Shown here piece by piece: positions 1 to 40,691 of a stretch of 40,691 bases of DNA. The DNA comes from Flavobacteriales bacterium (GTDB taxonomy: Bacteria; Bacteroidota; Bacteroidia; Flavobacteriales_C; GCA-002722245), in assembly GCA_038154685.1 (NCBI GenBank), contig JAYPYW010000011.1:13908-54598 (forward strand). Direction: 5' to 3'. Position 1 is the first letter of the stretch, and every line of letters begins with the position of its first letter. The notes under the pieces were generated by a model that had not been told where the DNA came from, searched no databases, and saw only the letters and a program-made list of their open reading frames with translations. The position numbers and the translations under genes are program-made.

Positions 1-325
1 TCGCTTCGATATCCTTTTTCAAAGCATCATAATCTAAATCTTCAAATTGTGATTTATAACTAAAGTCATCACCTAACGGATTTGACTTAATGGCATTTTC
101 TCTTAGCATTGATAAATCTAATTGGTTAGGCCACCAATCTTTATTAGTTGGACCTTGCCCATGGGTAACCGTTCCATTAGATTTATTACTACCAAATCCC
201 ATTGGGCATTCAGTTTTTGATTCCGACTTGTTAGATTGTCCTTCTGATTTTTTTGTTTGATTTGAAGGGCTATTGCAGGAAACTAATAAAGCCAACGCTG
301 CAATTGATAAAATTTTGATTTTCAT
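1..325 (-). CDS. katG: Catalase-peroxidase, 5' part (runs off the window), with N-terminal lipoprotein signal peptide
   Basis: Not in the ORF track. Manual translation from ATG at 325 gives MKIKILSIAALALLVSCNSPSNQTKKSEGQSNKSESKTECPMGFG...GPTNKDWWPNQLDLSMLRENAIKSNPLGDDFSYKSQFEDLDYDALKKDIEA. CP..., NxDWWPNQLDL and SNP.G.DF.Y...F..LDY.ALK.D are the KatG N-terminal signature. Confidence 0.95.
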   Translation of the reverse strand, partial: MKIKILSIAALALLVSCNSPSNQTKKSEGQSNKSESKTECPMGFGSNKSNGTVTHGQGPTNKDWWPNQLDLSMLRENAIKSNPLGDDFSYKSQFEDLDYDALKKDIEA

Positions 326-385
326 TTCGATGGATTTTAGTGGAGTGAAGATTGTGAAACATCCATCAAAACTCAATATAAGATA

Positions 386-422
386 AATGTATTTAATTAT
401 ATAAATCATAATTAAAAACTAT
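386..422 (-). promoter_or_regulatory. Putative OxyR (LysR-type) binding site upstream of katG
   Basis: Minus strand reads ATAG-N7-TTAT-N7-ATAA-N7-CATT against the OxyR consensus ATAG-N7-CTAT-N7-ATAG-N7-CTAT, about 60 nt upstream of the katG ATG. The region is very AT-rich, so chance similarity is possible. Confidence 0.55.
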
Positions 423-588
423 AACACCTCTTTTGATCTAGAAGGCAATTTATATCTTCAATAATTTTTTTCGAGTTTTGACACCTTTAGTCCCGTTGCA
501 TAAGAGAAGTCTTCACTTTTCTAAAAAAGAGAAAGCTTCTCTAATATAGACTTTTTACTTGGGTTTTTATTTTTTAAAAACAACTGAT

Positions 589-601
589 TATCAATAAGTT
601 A
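589..601 (+). promoter_or_regulatory. IHF-like binding consensus
   Basis: TATCAATAAGTTA matches WATCAANNNNTTR and is preceded by A/T tracts in a divergent intergenic region. Confidence 0.3.
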
Positions 602-654
602 AAAACCATTTCAATCTTGGCTTTTAAATTGCGCAGTAAAGTAAAAATTTTACT

Positions 655-3600
655 ATGTGGAATTTATTCGACACCAAACGTATACAAATCTTTATTTTAA
701 TTACATTTTTTATCTCTTCAAATCCTCTCTTGAGAGCTCAAGACAAACCGATTTTAATTGGAGAGAGCATGAATCTTCAAAAAGACTATCCTGTGGTTCC
801 TATTTTGTATGGAACAAGTACTGAAGGATTAAGGTCTAGTAGCGATTGTTGGAGTTCATTAGGTGCAGGATATATACACATAAACGATAAATTCAAAGGT
901 AAAAACACATCTGTTCCTACAATCGCCTTAGATGATGGGTCTTACGGACCCATCTCATTAGGCTGGGATTTCACTTTTTACGGCCAAACCTACAACAGCC
1001 TATATGTAAATGTTAATGGTAATATAACATTTGGAGAGCCATACAGCGCTTATTCACCCAGTGGATTCCCTTCCAATAAAGTCCCTTCGATGATTGCTCC
1101 GTTTTGGGCGGACGTAGATTTAAGAGGTACAGGAAGTGGTGTAAACAACGTTTACATAAAGTTAGAGCCAGGAAAAGTAATAGTTCAATGGGTTCAGGTA
1201 GGGTATTATAAGGAAAATACAGACCCCAGAAACACTTTTCAAATAGTACTAACTGATGCAAATGACCCTGATTTAGGTATTGGATATAATACAAGATTTG
1301 CATACGGAGATATGAACTGGGGAGTTGGTAATGCCAGTGGAGGAACAAGTGGTTTTGGTAAAACAACCTATGCTACAGTTGGCGCTCAATCAGCAGAAGG
1401 GTCCGAGTTTTATCAAATAGGACTCTTTGGACAAAACAATGATAATTATGATGGCCCTGGTGGGAGTATTGATGGTGTACATTACCTTGATGGAAGATGT
1501 TTCACCATGGATTTAAGAACATTAAATGTTCCTCCTGTTGCTAATAACTTACCTGAGTCTAGAGAGATAAATTTAACCGCTGGTATGAATTATGACTTAA
1601 GTACTTCTTATGCTTCTCCTGAAATTGACCAAATAACAACAGTTGATGTTTCGAACAATACTTTATCAAATTTCACATGGGAAAGTACTCCCGGTAACTT
1701 AAGCACGCAAAATATCTCATTTACAACGGACGAAAGTGATGTAGGTTCGCATTACATCTACATTCATGCTCAAGATGATGGAATTCCGAATGCACATACT
1801 TATGATACAATATTGGTTAATGTTATTTCTGAATTAAAGGCGGGTAAAGGTTCGGCTCTTGCCTTTGATGGTGTAAATGATCATGTTACAGTACCACATA
1901 ATAGTAAAATGTATAGTTCAGGAACCGGTACTTTTTCAGTTTGGATAAAACCATCTACTTTAAGCGGAAACTTAATTGAACCCATAATCCAAAAGAGTTC
2001 TCAATATGCAATTAGTTATGATAGAGGTTCTCAAAAAACAATCTTTACCGCTTGGAAAGATGGAACCCCTATATCTTTAACTTCTAATTCCACTATAACT
2101 GAAGATGAATGGAATCACATTTGTTTCTCTTATGATGGAAGTAATTTAACTTGCTACATAAACGGAATTAAAGACTCCGAAATAGAATTCGAAGGATTTC
2201 CAAGTAATTCGATATCCCCTCTTTACATAGGAACTAGTAATCAAAAAGAAAATTTCTTCAGTGGCCACCTTGATGAATTAGCTTACATAGGAACCTCTTT
2301 TAGTGAAAATGACATTCAGAAATTAATGTTTGAATTAGAGAATGTAAAAGTTAACTACAGGAAATTTTATTTCAAATTCAGTAACTCTCCAGTTTTAATA
2401 GATGATGGTCCTTACGAAAATAATGGCGTTCTGAACGATTTTGACACTACTTCCTGTTGGAAAAGAAATTATGCATCAATATGGACAGGAGAGTTTAGCA
2501 CAGATTGGAATGCTGCTGGAAACTGGGAATCTGGACTTGTTCCTGTTGTATCAGACAATGGATCTATTTTAAAAGAAAATTTCGTTATAATCCCAGAGGT
2601 TGCAGCTGGAAATAAACCCATTTCAATAACAAGTTCTGTTGAAGTAAACAATTTAATTATTCATGATAAATCTTCCTTTAAATTAGAGTCAAGTGGAAAT
2701 ATTTCAATTAAGAAAAACCTTCATGGAAATTCAAACGCACAATTTTTCGGAAACATTAAATTTGATGGATTTGAACCGCAAAAAATCTTTGGTGATAACC
2801 TTTTTTATAATATTACTATAGAAAATAAAGTAACCTTACAAGGTAATCAGGATATCAAAGAGGATTTAATTTTAAACTCTGATGTTTTATTTGTTAATGG
2901 GAAAACACTTACTCTTCTTTCAGATACAAGTGGTACAGCTGAGATATATCACATATCTGGCTCAGTTAATGGTAAGGTAGTTGCTCAAAGAACTATAGAA
3001 TATAAAGCCAACTCTGTTGGATGGCATTATTTAACCTCTCCCGTAACTGGTGCCAGCTTTGCTCAAATAAACGAATCCATTCCACTTAGAGGAATTGGGA
3101 ATGGTCCCAACGATACACCATGGCCTAATATATACTTATATGATGAAACTGTACCTAGTCAAAATAAAATGATTGGGTGGTGGAGTCCTGACTCATTGAA
3201 TCAAATAATTGAACAATCCCAAGGTTTTATCTTATTCTATAACAAAGCTGAACCCAAAACAATAAGCTTTATTGGAGAAGTTCATACTGGTGAAAAGAAT
3301 AGAAAAATCACCTTCACAAATTCGAACAAACTGTCTTCTGATGGGTGGAACTTAGTTGGTAATCCATATCCAAGTATGCTCGATTGGGATTTAGTAAGTT
3401 TTTCTTCAACAATGGACAAAGCTTTATACGTTTATGACAATAAATTAGATAGATACTCTAGCTACGTAAATGGAATTGGTGTGAATGGAGGGACTTCCGA
3501 AATAGCAAGTACTCAAAGCTTCTTTGTTAAATCATCATCAGAAACTACCTTTTCTCTTAACAACGGGAACAGAATAACTGGTAAAAATAAATGGAGGGCT

Positions 3601-4281
3601 AAATCAGAGTCACCAGCCGAACATTTAAAAATAAGTTTAAATACCTCCACTGATAAAGATGAAATAATCTTAGTTAAAAACGAAAATTCAAACAACTCTT
3701 TTGATCCTAAGGAAGATGCTTATAAATTATCAAGTGATAATGGTTCGTTCGAAATTTATTTTAAAATGAATGACATTAAGTTTTCTATTAAGAATATGCC
3801 TTTTCAAGATGAAACTATCATTCCAATATTTATATCCGCAAGTATGGGGGAATACAGTCTAACTATTAAAGAAAGTTCTTTTTTTAATTCAGAGATTAAT
3901 ATTTTAATTCAAGACCTATTAACTAATGAAATAAATGAATTTCCTATCAATGAGAATATAATTTTTGAAACTGAAAATGTAATCGATAAGCACAGATTCA
4001 ATTTGATTTTTAAAACTCTTAAATCAAATAACTTAGAGTCAGAATTAGTAAAGGAAAAGCCTTTTTATTCATATTCATATAATCAATTGAAAATCAACAA
4101 TCTTCCTCCAAATTGTGATATTCAATTTTTTGATATCACGGGAAAAGTCGTTTTAACAATGTCCAACATTAATAGTCAAGGTTCTATTACAATTCCTTGG
4201 GATTATCCAAAAGGAATGTATTTAATGAAAATACTTAACGGAAATAGAGAAAGTTCTTTGAAAGTCGCTATTTACAAATAA
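655..4281 (+). CDS. T9SS-secreted protein with nidogen-like (NIDO) domain, LamG/concanavalin-like domain and type A CTD
   Basis: Signal peptide; FTFYGQTYNSLYVNVNGNITF...IAPFWADVD...NTFQIVL (NIDO); ALAFDGVND...WNHICFSYDG...G.LDE (LamG); GWNLVGNPYPS segment common in Bacteroidota T9SS cargo; C-terminal FFDITGK...KGMYLMKI...KVAIYK. Confidence 0.85.
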   Translation: MWNLFDTKRIQIFILITFFISSNPLLRAQDKPILIGESMNLQKDYPVVPILYGTSTEGLRSSSDCWSSLGAGYIHINDKFKGKNTSVPTIALDDGSYGPISLGWDFTFYGQTYNSLYVNVNGNITFGEPYSAYSPSGFPSNKVPSMIAPFWADVDLRGTGSGVNNVYIKLEPGKVIVQWVQVGYYKENTDPRNTFQIVLTDANDPDLGIGYNTRFAYGDMNWGVGNASGGTSGFGKTTYATVGAQSAEGSEFYQIGLFGQNNDNYDGPGGSIDGVHYLDGRCFTMDLRTLNVPPVANNLPESREINLTAGMNYDLSTSYASPEIDQITTVDVSNNTLSNFTWESTPGNLSTQNISFTTDESDVGSHYIYIHAQDDGIPNAHTYDTILVNVISELKAGKGSALAFDGVNDHVTVPHNSKMYSSGTGTFSVWIKPSTLSGNLIEPIIQKSSQYAISYDRGSQKTIFTAWKDGTPISLTSNSTITEDEWNHICFSYDGSNLTCYINGIKDSEIEFEGFPSNSISPLYIGTSNQKENFFSGHLDELAYIGTSFSENDIQKLMFELENVKVNYRKFYFKFSNSPVLIDDGPYENNGVLNDFDTTSCWKRNYASIWTGEFSTDWNAAGNWESGLVPVVSDNGSILKENFVIIPEVAAGNKPISITSSVEVNNLIIHDKSSFKLESSGNISIKKNLHGNSNAQFFGNIKFDGFEPQKIFGDNLFYNITIENKVTLQGNQDIKEDLILNSDVLFVNGKTLTLLSDTSGTAEIYHISGSVNGKVVAQRTIEYKANSVGWHYLTSPVTGASFAQINESIPLRGIGNGPNDTPWPNIYLYDETVPSQNKMIGWWSPDSLNQIIEQSQGFILFYNKAEPKTISFIGEVHTGEKNRKITFTNSNKLSSDGWNLVGNPYPSMLDWDLVSFSSTMDKALYVYDNKLDRYSSYVNGIGVNGGTSEIASTQSFFVKSSSETTFSLNNGNRITGKNKWRAKSESPAEHLKISLNTSTDKDEIILVKNENSNNSFDPKEDAYKLSSDNGSFEIYFKMNDIKFSIKNMPFQDETIIPIFISASMGEYSLTIKESSFFNSEINILIQDLLTNEINEFPINENIIFETENVIDKHRFNLIFKTLKSNNLESELVKEKPFYSYSYNQLKINNLPPNCDIQFFDITGKVVLTMSNINSQGSITIPWDYPKGMYLMKILNGNRESSLKVAIYK

Positions 4282-4325
4282 CGGTTAATTTATCTTTCAC
4301 TTTAATAACATTGGGCTTATAAAAA

Positions 4326-6683
4326 TTATCGATAGAGGACAAATCTATACGTTTCACTCTTCTCACTTGAAATAGATAATTGAACGAGATACATTCCGTT
4401 TTTTATACTAGGAGGAAGATTAATTTTGGTTTCAATTGAATTAAGATTGTTCAATTGATAAACAATTTCTCCTTTTAAATTAAAAACAACTAAATCATAT
4501 ACTTCCACTAAATCACTTACCTCTAAAGTTAAACTGCTTTGAACAAGCGTAGAGTTTAATTGAAATAGTGATTCATTGGTTTCTTCTTCCAGAATAGACG
4601 TAATCAAAATAGAATTATGATTGTTGTCGGCACCTATATTTGGAGCTTGGTTTTCAATGTCTACCGGATTTCCAAAAGCATCCACTTCTGGATAAGAAGG
4701 AATGTCTGCAAATATTCCTTGTCCTGCCATAGGGAAAGCTGGTTGAGGGAAAGATTTACCAGCATCAACCATTGGACTTCCTCCATAAATCTTAAACCCT
4801 TCCATTTCTAAAGAACTCGCATCGTGGAAGGCTGGCCATTCATCAACAATCTTGTTCTTGTCTCTGTTTTGAAAGCTGGTACTTATGTTTCCTTTAAAAT
4901 AGTTATTGGAAACCCTCAAACTTCCGCTAGCAATATCAATTACTGGTCCTTCACTTCCAATACTAGCCCCTCCAGTAGTCATAAATGCATTATTGTAGAT
5001 AAATGTATTGCTCGCGTAGATCTCGATATTAGGGCTATAGTTTTCTGTATAGTAAATGGTATTGTTGTAGATATAGCTGCTATCAGATCTAATGGGATCG
5101 TTTCCACTTCCAACAAAGCCAGATATCCAAATAGTGTTTCCATGATGATCTCTATACCCATCATTTACACTTACATTAAATCGATAGCCACAACGGTTAT
5201 TAGATCCTAAAATCTCACAAAATCCCCCTTCACTATTTTGGCTGTAGTTATATTGATAAATTACATCTTCATTTCCAAAGTCGATGTGCATTCCATAGGA
5301 GTCACCATTTCCTTTTACATCGTAAGATCTATTATATTGAGCAATCACATGCTTACATCTGAAGGTCCACAATCCACTCCCTCGACCTGCTAATCTAGTT
5401 TCCGTGCCATTACTATAACCTGTTTGATCAAAGTCATTATTATCTACTAAAGCATTGTACATCTTTCCAAGAATAACTCCAGAACCTCCTGTTTGAAAGA
5501 ATGTATTATTTTTAATTACAAAATTCATGTTTCGATTAATTGTCCAGTCAGAATTATCCCAATCCCCTGAATGCGTTGCCCAAACACCAGCTTTTCCAAT
5601 ATGACTGAAATAACAATTTTCAATAAGTACATCTTCAAAACGCACAACAGTAGTAACACTACCTCCGGCATCTTCCTCATTAGCATCGGATTCAAAACGT
5701 AACCCAGTAACTTTAATCGCATCAAAATCTTCAGGAAGTCCAACACTATATACGTCCGTTATTTTTAGATCATGAAAGTTTAATCCACTTGATATTCCTC
5801 CCCATTTATTGGCCTGGCAATATATACCATACCCTTTTTTCTCATTCCATCCATATCGGGTATCATTTTGTCGATCGTTTTTGATCCATAAATATGACAT
5901 GTTAATGTAACTCGCATTTACAAGATTTACAGCACTTAAATAATCACCTCCTGAGATACTTCCTGAACCAGAGAGTACAGGTAATTCTCCAGGTCCATAA
6001 TATGATATAACAATCGGATTGTCTTCAATTCCTGATCTTTTAACCTTGAGCTCTCCTTTAAAAGTATCTCCAGAACGAAAAAGCACGCGATCTCCTGGGT
6101 TTAAAAAGCCACCATTTCCATCTGTTTCAAATGCTGAATTAGCTTTTTCTATAGTCTTCCAAGGTTTCCAGTAAGTACCTGTGTTAGCATTATCCCCATT
6201 GCTAGCCACGTAATAAACATTAAAGTTGTCGGTTACTTTAATCTTGTCAATTAAAACAGCGGCATCCGAAGCTACGAATGAAATGGTATTGGTTCCTGTC
6301 ACGAGACTTACCGACCAAAGACTAGATCGAGCTTGGCCCTGATAAGCCCAATTAGATTTTTGAAGTGTTTTACTAGTTGCTGCCGCACCATTAACAGATA
6401 AATATACCGACTGATTTGTTCCCCCATTAAAATGAAAAACTTCTAACTTATAAGTTCCATTTTTCGAAATTCCGTCTATTGTAAAAGTGACTATTCCTTC
6501 CGTTGAAGTAGCATTTTCTAATTTGACAAAACTGCCACTAGAAGCGTTTATGTTAGTTTCAATTGTATAACTTCCAGAAAGTGTTGCACTTTCAGCCTCT
6601 TGGGTAATATCAATAGATCCAAACAATAATGAGGGAATTAAATAGAAAAAAAGCGGCAATAAAAATTTCTTGTATAAAATCAT
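4326..6683 (-). CDS. T9SS-secreted right-handed parallel beta-helix protein with N-terminal CBM6/CBM35-like module; probable polysaccharide-active enzyme
   Basis: Start moved from 6800 to ATG 6683 (MILYKKFLLPLFFYLIPSLLFGS, signal peptide). QEAESATLSG...GTNTISF (CBM35-like); YYVASNGDNANTGT..PWKTI..A and PGD.VLF..G typical of pectin-lyase-fold proteins; Asn-rich beta-helix rungs; type A CTD (FNLKGE...NGMYLVQL). Confidence 0.8.
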   Translation of the reverse strand: MILYKKFLLPLFFYLIPSLLFGSIDITQEAESATLSGSYTIETNINASSGSFVKLENATSTEGIVTFTIDGISKNGTYKLEVFHFNGGTNQSVYLSVNGAAATSKTLQKSNWAYQGQARSSLWSVSLVTGTNTISFVASDAAVLIDKIKVTDNFNVYYVASNGDNANTGTYWKPWKTIEKANSAFETDGNGGFLNPGDRVLFRSGDTFKGELKVKRSGIEDNPIVISYYGPGELPVLSGSGSISGGDYLSAVNLVNASYINMSYLWIKNDRQNDTRYGWNEKKGYGIYCQANKWGGISSGLNFHDLKITDVYSVGLPEDFDAIKVTGLRFESDANEEDAGGSVTTVVRFEDVLIENCYFSHIGKAGVWATHSGDWDNSDWTINRNMNFVIKNNTFFQTGGSGVILGKMYNALVDNNDFDQTGYSNGTETRLAGRGSGLWTFRCKHVIAQYNRSYDVKGNGDSYGMHIDFGNEDVIYQYNYSQNSEGGFCEILGSNNRCGYRFNVSVNDGYRDHHGNTIWISGFVGSGNDPIRSDSSYIYNNTIYYTENYSPNIEIYASNTFIYNNAFMTTGGASIGSEGPVIDIASGSLRVSNNYFKGNISTSFQNRDKNKIVDEWPAFHDASSLEMEGFKIYGGSPMVDAGKSFPQPAFPMAGQGIFADIPSYPEVDAFGNPVDIENQAPNIGADNNHNSILITSILEEETNESLFQLNSTLVQSSLTLEVSDLVEVYDLVVFNLKGEIVYQLNNLNSIETKINLPPSIKNGMYLVQLSISSEKSETYRFVLYR

Positions 6684-6749
6684 TGTGGTAATGTGGTTTT
6701 CATAAAAAAAGGTAATTAAACCGGTTAGAAATGGATTTACAATTTGATA

Positions 6750-7008
6750 GGATTGATATACAACTTTTAATAAAATAATAGATTTGGCAGAGGAGTGCAA
6801 ATTCTCAGATTGTTCACATACAACTGAAAGTGGATGCAGAGTATTAGATGCATTTCATAAAGGAGAACTTGATGAAGCTGCTTTGAATAATTACCATAAA
6901 CTCGAAAGAGAGCGACAACGGATTGAATCTTCAGAGCATGAATTACGCCAAAGGGATCGTGCTTTCGGGAAGATGGTTAAAGAGGCTACAAAAAAGAAGA
7001 AGGCTTAA
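6750..7008 (+). pseudogene. rsgA: 3' remnant of an rsgA (ribosome small subunit-dependent GTPase) gene; only the zinc-finger and tail remain
   Basis: TTFNKIIDLAEECKFSDCSHTTESGCRVLDAFHKGELD matches the RsgA C-terminal CxFxDCxHxxExGC zinc site. In-frame TGA at 6754-6756 and no room upstream for the OB and GTPase domains. Confidence 0.8.
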
Positions 7009-7131
7009 CTAGCTTTTATTAAATGCAGTTCTATCTGTTTCATTTACAAATTGTATATTAATCAATACGAATTGTAAACATTAGTAAAAGAGTATTAATG
7101 ATTTTTATTCAACTACCATTGAATAAAACCC

Positions 7132-10100
7132 ATGACGACTTTTAAATTCAAATTCACATTACTTACAATCCTTTTAACAGCTAATTTCAGCTCTTTCGGA
7201 CAAACCCATACAACTGATTGTAGCGGAGGGTCAGCTACTACTCCAACAACTAAAACTATTGAGGGGAAAACCATGAAAATGGTTTGGCATGATGAGTTTG
7301 ATGGAACTGAAATTGATCCTACCAAATGGCAAGCATGTCCGGAATGGAAACGCCAGGGAGGTAGTTATTGGGAGGCAGACAATGCTTGGTTGAATGGTTG
7401 TGGAAAGCTTAAACTCAAAGTTAGCCAGAAGGGAGATTCTGTTTTTTGTGGGGCTATCCGAACTCGCAACCTTTACGATCAAAAATATGGTTATTTCGAA
7501 GTTCGTTGTAAAGTTCCTCAAATTCATGGAGGTTGGGCTGCCTTTTGGATGATGCCTTATGGGAACCACCCAGGAGATCAAGGAAATGATGGGACAGAAA
7601 TAGACATATTTGAATCGATAAATGGTTGGAACAATAAAATCCAGCATGCAATTCATTGGGATGGTTACGGGGCTGAACACCAACATCAAAGTAAATCTAT
7701 GGATCGTCCAGATATCTACGATGATAAAATGCACACTTTCGGAATGAAATGGACACCAACGGAGTACACTTTTTACGTTGATGACGTTGAAACTTGGAGA
7801 ACTTCAGCTGGTGGAGTTAGTGATGTTGCTCAGTACTTAAAATTAACGATGGAGGTATCTAACCAGACATGGCCTGGAGATTGGAACAATCAGATCACCA
7901 AACCTATTGTATGGACAGTAGATTACGTTAGAACCTACTCTTTGGAAGAACCTGATTGTAACGGCGATTTTGGTGGAACGGCTTACTTAGATGATTGTGG
8001 CACTTGTGTTGGAGGATCAACTGGAAAAACGGCTTGCTTACCCTGTGACGTTTCTTCGGAAACTATTTTCTCTGAGCCTTTATACACACAAACAGGTGAA
8101 GACAAAACGTGGCAATGTATTATTGATAATAATGAGATTCCAATAGGTGTAAAATCAACCGAAGGAATTACTGGGTCAGGTATTAACGTAAAAAATAGTT
8201 TGGTGGAAGTTGGAGAGCATGCAACCAATCCAATTATTGAAAACCTAAAAATTCACACATTAGGTAATAGCTACGTGAGCAGAACTTATTTTGATAGATG
8301 GTCGAGATGGTATCAGGAAGATGGAAACACTCAAATCTATAGGTTATTTAAAGACGAAATAAATGTTAGAAACGATAGAGCTTTAGCAGCAAGAATTGAA
8401 ACTTTCTACCCTGAAAAAAGAGCATTGCCAGAACCTGGAGTTTGGCACGAATGGGAAGGAAGGTACACAATTGTTAACCCGGCAGGTTGTTCTGCTCCTC
8501 ATTATTGCTCAATTTTTCAAGCAAAGGGAAACAGCGTCGATCATTGGTCGGTTATGGTTAAAATGGACGATAAAGGAAATGTTTGGATGGACCGTAGAGG
8601 GGATGTTGACACCACTTTTGCAACAAACATGACAGGAAAGGCATTTGATTTAAAAGTTCGTGATAACGGTATGGATTACGAAGTTTATGTGGACGATAAA
8701 TACATTGGAAATGGAACTTGGCCTCGTACAGAAGAAGTAGGTTTTAGATGGGGAATATATGTTGGTGAAAGTGAGGTTAAAGATGATATTTTAGTATTCG
8801 TCACTGGTGCAAAAAATAGTATTATCGATACACGAGATTGTAATGGTGACCCTGATGGTACAGCCTTTATTGATAATTGTGAAACTTGCGTTGGTGGGAA
8901 AACAGGTAAAAAAGCTTGTACCCAAGATTGCGCAGGAGTTTGGGGTGGAAATGCTAAAGAACCCAATGTAACTATTGGTAAGAAAAATGAAGTTTGTGGA
9001 AATGATAACGGAGTTGTTACGTTCACATTCCCTGACGAACCATCAAGAACAAACATCGAATTCAGTACCGATGGTGGATTAACCTACCCTAAAAACGTGT
9101 TTGATAATGTTGGGAGTACTTCCATAACTAATTTGTCAAAAGGAAGTTATCATCTCTATGCCAGATGGGGGAACGATGAATGTCCAATTGATTTAGGTAC
9201 CGTTAACTTAGAAGCAAGACCAGCTCCCTCTGTTTCTGTTTCCAAAAAAGGTGCTGATTGCGGTACAGATAATGGAGCGATCACGCTAACATTCCCCGAT
9301 GAATTAACAAGAACAGGTATTGAGTTTAGTTTAGACAATGGAGCCACTTACCCTATTCAAGTTAAAGACAATACAGGTAGTTATACATTTGAAGGTTTAT
9401 CGAGAGGTGATTATCATGTTTGGACAAGATGGGGGAACGAAGATTGCCCAGTTGATATAGGGGTTGTTACCATTGGTGGTCCATCATGTAATTATGATTG
9501 TAATGGAGATTTGGATGGAACGGCATTTATTGATAATTGCGAAACTTGTGTTGAAGGAAAAACAGGCAAAACCGCTTGTATTCAGGATTGTAATGGTATT
9601 TGGGGTGGAAACACTACTGAGCCAGATGTAACCACTTCAGTGCAAGAAGAAAATTGCGAACAATCTGACGGAAGTATTACATTCTCATTCCCAGATCAAT
9701 CAGGAAGAAGTGCTATTGAATTTAGTCTTGATGGCGGTTTAACATACCCCACTAAAGTTAAAGATAATATTGGTAATACAACTATACCCGGTTTAGCTCC
9801 TGGGACATACGATGTTTGGACACGTTGGGGGAATGACGAATGCCCTGTTGATTTGGGGGATTTGGTTATAAAAGCCGATCCCAATCCAATAGTAACCACA
9901 TTAGTACAACCTTCAGAATGCGGAGCCAACAATGGTTCAATTACCTTTAATTTTGACGACACAAAAGGGAGATCTCGTATAGAGTTTAGTACTGATGGAG
10001 GTGCCTCCTATCCTACAAACGTAAGAGATAACACCAATTCGATAACAGTACCTTATCTTGCCCCTGGGACTTATGATATTTGGGTTAGATGGGGGAATAA

Positions 10101-10479
10101 TGACTGTCCGGTTGATTTAGGTTTCACTACCATTTTGGAAATTCCTTGTGGTTATGATTGTAAAAACGAAAAAAATGGAACAGCTTACATTAACGATTGT
10201 GGTATTTGTGTAGATGCGACGGTTGAAAATACCCCTTGTGTTTATGAGGATTATATTGAACCTCTTTCAACAAAAGAGTTGAAAGAAGAATTTATTGTTT
10301 ACCCAAATCCAACTTTAGGAGTAATTATATTTTCAGAATCGGTTGAATTTGAAGTTTACGACTTGTTAGGAAATCTGGTTGTATTAGGAAACGGAGATAG
10401 TGCTGATTTATCCTTACAAACATCTGGGGTTTATTATTTAAAGGTTGATACTAGAACAGTAAAGATTATTAAACATTAA
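7132..10479 (+). CDS. T9SS-secreted multidomain CAZyme: GH16 domain, beta-jelly-roll lyase-like domain, Cys-rich repeats, four SprB-like beta repeats, type A CTD
   Basis: WHDEFDG...KYGYFEVRCK...WAAFWM...EIDIFE (GH16 ExDxxE catalytic motif); second domain with ARIET...IFQAKG...FRWGIY; repeats DCNGDxxGTAxxDxCxTCVxGxTGKxAC; C-terminal VYPNPT...YDLLG...SGVYYLK. Confidence 0.88.
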   Translation: MTTFKFKFTLLTILLTANFSSFGQTHTTDCSGGSATTPTTKTIEGKTMKMVWHDEFDGTEIDPTKWQACPEWKRQGGSYWEADNAWLNGCGKLKLKVSQKGDSVFCGAIRTRNLYDQKYGYFEVRCKVPQIHGGWAAFWMMPYGNHPGDQGNDGTEIDIFESINGWNNKIQHAIHWDGYGAEHQHQSKSMDRPDIYDDKMHTFGMKWTPTEYTFYVDDVETWRTSAGGVSDVAQYLKLTMEVSNQTWPGDWNNQITKPIVWTVDYVRTYSLEEPDCNGDFGGTAYLDDCGTCVGGSTGKTACLPCDVSSETIFSEPLYTQTGEDKTWQCIIDNNEIPIGVKSTEGITGSGINVKNSLVEVGEHATNPIIENLKIHTLGNSYVSRTYFDRWSRWYQEDGNTQIYRLFKDEINVRNDRALAARIETFYPEKRALPEPGVWHEWEGRYTIVNPAGCSAPHYCSIFQAKGNSVDHWSVMVKMDDKGNVWMDRRGDVDTTFATNMTGKAFDLKVRDNGMDYEVYVDDKYIGNGTWPRTEEVGFRWGIYVGESEVKDDILVFVTGAKNSIIDTRDCNGDPDGTAFIDNCETCVGGKTGKKACTQDCAGVWGGNAKEPNVTIGKKNEVCGNDNGVVTFTFPDEPSRTNIEFSTDGGLTYPKNVFDNVGSTSITNLSKGSYHLYARWGNDECPIDLGTVNLEARPAPSVSVSKKGADCGTDNGAITLTFPDELTRTGIEFSLDNGATYPIQVKDNTGSYTFEGLSRGDYHVWTRWGNEDCPVDIGVVTIGGPSCNYDCNGDLDGTAFIDNCETCVEGKTGKTACIQDCNGIWGGNTTEPDVTTSVQEENCEQSDGSITFSFPDQSGRSAIEFSLDGGLTYPTKVKDNIGNTTIPGLAPGTYDVWTRWGNDECPVDLGDLVIKADPNPIVTTLVQPSECGANNGSITFNFDDTKGRSRIEFSTDGGASYPTNVRDNTNSITVPYLAPGTYDIWVRWGNNDCPVDLGFTTILEIPCGYDCKNEKNGTAYINDCGICVDATVENTPCVYEDYIEPLSTKELKEEFIVYPNPTLGVIIFSESVEFEVYDLLGNLVVLGNGDSADLSLQTSGVYYLKVDTRTVKIIKH
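8960..10140 (+). repeat. Four intragenic ~85-aa repeats (C..NG.ITFxFPD...R..IEFSxDGGxTYP...L..G.Y.VW.RWGNDxCPVDLG), arranged as two pairs
   Basis: RWGNDECPIDLG, RWGNEDCPVDIG, RWGNDECPVDLG and RWGNNDCPVDLG are visible in the translation. Boundaries are approximate. Confidence 0.85.
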
Positions 10480-10487
10480 AAACAAAA

Positions 10488-12311
10488 TTATTCTGATTGG
10501 ATAATTGAAAAGCTTGTACGTCTATTTTCCTGATGTTCTTGCTCGGTTTTAGCATCTTTAATTTTTAGTTTTTCTTCACCGTAACCTTTAGCAACTAATC
10601 GCTCAGGATTAATACCATTTTTTATTAAGTACGAAACACAACTTTCAGCCCGTTTCTGAGACAGCTTTTGATTATATCTAGCGCTTCCTCTTGAGTCCGT
10701 GTGAGAAGAAAGTTCGATTTTAAGTTCAGGGTTGTCATTAAGTGTAATTACAAGACTATCAAGGATTTTTTCAGATTCAGGTCTCAAAGACCATTTAGCT
10801 AAATCATACAATATCCCTTCCAAAGTAATCTCTCCTTTTGGGATAGGTTTTAAGTATAAGATTGATTTAAATTCTTGCTGGGATTGTTGGGTTACTAAAC
10901 TATCATACCCTTTAAAATAGCCCTCTTTTTTACCTATCAAATTGTATTTAGTTTTAGGTGTTAAGCTCCATTGTACTTCACCTTTAGAATTGGTTAAATT
11001 AGAGTCAAGTAATACTTCATTAATTAATTGGACTTTAGCCTCCGGAATGATTTCCTTCGTTTCGGAATTCAGAACTGTTACATCAACTAAAATAGAGTAT
11101 GGCTCGAATTTAAAAATATCCAAACAAAGCCCTCTACATGTATCGCACTCATTTCTGTTTGAAGAAACCCATTTTCTATCGTTTTTTTCAGCGTAAAAAA
11201 CATCTTCTTTTCCGGAGTTAATAGGCATTCCTAAATTTCGAACTGTACCATTTGAAGAATCTAAGGCATAAACATCATAACCTCCTATTCCGTTTTCTGA
11301 ATTAGAAGAATAAAAGAAAGTTCCTCCTTCATTAATATAAGGTGAAATATCATCTTGGTGAGTATTTACAATGTTATAATTACTTGCTGAATCAGCATTC
11401 CCGTATTTATCAATATTACAATACCAAATATCCATTAATCCTTTCCCTCCTGACCTATCACTAGCAAAGTAAATTCTTTTTGTTGTATGGTGGTAAAAGG
11501 GGTGAATAGCTCCACCTTTGTTAATGTTATCATTTAATTTTCTAGGCTGAGTATAAGCGCCATTAATCTTTTGAGTAAAATAAAGTTGGGAGTTTCCTTT
11601 TACATTGCTCGCGAAATAAATAATATGATTAACGGTATCTTCAGTAAAACTTGAAATCCCTTGTTTCCATTTCCCGATTACAATGGTTTCCGTTGAATTT
11701 ATATTATTTCCATCTATTAAAACCTCATGAAGTTCAGAAGAATAACCATCATTTAAAACAATCGCTTTTTCAGAGGGGGTTAAATTATATATCGATTTTA
11801 ATTGGCTAGAAACACGGTAAACATTAATAGTTTTTTTAGCTAATTTTTCTAATTCAACTTTACCCTTTTCAGCAATTCTCTTATCAATAATGGAAGGGTT
11901 AAGATCTAGCACTTTCTGATAATTTTGTTGTGCTATTAAAAGTTTATACTCTAACTGGGTTAACCTTTTATTTAACGGTCTGTTTTCTTTCCTTAAAATT
12001 GAATCTAATTGAGCATATTGGTAGCTATATAATAAAGCTTCAGCCCATTTAATTTTTAAAGAATTAAAAAGTGCTACCGAATCTACCTTTTCAGTGTTTA
12101 TTTGGAATTGTAGGTTAGTTTGGTAAGGGTAGAAATTAACTCCATTACCATTATTATTAGAACCTTGAAAGACTTGTCTATATAAATCAGCCGCCTCAAC
12201 ATACCTCTTTTCTCCGAAAAACTTATCAGCAAAATAAATCTTTTTATTTAGGTCTTGTGCTAACAGGTTAGACCCAATAAATAAGAGCAATATGTAAAAA
12301 AATCTTTTCAT
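10488..12311 (-). CDS. OmpA-family peptidoglycan-binding protein with TPR-like N-terminus, PD40 repeats and carboxypeptidase-regulatory-like domain (PorE-like)
   Basis: Start moved to ATG 12311 (MKRFFYILLLFIGSNLLAQ), which overlaps the upstream TAA. IYFASDRSGGKGLMDIW and NLGMPINS (PD40); IELSSHTDSRGS..YNQKLSQKRA...GYGE...NRR (OmpA C-terminal domain). Confidence 0.9.
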   Translation of the reverse strand: MKRFFYILLLFIGSNLLAQDLNKKIYFADKFFGEKRYVEAADLYRQVFQGSNNNGNGVNFYPYQTNLQFQINTEKVDSVALFNSLKIKWAEALLYSYQYAQLDSILRKENRPLNKRLTQLEYKLLIAQQNYQKVLDLNPSIIDKRIAEKGKVELEKLAKKTINVYRVSSQLKSIYNLTPSEKAIVLNDGYSSELHEVLIDGNNINSTETIVIGKWKQGISSFTEDTVNHIIYFASNVKGNSQLYFTQKINGAYTQPRKLNDNINKGGAIHPFYHHTTKRIYFASDRSGGKGLMDIWYCNIDKYGNADSASNYNIVNTHQDDISPYINEGGTFFYSSNSENGIGGYDVYALDSSNGTVRNLGMPINSGKEDVFYAEKNDRKWVSSNRNECDTCRGLCLDIFKFEPYSILVDVTVLNSETKEIIPEAKVQLINEVLLDSNLTNSKGEVQWSLTPKTKYNLIGKKEGYFKGYDSLVTQQSQQEFKSILYLKPIPKGEITLEGILYDLAKWSLRPESEKILDSLVITLNDNPELKIELSSHTDSRGSARYNQKLSQKRAESCVSYLIKNGINPERLVAKGYGEEKLKIKDAKTEQEHQENRRTSFSIIQSE

Positions 12312-13300
12312 TAAAATATCGAACAACCCTTTTTAGTTTGAATATTGTCATTAAACTTCAAATTGTACAAAATTGAAAGTTCAAACGCACCATTACCTTG
12401 GTTATAATTAGCAAGTCCAGAAACTGTGTAATCATAGGAGAATCCGTATTGCCATTGGTCGTTTTTTAGCCCTAACATCCCTACAATGGCATCATCATTT
12501 CGGTAGCTTATTCCCAATAAAACCGCTCTCTTTTCGTTCCAATCTATTTGATTAATTATATCAAATAATAAAACTTCTGCTAGTTGCTGCTCCATATAAA
12601 TGAATTGTGTTTTCAGTTTATAATTGTCAGTAACCCTTGTTTCAGCTCCGATATTAGCAGTGACTCTATCTGGAAGGATAGCATTTTGCTCAAGTAGTGA
12701 CTCGTTAACCGAACTTAAATGAAAATAGCTAAATCCAAAGTAAGGAGAAGTTTTAAACTTACTGTTAAAGTAAAAGTAGTTTACACCAATATTAAAATCA
12801 GCAACCATTACATTAAGTTTGGTATTGGCAAATATTTCCGAAGAAGGTAAACTGAAAGAACCTCCATCACTTGGAGAATATTGATCGGGTAAATTTAAAG
12901 TGGTGAAGTCAACGCTTTTATTAAACAACCCTAACGCACCTCCAAAAGCCACATTATGGTAATTAAATAATTCTTTATTGTATGAAAGATTTAATCTTGC
13001 TGTAAAAGTTTGGAAACTTCCCTGTCCAGCGACATCATTTATTATAGTTAACCCTGAAGCAATTCGCTTATTATGATATGGGAGTTTATATCCTAAGTTT
13101 AACATGTTAGTTACATATGGCTTATTCATTAAGCTTCTCCACTGATTGCGTGTATGAATTGAAGCTTGAATATCTCCATCAAAACTTCCTGTGTAAGAAG
13201 AATTGATAAAACTTGGCGCAGTGTAGTATTGCGAAAGATGATAATCTTGCGCTAAACTTACCGATGAGGTAAAAAGTAATATGTAAATCAATCTTCTCAT
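12311..13300 (-). CDS. PorP/SprF family T9SS outer-membrane beta-barrel
   Basis: AQDYHLSQYY.AP..IN...G, RNQW, and GFSYDYTVSGL...G.FELSI.Y are typical of PorP/SprF. It lies directly downstream of a type B CTD protein, the usual arrangement. Confidence 0.92.
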   Translation of the reverse strand: MRRLIYILLFTSSVSLAQDYHLSQYYTAPSFINSSYTGSFDGDIQASIHTRNQWRSLMNKPYVTNMLNLGYKLPYHNKRIASGLTIINDVAGQGSFQTFTARLNLSYNKELFNYHNVAFGGALGLFNKSVDFTTLNLPDQYSPSDGGSFSLPSSEIFANTKLNVMVADFNIGVNYFYFNSKFKTSPYFGFSYFHLSSVNESLLEQNAILPDRVTANIGAETRVTDNYKLKTQFIYMEQQLAEVLLFDIINQIDWNEKRAVLLGISYRNDDAIVGMLGLKNDQWQYGFSYDYTVSGLANYNQGNGAFELSILYNLKFNDNIQTKKGCSIF

Positions 13301-16300
13301 TACCTTACAAGTGTGATATCACCTGTTTCTCTATATTTAGTTCCATCAAGTAAAGTACCTTCAAGTGTATATACATAAACACCATTTGGTTGAATTTCAC
13401 CTTTAAAATTCCCATCCCAACCTGTTCCAGGATCAAGGGATTGAAACACTTGTTGTCCCCATCGATTGTAAATAGTAAAAATCACATCCTGATATGGACC
13501 ACCTTGAATAGGAACAACATCATTAATATTATCTCCATTTGGAGTGAATACCGAAGCAATTTTCGGAGGAGTTTTAACTATAAGAGGAAGAGAAATAACA
13601 TCTAAACAGCCATTTGATTTTGATGCCGTAAGGGTAACAACAAACACCCCCGTATCTTGATAATTATATACAATCTGATTTCCTTCATCAAACCCAATAC
13701 CATCACCCAAATCCCATTCGAAAATTGAAGCATTTTGAGCATTTTCTGTTAGCGTTACATCTAATCCTAATTGAACAGATGAAGGACTGAAATTAAAATT
13801 CGCTACTGGTAAATCTCCATCAATTTCCACTACAACAGTGGTGTCATTAATACAGCCTAAAGAATCGGTTACCGTCAATTTAACAGGATATCCTCCAGGA
13901 ACGCTATATAGAACATTTGAAGTTTGAATAGAATCAAATTCCCCATTACCGAAATCCCAGAACAACCCTAATTGATCTGAATTTTCTGAATAAGCAGTAC
14001 TTGTAAATATAGTTGAGTCACCGAAGCAAACACCATTAAAATCAAAATTAACAACTGGGAGAGGGTAAACAATTAATGAGTCTGAAAGTGTATCTCTACA
14101 ATTAAAATCACTTACTACAACTTGTGTTATTAAATAAGTTGAGTCTTTTGCGAAATAAAATTCAAAACTATCTTTCTCGATGACACTTTCATTTATTATC
14201 CATAATGTCGAATCGATTTCACCACTTGAGACAAAGGCAGTAGAATTAAATTTAGCCGCTTCATTTAAACAATGATTAAACAATTCAAAATTTGCCTTTG
14301 GTTTCGGGTATAAATCAAACTCTCTTGTTAAAGTATCCATACAGCCGTTACTTGTGTTAACAATTAACTCAACAGTATACTCTCCATCTATACTGTATTG
14401 TTTGCTTGGATTTTGAATGCTCGAAAAAGTACCATCTCCAAAGTTCCAATGCCATTCTGAAATATCTTCTCCAGGAATAGTTGAAGCGTCAATAAAGAAT
14501 ACAGAATCCTCAAAACATTCAGCTAAAACATTGAAATTTGCCTCCGGACCTTTGTAAATACTAATTGATTTATTTGTTGTATCTCTACAGCCTTTATCTG
14601 TTTCAATAATAAGGGAAACTTCATAGATACCATCCATTATAAAACTGTGTACAGGATTCTGGTTAGTACTCTGAAAACCATTATCAAAATCATACAACCA
14701 ATTTGATATAATTCCACTTTTAACAGAACTACTATCATTAAAGGCTAATAATCCTCCTATACAACCAGATTCACTTCCAAAATTAGCAACTGGATTAGGG
14801 AAGAAACTTAAATCCTTTTCAATAGAGTCAACACATCCATTAATTGAAGTGACTTTAAGTTCTACTGAAAAATCCCCTCCTGCTGTATAATTATGTTTCG
14901 CGTTTTCAATATTAGAAACACTTCCATCTCCAAATTTCCACTCATAACTCAATGCCCCACTTGGAACACTAGAAGTGTTATAAAATTCCACTGAATCTCC
15001 AAAGCAAACACTTGGAGCTAAAAAGTTAGCTATTGGTTTTGGTTGTGCGTTAATCTCATAAGTATTTGAATCCACACAACCATTTAAAGTTGTTACAATC
15101 AATGTAACATTATAGGTTCCATCAGTAGCATATAAATGATTTATTTCTCCCCCTGATTTTGTTGTCTCATCACCAAGTTTCCACACTTGGTTAACTATTG
15201 AATCATTTGTAGACAAGGTTAAACTTTTGAAATTAATCGAATCATTATAGCACGCTTCAATTGAACTAACACTAATAATTGGTTTACCCCAAACATTAAT
15301 TTCCCTTTCAACGGAATCCACACAATTATTATTTGAAGTTGCAATTAACTTAACAACATAGGTAGAGTCTTTTAAATAACTGTTATTTGGATTAATTCCA
15401 CTACTAATATTACCATCACCAAAGTCCCAAGAATAATCAATTATACTTCCACTTGAAATAGTAGTTAAATTCAAAAAGGCATTGGTAGAATCTTCACAAA
15501 CTTCCTCGGTAATGAAATCAACAACAGGAGCAGGATAAATATCAACCGACTTTATTAAACTATCAACACAGCTTTGATCAGTTGTTGCGATTAATTTTAT
15601 AGTATAATTTCCTGGTGTGTAAAGTTTTGTTGGATTTTGATCAGTGGATGATGTTCCATCTCCTAAATCCCAATTCCAACTATTAATAGATCCATAACTA
15701 GCTAATGAGTTATCAATAAATGTAACCGAATCAATAAAACATTGCGGGGCAGCGGCGAAATCGATCAGAGGGACTGACCAAGAGGTTATGGTTTTTGTAA
15801 TCGAATCTTTACACCCATTACTAGTTTCAACAATCAATTCAACATTAAAAACGGTATCGGAGCTAAATGTATTGATAGGGTTTTGTAAAATTGAATTAGA
15901 CCCATCTCCAAAATCCCAAGTCCAATTAGAAATGAAGTCTCCTGTAATGGAAGAGTTGTCTGTAAACACAACCGGTGAATCTTCACAAGATTCTACAGCG
16001 TTAAAATCCGCTACTGGTGCAGGGTAAATATCCACTGATTTTATTATTGAATCCGTACATCCTCTATTGGTACTAGCAGTAAGTTTTATACTATAATTTC
16101 CTGGTGTATAAAAGTGGACAGGAGAAGCTTCATTAGAAAAATTACCATCACCTAAATCCCAACTCCATGAATCAACAACACCTAGATTAATGGCTGAGGC
16201 ATTTAAAAACCTAACACTATCTAAAAAACAAACAGGACTTGCATTAAAAGCTAATTCTGGTTTAGACCATGTAGTGATGTTTTTTGTAATTGAATCTGAA

Positions 16301-19300
16301 CATCCATTTGCTGTTGTAACGATTAATTTTACTGGAAAAACCGAATCTGTAATAAAAGTATTTGTTGGGTTTGGAAGAGAAGAAGCATTACCATCTCCGA
16401 AATCCCAAACAAAGCTTGTTATAACATCATCTGTTATCAAAGAAGCATCCGTAAAGCTTGTTGCACTATCCAAACAAACCTCTTTTGCATCAAAATCTGC
16501 TTCTGGAGAGGGATAGATATTTAAATTTTTCTCAAGTGTATCTGAACATCCACCATCGTTACTTACAATTAATTCCACATCGTATTCCCCTGGATTATAT
16601 TTGTGAGCGGGATTAGTTAAAACTGATCCACTTCCATCACCAAAATGCCATTGTACAAAATTAATGTTCCCCAATTTTGATGTGCTTGAATTAGTAAACC
16701 TTACTGAGTCCAAATAACAAGTAGGTAAGGCTGAATAATTTGCTTCTGGAACCGACCAAACCGTAACCGATTTTGTTAAGGAATCAGAGCATCCATTATC
16801 CGAAGTAACCTTCAGGGTTACGTCAAAAATGCTATCATTTGAATACAAGTTATTTGCATTCTGATCAATTGAAGAATTACCATCACCAAAATTCCAATTC
16901 CAATTGGTTAAAGTTCCACTCGAAATTGAAGTATTATCAATAAAATTCATCTCAGTTCCTAAACAAACATCAGAAACATTAAAGTCAACTTTGGGACCAT
17001 AGAAAACATCTAAATCTTGAACAATTGAATCAGAACACCCCTTATCTGTCTCCACAACTAGTTTTACATTATACGTTCCTGGAGCGAACATTTTCTTTAG
17101 ATTTTGCTTAGTAGAAAACTCACCTGTTCCAAAATCCCAATTCCAACTATCAATTATCCCAAAATCTGCAGAGGACAAATCAACAAAGTCTACAGAATCC
17201 ACAAAACATTGAGGCGCAGCATTAAAATTTGGGGTTGGAACAGACCAAACCGGAACATACTTAGTAATTGTATCCTTACAATTATTTGCTGTTGTAACGG
17301 TAAGAGATACTAAGTACACAGAATCAATAGCGTAAATAAAATTTAAATTCTTTGCTGAACTGGTTTCTCCATTTCCTAGATTCCAATCCCATGCTGTAAT
17401 CACATCACTTGATACAACCGAAGAATCAATTAATTGAGTAGAGTCCCCAAAACAAACCTGATTGAATCCAAAATTCGCTACGGGTGCCGGATAAATATCA
17501 AGTGATTTCACAATAGAGTCTCTACAACCATTGTTTGATTCAACCTTCAAATTAATATTATATTTCCCTGGAGTATAAAGCTTTTTGGGATACTGATCAT
17601 TAGAGTTAGTTCCATCCCCTAAATTCCATTCCCAAATTGCAATTGAACCATTTTGAAGAGTTGTTAAATCGTTAAATTGAACTGAATCAATAAAACATTG
17701 AGGGTCGGCTTCAAAATTTGCAATTGGATTTGAAAATACTTCAATGGAATCGATAATTGAATCCTTACAATTATTAGCACTTGTAACAACTAACTGGACA
17801 CGGAAAATAGAGTCGTTTAGATAGGTATGTGAGGGATTTTGAAGAGATGATAATGTCCCATCACCAAAATCCCATAACCATTGGCTAATAACATCTCCAG
17901 AAATATTAGATGAATCTGTAAAATTCATCGAAACTCCTTGACAAACCTCAGTAAAATCAAAATCTGCTACTGGCGAAGGATATATATCTAAGCTTTTTGT
18001 TAAAGAATCAATACAACCAAAATCATTTTGGACAATTAATTTCACATCGTAAGTTCCAGGAGTAAATAGGTGTTTTGGATTTTGTTCTCCGGACGAAGTG
18101 CCATCATCAAAATCCCAAGTCCAAGAGCTCAATTCCCCGAAGGTAGAATTAGAAGAATCAGTAAATGTAACCGAATCGATAAAACACTGAGGAGAACCAC
18201 TAAAATTAACCGTAGGATTAGACCAAACCGTAATTGGTTGAACAGTGGTATCCGAACAGTTATTGGCAGTTTTAACAACTAACTGAACATTGTAAATACT
18301 ATCCTTTGCAAATAAATGATTTGGGTTTTCAATAATTGATGTATTCCCATCACCAAAATCCCAAAGGAAGTCTGTAATAATATCACCTGTTACATATGAG
18401 CTGTCATTAAATATTGTATTATCTCCATCACAAACCTCTGATGTATTAAAGTGTGCAATCGGATTTGGATTTAATGTAAAGGCATTTGTAAGGGAATCCG
18501 AACAACCAAATACTGACGTTGCTACTAATTTGATATTGTAAACCCCTGGGCTGTATAAATGTTTAAGCGAATCTTGATTAGACGTATTCCCATCACCTAA
18601 GTCCCAGGCATAATTACTAATAGATCCATTTTTGATTGTCACATTTCCGTTTAGCTCAATTGAATCAATGAAACACTCAGGCGTAACAGCAAAGCTCACC
18701 AAAGGAAGGGAATGAACTTCAATATTTTGAGTAATCGAATCTTTACAACCATTGTCGGATTCAACAACCAATTTGACTTCAAAAAGGGAGTCGTTGGCAA
18801 AAGTTCGATTTGGATTTTGAAGACTTGAAGTGGTACCATCACCAAAATCCCAAGTCCAGTAAGTAATTATTCCCGTATTAATTTTAGATGTATCTATAAA
18901 ATTGTTTGTACCTCCTAAACAAACTTCCGAAGTCTCAAATCCTGCCTCAGGTCCTGGAAAAATTGAAACAGACTTTGAAACTGAGTCTGTACATCCAGAA
19001 TCAGATGAAAGAACTAATTTTACAGTATAATCTCCTGGAACGTAAAGGTGGGTTGGACAGGTATCATTAGAAAAACTCCCATCTCCTAAATCCCACGAGT
19101 AAGATGTAATACTTCCATTTTTAATCGTACTCGAATCAACTATCTTAACAGAATCTAATACACATTGTGAAGCTCCGATAAAATCAGGAACTGGATTAGA
19201 GTTAACAGTAACTGTCCGGCTTAAAGTATCCTTACAACCATTATTTGAGGTAGTGATCAATTCAACGGTATAGGTAGAATCTACGCTATAAATATGATTT

Positions 19301-21591
19301 GGATTTTGTATTGTAGATGTGTTTTCATCTCCAAAATCCCAATTCCAGTTTGTAATTGTCCCTGAAGAAATAGAACTAGCATCTAAAAAATTATTAGCAT
19401 TTCCTAAACAAATATTAGTAGTGGAAAAACGAGTTACTGGAGAAGGATAAATATCCATATTCTTACTCACCGAATCAGCACATCCTTTGTTGGTTATTAT
19501 ATTTAATTCAACTGTATAGTTTCCAGGACTATACATATTACCAGTATTTTGTTCAGTTGATGTTTTCCCATCTCCTAAGTCCCATTCCCAACTTGTAATA
19601 GAACCAAAAACAACAGAACTTCCATCATTTAGAAAAACAGAATCTTGAAAACAAAGTGGCGCCGCGATAAAATCAACAACTGGAATAGACCAAACTGTGT
19701 CTTCTTTGATAATCGTATCCTTACAACCAAATGCATCCTCAACAATCAATTCAATAGTGAATTCACCATCACTTGTGTAAGAATGATTAGGATTTTGAAC
19801 AATCGAACTATTTCCATCTCCAAAATCCCAATTCCAATTACTTATTGTCCCTTTTGGAACTGTGCTTAAATCCGTAAACGATTTTGATTCCCCTTCACAA
19901 ATTTCGGTAAACGAGAAATTTGCGGAAGGCAAGAAACCAAAAGTTAAATTTTGATTTGTAGTGTCTTTACACCCAAAAGAGTTTTCAACTATCAACTCTA
20001 CGGTATAATTACCCCCAGCCCCATACTCATGTGTAGGATTACTAACATTTGATGTATTAGCATCCCCAAAACTCCATGTCCAATTAATTATCGAGCCGCT
20101 TTCAGAAGAAGACGTATCAAAAAACCTTGCTGAATCTTCCAAACATAAATCTCCTGTTGTAAACCCAGCATTTATGTTTGGCAGCACTTTAACAACTTTC
20201 GAAATAGTATCCGAACACACTCCATTTGAAGTAACGATTAACTCAACATCATAATCATTAAAGCTACCATATGTATAGATTGGGTTTTCCAAAGAATTGG
20301 TAGCTCCATTACCAAATTTCCATGCAAAGGATGGACTTCCCCCGGCGTCATAGGTGGAAGTATTATTAAAAACTGTTGCATTTCCAAAACAAACCGAATC
20401 AGCATTAAAGTTGGCAATAGTAGCAGGCAAAATGGTTAATTTAACAGAATCAACTACTTCTGAACAGCCTCCATTTCCAGTGGATGTTAAATATAGAGTT
20501 ACTAACCCACTACTTATTTCTGCTGGAGTTGGCGTATAGGTAACATCCGTCGTGTCAGCTTTCGGAGAATATATTCCTGCTCCCCCACTCCATAAACCAC
20601 CAGTAGCTTGCGTAACTGTTCCATCCAAAATAAAACTCGGCGAATTAGAGCAAATTGTTTGGTTATCTCCAGCCTCAACTGTAATAGGCGCTCCCTGAGC
20701 AGTTACCGTTATTGTATCATAAACAGCTGGACAATCATCCACATCCGTCACAATTAACGAATAAGTTCCAACTCCAACGTCAATTGAATCATTTGTTGAT
20801 CCATTACTCCATTGGTATGAAAATGGTGGTGCACCACCGGTTATACTTGGGTAAATTTGAACTGTAGATTCTCCAAAACAGATTTGTGGATTTTCAGGAA
20901 GAATCGACAATGATTTATCACTAATAAACTTAACATTAACTGTATCCCTTATTGTATCAATTGAACAAGCGCCCTCTAAAAGCCCACTCAATTCGTATAA
21001 AACAGAATCGGGAGCTCCAGAATCATATGTAACAATTGTTGTATCGCAACCTGATGTACAACTTAAGTATGCATCATATGCAGGATTAGCAATAGCTCTC
21101 CACCTTATAGTGCTTTCAACAAATCCTGAAGTACCAAGGGTATCAGTACAAGCATCCGTAACATAAATTGGATCTGATAAATCAGGTCTTCCTATCGCCG
21201 TTAAAGTATATTCATTAGTGTTATTACCAGGTTTACAAAACGTTATTCTATGAGGTCCAACACCGCTCAAACAAATTGTATCACCAACTGGAGTAGGATC
21301 ATTACATCCTATTTCATAAAATAATGCACCAGGGGGAACTGCCCCATCGCTGATACTAAATTTAATTCCTGTTGTGTAAGGGTTTAAGGTAACAACAAAT
21401 TCTGCGCAATTATCCGATCCTGTTGCAGTACAGCAGTGACCATCTCTTTTAAAATACGGACTAACCCATACTGAATCTGCGTTATTTGATAAATCAATGG
21501 TATATGATGGTGTAATCGGATCACACTGACCAATTAATTTTTGAGCGTAGCCCAAAAAAAGAAGCAATATAATTATCCCCCAATTTTTCAC
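13300..21591 (-). CDS. Giant PKD-repeat surface adhesin with gliding-motility-associated (type B, CHU_C) C-terminal domain
   Basis: Likely start is the in-frame GTG at 21591 (MKNWGIIILLLFLGYAQKLIGQC); the ORF track starts at TTG 21657. About 28 PKD-like units with W.WDFGDG..S..QNP.H.Y; C-terminal FTPNGDNIND...IYNRWG...WDG..KG....GVYVY. Confidence 0.93.
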   Translation of the reverse strand: MKNWGIIILLLFLGYAQKLIGQCDPITPSYTIDLSNNADSVWVSPYFKRDGHCCTATGSDNCAEFVVTLNPYTTGIKFSISDGAVPPGALFYEIGCNDPTPVGDTICLSGVGPHRITFCKPGNNTNEYTLTAIGRPDLSDPIYVTDACTDTLGTSGFVESTIRWRAIANPAYDAYLSCTSGCDTTIVTYDSGAPDSVLYELSGLLEGACSIDTIRDTVNVKFISDKSLSILPENPQICFGESTVQIYPSITGGAPPFSYQWSNGSTNDSIDVGVGTYSLIVTDVDDCPAVYDTITVTAQGAPITVEAGDNQTICSNSPSFILDGTVTQATGGLWSGGAGIYSPKADTTDVTYTPTPAEISSGLVTLYLTSTGNGGCSEVVDSVKLTILPATIANFNADSVCFGNATVFNNTSTYDAGGSPSFAWKFGNGATNSLENPIYTYGSFNDYDVELIVTSNGVCSDTISKVVKVLPNINAGFTTGDLCLEDSARFFDTSSSESGSIINWTWSFGDANTSNVSNPTHEYGAGGNYTVELIVENSFGCKDTTNQNLTFGFLPSANFSFTEICEGESKSFTDLSTVPKGTISNWNWDFGDGNSSIVQNPNHSYTSDGEFTIELIVEDAFGCKDTIIKEDTVWSIPVVDFIAAPLCFQDSVFLNDGSSVVFGSITSWEWDLGDGKTSTEQNTGNMYSPGNYTVELNIITNKGCADSVSKNMDIYPSPVTRFSTTNICLGNANNFLDASSISSGTITNWNWDFGDENTSTIQNPNHIYSVDSTYTVELITTSNNGCKDTLSRTVTVNSNPVPDFIGASQCVLDSVKIVDSSTIKNGSITSYSWDLGDGSFSNDTCPTHLYVPGDYTVKLVLSSDSGCTDSVSKSVSIFPGPEAGFETSEVCLGGTNNFIDTSKINTGIITYWTWDFGDGTTSSLQNPNRTFANDSLFEVKLVVESDNGCKDSITQNIEVHSLPLVSFAVTPECFIDSIELNGNVTIKNGSISNYAWDLGDGNTSNQDSLKHLYSPGVYNIKLVATSVFGCSDSLTNAFTLNPNPIAHFNTSEVCDGDNTIFNDSSYVTGDIITDFLWDFGDGNTSIIENPNHLFAKDSIYNVQLVVKTANNCSDTTVQPITVWSNPTVNFSGSPQCFIDSVTFTDSSNSTFGELSSWTWDFDDGTSSGEQNPKHLFTPGTYDVKLIVQNDFGCIDSLTKSLDIYPSPVADFDFTEVCQGVSMNFTDSSNISGDVISQWLWDFGDGTLSSLQNPSHTYLNDSIFRVQLVVTSANNCKDSIIDSIEVFSNPIANFEADPQCFIDSVQFNDLTTLQNGSIAIWEWNLGDGTNSNDQYPKKLYTPGKYNINLKVESNNGCRDSIVKSLDIYPAPVANFGFNQVCFGDSTQLIDSSVVSSDVITAWDWNLGNGETSSAKNLNFIYAIDSVYLVSLTVTTANNCKDTITKYVPVWSVPTPNFNAAPQCFVDSVDFVDLSSADFGIIDSWNWDFGTGEFSTKQNLKKMFAPGTYNVKLVVETDKGCSDSIVQDLDVFYGPKVDFNVSDVCLGTEMNFIDNTSISSGTLTNWNWNFGDGNSSIDQNANNLYSNDSIFDVTLKVTSDNGCSDSLTKSVTVWSVPEANYSALPTCYLDSVRFTNSSTSKLGNINFVQWHFGDGSGSVLTNPAHKYNPGEYDVELIVSNDGGCSDTLEKNLNIYPSPEADFDAKEVCLDSATSFTDASLITDDVITSFVWDFGDGNASSLPNPTNTFITDSVFPVKLIVTTANGCSDSITKNITTWSKPELAFNASPVCFLDSVRFLNASAINLGVVDSWSWDLGDGNFSNEASPVHFYTPGNYSIKLTASTNRGCTDSIIKSVDIYPAPVADFNAVESCEDSPVVFTDNSSITGDFISNWTWDFGDGSNSILQNPINTFSSDTVFNVELIVETSNGCKDSITKTITSWSVPLIDFAAAPQCFIDSVTFIDNSLASYGSINSWNWDLGDGTSSTDQNPTKLYTPGNYTIKLIATTDQSCVDSLIKSVDIYPAPVVDFITEEVCEDSTNAFLNLTTISSGSIIDYSWDFGDGNISSGINPNNSYLKDSTYVVKLIATSNNNCVDSVEREINVWGKPIISVSSIEACYNDSINFKSLTLSTNDSIVNQVWKLGDETTKSGGEINHLYATDGTYNVTLIVTTLNGCVDSNTYEINAQPKPIANFLAPSVCFGDSVEFYNTSSVPSGALSYEWKFGDGSVSNIENAKHNYTAGGDFSVELKVTSINGCVDSIEKDLSFFPNPVANFGSESGCIGGLLAFNDSSSVKSGIISNWLYDFDNGFQSTNQNPVHSFIMDGIYEVSLIIETDKGCRDTTNKSISIYKGPEANFNVLAECFEDSVFFIDASTIPGEDISEWHWNFGDGTFSSIQNPSKQYSIDGEYTVELIVNTSNGCMDTLTREFDLYPKPKANFELFNHCLNEAAKFNSTAFVSSGEIDSTLWIINESVIEKDSFEFYFAKDSTYLITQVVVSDFNCRDTLSDSLIVYPLPVVNFDFNGVCFGDSTIFTSTAYSENSDQLGLFWDFGNGEFDSIQTSNVLYSVPGGYPVKLTVTDSLGCINDTTVVVEIDGDLPVANFNFSPSSVQLGLDVTLTENAQNASIFEWDLGDGIGFDEGNQIVYNYQDTGVFVVTLTASKSNGCLDVISLPLIVKTPPKIASVFTPNGDNINDVVPIQGGPYQDVIFTIYNRWGQQVFQSLDPGTGWDGNFKGEIQPNGVYVYTLEGTLLDGTKYRETGDITLVR

Positions 21592-21758
21592 ACAACTAAT
21601 TTTTCCCCAGCCTATTCTACAGAAAAATAGGTATTTAGTTACAAAATAGCATTTCAAACGAAATAACGAAGTAGCTTATGTAGCTCCTGATTTTATTAGC
21701 TAATACTTGAGATTAAATGACAAGAGAGCACTTTAAACATTATACTTGAAATAGAGTA

Positions 21759-21932
21759 ATGAGATTGGATATTTCTTGTCCAGTAGAAAGAGAAAGGAAG
21801 TCCCTAAACTATAACTTATTACGGAACTTAATTTTAATTGGGAATGGCAACAGTGCTAATTTAACATCGCAATCTCCAGGAATCTACTATATAAAGATAC
21901 AGCAAGGTAGTTTGAAGGTTGTTAAACAATAA
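21759..21932 (+). pseudogene. Orphan T9SS type A CTD fragment (57-codon ORF)
   Basis: YNLLRNLILIGNGNSANLTSQSPGIYYIKIQQGSLKVVKQ* aligns without gaps to the GH16 gene's C-terminus YDLLGNLVVLGNGDSADLSLQTSGVYYLKVDTRTVKIIKH*. No signal peptide and no YPNP motif. Confidence 0.75.
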
Positions 21933-21937
21933 ATTAC

Positions 21938-21967
21938 AAAAAAAAGAAGTCTCCTTGAGGAGACTTC
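21938..21967 (-). terminator. Intrinsic terminator of the Cys-rich peptide transcript
   Basis: Perfect 9-bp stem GAAGTCTCC-ttga-GGAGACTTC (21946-21967) followed on the minus strand by T8, 22 nt after the stop at 21990. Confidence 0.85.
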
Positions 21968-21989
21968 AAATCATATTAAAACTTACCAA

Positions 21990-22148
21990 TTATTTCCCAC
22001 AAGAGGAACATCCGCAAGCTGTTTTACAAATGCAGTTTTCTGTTTTACTACAATTGCAACTTTCATCACTGTTATTAGTTGAATTTAATCCATAAACAGT
22101 TGTTGCTAAACCTATTGCCATAAAGGCGATTGCTAAATATTTTTTCAT
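21990..22148 (-). CDS. Small exported Cys-rich metallothionein-like peptide (52 aa)
   Basis: Below the ORF-track cut-off. MKKYLAIAFMAIGLATTVYGLNSTNNSDESCNCSKTENCICKTACGCSSCGK*: Sec-type signal peptide, 7 Cys as CxC-CxC-CxCxxC, A-rich initiation region (TTTTAAAATAGAAATAAAATG) and its own terminator. Confidence 0.8.
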   Translation of the reverse strand: MKKYLAIAFMAIGLATTVYGLNSTNNSDESCNCSKTENCICKTACGCSSCGK

Positions 22149-22193
22149 TTTATTTCTATTTTAAAATTAAACTTATGTTAAATAAAGTAGTTC

Positions 22194-22556
22194 TCAAGAA
22201 ATAGAATGAATTGGCGGTTTATAAGGTTTATGGTTAAATATGTACTTGTACATACTGTTGTAGATATCTACAACTTCGGTATTAATATTTAAAGATTTGA
22301 ATTTAAATGCGGGGGGTTTTTCGTTTTTTAAAACCAGCTTTAAGCAACAACAATTCGAAGTGCATTGACCAGCACAATTTTCATTATCATCCGATTGGCT
22401 TTGACAACTTTTATCAGCAACTTCTTTTTTTGCACAACACGAATCCAATTCCATTTTTTCGGTTTCAGCTTTCATAGATCCAGAAGAATAAAAAGGCATT
22501 TGCGTAACTGCAAATCCTAAAAACAAAACCAATGCTATTTTGATGAAATTCTTCAC
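22194..22556 (-). CDS. Cys-rich protein with N-terminal hydrophobic segment and C-terminal PP motif (DUF2946 / HYC_CC_PP-like)
   Basis: Likely start GTG 22556 (MKNFIKIALVLFLGFAVTQ); SCCAKK...SC...NCAGQCTSNCCC; ends KPYKPPIHSIS*. Confidence 0.7.
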   Translation of the reverse strand: MKNFIKIALVLFLGFAVTQMPFYSSGSMKAETEKMELDSCCAKKEVADKSCQSQSDDNENCAGQCTSNCCCLKLVLKNEKPPAFKFKSLNINTEVVDIYNSMYKYIFNHKPYKPPIHSIS

Positions 22557-22676
22557 ATTGATTAAAATAGATGTTTTTAGTAAACGGATCAAATTAAATC
22601 TATTTTTTAACTTCATTTTAACAAAAAACACAACAGACCAATCATACTATTTTAACAAAGATTATTTTTACCAGAT

Positions 22677-23120
22677 ATGAAAAACAGTCATAACTACACA
22701 TTATCCCTAAAATGGTTGGGCAATGAGCAATCTGTTAATCATAGAGAAGATCGTATTTATGAAATTAGTATTGAAGGTAAGCCACTTTTAAAAGGATCTG
22801 CAGATAAACCATTTTTTGGGGATCCTAGGCTTTATAATCCAGAGGACCTTTTATTATCCGCCTTATCATCCTGCCATATGATGTCATTTCTTTACTTATG
22901 TCGCAAAGCGGGAATTAAAGTTAAATCATATACAGACGATCCAATTGGAATCCTTAAGTTGGATAACTATGGAAGCGGCAGATTCGAATCAGTAACTCTT
23001 AAACCTGAAATTGAATTGGTGGACTCGTCGAAAAAAAGTGAAATAGAATCCTTGCATCAAAAAGCAGGAAAGCTCTGCTTCATAGCCAACTCTGTAAATT
23101 TTCCGGTTTACTATAAGTAA
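22677..23120 (+). CDS. OsmC/Ohr-family protein
   Basis: GSADKPFFGD...NPEDLLLSALSSCHMMSFL and LCFIANSV carry the two conserved Cys motifs of the family. Confidence 0.9.
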   Translation: MKNSHNYTLSLKWLGNEQSVNHREDRIYEISIEGKPLLKGSADKPFFGDPRLYNPEDLLLSALSSCHMMSFLYLCRKAGIKVKSYTDDPIGILKLDNYGSGRFESVTLKPEIELVDSSKKSEIESLHQKAGKLCFIANSVNFPVYYK

Positions 23121-23121
23121 A

Positions 23122-24285
23122 CTAGAAGGCCTCTCCAATAAAGAAATAGAATCCCATTCCATCAGGGTTCCAGCCTAAATCTAAACGAGTGAAAACATCT
23201 CTTTTAGGGAAGATTAAATAACGTAATCCACCTCCCGCAGACCATAGCAATTTATTGAAATTTAAATCGGGAGCAACTGATCCTACTCCTGCAAAAACCG
23301 CTCCTCCAACTCTTTTGCTAAAAGGAAAGGGTAGCCAGCGATGTTCAGCTTGGAAAGCCATCATATTATTATCTCGGTACTTTCCTAAATAATATCCTCG
23401 CATCATCATTTCCCCACCTATCATACTTAACTGATTAAAAGGAACCGCACCTTCAGAAAATTGTCCAATGGTTTGAAAAGCGGCTACATTTCTTTTGCTT
23501 GTCTTAAAAAAGGCTCTTCCATCAATAAAAAGGGTATTTAAAGTATGCGTAGATGACCACGCTGGACGGAACGCTAAATATCCAACCTCTGCTAAATATC
23601 CATGACGCACATTCAAAACATTATGACGTGTATCATAAACAACACCTAATCCTAACCCTAAGTTTGCGTATCCATCGTCTCCAAAAACTGGATAAGGAGA
23701 AACGTCCTCCATCCAATCAAAGTCAACCTTACTCAAGCTTTCATAATCCAATTGTAAACCAACATACCAATGTTTCCAAACCTTTCTTAGTACTCTTTCT
23801 CTAAAAACTAAAAAGTTAGCGTTAGCAATTGCAAGTTCTTCTCCTTTTATATCGGGTCCAGTTCCATAGAAATACAACGGATAACTTTGAAACTTTAATT
23901 TTCCCAATCCAAACCATTTATCCTGATCGGAATACAAAGCATGATCGAAATTTATTCCATACTGTCCTTCAACTGTTACAAAAGAAAAACCTCCAAACTC
24001 ACTTAACCTGTTAGATGTATCTTGGTTAGCATAATACATATAAACCCCGGCTGCTCCAAACTCCCAACTTGTTTCAGGTGAGTAAGCTAAAATGGGATAC
24101 ATTAACCACTTTGCTTTGCTGGCATCTGTTGTATCATTAAAATAACGGTCATATAATTTCTTTACTGTAGATTGAGAAACCACTTGATTAGAAATCAGCA
24201 TAAAGAGACTTAAAATCGAAAGTGTTTTAAATAAATGATATTTCTTTCTTGTTCTAATGAATCTAACAATTAAAGTTGACCACAA
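23122..24285 (-). CDS. Omp85 (BamA/TamA-like) barrel-only outer-membrane protein
   Basis: P..AYSPET, YDTR.N..N...G, MRGYY.G.YRD (Omp85 loop-6 RGY motif) and C-terminal FFIGEAF beta-signal. Too short to hold POTRA domains. Start codon uncertain. Confidence 0.82.
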   Translation of the reverse strand: MWSTLIVRFIRTRKKYHLFKTLSILSLFMLISNQVVSQSTVKKLYDRYFNDTTDASKAKWLMYPILAYSPETSWEFGAAGVYMYYANQDTSNRLSEFGGFSFVTVEGQYGINFDHALYSDQDKWFGLGKLKFQSYPLYFYGTGPDIKGEELAIANANFLVFRERVLRKVWKHWYVGLQLDYESLSKVDFDWMEDVSPYPVFGDDGYANLGLGLGVVYDTRHNVLNVRHGYLAEVGYLAFRPAWSSTHTLNTLFIDGRAFFKTSKRNVAAFQTIGQFSEGAVPFNQLSMIGGEMMMRGYYLGKYRDNNMMAFQAEHRWLPFPFSKRVGGAVFAGVGSVAPDLNFNKLLWSAGGGLRYLIFPKRDVFTRLDLGWNPDGMGFYFFIGEAF

Positions 24286-24455
24286 AATAACTAAGAAAAT
24301 CTCAATCGCATTGTAAAAAAATGAGCTTATTAAGTTTCAAACAAACACAACAATTAACTATTAAATAAATTCTTGGTACCTGTTCTTTATGAAAAGAACC
24401 TTTATAACAATTCATAAATTTAATATCTTGCATATAAGACAACTAAACTCGTTTC

Positions 24456-26129
24456 ATGACTAATTTATTTAAGCAAGCTGGAATTGTATCATTTCTAATT
24501 TCCTTTAATTTAAACGCCCAAGGTGGTTTTACAGAACCTTTAACCATCCCAGACACAATAAACAGTAATACAGTTCATCTTTATGTGAAAGATACTGTAC
24601 ATGAATTTGTTTCGGGAATAGAAACTAATACATACGGAATTAGTGCGTCCTATTTAGGACCAACTATCATAATGGACAAGGGAGATTTTGTGCAATTAAA
24701 CGTTCACAACTTATTGGACGAAACAACTACAATGCACTGGCATGGGATGCACGTTGCGCCTGAAGATGATGGAGGACCTCACACGGCAATTTTAGCCGGA
24801 GAAACTTGGTCGCCCGACTTTACTGTTTTGGATGAAGCTACAACATTTTGGTACCACCCGCACTTACATGAAAAAACCAACGAACACGTTTCTAAAGGCG
24901 CTGCAGGGATGATCATCATAAGAGACGAAGAAGAGGCTGCATTAACTTTACCAAGAACTTACGGTATAGATGATATTCCAATGATATTGCAAAGCAAAGC
25001 TTTTGACGCTTCGTGGCAAATTGAAGTTGGAGGAGGTACTGTAGATGATGTAATGTTGGTAAATGGTGTTATTGAGCCATATGTTGATGTGCCTGCACAA
25101 ATGGTAAGGTTTAGAATGTTAAACGGATCTACCGGAAGAACTTTTAATATCGGTGTTTCAGATAACAGAAATATTTACCAAATTGGATCCGATGGCGGTT
25201 TATTAAACGCTCCTGTTTCTTTGAACAGAATAGTAATAGCTCCAGGAGAAAGAATGGAATTTGTGATCGATTTATCTAGCGATGAAAGTGAGACGCTTTA
25301 CCTTAAAAGTTATGCATCGGAATTCTCAACAGGGATAACAGGGGCTGCTGGTGGCCCTGGTGCTACCAATGTACTAGATGGAGCTGATTTCAACGTATTG
25401 CAATTAAGGGTAACTTCGGCAACAGCTGGAGCTATTACGTCTTTACCTACGGTATTAAACGACTTGGTTCCTATTGCTGAAAGCTCTGCAGATTTAACAA
25501 GAACGCTTACGCTTGATGGAGGTGGACCAGGAAATCCTTTTACAATTGATGGAGAAATAATGGACATGTCAGTTATAAATCAGACTGTTGAATTAGATGC
25601 TACAGAAATTTGGGAGATTGTAAACGAAACACCTATTGCCCATCCATTTCACATCCATGATATTCAATTTTACATTTTAGATAGAGACGGTGTTGCTCCC
25701 CCTGCCAATGAGCAAGGGAGAAAAGATGTTGTTTTTGTTTACCCGGAAGAAACTGTAAGGTTCATTGGAACATTTGAAGACTTTGCCAACGAAGAAATCC
25801 CTTACATGTACCATTGCCATATTTTAACACATGAAGACGGCGGAATGATGGGTCAATTTATCGTTGTAGATAATTCTGAAAGTTCGGTGAATGACATTGA
25901 TGCAAATTCCATTTCGGCTTTCCCTAATCCAACGGAAGGTTCAATAAATATTCAAGCAACCGAAAATGGATCTTACAAAATTACAAACGCTATAGGGCAA
26001 GATGTTTTGCAGGGACTTTACCAAGAGAATTCAAGTATTGATTTAAGCTCTTTGGAAACCGGAATCTATCAATTAGTTGCAACTTCAAATTCTGGATTAA
26101 CATCAACTACGAAAGTGGTTAAGAAATAA
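24456..26129 (+). CDS. Three-domain multicopper oxidase (CueO/laccase-like) with Sec signal and T9SS type A CTD
   Basis: All four copper motifs are present: HWHG, WYHPH, HPFHIH, HCHILTHEDGGMM. C-terminal AFPNPT...GIYQL...TKVVKK. Confidence 0.95.
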   Translation: MTNLFKQAGIVSFLISFNLNAQGGFTEPLTIPDTINSNTVHLYVKDTVHEFVSGIETNTYGISASYLGPTIIMDKGDFVQLNVHNLLDETTTMHWHGMHVAPEDDGGPHTAILAGETWSPDFTVLDEATTFWYHPHLHEKTNEHVSKGAAGMIIIRDEEEAALTLPRTYGIDDIPMILQSKAFDASWQIEVGGGTVDDVMLVNGVIEPYVDVPAQMVRFRMLNGSTGRTFNIGVSDNRNIYQIGSDGGLLNAPVSLNRIVIAPGERMEFVIDLSSDESETLYLKSYASEFSTGITGAAGGPGATNVLDGADFNVLQLRVTSATAGAITSLPTVLNDLVPIAESSADLTRTLTLDGGGPGNPFTIDGEIMDMSVINQTVELDATEIWEIVNETPIAHPFHIHDIQFYILDRDGVAPPANEQGRKDVVFVYPEETVRFIGTFEDFANEEIPYMYHCHILTHEDGGMMGQFIVVDNSESSVNDIDANSISAFPNPTEGSINIQATENGSYKITNAIGQDVLQGLYQENSSIDLSSLETGIYQLVATSNSGLTSTTKVVKK

Positions 26130-26147
26130 AGGGCTTTTAATTAAAAT

Positions 26148-27326
26148 TTAATTCTCAAACCCTTCATAAACAATCGGAATTAATTCTCGCTGAACTTTAT
26201 TGTTTAGCGGCTGTTTTTGGGTCATGATAATAATAATTGATTCATTTTTTGGAGATATCTTGAAATGTGTTCCGCCAATTCCGCTCCACCCGTAATCACC
26301 TTCTCTTCCATATTTCCCCCACTCTTGGAGGTTTACACTGAAACCTAATCCGAAACCAATGGCAACTTTCCCTCCTCGTTTGTAAACACCTTGCCCTTCT
26401 GGCAGTTGATTTTGAGTCATTTGATCCACTAAAGCAGGCGAAATAATTGTATCAGAATTATAAATTCCCTTGTTTAACATCAATCTGCAAAACTTTAAAT
26501 AATCCGATGTAGTGGAAACTAAACCTCCTCCTCCTTGATGCATTCTATCTTTTGAGAATTCCGACGATTTATAAGATTCTTTTAAACGAAGCCCAACTCC
26601 GTAAATGGAACAAAACCTCTTAATTTTTGACGCGGGTAATTGAAAATGCGTATCCTTCATTCCAAGCGGTTGAAAGATTTTCTCATTCATAAATTCACCT
26701 AAACTTATACCACTTACGCGCTCGATAATAGCTCCTAATACGTCTACAGATAAACTATAATTGTACTCTTCTCCTGGTTCACTTTGTAAAGAAAATCCAG
26801 CTAATCTTTCAATCATTTGATCACTTTTTGCCACAAACAAAGGATGGTTTGTATTGTAAGAAAGATCAACCCTTGAAGCCCCCAATCCCAATCCGTAAGC
26901 AAATCCAGAGGTATGACGGAGTAAATCTTTTACAATCACCTTTCTTTTGGGCGCTTCCTTTTTTGCTCCTTTTAAAACTTTTAAGTCGCTTAATTCTGGT
27001 AAGTATTTATCTATCGGGGCATCCAGACTTAATTTTCCTTCTTCTACTAATATCATCGCTGCCAGACTGGTTATTGGCTTTGTCATGGAGTATATCCTGA
27101 AAATCGACGAAGTATCCATCTTTATTTTCTCTCCTTTGTCCTGGTAACCATAAGCAGTATGCATAGCCATCTTGCCTTTATGTTCAACCAGCATTACAGC
27201 GCCTGCTATTTTATTTTGAGCAACGGCATTCTGGAAATATTGATCGACTTCAGATTCGGCCTTGAAAGATTGAGCAACTGATACGAGAAAACTAAAGGAT
27301 AAGAAGCAGGAAAATAGAAATTTCAT
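26148..27326 (-). CDS. Serine hydrolase, beta-lactamase/class C-related family (probable esterase or peptidase)
   Basis: FRIYSMTK (SxxK), LLRHTSG, PGEEYNYS, FQPLGMKDT, GGGGLVST, YGWSG; signal peptide. Confidence 0.92.
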   Translation of the reverse strand: MKFLFSCFLSFSFLVSVAQSFKAESEVDQYFQNAVAQNKIAGAVMLVEHKGKMAMHTAYGYQDKGEKIKMDTSSIFRIYSMTKPITSLAAMILVEEGKLSLDAPIDKYLPELSDLKVLKGAKKEAPKRKVIVKDLLRHTSGFAYGLGLGASRVDLSYNTNHPLFVAKSDQMIERLAGFSLQSEPGEEYNYSLSVDVLGAIIERVSGISLGEFMNEKIFQPLGMKDTHFQLPASKIKRFCSIYGVGLRLKESYKSSEFSKDRMHQGGGGLVSTTSDYLKFCRLMLNKGIYNSDTIISPALVDQMTQNQLPEGQGVYKRGGKVAIGFGLGFSVNLQEWGKYGREGDYGWSGIGGTHFKISPKNESIIIIMTQKQPLNNKVQRELIPIVYEGFEN

Positions 27327-27644
27327 AAAGCTGTGTTTGAATTTAAAAATAACATTTCAAAATTCAAGCCAAAGAGAGAATATACAATAGGAATGATGTA
27401 TACTCTTTGTCTTTGCACACCATTCGTAGTTTACTGCTACTTCTGGATCTTCTAATGAAATTGGTTCTCCAATTTTTGGAGTCCTTAGGGTTAAAAGAAG
27501 ATTTACGATAGTTATTTTGCGTAAAAAACTGATAAACAACCATATAAACCCATAACATCTAAACTTATATAATGGGTTCAGGGATATCTATTGAAGGTAA
27601 AATTAGAAAAGGAATTACTCTCAAACTGAGATTAGAGTAAGGAT

Positions 27645-28034
27645 TTAATTTAAAAATCTACTGTTTATCCAGCTTTTTAAAGCATCAATTTTTTGACTGT
27701 CCAAAGGTCCAGAAAAAAGTTCATGTTCTGCTAAACATTTCTCAAAATCATCCATCCAAATATTTAGTAAATCAATTAATGTAAGGATGTTATCATTACT
27801 TATTTCTGCCTCGTTAAAAGCTATAGTTATAGCCTTAAAATCACCCGAAAAATTTTCATCTGCATTACAATTACAAACCAAAAACTCTTTTAAGTCTTCA
27901 TAAATAAAACGTAAGTCTTTTAAGCTTGCATTAAAACTTAAAACAGCTGTTTCATCAATTATAGATTTTATCTCATTTAAACTTGCCTTAATTGCTTGTT
28001 TGGCCTCTGTTTGCAACAATTCCTTTGTTTCCAT
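27645..28034 (-). CDS. Hypothetical acidic all-alpha protein (129 aa)
   Basis: Clean ORF with a consensus promoter immediately upstream; no family recognised. Confidence 0.7.
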   Translation of the reverse strand: METKELLQTEAKQAIKASLNEIKSIIDETAVLSFNASLKDLRFIYEDLKEFLVCNCNADENFSGDFKAITIAFNEAEISNDNILTLIDLLNIWMDDFEKCLAEHELFSGPLDSQKIDALKSWINSRFLN

Positions 28035-28038
28035 TCTT

Positions 28039-28086
28039 CAAAGCTATTCATCATTACTTTCAATCGCGATAACATATGTTAATTAA
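28039..28086 (-). promoter_or_regulatory. Promoter (-7 box TAGCTTTG, 28039-28046) with upstream palindromic operator TAACATATGTTA (28070-28081)
   Basis: Exact Bacteroidota TAnnTTTG only 4 nt before the ATG at 28034. The 12-bp perfect palindrome is repeated at 28700-28711. Confidence 0.75.
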
Positions 28087-28110
28087 CACAGATTATATAA
28101 CTTAGAATCC

Positions 28111-28689
28111 ATGGATAATGGTTTTAAAGAGGCGTTTAATCGATTTAAGTTTTTGAAACTTACAGATCTTGTTGCTTTATTTAAAATCGCTACCCTTAAG
28201 TCTTACAAAAAAGGGGAAATAATAGCGGAACCCGGGAAGGTTTTTGAATATGCTTTTTTAATTAGAAAAGGTTTAATCCGAACTTATGTGATAACTCCTG
28301 AAGGTGAAGAAAAAACAATCAGATTAGCCTTAGAAAAAGATTTCACTTCTTGTGGACAATCAATGCTATTTGGTAAAGCTTCAACTGAATATTTGGAAGC
28401 GATGGAAGATTGCAAAGTTATTGCCATTAATATTCAGAAGCTCAACAAGCTTTGTGAAGATAACATCCGTATATTGAGGCTGCACCATGAGGGTATCAAA
28501 GAAGCATTTGGGGATGCTATTGAAAGAGTTGAATTTTTCACTATCCTTACTCCTGAGCAGCGTTACCAAAGAATAATGGATGAGTCGCCCGAGCTAATTC
28601 AACGCGTTCCTCAAAAGTTCTTAGCTTCTTATCTTGGGGTTACTACGGTTTCTCTTTCTAGAATCAGAACGAGATTAATTACCGGATAA
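28111..28689 (+). CDS. Crp/Fnr family transcriptional regulator (Bacteroidota cNMP-binding type)
   Basis: cNMP-binding fold (KKGE....G......I.KGLIR.Y....G.E) and C-terminal PEQRY...PELIQRVPQKFLASYLGVT..SLSRIR helix-turn-helix. Confidence 0.93.
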   Translation: MDNGFKEAFNRFKFLKLTDLVALFKIATLKSYKKGEIIAEPGKVFEYAFLIRKGLIRTYVITPEGEEKTIRLALEKDFTSCGQSMLFGKASTEYLEAMEDCKVIAINIQKLNKLCEDNIRILRLHHEGIKEAFGDAIERVEFFTILTPEQRYQRIMDESPELIQRVPQKFLASYLGVTTVSLSRIRTRLITG

Positions 28690-28694
28690 TTTCA

Positions 28695-28742
28695 TTAATT
28701 AACATATGTTATTTCGTGTGGTTTTTCATTGCCATAAACTTG
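28695..28742 (+). promoter_or_regulatory. Second operator TAACATATGTTA (28700-28711) with -7-like box TAAACTTG (28735-28742)
   Basis: 28695-28712 is the exact reverse complement of 28069-28086, and the operator-to--7 spacing is the same as in the left copy. Confidence 0.7.
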
Positions 28743-28761
28743 TATCATCAAACAAATCGCA

Positions 28762-28902
28762 ATGGAAACTATTACAACAAACATTAACCAATTAGCAAAA
28801 TCTGAAAAAGGAATTAAAGCAGAAAACCTTAAAGTGGTTTTGTTCATGGCATTTATCCCTTCTATCTACTTAATTGGTAAAATTGTTTCACAATTATTTT
28901 AA
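28762..28902 (+). CDS. Small single-pass membrane protein (46 aa)
   Basis: METITTNINQLAKSEKGIKAENLKVVLFMAFIPSIYLIGKIVSQLF*; starts 19 nt after the putative -7 box and ends 9 nt before the rhodanese ATG. Confidence 0.65.
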   Translation: METITTNINQLAKSEKGIKAENLKVVLFMAFIPSIYLIGKIVSQLF

Positions 28903-28911
28903 TCTTCTGGT

Positions 28912-29412
28912 ATGAAAACGGTTATAATCGACGTAAGAACACAAAAGGAATTTAAGGACGGAAGCTACCCAGGAGCTCTTAATATGCCATCGGGAGATTT
29001 TAACCCTAACTCATTTCTTCCGTACAAAGAAAACCACATTGCTTTGGTTTGTTTCAGCGGAAATAGAGCTGGTAAAATTCAATCTAAACTATTCGAAGTG
29101 GGTTTTACAAATGTTTCTGTCATGGAGCATCAAATGGCAAACATTCTTGAAGGACCCAAAAAGAAAGAAAGCATTTGGACTGTTGATCGTCAGTTTAGGT
29201 TAGTTTTAAGTATACTTATAGGAATTTCCCTCATTGGAACTTACCTTCTTTCATCACCAGCTTACTTAAGTATTTTATTCATCATAGTTGCAGGACTTCT
29301 TTACTCCGCAATTACCGATAATTGTTACTTAAAAGCTTTAATTGGAGCCATGCCTTGGAATAAAGAAACTTCAGAAAAGAGCACTGAGCAAGAATTTATA
29401 TTTACTGCCTAA
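28912..29412 (+). CDS. Rhodanese-domain protein fused to DUF2892 membrane domain (YgaP-like)
   Basis: IIDVRT..EF....PGALN.P, active-site loop CFSGNRA, then VDRQFRL, two TM helices and AITDNCYL..LIGAMPWN. Confidence 0.9.
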   Translation: MKTVIIDVRTQKEFKDGSYPGALNMPSGDFNPNSFLPYKENHIALVCFSGNRAGKIQSKLFEVGFTNVSVMEHQMANILEGPKKKESIWTVDRQFRLVLSILIGISLIGTYLLSSPAYLSILFIIVAGLLYSAITDNCYLKALIGAMPWNKETSEKSTEQEFIFTA

Positions 29413-31244
29413 AACTTCAAAATTTTCACCACTTTATTATTGGAGAAACGAGCATAATAAATTCCATTTGACCAATTGGACAGGTCTAATTTTGAGGAAT
29501 TATTTGCGTTTTCAAAAACGGTTTGGCCACTTACATTGGTAATATATTTTAGGTTCTTTGGGAAAGAAATAATGGAAGAACTAGGGTTTGGATACACCGA
29601 AAATTGACTATCTAATTCATTGACTGAGCTGATAATTGGAGTTACTGCCAATTCATTTAAATAAGTACTTTGGAAACCTAATAATTCAATCTTTTTTAGT
29701 GCTCCGTCGTAAGGTTTATCGGAATAAAAATATGGATCACTACTAAGAACCGATTCTGATTCCGTTTGAATTAAAAACACTGGATGCCCTCCGGTAAAAG
29801 CTTTTGTATTTAAAGAAATCGCAGCATCTTCTGAGGTAGTTTCAAACGCAATTACCTCCTCCGAAGAAGTTGTAAACTGGTAATGTACTTCATTCGCTTC
29901 TACCTCATCAATAGTGATTTTTTCAATGAAGGAATTTTCCACTAAAGAACGAGTTTCTATTTGATTTACCAACCCATTAACACTTTCCTCAACCACAATA
30001 AAGTATCTTCCTTTGATGCTTTCGTTCCCAATAATTCCCCATGGCTTTAAACCAGTAACAGGATCTGCTGCTCCACCAATGGCTCTTCGGGTAAAAATAG
30101 TGACATCTCTTGAGGCATTACTCATTGCTGTTCCGTATCGAATATCACCATATCCATTCCTTGGATTCTCAGTTGATTTTGCTGTAACAAAACCTAAGGT
30201 TGGACCATTTCCAGAGAGTGTATTGGAAACAGCAAACCAACCGCTACCCGCAGCACTATTTCCGCTTACCCTTGTTAGGGTTCCTGTTTTAAATTCTGGC
30301 AAATAACTACTTTCATCTCCTGCAACGGGGTGACCTACTTTTGTGTTTAACAATTCATAAGATGAATTATTATCATGATTATTAGACATGAACACATAAG
30401 GCAAACTTGAATTTCGAATTCCAATAAAAGGAACATTCCAATAATCAATCCCCCTGTTAGTATTAAAGTTTGTAATCATAAAATCCACTTGGATTACACC
30501 ATTACCTATGTTTTTATAACGCTGATAATAAAGTACTAAAGCTTTAAAAGGATCTGAAAAACAAGTAGTACAATCCGCATAAGGATCATAAACATAGGAT
30601 GGGTTTTCACTTTGTCCCCATGAAACGGTAGTGACCGATTCGTTAGAAACATCCACATATTCCTGTACAATAGGAGAACTAAAAGGCCCCTTGGTAAGGT
30701 CAGAATTTCTGTGTGAAAAATTATTCATGTAGGAACCTCCCTGATGAATATTTCTTGTTTTTACCTTTCCACTCAATAAATCACGTTGGTCCGAACCTAC
30801 AAACTGCCAAACCTCATCATTCCAAGGCGCCCAATTTCCGTGGTGACTTTTTATTGGGTCCGATAACCCTGGATCAGTTGTGTTGGATCCTGTGCTATCA
30901 AAGCTTGGTCGCCATTGCGGAGGAATTGCTTCTCCAAAACCTGTCCCTTTAAAAGAATAAACCTGTCCCCCTTTTCCAAATCTTAATTCATAGGATTGAT
31001 TTGGTTGATCTGTATCTTCATATTTCAAAAGGGAATTAAAAATCAACTCCTCACTCCAATCTATTTCCCAAGATGATCCGGAATTTGTATAATCCTCAGA
31101 AAAAGAAAAATCACCCTCGCTTTGAATTATGGAATCAACTTCAGTAGAGATAAAGTCGCATATTTTCTCATTAAATGTTTGAGCATTTAAAAAACATAAA
31201 GGCAAAAAAAGAAGGGTAAAAAACGAGTATTTCTTGTTATTCAT
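29409..31244 (-). CDS. T9SS type A cargo protein of unknown function
   Basis: Signal peptide; beta-rich body; C-terminal VYPNPS...NGIYYARF...VKILKF. Confidence 0.85.
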   Translation of the reverse strand: MNNKKYSFFTLLFLPLCFLNAQTFNEKICDFISTEVDSIIQSEGDFSFSEDYTNSGSSWEIDWSEELIFNSLLKYEDTDQPNQSYELRFGKGGQVYSFKGTGFGEAIPPQWRPSFDSTGSNTTDPGLSDPIKSHHGNWAPWNDEVWQFVGSDQRDLLSGKVKTRNIHQGGSYMNNFSHRNSDLTKGPFSSPIVQEYVDVSNESVTTVSWGQSENPSYVYDPYADCTTCFSDPFKALVLYYQRYKNIGNGVIQVDFMITNFNTNRGIDYWNVPFIGIRNSSLPYVFMSNNHDNNSSYELLNTKVGHPVAGDESSYLPEFKTGTLTRVSGNSAAGSGWFAVSNTLSGNGPTLGFVTAKSTENPRNGYGDIRYGTAMSNASRDVTIFTRRAIGGAADPVTGLKPWGIIGNESIKGRYFIVVEESVNGLVNQIETRSLVENSFIEKITIDEVEANEVHYQFTTSSEEVIAFETTSEDAAISLNTKAFTGGHPVFLIQTESESVLSSDPYFYSDKPYDGALKKIELLGFQSTYLNELAVTPIISSVNELDSQFSVYPNPSSSIISFPKNLKYITNVSGQTVFENANNSSKLDLSNWSNGIYYARFSNNKVVKILKF

Positions 31245-31341
31245 CCCCTTAAAAATACGCTAATCAAAATAATATTTCAAACAGGGGTTACTTTTTAAAA
31301 GTCGTATTGTAGTATGATTGTAACAGTTAAACACCCCCACC

Positions 31342-31434
31342 ATGAGAACTTTAAATATTACTTCAGCTTTATTCTTCTTTTCAACTACTTTAATGGTTAC
31401 TGGTTTAACTATGATTATGGTTGGATTGATATAA
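31342..31434 (+). CDS. Putative 30-aa hydrophobic peptide
   Basis: MRTLNITSALFFFSTTLMVTGLTMIMVGLI*; one continuous hydrophobic helix filling an otherwise empty intergenic region. Confidence 0.4.
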   Translation: MRTLNITSALFFFSTTLMVTGLTMIMVGLI

Positions 31435-31489
31435 AAATCGAACCTATTTTCAATTTTACTTATCTACCTATCAATTAAATCTTTCAAAC

Positions 31490-31540
31490 GCAACCATGTT
31501 GCATTAATGAAAAAAGCGCTATATTTGCAACCCCGTTGCA
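31490..31540 (+). promoter_or_regulatory. Promoter with tandem Zur/Fur-type palindromes
   Basis: GCAAC-cat-GTTGC (31490-31502) covers the -33 TTG. TGCAAC-ccc-GTTGCA (31526-31540) overlaps the exact -7 box TATATTTG (31520-31527) and the likely start site. A Fur-family gene closes the operon. Confidence 0.85.
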
Positions 31541-31565
31541 TTTAAATCACAATGGGAAATAAGTT

Positions 31566-33995
31566 GTGCGCAAACTAGGAATATTAATATTATTGTTGTT
31601 TTCGCTTGTTCAATTAGGACAAGCACAAAACGATTCATGTAACTTCTCGGTTACCGGTAAAATCCTAGATGTAGAAACCAAAGAGCCTATTCCTTATGTT
31701 TCTGTAGGAATCCAAGGAACAAATAAAGGAACTGTTGCCGATGAAAACGGTAAGTTTTTAATAGATGGTTTATGCTCTAATTCTAATACACTCATAATTT
31801 CTTGTTTTGGTTACTGTGATTCCATTTGTGAGCATAACCACCAACATGGAAAGGTTCCGCATATTTATTTAAAACAGGACGTGATTGAGGTTGATGAAGT
31901 AACCATTAACGCGCAAGTAAATAAGGAAGAGGGAACTGCTTCCATGTCTCAAAAAACAATTAATAAAGAGGAATTAAAATCAAATCCTACTCAAACTTTA
32001 GCCAACGCAGTTGCTGATCAGGCTGGTGTTGAAATGATTTCAACTGGATCAAACATTCAAATCCCTGTTATCCATGGACTATACGGGAATAGAATATTAA
32101 TTTTAAATAATGGCTTAAAACACGGTTTTCAAAACTGGGGACAGAGTCATGCGCCTGAAATTGACGTTGCATCTGCCAATAATATTACGGTTATAAAAGG
32201 AGCTTCAGGCGTCAGATTTGGTCCGGAAGCTTTAGGAGGTGCAATCATCATCGATCCTAATCCATTATACCTAAAAGAACCATTTTACCTAAATGCTTCC
32301 ACAGGTTACCAAACTAACGGAAGAGGTTATAATGCTGGATTTGAAACTGGGAAAGGAGGGAAAAATTGGAGTTATTTTTTGAATGGAAATTACACCAGAA
32401 TTGGTGATCGCCACACCCCAAATTATAGCTTAACTAATACTGGCAAAGAAGAATTTTCTACAGGTGCTGGAGCTAGGTATCACACAGAAAAGTTTGACGC
32501 GAAAGTTTATTACAGTTTAGTGGATCAAAACCTGGCTGTTTTAAGGGCTTCTTTTGCACACAGTGGAGATGCAATTGCCAATGCTTTTGAAGCAGAACAA
32601 CCAGATGAGGAATACACGCTCCCGTTTTCATACGACATTAATGAGCCTAATCATGAAACGCAACATCATTTGGGAAAAGCTGAATTAAAGTGGCGTTACT
32701 CTGATCATGGAAATATAACTTATAGGTTTGGTAGACAGTTGAATACCCGAAAAGAATACGATGTTAGAAGAAACTCTGAATTGCCAATTATCGACTTAAG
32801 TTTAACAACAACAGATCAGCAATTTGAATGGAAGCACCCTGATTGGTTTAAACTGGATGGGTTAATTGGTGTTCAATATTTTTACCAGGATAACGATAAC
32901 ATTCCTGGAACAAACACTACCCCGTTTATCCCTAACTATAACACCTATCGATACAGCGCTTTCATAATAGAAAGTAAAAGAGTTGGAGATGATATGTTTG
33001 AAGCAGGAATTAGAATTGACAATGAAACGAACAACGTTAGAGGTAGAGAAACTAACCAAGATATATTTAGAGATGAGTTCTCTTTTACTAACCTTACCGC
33101 TTCTTTAGGTTATGTAAGAAACTTCTCTAAATCGGGATCTTTTAGAACAAACATTGGATCGGCCTGGAGAACTCCAAACATGGCAGAATTATACAGTTTT
33201 GGTCAACACGGTTATAAAACGTCTTTTGGTTTATTGAGGTATTATTATAACGATGAAAGAGACCTTAAAACTAATCAGGTGCTTACCTTAAATGAGGCTG
33301 AAATTCAACCGGAAAAAGGGTACAAATTCACCAACGAACTCCAGTTAGAAACCAAAAAGGTTGCGCACACCATAACTGCTTATTCTCACTACATCGAGAA
33401 CTTTATTTTCCAGCGTCCATTTAAAGTGATTGGAACTTTTAGAGGACCTCAACCAGTTTTTATTTTCGATCAAACAGATGCGTTTTTTGTAGGTGGTGAT
33501 TATACCATGGAAAGTGTTTTTACCAAATACATCAAAGGGACTTTTGGCGTTAATTATTTATGGTCGAGAGACGTTTCAAAAAATCAAGCTTTAATTAATC
33601 AACCCCCTATTACAGCCAACTACAAACTAGCATGGAAACAAAAGAAATTTAGGATGTTTAAATCGTCTAAAGTGATTTTAAAACCCATGTACCGATTCAA
33701 ACAATTCCAGGCTCCAAGAACCGCTACTCCGCGACAGTTAATTGATGGAGAAATAGCAATTGATGAAAACTCAGAAATCTTCGATTTTAAAGAAGCACCT
33801 GAGGGGTATTTCCGATTTGATTTAGCGTGGCAGTTCGAAATCAAGCAATTCACTGGAAGTATCGCTGTAAACAATTTATTTAACACAACTTATAGAGATT
33901 ACCTTAATGAAATGAGGTATTTCGCAGATGCTCCAGGAAGGAACATCCTATTTAATCTGGCTTATCAATTTAAGTACAATAATAAACCTGAATAA
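31566..33995 (+). CDS. TonB-dependent receptor, probably for zinc or another divalent metal
   Basis: Carboxypeptidase-regulatory-like N-terminal domain; plug with PVIHGL.GNRILILNNG...HAPEID...VIKGA....G..ALGG; R.PN..ELYS.G.H; NNLFN..YRDYL...APGRN. Confidence 0.93.
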   Translation: MRKLGILILLLFSLVQLGQAQNDSCNFSVTGKILDVETKEPIPYVSVGIQGTNKGTVADENGKFLIDGLCSNSNTLIISCFGYCDSICEHNHQHGKVPHIYLKQDVIEVDEVTINAQVNKEEGTASMSQKTINKEELKSNPTQTLANAVADQAGVEMISTGSNIQIPVIHGLYGNRILILNNGLKHGFQNWGQSHAPEIDVASANNITVIKGASGVRFGPEALGGAIIIDPNPLYLKEPFYLNASTGYQTNGRGYNAGFETGKGGKNWSYFLNGNYTRIGDRHTPNYSLTNTGKEEFSTGAGARYHTEKFDAKVYYSLVDQNLAVLRASFAHSGDAIANAFEAEQPDEEYTLPFSYDINEPNHETQHHLGKAELKWRYSDHGNITYRFGRQLNTRKEYDVRRNSELPIIDLSLTTTDQQFEWKHPDWFKLDGLIGVQYFYQDNDNIPGTNTTPFIPNYNTYRYSAFIIESKRVGDDMFEAGIRIDNETNNVRGRETNQDIFRDEFSFTNLTASLGYVRNFSKSGSFRTNIGSAWRTPNMAELYSFGQHGYKTSFGLLRYYYNDERDLKTNQVLTLNEAEIQPEKGYKFTNELQLETKKVAHTITAYSHYIENFIFQRPFKVIGTFRGPQPVFIFDQTDAFFVGGDYTMESVFTKYIKGTFGVNYLWSRDVSKNQALINQPPITANYKLAWKQKKFRMFKSSKVILKPMYRFKQFQAPRTATPRQLIDGEIAIDENSEIFDFKEAPEGYFRFDLAWQFEIKQFTGSIAVNNLFNTTYRDYLNEMRYFADAPGRNILFNLAYQFKYNNKPE

Positions 33996-34017
33996 TAACT
34001 TTTAAATTTTAACTAAG

Positions 34018-34695
34018 ATGAAAATGATCAATTATTTTAAGAGGTATAGCATTATTCCCGTGCTGGCAGCGGCAGTTTTAGTAACTGGATGTAAAAAGGA
34101 AGAAGAAAAAGAAGAAGTGCCAGAAGAAGAGCATGAGCATGAAGGTATTACGCATGTACACTTAAAATTCACTAACGTTGCTGATGCAACTGATACAGTT
34201 GAGGTAGAAGCAGTAGATCCTGATGGAGAAGGTGTAGCTGAGTTGGAGGTTTTAGATACAATTAACTTGGATCAAGGAAAAACTTACACACTGACTTTAG
34301 AGATTTTAAATGAAGAAGAGCACGAGGAAGAAGGTGAAGAGGAGCATGAAGAAGAGCATGGTGTAGACATAGGAGCTGAAATTTTAGAAGAAGCTGATGA
34401 GCACCAATTATTCTTTGCTTTCTCTGATGGAGCTTTCTCTGACCCATCAGGTGATGGTAACATCGACAATGCTTCAGATGCAATTAACTATGAAGACGAA
34501 GATGTAAACGGAAACCCACTTGGTTTAACAACTACTTGGACTGCTGGTTCTGAATTAGTTGAAGGTTCATTTAGAGTTAAATTGATGCACCAACCAGACA
34601 TAAAAACTGCTTCAACTGGTGCTGATGATGGTGATGCTGATTTTGATTTAACATTTGTATTAAATGTTAACCCAATTATTTTAGCTAAAAAATAA
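34018..34695 (+). CDS. His/Glu-rich lipoprotein, partner of the TonB receptor
   Basis: Lipobox LVTGC followed by KKEEEKEE; EEEHEHE and EEEHEEEGEEEHEEEH tracts; EADEHQLFF, D.NG.PLGL and L.HQP.K motifs. Confidence 0.88.
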   Translation: MKMINYFKRYSIIPVLAAAVLVTGCKKEEEKEEVPEEEHEHEGITHVHLKFTNVADATDTVEVEAVDPDGEGVAELEVLDTINLDQGKTYTLTLEILNEEEHEEEGEEEHEEEHGVDIGAEILEEADEHQLFFAFSDGAFSDPSGDGNIDNASDAINYEDEDVNGNPLGLTTTWTAGSELVEGSFRVKLMHQPDIKTASTGADDGDADFDLTFVLNVNPIILAKK

Positions 34696-34711
34696 ATATT
34701 AAATTACCTAT

Positions 34712-34734
34712 GCCCCCTTTATTGGGGGCTTTTT
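34712..34734 (+). terminator. Intrinsic terminator between the lipoprotein and Fur-family genes
   Basis: GCCCCC-tttatt-GGGGGC followed by T5. Confidence 0.75.
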
Positions 34735-34744
34735 CCAACTTATT

Positions 34745-35161
34745 ATGAGAGGAACTAAGGAAATATTAAAGACGCACGGATTAAAAGTCACTCAAAATAG
34801 AGTTGATATTCTGGAAATTTTTCAGTCTAGTAATTATGCTTTGTCTTATAATGATTTAGATGCTCAATTAAAAAGTAAACTTGATAAAGTAACCGTATAC
34901 CGAACGTTAAAATCTTTTGAGAAAACTGGGATTCTTCACGAGGTTTTAGATGGCGGATCACAAGTAAAATATGCCCTTGAATGTAAAAACGGCTGTAATC
35001 ATGAGGAAAACCATGATGCACATGCACATTTCAAATGTGATTCTTGTGAAAAAACGTTTTGCCTAGAAACCGTAACAATTCCAAACCTTAAAGTGCCGAA
35101 AGGATTTCAAGTTGAAAAAAGACATGTTAGCTTTCAGGGGCTTTGCGAAAGCTGCAGATAA
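34745..35161 (+). CDS. Fur-family transcriptional repressor, probably Zur
   Basis: GLKVT..R..IL, VTVYRTL..F...G, H.HAHFKCDSC and C-terminal GLCESC zinc sites; located in a metal-uptake operon. Confidence 0.9.
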   Translation: MRGTKEILKTHGLKVTQNRVDILEIFQSSNYALSYNDLDAQLKSKLDKVTVYRTLKSFEKTGILHEVLDGGSQVKYALECKNGCNHEENHDAHAHFKCDSCEKTFCLETVTIPNLKVPKGFQVEKRHVSFQGLCESCR

Positions 35162-35167
35162 AACTTT

Positions 35168-36073
35168 CTAGGCATTTATCATCAATCCTTTTTCAATCGC
35201 TTCTTCAAGGACTTTTGGCTCACTTCCTGGTCCAACAGATAATAACATCGCTCCCGTAGTAGGAACATTTCTAAAAGGCCTAATGCTTAATTCCCCATCT
35301 GGAGTTTGTTCAAAGAAAGTATATCCATCTTGATTTCCAATTTTTGTTACTCCTTTAACCCTTTGGATTGTTTTAGGAAGTTGGTCAACGATAACCTTAA
35401 TACTATCTTCATTAGGAAGATTTGGTAACTCAACGGAACATGAAGCCCAATGCGCTTTTAAATGGTCTAATTTTTCAGGATCGTTTTTTGAAGGTTCTAA
35501 TTTCGGTAAAAGAAATACATCTAACTCTTCTGAAGTAAGTACCTCAGCGGCGGAATTATATTGTTTCACAGATTCTCTTACTTCATTAATTCTTTTAGCA
35601 GAAATACCCTTTGTGTGAGTTAAAACAACAATAGAGGAAACTTGAATCTGACTTCTTTCCAACTCGTTATGCTCTCCCCTTCTTTGCCAGTTTTTCACGT
35701 CTACTACAGAAATTTGAACTGGGGGCAAAAACCTTTTTTCAATTCCAACACCTAAAAACCCCATCAATGAGCAAGCATCAGAAGTACCGTTTGCCTCAAT
35801 TAAAGTAATCCCATTTTTTCTTTCTGGAATTCTATTTACAAAATCTCTTAACTCAGCTATTCCGCTACAACAAATACAGCTTCCATTTAAGGCTTGAATT
35901 AATTTTGGATCTATCTTTTCCGCTAACTGTTGAGCGTCTAAAAAGGCATTTTCATAATCGTTAAGAATTACATAAGGACTCCAATCTCCCTTTACAAAAG
36001 TTGAAGCTAAATGGTTTAACAAGGTGGTTTTACCCGCTCCTAAAAATCCTACAATAGCAATGATTGGTTCCAT
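35168..36073 (-). CDS. CobW/COG0523 family GTPase metallochaperone
   Basis: GFLGAGKTT (Walker A), GSCICC (CxCC metal motif), IEANG, and RVKG in a shortened CobW_C domain. Confidence 0.92.
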   Translation of the reverse strand: MEPIIAIVGFLGAGKTTLLNHLASTFVKGDWSPYVILNDYENAFLDAQQLAEKIDPKLIQALNGSCICCSGIAELRDFVNRIPERKNGITLIEANGTSDACSLMGFLGVGIEKRFLPPVQISVVDVKNWQRRGEHNELERSQIQVSSIVVLTHTKGISAKRINEVRESVKQYNSAAEVLTSEELDVFLLPKLEPSKNDPEKLDHLKAHWASCSVELPNLPNEDSIKVIVDQLPKTIQRVKGVTKIGNQDGYTFFEQTPDGELSIRPFRNVPTTGAMLLSVGPGSEPKVLEEAIEKGLMINA

Positions 36074-36090
36074 ACTCTTAAATCTTATGC

Positions 36091-36123
36091 AAAAAAAATC
36101 CCGCTTTAACTGCGGGATTTTTT
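36091..36123. terminator. Intrinsic terminator after folE (bidirectional shape)
   Basis: AAAAAATCCCGC-tttaact-GCGGGATTTTTT with A/T tracts on both sides. Confidence 0.85.
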
Positions 36124-36131
36124 AATTCAAT

Positions 36132-36779
36132 TTATTCGCAGTGTTTGAGGAATTCATTCCTTACACTTTCTTTTAAAAATTCACCACCGTATTCAATCGT
36201 TACGGTTGAGCTAGTAACATCTTTAACTCCTCTTGTTGATACACATAAGTGTTCTGCATCACAAACAACAATTACGTTATCAGTTTCTAGTGCTTTTTTC
36301 AACTCGTCCAAAATTTGGATAGTTAATCTTTCCTGAACCTGTGGACGCTTTCCATAATACTGAACGATTCTGTTCATTTTAGAAAGTCCAATTACTTTAC
36401 CAGAAGAGATGTATCCAATATGCACCTTTCCCCTCATTGGTAAGAAGTGGTGTTCACAAGCTGAATCGAAAGAAATATTCTTTTCAACCAACATTTTACT
36501 GTATTGATACTTGTTATCAAATACCGAAATCGAAGGTTTGTTATCCGGGTTTAAACCACTAAACAATTCCTTAACGTACATTTTAGCTACACGTTTTGGA
36601 GTTCCTTTTAAACTATCATCTTCTAAATCCAAACCTAAAGTCTCCATGATTCCTTTAAAGTAACCTTGAATCTTTTCGATCTTTTCTTCATCAGACATAT
36701 CAAACGCACCTGGCACCATTGGTGTCTCAATGCTCGTCATAACATGGTTATCTCCTAATATATCGTCTCTATTATCCAT
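36132..36779 (-). CDS. folE: GTP cyclohydrolase I (type IA, zinc-dependent)
   Basis: TPKRVAKMY, CEHHFLP, GLSK.NR, PQVQERLT, HLCVSTRG. Confidence 0.97.
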   Translation of the reverse strand: MDNRDDILGDNHVMTSIETPMVPGAFDMSDEEKIEKIQGYFKGIMETLGLDLEDDSLKGTPKRVAKMYVKELFSGLNPDNKPSISVFDNKYQYSKMLVEKNISFDSACEHHFLPMRGKVHIGYISSGKVIGLSKMNRIVQYYGKRPQVQERLTIQILDELKKALETDNVIVVCDAEHLCVSTRGVKDVTSSTVTIEYGGEFLKESVRNEFLKHCE

Positions 36780-36814
36780 TTTGAATCCTTTAATAAAATC
36801 AGGCTTATTTTTTG

Positions 36815-36870
36815 CAAAATTAAGCTTTCTGTAGAAACAGACTGTTAAACCTATTTACTATGCAAAAGTA
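36815..36870 (-). promoter_or_regulatory. Two consensus -7 boxes upstream of folE
   Basis: Minus-strand TAATTTTG (36815-36822) and TACTTTTG (36863-36870) both match TAnnTTTG. Confidence 0.55.
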
Positions 36871-37036
36871 GGTTAAGAACCATTACCTTCCAACTCTAGT
36901 TGATAGATTAAAATTACCAAGTATCAGCTTTGCTTACAGATGACAAATTCTAACTACTTTTAATACTTGCAATTATTGATCGATTCTTTCTTGTAATTGC
37001 TTTTCCCACAACAAAACATCTTGTTGTAAATATGAA

Positions 37037-37513
37037 ATGTTAAATAATGACGGTGAATTTCTTTGGGCAAGTGAAGTCCGCAGATCGAACTCATTTAATG
37101 TTAACGGAGGAGATCTTGCAATCGACTCAGAAGACTATTCCTTATTTGCATCCAACATTTATTACTCCGAAGTAGATTTAAATCCGGAAGAAGGAACAGT
37201 TTTATCACTAGACTTAGGAGAAAGTGAATCTGGAATTTACACACAACGATTTGATTTAAGCTTTTTGAATAGTACCAACCAGGAATTCGAAAAACAAAAT
37301 ATTTCTCTTTTTCCCAACCCTACAAATGGGATACTTTTTATAAAAGGAAAAGTTGAAAGTATTGTTCTTTATGACCTATCTGGAAGGGAGATTTTCAATG
37401 CTAAATCACCCATAAATGAGTTAAATGTATCTAATATACCTCAAGGAACTTATCTACTTCAATTAGCATTAATAGATGGTTCCACTAAAACAGAAAAAGT
37501 AATAATTAAGTAA
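37037..37513 (+). pseudogene. 5'-truncated T9SS cargo gene (propeller-repeat remnant plus intact type A CTD)
   Basis: No signal peptide; begins mid-repeat (NNDGEFLWA...LAIDSE...VDLNP); CTD LFPNPT...YDLSGR...QGTYLLQL...EKVIIK. Confidence 0.65.
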
Positions 37514-37520
37514 ACTTTCT

Positions 37521-37549
37521 ATCCCCTTCTTCAAAAGTGAGAAGGGGAT
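37521..37549. terminator. Hairpin between convergent genes
   Basis: ATCCCCTTCT-N9-AGAAGGGGAT, a perfect 10-bp stem between two stop codons. Confidence 0.7.
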
Positions 37550-37553
37550 TAAA

Positions 37554-38204
37554 TTAATCTGTTACTTTTAGTTTCATGCCCCCTTTTACAAGTAGCCAAA
37601 AAGCTAAACTTAACTCTCCAATGGCCATTGGCAAGGCTAAAATCATTTCGATTGCTTCAACTGAACTAGAGCCAGGGTAAATCAATTTTAAAATTGAAAC
37701 AATAGTGTATGAAAATCCAGCTATTAATGTTGTAATCCATAGCCATTTGGGTATACCTCCGTGCTTTTTTGACAAAACACCTAATAGAATTATATGAATC
37801 CCGAAAAGTGAAAGTCCAAAAACCCAAACTGTTTGAAACCAATAAAAATTTTGCTGAATTTGAAAATCTGTAAGACTTTGGTGCGCTAAATTTTCAAACA
37901 AAAAGTAAGCTGCTATCGAGAATATTACAGAATATACAAGTCTTATTATACCCGATATTTTGGAAAGATATTTATCTGTTGGTGCAAAGAATTTATAAAA
38001 GGTATAGGAAACTATAAAATCTAAAATTATAGTAATTACTAGACCAAGTAAAACCTCCTTATAACCTGTTAAATGATTACCTAATTCGATTCCAGTATTA
38101 TTGGAAAAAAGAGGTAAATTATAACCAATATAATAACCTGCGACTATTCCCATAATAATCAGTGCCCCCCCCGTCAAAACTGCGTGAACTCTTAAACTAT
38201 TCAT
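37554..38204 (-). CDS. DUF4386-like multi-pass membrane protein
   Basis: About six hydrophobic segments; LD..VS...Y, RLVY, GL.LFGIH..LLG and GEL.LAFWLL.KG motifs. Confidence 0.75.
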   Translation of the reverse strand: MNSLRVHAVLTGGALIIMGIVAGYYIGYNLPLFSNNTGIELGNHLTGYKEVLLGLVITIILDFIVSYTFYKFFAPTDKYLSKISGIIRLVYSVIFSIAAYFLFENLAHQSLTDFQIQQNFYWFQTVWVFGLSLFGIHIILLGVLSKKHGGIPKWLWITTLIAGFSYTIVSILKLIYPGSSSVEAIEMILALPMAIGELSLAFWLLVKGGMKLKVTD

Positions 38205-38210
38205 AACTAA

Positions 38211-39194
38211 TTAAATTGCTTGATTAATGATTACTAAATTTCCTCTCTTGTGACCGGTATCAATTAAACGGTGTGCCTCACCAACCTTTGAAAGCGGAAA
38301 CTGACGATCGATAACTGTTTTTAAATCACCTGCTTCAGTAGTTTTTACCACCATTCCCATTAACTTTTTGATTTGAGGTAATTTCTCCATTCCTGTGGCT
38401 GCAAATTTGAATTGCTTATTGTTGAAAATCATGTTACAGATTTCAAATCCATGAAAAACTGGCGTTACAAATCGTCCATTTTCAGATAATGCATTCTTAG
38501 CTTTTTTAAATTTTGATAACCCTACAGTATCATAAATAACATCATACCTTCCAGTGTTTTTTGTAAAATCTTCTTTTGAATAATCTACTACAAAATCGGC
38601 TCCAAGCGACTTTACAAAACCAATATTTCTAGAGCTACAAACTGCAGTTACAATGGCCTCCATGGATTTAGCTATTTGAACTGCTGCTGTTCCTAATGCA
38701 CCTGAAGCGCCATTAATTAAAACGTGTTCTCCTGGTTGAACTTTTGCAATTGCTTGTAAAAAATTCATGGATGTTAAATGACCATCGCAAAATGTTGCTG
38801 CCTCAATAGGATCGATGGTTTCGGGTAAAGGAAGAACTAAATCTTTATCACTTACAGTAACATATTCCGCGTTTGTACTGAAGTTAAATAGTGTTTCTCC
38901 AAATACTTTATCGCCAACTTTGAAGTTAGAAACCTCAGATCCAACTGCTTCAATTTCTCCTGAGTACCCTACTCCTAAAATTGGCTTTTTAGGCTTAATT
39001 AAACCTGTAAACAATCTTGCGAAAAAAGGGTTTCCTGATCTAAGCATTGTTTCAGCTCGAGTTGCTGTAGATGCTATTACTTTCACCAAAATTTCATTGC
39101 TATTTGCTACTGGTTTTTCTACTTTTTTAATCTCGAATTTTTCCGGTCCACCATATCCTGATAATACTGCTGCGTTCATTTTTGTTAATTCCAT
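38211..39194 (-). CDS. MDR-family NAD(P)-dependent oxidoreductase (quinone-reductase-like; catalytic Zn ligands not evident)
   Basis: YGGPE, G..SG.IEAVG..V..FKVGD.V, VLINGASGALG.AAVQIAK, IDR.FPL..V.EAH...GHKRG. Confidence 0.92.
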   Translation of the reverse strand: MELTKMNAAVLSGYGGPEKFEIKKVEKPVANSNEILVKVIASTATRAETMLRSGNPFFARLFTGLIKPKKPILGVGYSGEIEAVGSEVSNFKVGDKVFGETLFNFSTNAEYVTVSDKDLVLPLPETIDPIEAATFCDGHLTSMNFLQAIAKVQPGEHVLINGASGALGTAAVQIAKSMEAIVTAVCSSRNIGFVKSLGADFVVDYSKEDFTKNTGRYDVIYDTVGLSKFKKAKNALSENGRFVTPVFHGFEICNMIFNNKQFKFAATGMEKLPQIKKLMGMVVKTTEAGDLKTVIDRQFPLSKVGEAHRLIDTGHKRGNLVIINQAI

Positions 39195-39249
39195 TTTTTG
39201 TTGTTTTAATGATTACACAACAAAGGAATGGAATGATTGAGCTGATTTA

Positions 39250-39292
39250 GTTCGGACTTTCATGGAATTGGTTCGGATTTATAAATCGGAAC
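39250..39292 (-). promoter_or_regulatory. Putative AraC-family operator (direct repeats 21 bp apart)
   Basis: GTTCGGACTTT (39250) and GTTCGGATTTA (39271), plus an inverted near-copy to 39292, lie between the AraC gene and the MDR gene. Confidence 0.6.
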
Positions 39293-39299
39293 TGATTTA

Positions 39300-39361
39300 C
39301 CCCCTCAGCCCTGCAGACAGCTTCCTCTAAAAGGTGGAGCTATCCGATAGGACTGAGGGGG
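39300..39361 (-). repeat. GC-rich 62-bp imperfect palindrome (REP-like stem-loop)
   Basis: CCCCCTCAGCCCT...AGGACTGAGGGGG outer arms with a second inner stem; abuts the AraC stop codon; no U tract. Confidence 0.65.
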
Positions 39362-40691
39362 TTAAGCAAAACGCTTCAAGTACTCCCCAGGAGTAATACC
39401 CTCCACTTTTTTAAAGTAGGTATTAAAAACTGTTTTAGAGTTAAAACCACTTTCGTAAGCTAATCCAATTAAAGAGAAATTGCTGGAAGATTGATCTTTA
39501 ACCAGATTTTTAAAATAGCTAATTCTGTAATCGTTAATAAAGGAATTGAAGTTCTTTTTGAAAACTGCATTTAAAACAAACGAAAGCTGGTTAGGATGAA
39601 TTTCTATACTTTTTGCCAAATCTCTTAAAGTGAGTTTTGGATTTAAAAATGCCTCGTTTTCCTCCACATAGGTAGTTAACATTTTTGCGTCGCTAAATGA
39701 TTGATTATCTTGAACAGATTCCTTAATCACATCTTTCCTTTCTGGTTTATTCTGCGGAACTTTTGTATCATATAATTTCGAGAACAGTCTTTTAAACTCC
39801 TCTTCCTCAAAAACTGATTCAACAATTGGGTCACCAAAGAAAATTAGCACTAAACTAATTTTATCGTTCTTCATGTTTCTCGCAACCTGGAAAGCTTCTT
39901 CTGTTTTACCCATTAAACAATAGGTGAAATACAAATAATTTTTAGCTTGTAAACCAAAAGGTTCCCTAGCAGCAATTTGAAGTTGATTTAAACACTTTTC
40001 GGCCTCTTCATTATTGCCTAAAGCAGTATGGGTAATACAAGTTAAACCTAATCTTTCATCGGGAATTAACATTTCAGCAGATATAGAATCTATAAATCTT
40101 AAATTGTCTTGATATCGCGCTGATTTAATTAAAGCATAAGATTTTGATACTATTGCAGGAAGATTAAACGGATTAATTTCAATCAAACTTTCAAACTGCT
40201 CAATAGCGCTTTTATACTCACCAAACCTATAATCAAAAACAGCCTTAAAGAATAATGTCTCTTGATTAAGGGGATCCAATTGTAAGGCTTCAGTAATATA
40301 TTTATTTGCCAGTTCTTTCTTTTGCGCAAGGGTATAAAAGAATCCTAAAAATTGTAATGCTTCAGGGAATGATGGATTTAATTCCACCGCTTTATGGGCA
40401 AAATTTAAAGCCTCCTTAAAATTTCCTTGAGTAAAAAAAGCTGCATTTGATTTTAAATAATGAACTCCAGCGTGATTTGGGTTGAGGCCATGAGCAATTT
40501 CAGTATGCTTTAGGGATATTTCCCAAGCCTCCATTGGACTCATATAATTGGTTGTTGCTAAAAAACTATAGCTATCAGCAAGTCCAATATGTGCATCTAT
40601 GTTATTAGTTTCTGCTTCTACAACTTCCTTAAATAGATCGATTGATTTTTCAACATCTTGAGGGTTCCATTTGTAAAACAAAAACTTTGAT
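39362..40691 (-). CDS. AraC-family regulator with TPR repeats (5' end outside the window)
   Basis: Frame is open to the window edge. TPR-like helices; C-terminal LNPKLTL.DLA...LS..LN....NF..FIN.YR...LAYESGFNSK..FN.YFKK..G.TP.EY. Confidence 0.93.
   Translation of the reverse strand, partial: SKFLFYKWNPQDVEKSIDLFKEVVEAETNNIDAHIGLADSYSFLATTNYMSPMEAWEISLKHTEIAHGLNPNHAGVHYLKSNAAFFTQGNFKEALNFAHKAVELNPSFPEALQFLGFFYTLAQKKELANKYITEALQLDPLNQETLFFKAVFDYRFGEYKSAIEQFESLIEINPFNLPAIVSKSYALIKSARYQDNLRFIDSISAEMLIPDERLGLTCITHTALGNNEEAEKCLNQLQIAAREPFGLQAKNYLYFTYCLMGKTEEAFQVARNMKNDKISLVLIFFGDPIVESVFEEEEFKRLFSKLYDTKVPQNKPERKDVIKESVQDNQSFSDAKMLTTYVEENEAFLNPKLTLRDLAKSIEIHPNQLSFVLNAVFKKNFNSFINDYRISYFKNLVKDQSSSNFSLIGLAYESGFNSKTVFNTYFKKVEGITPGEYLKRFA

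Follow-up and report, generated by a model that had tools for sequence, protein, structure and literature searches.

Organization of the locus

The window, as we call the whole 40,691-nt stretch of DNA that was analysed, belongs to a marine Flavobacteriales-type genome and carries on its minus strand two small open reading frames, A and, downstream of it, B (Table 1). Together they appear to form a tiny two-gene unit, probably a self-contained metal-controlled switch, which from the promoter-like motif through the terminator occupies less than 700 nt. The first-pass annotation had described B as an unannotated 52-aa reading frame that encodes a signal peptide followed by seven Cys in 20 residues and starts 45 nt after A. 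All of this was confirmed, the signal peptide as a prediction, with the exception of "unannotated", which is only partly right since B occurs as a called protein (P0003) in a large protein collection. The terminator claimed for B was also found, as a 9-bp hairpin with a T-run. It is the sole terminator-like site in the 1.2 kb scanned, and Rfam returned two matches only, both sub-threshold and both on this hairpin.

Table 1. Features of the A-B cassette (coordinates are those of the window)
Feature	Position	Strand	Remarks
A/T-rich motif GTTAAAAT-N3-GTTAAAAAATAG	22600..22622	-	upstream of A; contains ATG 22616
Gene A	22194..22556	-	120 aa from GTG; Cys-rich, predicted to be exported or membrane-anchored; proposed nascent-chain metal sensor
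A signal peptide or signal anchor	22500..22556	-	residues 1-19; hydrophobic in all full-length members, sequence variable
A Cys cluster	22344..22439	-	residues 40-71: SCC, C51, C61-x3-C65, CCC69-71
A C-terminal block	22209..22268	-	residues 97-116, D-x-Y-x3-Y-K-Y-x-F-x5-K-P-P-I; proposed arrest sequence
A KPP codons	22212-22220	-	
Stem, 5' arm	22197..22210	-	last 14 nt of A coding sequence, codons I-H-S-I-S
A-B spacer	22149..22193	-	45 nt from A stop to B ATG, A/T-rich, without terminator
Stem, 3' arm	22144..22157	-	B leader -9..-1, ATG 22148-22146, +4..+5
Gene B	21990..22148	-	52-aa precursor; ATG 22148-22146
B signal peptide (predicted)	22089-22148	-	residues 1-20; cleavage after VYG inferred by eye
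B predicted mature peptide	21993-22088	-	32 aa, 7 Cys, C-x-C-x5-C-x-C-x3-C-x-C-x2-C
Intrinsic terminator after B	21938..21967	-	9-bp G+C-rich stem, 4-nt loop, T-run; hairpin plus T-run at 21967-21946

The longest open reading frame of A extends to 22631, and its database form (P0001) is a 140-aa protein starting at ATG 22616; with alternative starts the length would be 140-145 aa. ATG 22616 is not taken to be the start of A, since it falls within an upstream DNA motif that is also conserved in a place where it cannot encode protein. A similar motif was found ~45-60 nt before the A start in five of the six A-B loci described below, and since an in-frame stop separates motif and start in the paralogue, it appears to be conserved as DNA and not as coding sequence. 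This A/T-rich motif may be a promoter or operator element.

Two metatranscriptome libraries contain contigs that are identical to the window and cover B, the spacer and part of A; one of these RNA-library contigs extends over 22014-22194. The contigs, which are silent on strand, ends and level, could stem from DNA carry-over and imply nothing about the parts that they leave uncovered, give a weak hint of transcription of the cassette.

Conservation and distribution of the gene pair

A second, paralogous A-B pair is present in the same genome, an orthologous pair in one genome of the same genus, and three further pairs were found in metagenomes. With the window this makes six loci, which are close kin and not independent of each other. 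In all six, A lies immediately 5' of B in the same orientation, separated from it by 28-55 nt, as the claim of a two-gene module had implied, and a hairpin with a T-run comparable to that in the window was seen by inspection after B. The neighbouring genes differ at each locus. No conserved metal-gene neighbour was found at the other loci, where the flanks encode an M20 peptidase, a PfkB kinase, AhpC/TSA, GT2 and a methyltransferase, and the surroundings of the six cassettes have no transporter, protease or modification gene in common.

Pairwise dN/dS values were below 1 in all computable comparisons, 12 of 15 for A (range 0.13-0.72) and 13 of 15 for B (range 0.12-0.75), the remaining three A and two B pairs being saturated in dS. 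Judged by these ratios, A and B are real genes, both under purifying selection. The paralogous and orthologous pairs, the metagenome loci and the low dN/dS values place the two-ORF arrangement beyond chance, and the comparison of the loci supports the view that A and B form a conserved two-gene module.

The family is very rare. The cassette is sporadic, being carried by two of 21 genomes of the taxonomic family; A has 12 full members (clusters) among 1.84 billion representatives and B has 9 clusters among 5.8 billion. A first metagenome scan with a four-sequence alignment of A detected no relative, and a pattern scan across GTDB, with patterns so narrow that diverged members would be missed, returned a single locus. 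In word-indexed searches with single sequences A found itself and one match, B only itself. Eight short stretches of P0016, a 900-aa protein that we take to be a Cys-rich repeat protein, were also matched in the search with A.

Sequence features of A

The N-terminal hydrophobic segment and the Cys clusters (SCC, a single C, C-x3-C and CCC) attributed to A in the first-pass annotation are present. By eye, the N-terminus consists of a charged n-region and an 11-residue hydrophobic core. In the AlphaFold2 model (mean pLDDT 49.5) the sole confident part is a helix at residues 2-18 (pLDDT 75-81), and residues 23-95 have no predicted fold (pLDDT <50). Among 17 sequences, C40, C41 and C65 are invariant and C51, C69 and C71 nearly so.

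The C-terminal YKPP that had been claimed is also there, whereas its placement at the very end had to be corrected: A ends ...YKPPIHSIS, and the PP (P114-P115 of 120) precedes the stop codon by five residues. PP is present in all 17 members, with five residues after it in 13 (range 3-12), and the distance between the second Cys of C-x3-C and PP is 48 residues in 12 (range 44-49). In the C-terminal block Y99, Y103, F107, K113, P114 and P115 are invariant, and Y105 and I116 nearly so. The most conserved features of A are thus the ~20 residues that end with PP and the fixed length of the Cys-to-PP spacer. This anatomy, in which a predicted export signal is followed by a Cys cluster and, at a fixed distance, by a C-proximal PP, supports the assignment of A to the metal-sensing leader type, and the KPP block would be the place where ribosomes are arrested. 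To our knowledge KPP-I is not a documented arrest motif.

[quoted passage not shown] 2023, PMC9973294). The published definition also includes retrieval through an iterative sequence search started from CutF. A passes the length, PP and downstream-gene filters with its 120 aa, with P114-P115 of 120, and with B starting 45 nt behind it (28-55 nt at the six loci); for the signal peptide there are the n-region and hydrophobic core judged by eye and the AlphaFold2 helix.

Relatives of A

No model in Pfam or NCBIfam was meaningfully matched by A or B. The first-pass annotation had likened A to DUF2946-type leaders. By the model (PF11162) A lies outside this family, neither the copy in the window nor any of the 17 members giving a match at E<=1, and its motifs are C-x3-C and KPPI in place of CXXC and RAPP. 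A check against HYC_CC_PP (NF047658), proposed at the same time, did not make A a member either: the copy in the window gave no match at E<=1 and has no visible HYC motif, and one of the 17 relatives matched with E 0.0054. With DUF6660 (PF20365, cut-off 27 bits) none of the 17 members matched at E<=1, and the best match in a six-frame search of the whole genome had 14 bits and lay elsewhere than A.

Comparison of profiles was more informative. Aligned with hhalign, the A family matched a group of Bacteroidia proteins ending in ...IWQPP end to end over 109 columns with 98.6% probability and E 9e-16, figures that are somewhat inflated because the ten proteins of the group had been chosen by similarity to A. 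Two of the ten match Pfam DUF6660, one matches NCBIfam CzcI (5e-5) and one CopL (0.046). All five of these relatives for which the context could be seen precede metal genes, encoding an ACR_tran RND pump, DUF3347+HMBD, DUF3347+AraC-HMA, HMA-DUF3347, and MbnP with a MauG-type peroxidase. These results support A as a profile-level relative of the DUF6660-like proteins that head metal operons in Bacteroidota. DUF6660 and HYC_CC_PP proteins resemble A in occurring in Bacteroidota, in size, in the N-terminal hydrophobic segment, in a Cys cluster that includes C-x3-C, and in a conserved Tyr ~16 residues before the C-terminal PP. They differ in the tail, IWQPP plus three residues in the DUF6660-like proteins and KPPI plus five in A, and in what follows, an efflux pump or DUF3347/HMA gene behind the former and the Cys peptide B behind the latter. 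A full-text literature search found no paper on DUF6660.

The Cys-rich peptide encoded by B

The B precursor has an N-terminal hydrophobic segment, and its seven Cys fall within residues 31-50. All seven, an odd number, are invariant across nine sequences. The predicted mature part contains 22% Cys arranged in three CxC motifs and one CxxC, and its core is rich in Cys, Ser and Thr; aromatic residues are absent from the copy in the window, and a single Tyr or Phe is present in some relatives. A small peptide with few aromatics and many Cys in CxC and CxxC motifs has the composition by which metallothioneins are recognized. The AlphaFold2 model of B is of low confidence (mean pLDDT 52.0); low-confidence models of this kind, for A as for B, are neutral with regard to metal-dependent folding.

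The search of metallothionein models that had been suggested for B gave no significant match to any family or solved structure. Three mature B peptides matched no Pfam family at E<=10, those of metallothioneins included, and phmmer with mature B had no match in the PDB. When a B profile was compared with 177,635 PDB sequences, the sole match outside the signal peptide was the wheat Ec-1 metallothionein, with a non-significant E of 0.2. There was likewise no match to SmtA/BmtA/MymT or Csp1, and a protein-atlas look-up returned unnamed clusters only, at values (0.81-0.83) below the informative level. Against 400 other Bacteroidia genomes the B profile had six weak matches (E 7.5e-4 to 0.0095), four of which cover the signal-peptide part only; the Cys pattern is absent from the three of the six that were translated. 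B is therefore best described, from its sequence, as metallothionein-like in composition and Cys spacing with no significant homology, and from this likeness we infer that it may bind metal.

Searches of the genome, which is 98.4% complete, turned up neither DsbB nor VKOR. It does contain one gene of the DSBA family, and exported Cys could therefore still be oxidised.

Predicted pairing between the end of A and the start of B

The spacer between A and B is almost devoid of C. In minimum-energy folds, the last codons of A pair with the leader of B in six of six loci, and the pairing includes the B ATG fully or partly in five. RNAalifold predicted the same 14-bp helix. In this helix 83% of cells are paired, compared with 49-55% when the partners are slid. 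The duplex energy is in the lowest 0.1-1.6% of 2650 genome-wide control pairs at four of the six loci; at the other two, L023 and L024, it is in the lowest 11% and 7.5%, respectively. When transcripts of ~640 nt were folded (642 nt for the window), the ATG was paired with the A 3'-end arm with a probability of 0.98 in the window and of 0.64, 0.90, 1.00 and 0.59 in four other loci. At L023 this probability is 0.00; the partner of the B leader there is a stretch of A codons lying upstream of KPP. The local z-scores reach modest values, -1.4 to -1.7 at four loci, -4.0 at one and +0.8 at L023. Covariation analysis of the six loci found no compensatory change in the stem, which is A-U rich and whose arms are also conserved for other reasons, one as coding sequence and the other as an A-rich leader.

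Five distant relatives were folded as well, as single minimum-energy structures: in two of them (L007 and L014) a long-range stem joins the stop-codon region to a site just upstream of the next start, and in the other three no similar stem was seen.

Discussion

We propose that A and B form an autonomous, co-transcribed switch similar to CutF-cutO, in which a metal-modulated dwell of the ribosome on A would free the start codon of B, and B would bind the metal. Resting as it does on sequence features, this scheme seems to us evenly poised between right and wrong. According to it, A would be exported co-translationally, and with the ribosome at ...Y-x-Y-x-F-x5-KPP-I the Cys cluster, ~45 residues upstream, would just have emerged on the periplasmic side. 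If a soft metal, either Cu(I) or else Cd or Zn, then bound to the thiols of A, this would alter the pull on the nascent chain and thereby the dwell time on the PP codons. A ribosome standing at PP, or terminating five codons further on, would cover the last 14 nt of A, which when uncovered would pair with the leader and AUG of B; the dwell time at the end of A would then set how often the start codon of B is free, so that metal could turn B either on or off. Exported by its Sec signal, B would be cut to a 32-residue peptide with seven Cys and mostly without aromatics, and this peptide, in the periplasm or after release, would buffer metal by holding it in a thiolate cluster.

CutF of Rhodobacter capsulatus (cutFOG; DUF2946 superfamily) is a small exported protein, as A is predicted to be, and has like A a C-x3-C and a C-proximal proline motif (PMC9973294, bioRxiv 10.1101/2025.02.05.636593). 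In both systems the spacer is short, and the initiation region of the following gene is sequestered in an mRNA stem, predicted in the case of A-B, which would be opened by a ribosome lingering at the end of the leader. They differ in several respects: the tail is PPP/PPR in CutF and KPPI plus five residues in A, the 5' arm of the A-B stem lies inside the leader coding sequence, unlike that of CutF, and the regulated gene is a multicopper oxidase in one case and a 52-aa Cys peptide in the other. Moreover, the CutF stem masks a Shine-Dalgarno sequence, whereas the A-B stem masks the AUG and an A-rich leader. Bacteroidota start translation without Shine-Dalgarno pairing.

A simpler explanation, which we consider unlikely though not negligible, is plain translational coupling, with A a stable membrane-anchored metal or redox protein that might chaperone or load B, and no metal-regulated arrest. 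The stem and the short spacer would suffice for coupling without arrest, the Cys cluster of A is well conserved, and KPP-I is, as mentioned, no documented arrest motif. It also agrees with this explanation that the mode of action may differ among CutF-like proteins (PMC9973294). On the other hand, a stable protein is difficult to reconcile with the lack of a predicted fold in A outside the N-terminal helix; the conserved tail up to PP and the fixed Cys-to-PP spacer are not readily explained by a function of the mature protein; and the relatives of A head unrelated metal operons, which is typical of leaders rather than of partners.

If B were a secreted disulfide-rich peptide acting as bacteriocin, toxin or signal, and A served in immunity to it or in its maturation, metals would play no role at all. 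Such a role, which appears improbable to us, would suit a small Cys-rich product with a signal peptide, the presence of a DSBA-family gene, and a cassette that is sporadic (2/21 genomes) with variable flanks, as accessory competition genes are. It is contradicted by the odd number of invariant Cys, by the failure to find DsbB or VKOR in a nearly complete genome, by the metal operons behind the profile-level relatives of A, and by the lack of any conserved transporter, protease or modification gene nearby.

CruR (Bp2923) of Bordetella pertussis, the prototype of DUF2946, resembles A in its export signal, which in A is predicted, its Cys metal motif, a spacer of ~45 residues to a C-proximal PP and its first position in the operon, in its case a metal operon. 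In CruR the distance between CXXC and RAPP is 45 residues and conserved within 1-2 residues (PMC9426467); A lacks both motifs, and its spacing of 48 residues is alike. The PP arrest of CruR shields the transcript from Rho, and metal binding relieves the arrest (PMC9426467), in a manner independent of the signal peptide. If the A-B cassette worked in this way, metal would relieve the arrest and Rho would terminate transcription before B. The anatomy of the leader is the same and CruR, the best-studied example, does operate so (PMC9426467), yet we regard this as very unlikely for A-B, where a start-codon-masking stem is present instead and the spacer is 45 nt (28-55 nt) and almost without C, compared with 162 nt in CruR (PMC9973294). 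Because the spacer is short and C-poor and the stem pairs the last codons of A with the start codon of B, the data fit unmasking of the CutF type better than Rho termination of the CruR type. Least credible of all is that B, with its core rich in Cys, Ser and Thr, is a RiPP-like precursor destined for thioether or other Cys chemistry, as the six loci have unrelated flanks and no modification enzyme genes, and the N-terminus of B resembles a Sec signal, not a RiPP leader.

The proposed CutF-type switch can be taken one step further: B may be the first exported bacterial metallothionein, forming a Cu(I)-thiolate (or Cd/Zn-thiolate) cluster and supplied to the periplasm on demand by an arrest sensor encoded directly upstream, in a mobile, duplicating cassette. 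We put this forward tentatively and think it somewhat less probable than its opposite. The Cys spacing of fungi-I metallothioneins, C-x-C-x5-C-x-C-x3-C-x-C-x2-C, is identical to that of B. These copper proteins, known from Neurospora crassa and Agaricus bisporus, likewise have seven Cys in ~25-32 residues, and they bind ~6 Cu(I) (PMC13107397). They reside in the cytosol, whereas B has a predicted signal peptide, and none of the searches run detected significant sequence similarity between B and the fungal proteins; the likeness is probably convergent. Among bacterial proteins, SmtA/BmtA, MymT and Csp1 resemble B in its proposed role, the buffering of metal by Cys thiolates. MymT is located in the cytosol. 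In the passages of PMC7558416 on which we draw, metallothioneins are listed only among cytosolic Cu ligands, with SmtA as the example, and Csp1 is an example of an exported Cys-based Cu(I) store in bacteria. Csp1 has a Tat signal and folds into a four-helix bundle, whereas B is predicted to be a 32-residue Sec-exported peptide. A full-text literature search (supplements of the CutF paper excepted) found no class of Sec-exported mini-metallothioneins in bacteria.

Leaders of the CutF and CruR type represent a recently recognised way of reading extracytoplasmic metal through a nascent chain. The cargoes reported for them in the passages cited here are pumps, receptors, chaperones and oxidases (PMC9973294, PMC9426467). 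In the A-B cassette a variant of this established type of switch would serve a novel cargo, the metal ligand itself in the form of a candidate Sec-exported mini-metallothionein. The reach of the finding is limited by the rarity of the family. The cassette, in which a single sensor and a single stem are joined to a 52-codon output and a terminator, is the smallest complete unit of this kind. As such it lends itself to studying how force or a ligand modulates arrest in Bacteroidota, and it could serve as a compact metal-responsive part.

Structure of the cassette

The coordinates of the two genes and of their surroundings are listed in the table. The Cys-rich leader-like gene (A) encodes a protein whose N-terminus is hydrophobic, which carries eight Cys (SCC, C, C-x3-C, CCC) and which ends in ...YKYIFNHKPYKPPIHSIS. 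The product of the next gene (B) has a Lys-rich start, a hydrophobic stretch to ...TTVYG and a polar part with seven Cys in 20 residues, spaced C-x-C-x5-C-x-C-x3-C-x-C-x2-C. The first-pass annotation, made from the sequence alone, had described both ORFs accurately, except that the PP of A is not terminal and stands five residues before the stop. A scan of 1.2 kb showed no terminator-like site other than the hairpin after B.

Features of the A-B cassette, its surroundings and related loci (window positions unless a locus is named)
Feature	Position	Strand	Remarks
Gene B	21990-22148	-	52 residues
Terminator of B	21967-21938	-	9-bp G+C-rich hairpin and T-run
A stop codon	22194-22196	-	45 nt upstream of the B ATG
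Favoured A start, GTG	22556	-	120 aa; chosen by comparison with relatives
Longest A frame, start	22631	-	
Alternative A start, ATG	22616	-	as in database entry P0001
A/T-rich motif	22600-22622	-	in paralogous locus L004 at ~1450-1475; also upstream of A in L006 (same genus), L022 and L024 (metagenomes)
Metatranscriptome contig, 181 nt	22014-22194		most of B, its start, full spacer to A stop
Metatranscriptome contig, 226 nt	22313-22538		inside A
PKD-repeat protein with PorP/SprF and OmpA-family genes	10488-21657	-	repeat protein of 2785 aa with gliding/T9SS-type C-terminus
OsmC	22677-23120	+	divergent from A
Multicopper oxidase	24456-26129	+	Cu-oxidase_3 and Cu-oxidase_2; T9SS C-terminal sorting domain
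Second cassette of the same genome	L004 1519-2083		contig C29
Ortholog of A, same genus	L006 1489-1866		stop codon lost
AhpC/TSA, same-genus locus	L009 6381-6875		~2.5 kb downstream of cassette
Leader-like ORF with MbnP and MauG-type genes	L014 1432-3096		genome G007, same genus

The GTG was preferred as the start of A because an in-frame stop immediately precedes the corresponding GTG of the paralogue, and because the upstream ATG falls within a DNA motif that is also kept in loci where it cannot be coding; the ATG was therefore disfavoured. In five of the six cassettes this A/T-rich motif (GTTAAAAT, 3-4 nt, GTNAAAAAAT[AT]G) precedes the A start by ~45-60 nt. It could serve as a promoter or be bound by a regulator, and bears no obvious resemblance to the Bacteroidota -33/-7 consensus.

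Two contigs from different metatranscriptome libraries are identical to the window within the cassette. They are assembled sequences from which strand, ends and abundance are not readable and in which DNA carry-over is possible, and they give no more than a weak hint that the cassette is transcribed.

Conservation and spread of the gene pair

A second, diverged copy of the whole cassette was found in the same genome (identity 41% for A and 68% for B), next to an M20 peptidase gene at a contig end. One genome of the same genus carries only the ortholog of this second pair, and a metagenome scan seeded with the B alignment yielded three loci, all with A directly upstream of B. Thus, A precedes B in all six loci, with gaps of 28-55 nt, and the two-gene module proposed in the first-pass annotation holds. 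The 28-nt gap belongs to a copy of A whose stop is shifted 7 codons downstream: in this ortholog (L006) the stop codon is lost and 7 extra residues (…IHFISFKRNALI) reach into the spacer. Database entry P0013 (73 aa) represents the same gene in truncated or frameshifted form.

The flanking genes are unlike in every locus (OsmC, Omp85 and a giant T9SS protein in the window; M20 peptidase, PfkB kinase, GT2, methyltransferase and Fic-like genes elsewhere), and a hairpin with a T-run closes each cassette. All dN/dS values were below 1, for A (0.13-0.72; computable in 12 of 15 pairs) as well as for B (0.12-0.75; 13 of 15), the remaining pairs having saturated dS. A and B are real genes travelling together.

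Both families have very few members. With the A profile, an exhaustive search of 1.84 billion representatives gave 20 matches at E<=1e-3. The best 13 of these (E<=5.5e-10) comprise P0013 and 12 full-length or N-terminally shortened A proteins, in which 3-6 residues follow the final KPP. For B, the profile search of 5.8 billion sequences yielded 9 clusters, all at E<=2.4e-12. The cassette is present in two of 21 genomes of the taxonomic family, and neither B nor the A family proper was found in a sample of 400 further Bacteroidia genomes.

The giant protein next to the window cassette contains dozens of PKD-like repeats, and its gene, followed by PorP/SprF and an OmpA-family protein, is part of a typical T9SS adhesin operon. 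The multicopper oxidase, two genes and ~1.9 kb away from A on the opposite strand, is the sole copper-related neighbour. It was not seen in the flanks of the other loci (up to ~4 kb examined), and is therefore at most a weak hint that copper is the metal of the cassette. Thiol peroxidase-type genes occur near two cassettes (OsmC in the window, AhpC/TSA in L009), which may be coincidence; AhpC_TSA is among the genes of DUF2946 operons described in PMC9426467.

Relationship of A to metal-operon leaders

The A protein of the window matched no model in Pfam or NCBIfam. The link to DUF2946 raised in the first-pass annotation found no support at the level of family models: none of 17 A-family members matched DUF2946 (or DUF6660) at E<=1; the HYC_CC_PP model, also named there, matched one of the 17 with E 0.0054. 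The A profile does recover small Bacteroidia proteins with the tail ...IW(Q/S/T)PP plus 3-4 residues (E 2e-5 to 3e-7 per genome). An alignment of ten such proteins matched the A alignment end to end over 109 columns (hhalign probability 98.6%, somewhat flattering since the group was chosen by similarity to A; E 9e-16), bringing together the N-terminal hydrophobic segment, SCC, C-x3-C, a conserved Tyr and PP. The alignments nevertheless show clearly that A and the IW(Q/S/T)PP proteins have a common architecture. Two of the ten belong to Pfam DUF6660, and in NCBIfam one matches CzcI (5e-5) and another CopL (0.046). In all five contexts looked at, metal genes follow the relatives immediately: an AcrB-type RND pump; DUF3347 with a heavy-metal-binding-domain protein; DUF3347 with an AraC-HMA regulator; an HMA-DUF3347 fusion; and MbnP with a MauG-type di-haem peroxidase. 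Judged from these profile comparisons, A belongs to an unmodelled KPPI branch of the DUF6660/CutF-like assemblage.

In another genome of the genus a small Cys-motif ORF ending in …IEHPPTV directly precedes MbnP and a MauG-type (MbnH-like) di-haem peroxidase, and the minimum-energy fold joins its final codons and stop to sequence immediately before the MbnP start. It is a candidate second leader switch of this genus.

CutF of Rhodobacter is described as co-translationally exported, with copper on the periplasmically exposed C-x3-C delaying export and lengthening stalling at a C-terminal proline motif (PMC9973294; 2025 preprint). The filters given for CutF-like proteins, of which 19-40% of 5,334 were Bacteroidota, are a length <150 aa, PP among the 15 C-terminal residues, a signal peptide, and a following gene on the same strand no more than 1000 nt away (PMC9973294). 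A passes those on length, PP and following gene, and by eye and from an AF2 helix it has a probable signal peptide. The term 'CutF-like' occurs in four full-text papers, all by the CutF authors. In 12 of 17 A-family members the second Cys of C-x3-C is 48 residues from PP (44-49 overall), and 13 have five residues after PP. Conservation peaks at the Cys cluster and over the final ~20 residues to PP (D-x-Y-x3-Y-x-Y-x-F-x5-K-P-P-I), an end that, by analogy with arrest peptides in general, would sit in the exit tunnel with the ribosome on the Pro codons.

Predicted pairing between the end of A and the start of B

When the RNA from the KPP codons to B+21 was folded, the same long-range helix was obtained in the same register in five of six loci, between the last ~14 nt of the A coding sequence (codons I-H-S/F-I-S) and the B leader with its ATG. 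In one locus this is a perfect 14-bp duplex with the His codon CAT of A opposite the ATG; in L024 the ATG is only partly inside the helix, and in L023 a shorter, 9-bp helix in another register ends short of it. The RNAalifold consensus independently gave the same helix. Paired cells amounted to 83%, falling to 49-55% when the partner was slid by 1-3 columns. Compared with 2650 control pairs from the window's genome (35% G+C; start regions with the stretch 49-72 nt upstream), duplex energies ranked in the lowest 1.6% (window), 1.0%, 1.2% and 0.1% in four loci; the other two fall within the lowest 7.5% and 11%. In partition-function folds of the whole ~640-nt transcript the probability that the B ATG pairs with the A arm was 0.98 (window), 0.64, 0.90, 1.00 and 0.59; in L023 it was 0.00, and the B leader pairs with A codons upstream of KPP instead. 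The stem is A-U rich, most local z-scores are modest (-1.4 to -1.7; one -4.0, one +0.8), and the six loci, close relatives in which both arms are conserved for other reasons too, contain no compensatory changes. Plain translational coupling of two proteins working together is a rival reading that we consider unlikely.

Properties of peptide B

The seven Cys are invariant in nine B sequences, one of which has x4 for x3. The N-terminal 20 residues resemble a Sec signal, likely cut after VYG (by eye), and the predicted mature 32-mer contains 22% Cys and much Asp, Glu, Asn, Ser and Thr, with no aromatic residue in the window copy. A check against metallothionein families, proposed earlier, gave no significant match of mature B in Pfam or among PDB sequences. 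The sole non-signal-peptide match of the B profile among 177,635 PDB sequences was wheat Ec-1 metallothionein (E 0.2, aligning C-x-C-x3-C-x-C-x2-C), a likeness that is suggestive only. The Cys spacing of the small fungal copper metallothioneins of Neurospora and Agaricus is identical to that of B. Each of these proteins contains seven Cys and takes up about six Cu(I) (PMC13107397).

B might instead be a secreted disulfide peptide made with a partner or immunity protein. Neither DsbB nor VKOR was detected in the window's genome (98.4% complete), which has one DSBA-family gene; this bears on the redox state of exported Cys-rich proteins, the usual oxidising pathway not being obvious, and the exported Cys may still become oxidised. 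An odd, invariant number of Cys is easier to reconcile with a thiolate cluster than with a disulfide knot, and we consider the disulfide peptide rather improbable. Metallothioneins are listed among cytosolic Cu ligands in PMC7558416, where Csp1 is the exported Cys-based copper store. The full-text literature held nothing relevant on bacterial metallothioneins that are exported or periplasmic; the cluster could already be among the neighbours listed in the supplement to the CutF paper. B is, as far as sequence comparison goes, a peptide family without known relatives.

Proposed mechanism

In CruR of Bordetella, a DUF2946 protein, a CXXC of the nascent chain is reported to sense copper and the C-proximal RAPP, kept 45 residues away to within 1-2 residues, to arrest the ribosome; copper relieves the arrest and Rho terminates before the next gene (PMC9426467). 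The A-B spacer is short and nearly free of C, which speaks against a Rho site like that of CruR, and we consider CruR-type Rho control very improbable. That B is a RiPP precursor is hardly credible.

The best reading, to which we give about an even chance as a whole, is a CutF-type translational switch in which A would be an exported Cys-rich nascent sensor, and ribosome dwell at KPP or the stop, together with the predicted start-masking stem, would set the synthesis of the exported metallothionein-like peptide. With Pro114 in the P site the ribosome would cover ~15 nt downstream, which is the ATG-pairing half of the 5' arm, and when terminating on A it would cover the entire arm, so that the B start would be freed. 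Of this chain, the kinship of A with metal-operon leaders and the coupling of A to B have the better support; that the ribosome arrests, that metal is bound, which metal it is and in which direction it regulates are inferred. What is new here is a KPPI branch of leaders outside existing models, with a cargo peptide family that has no known relatives.
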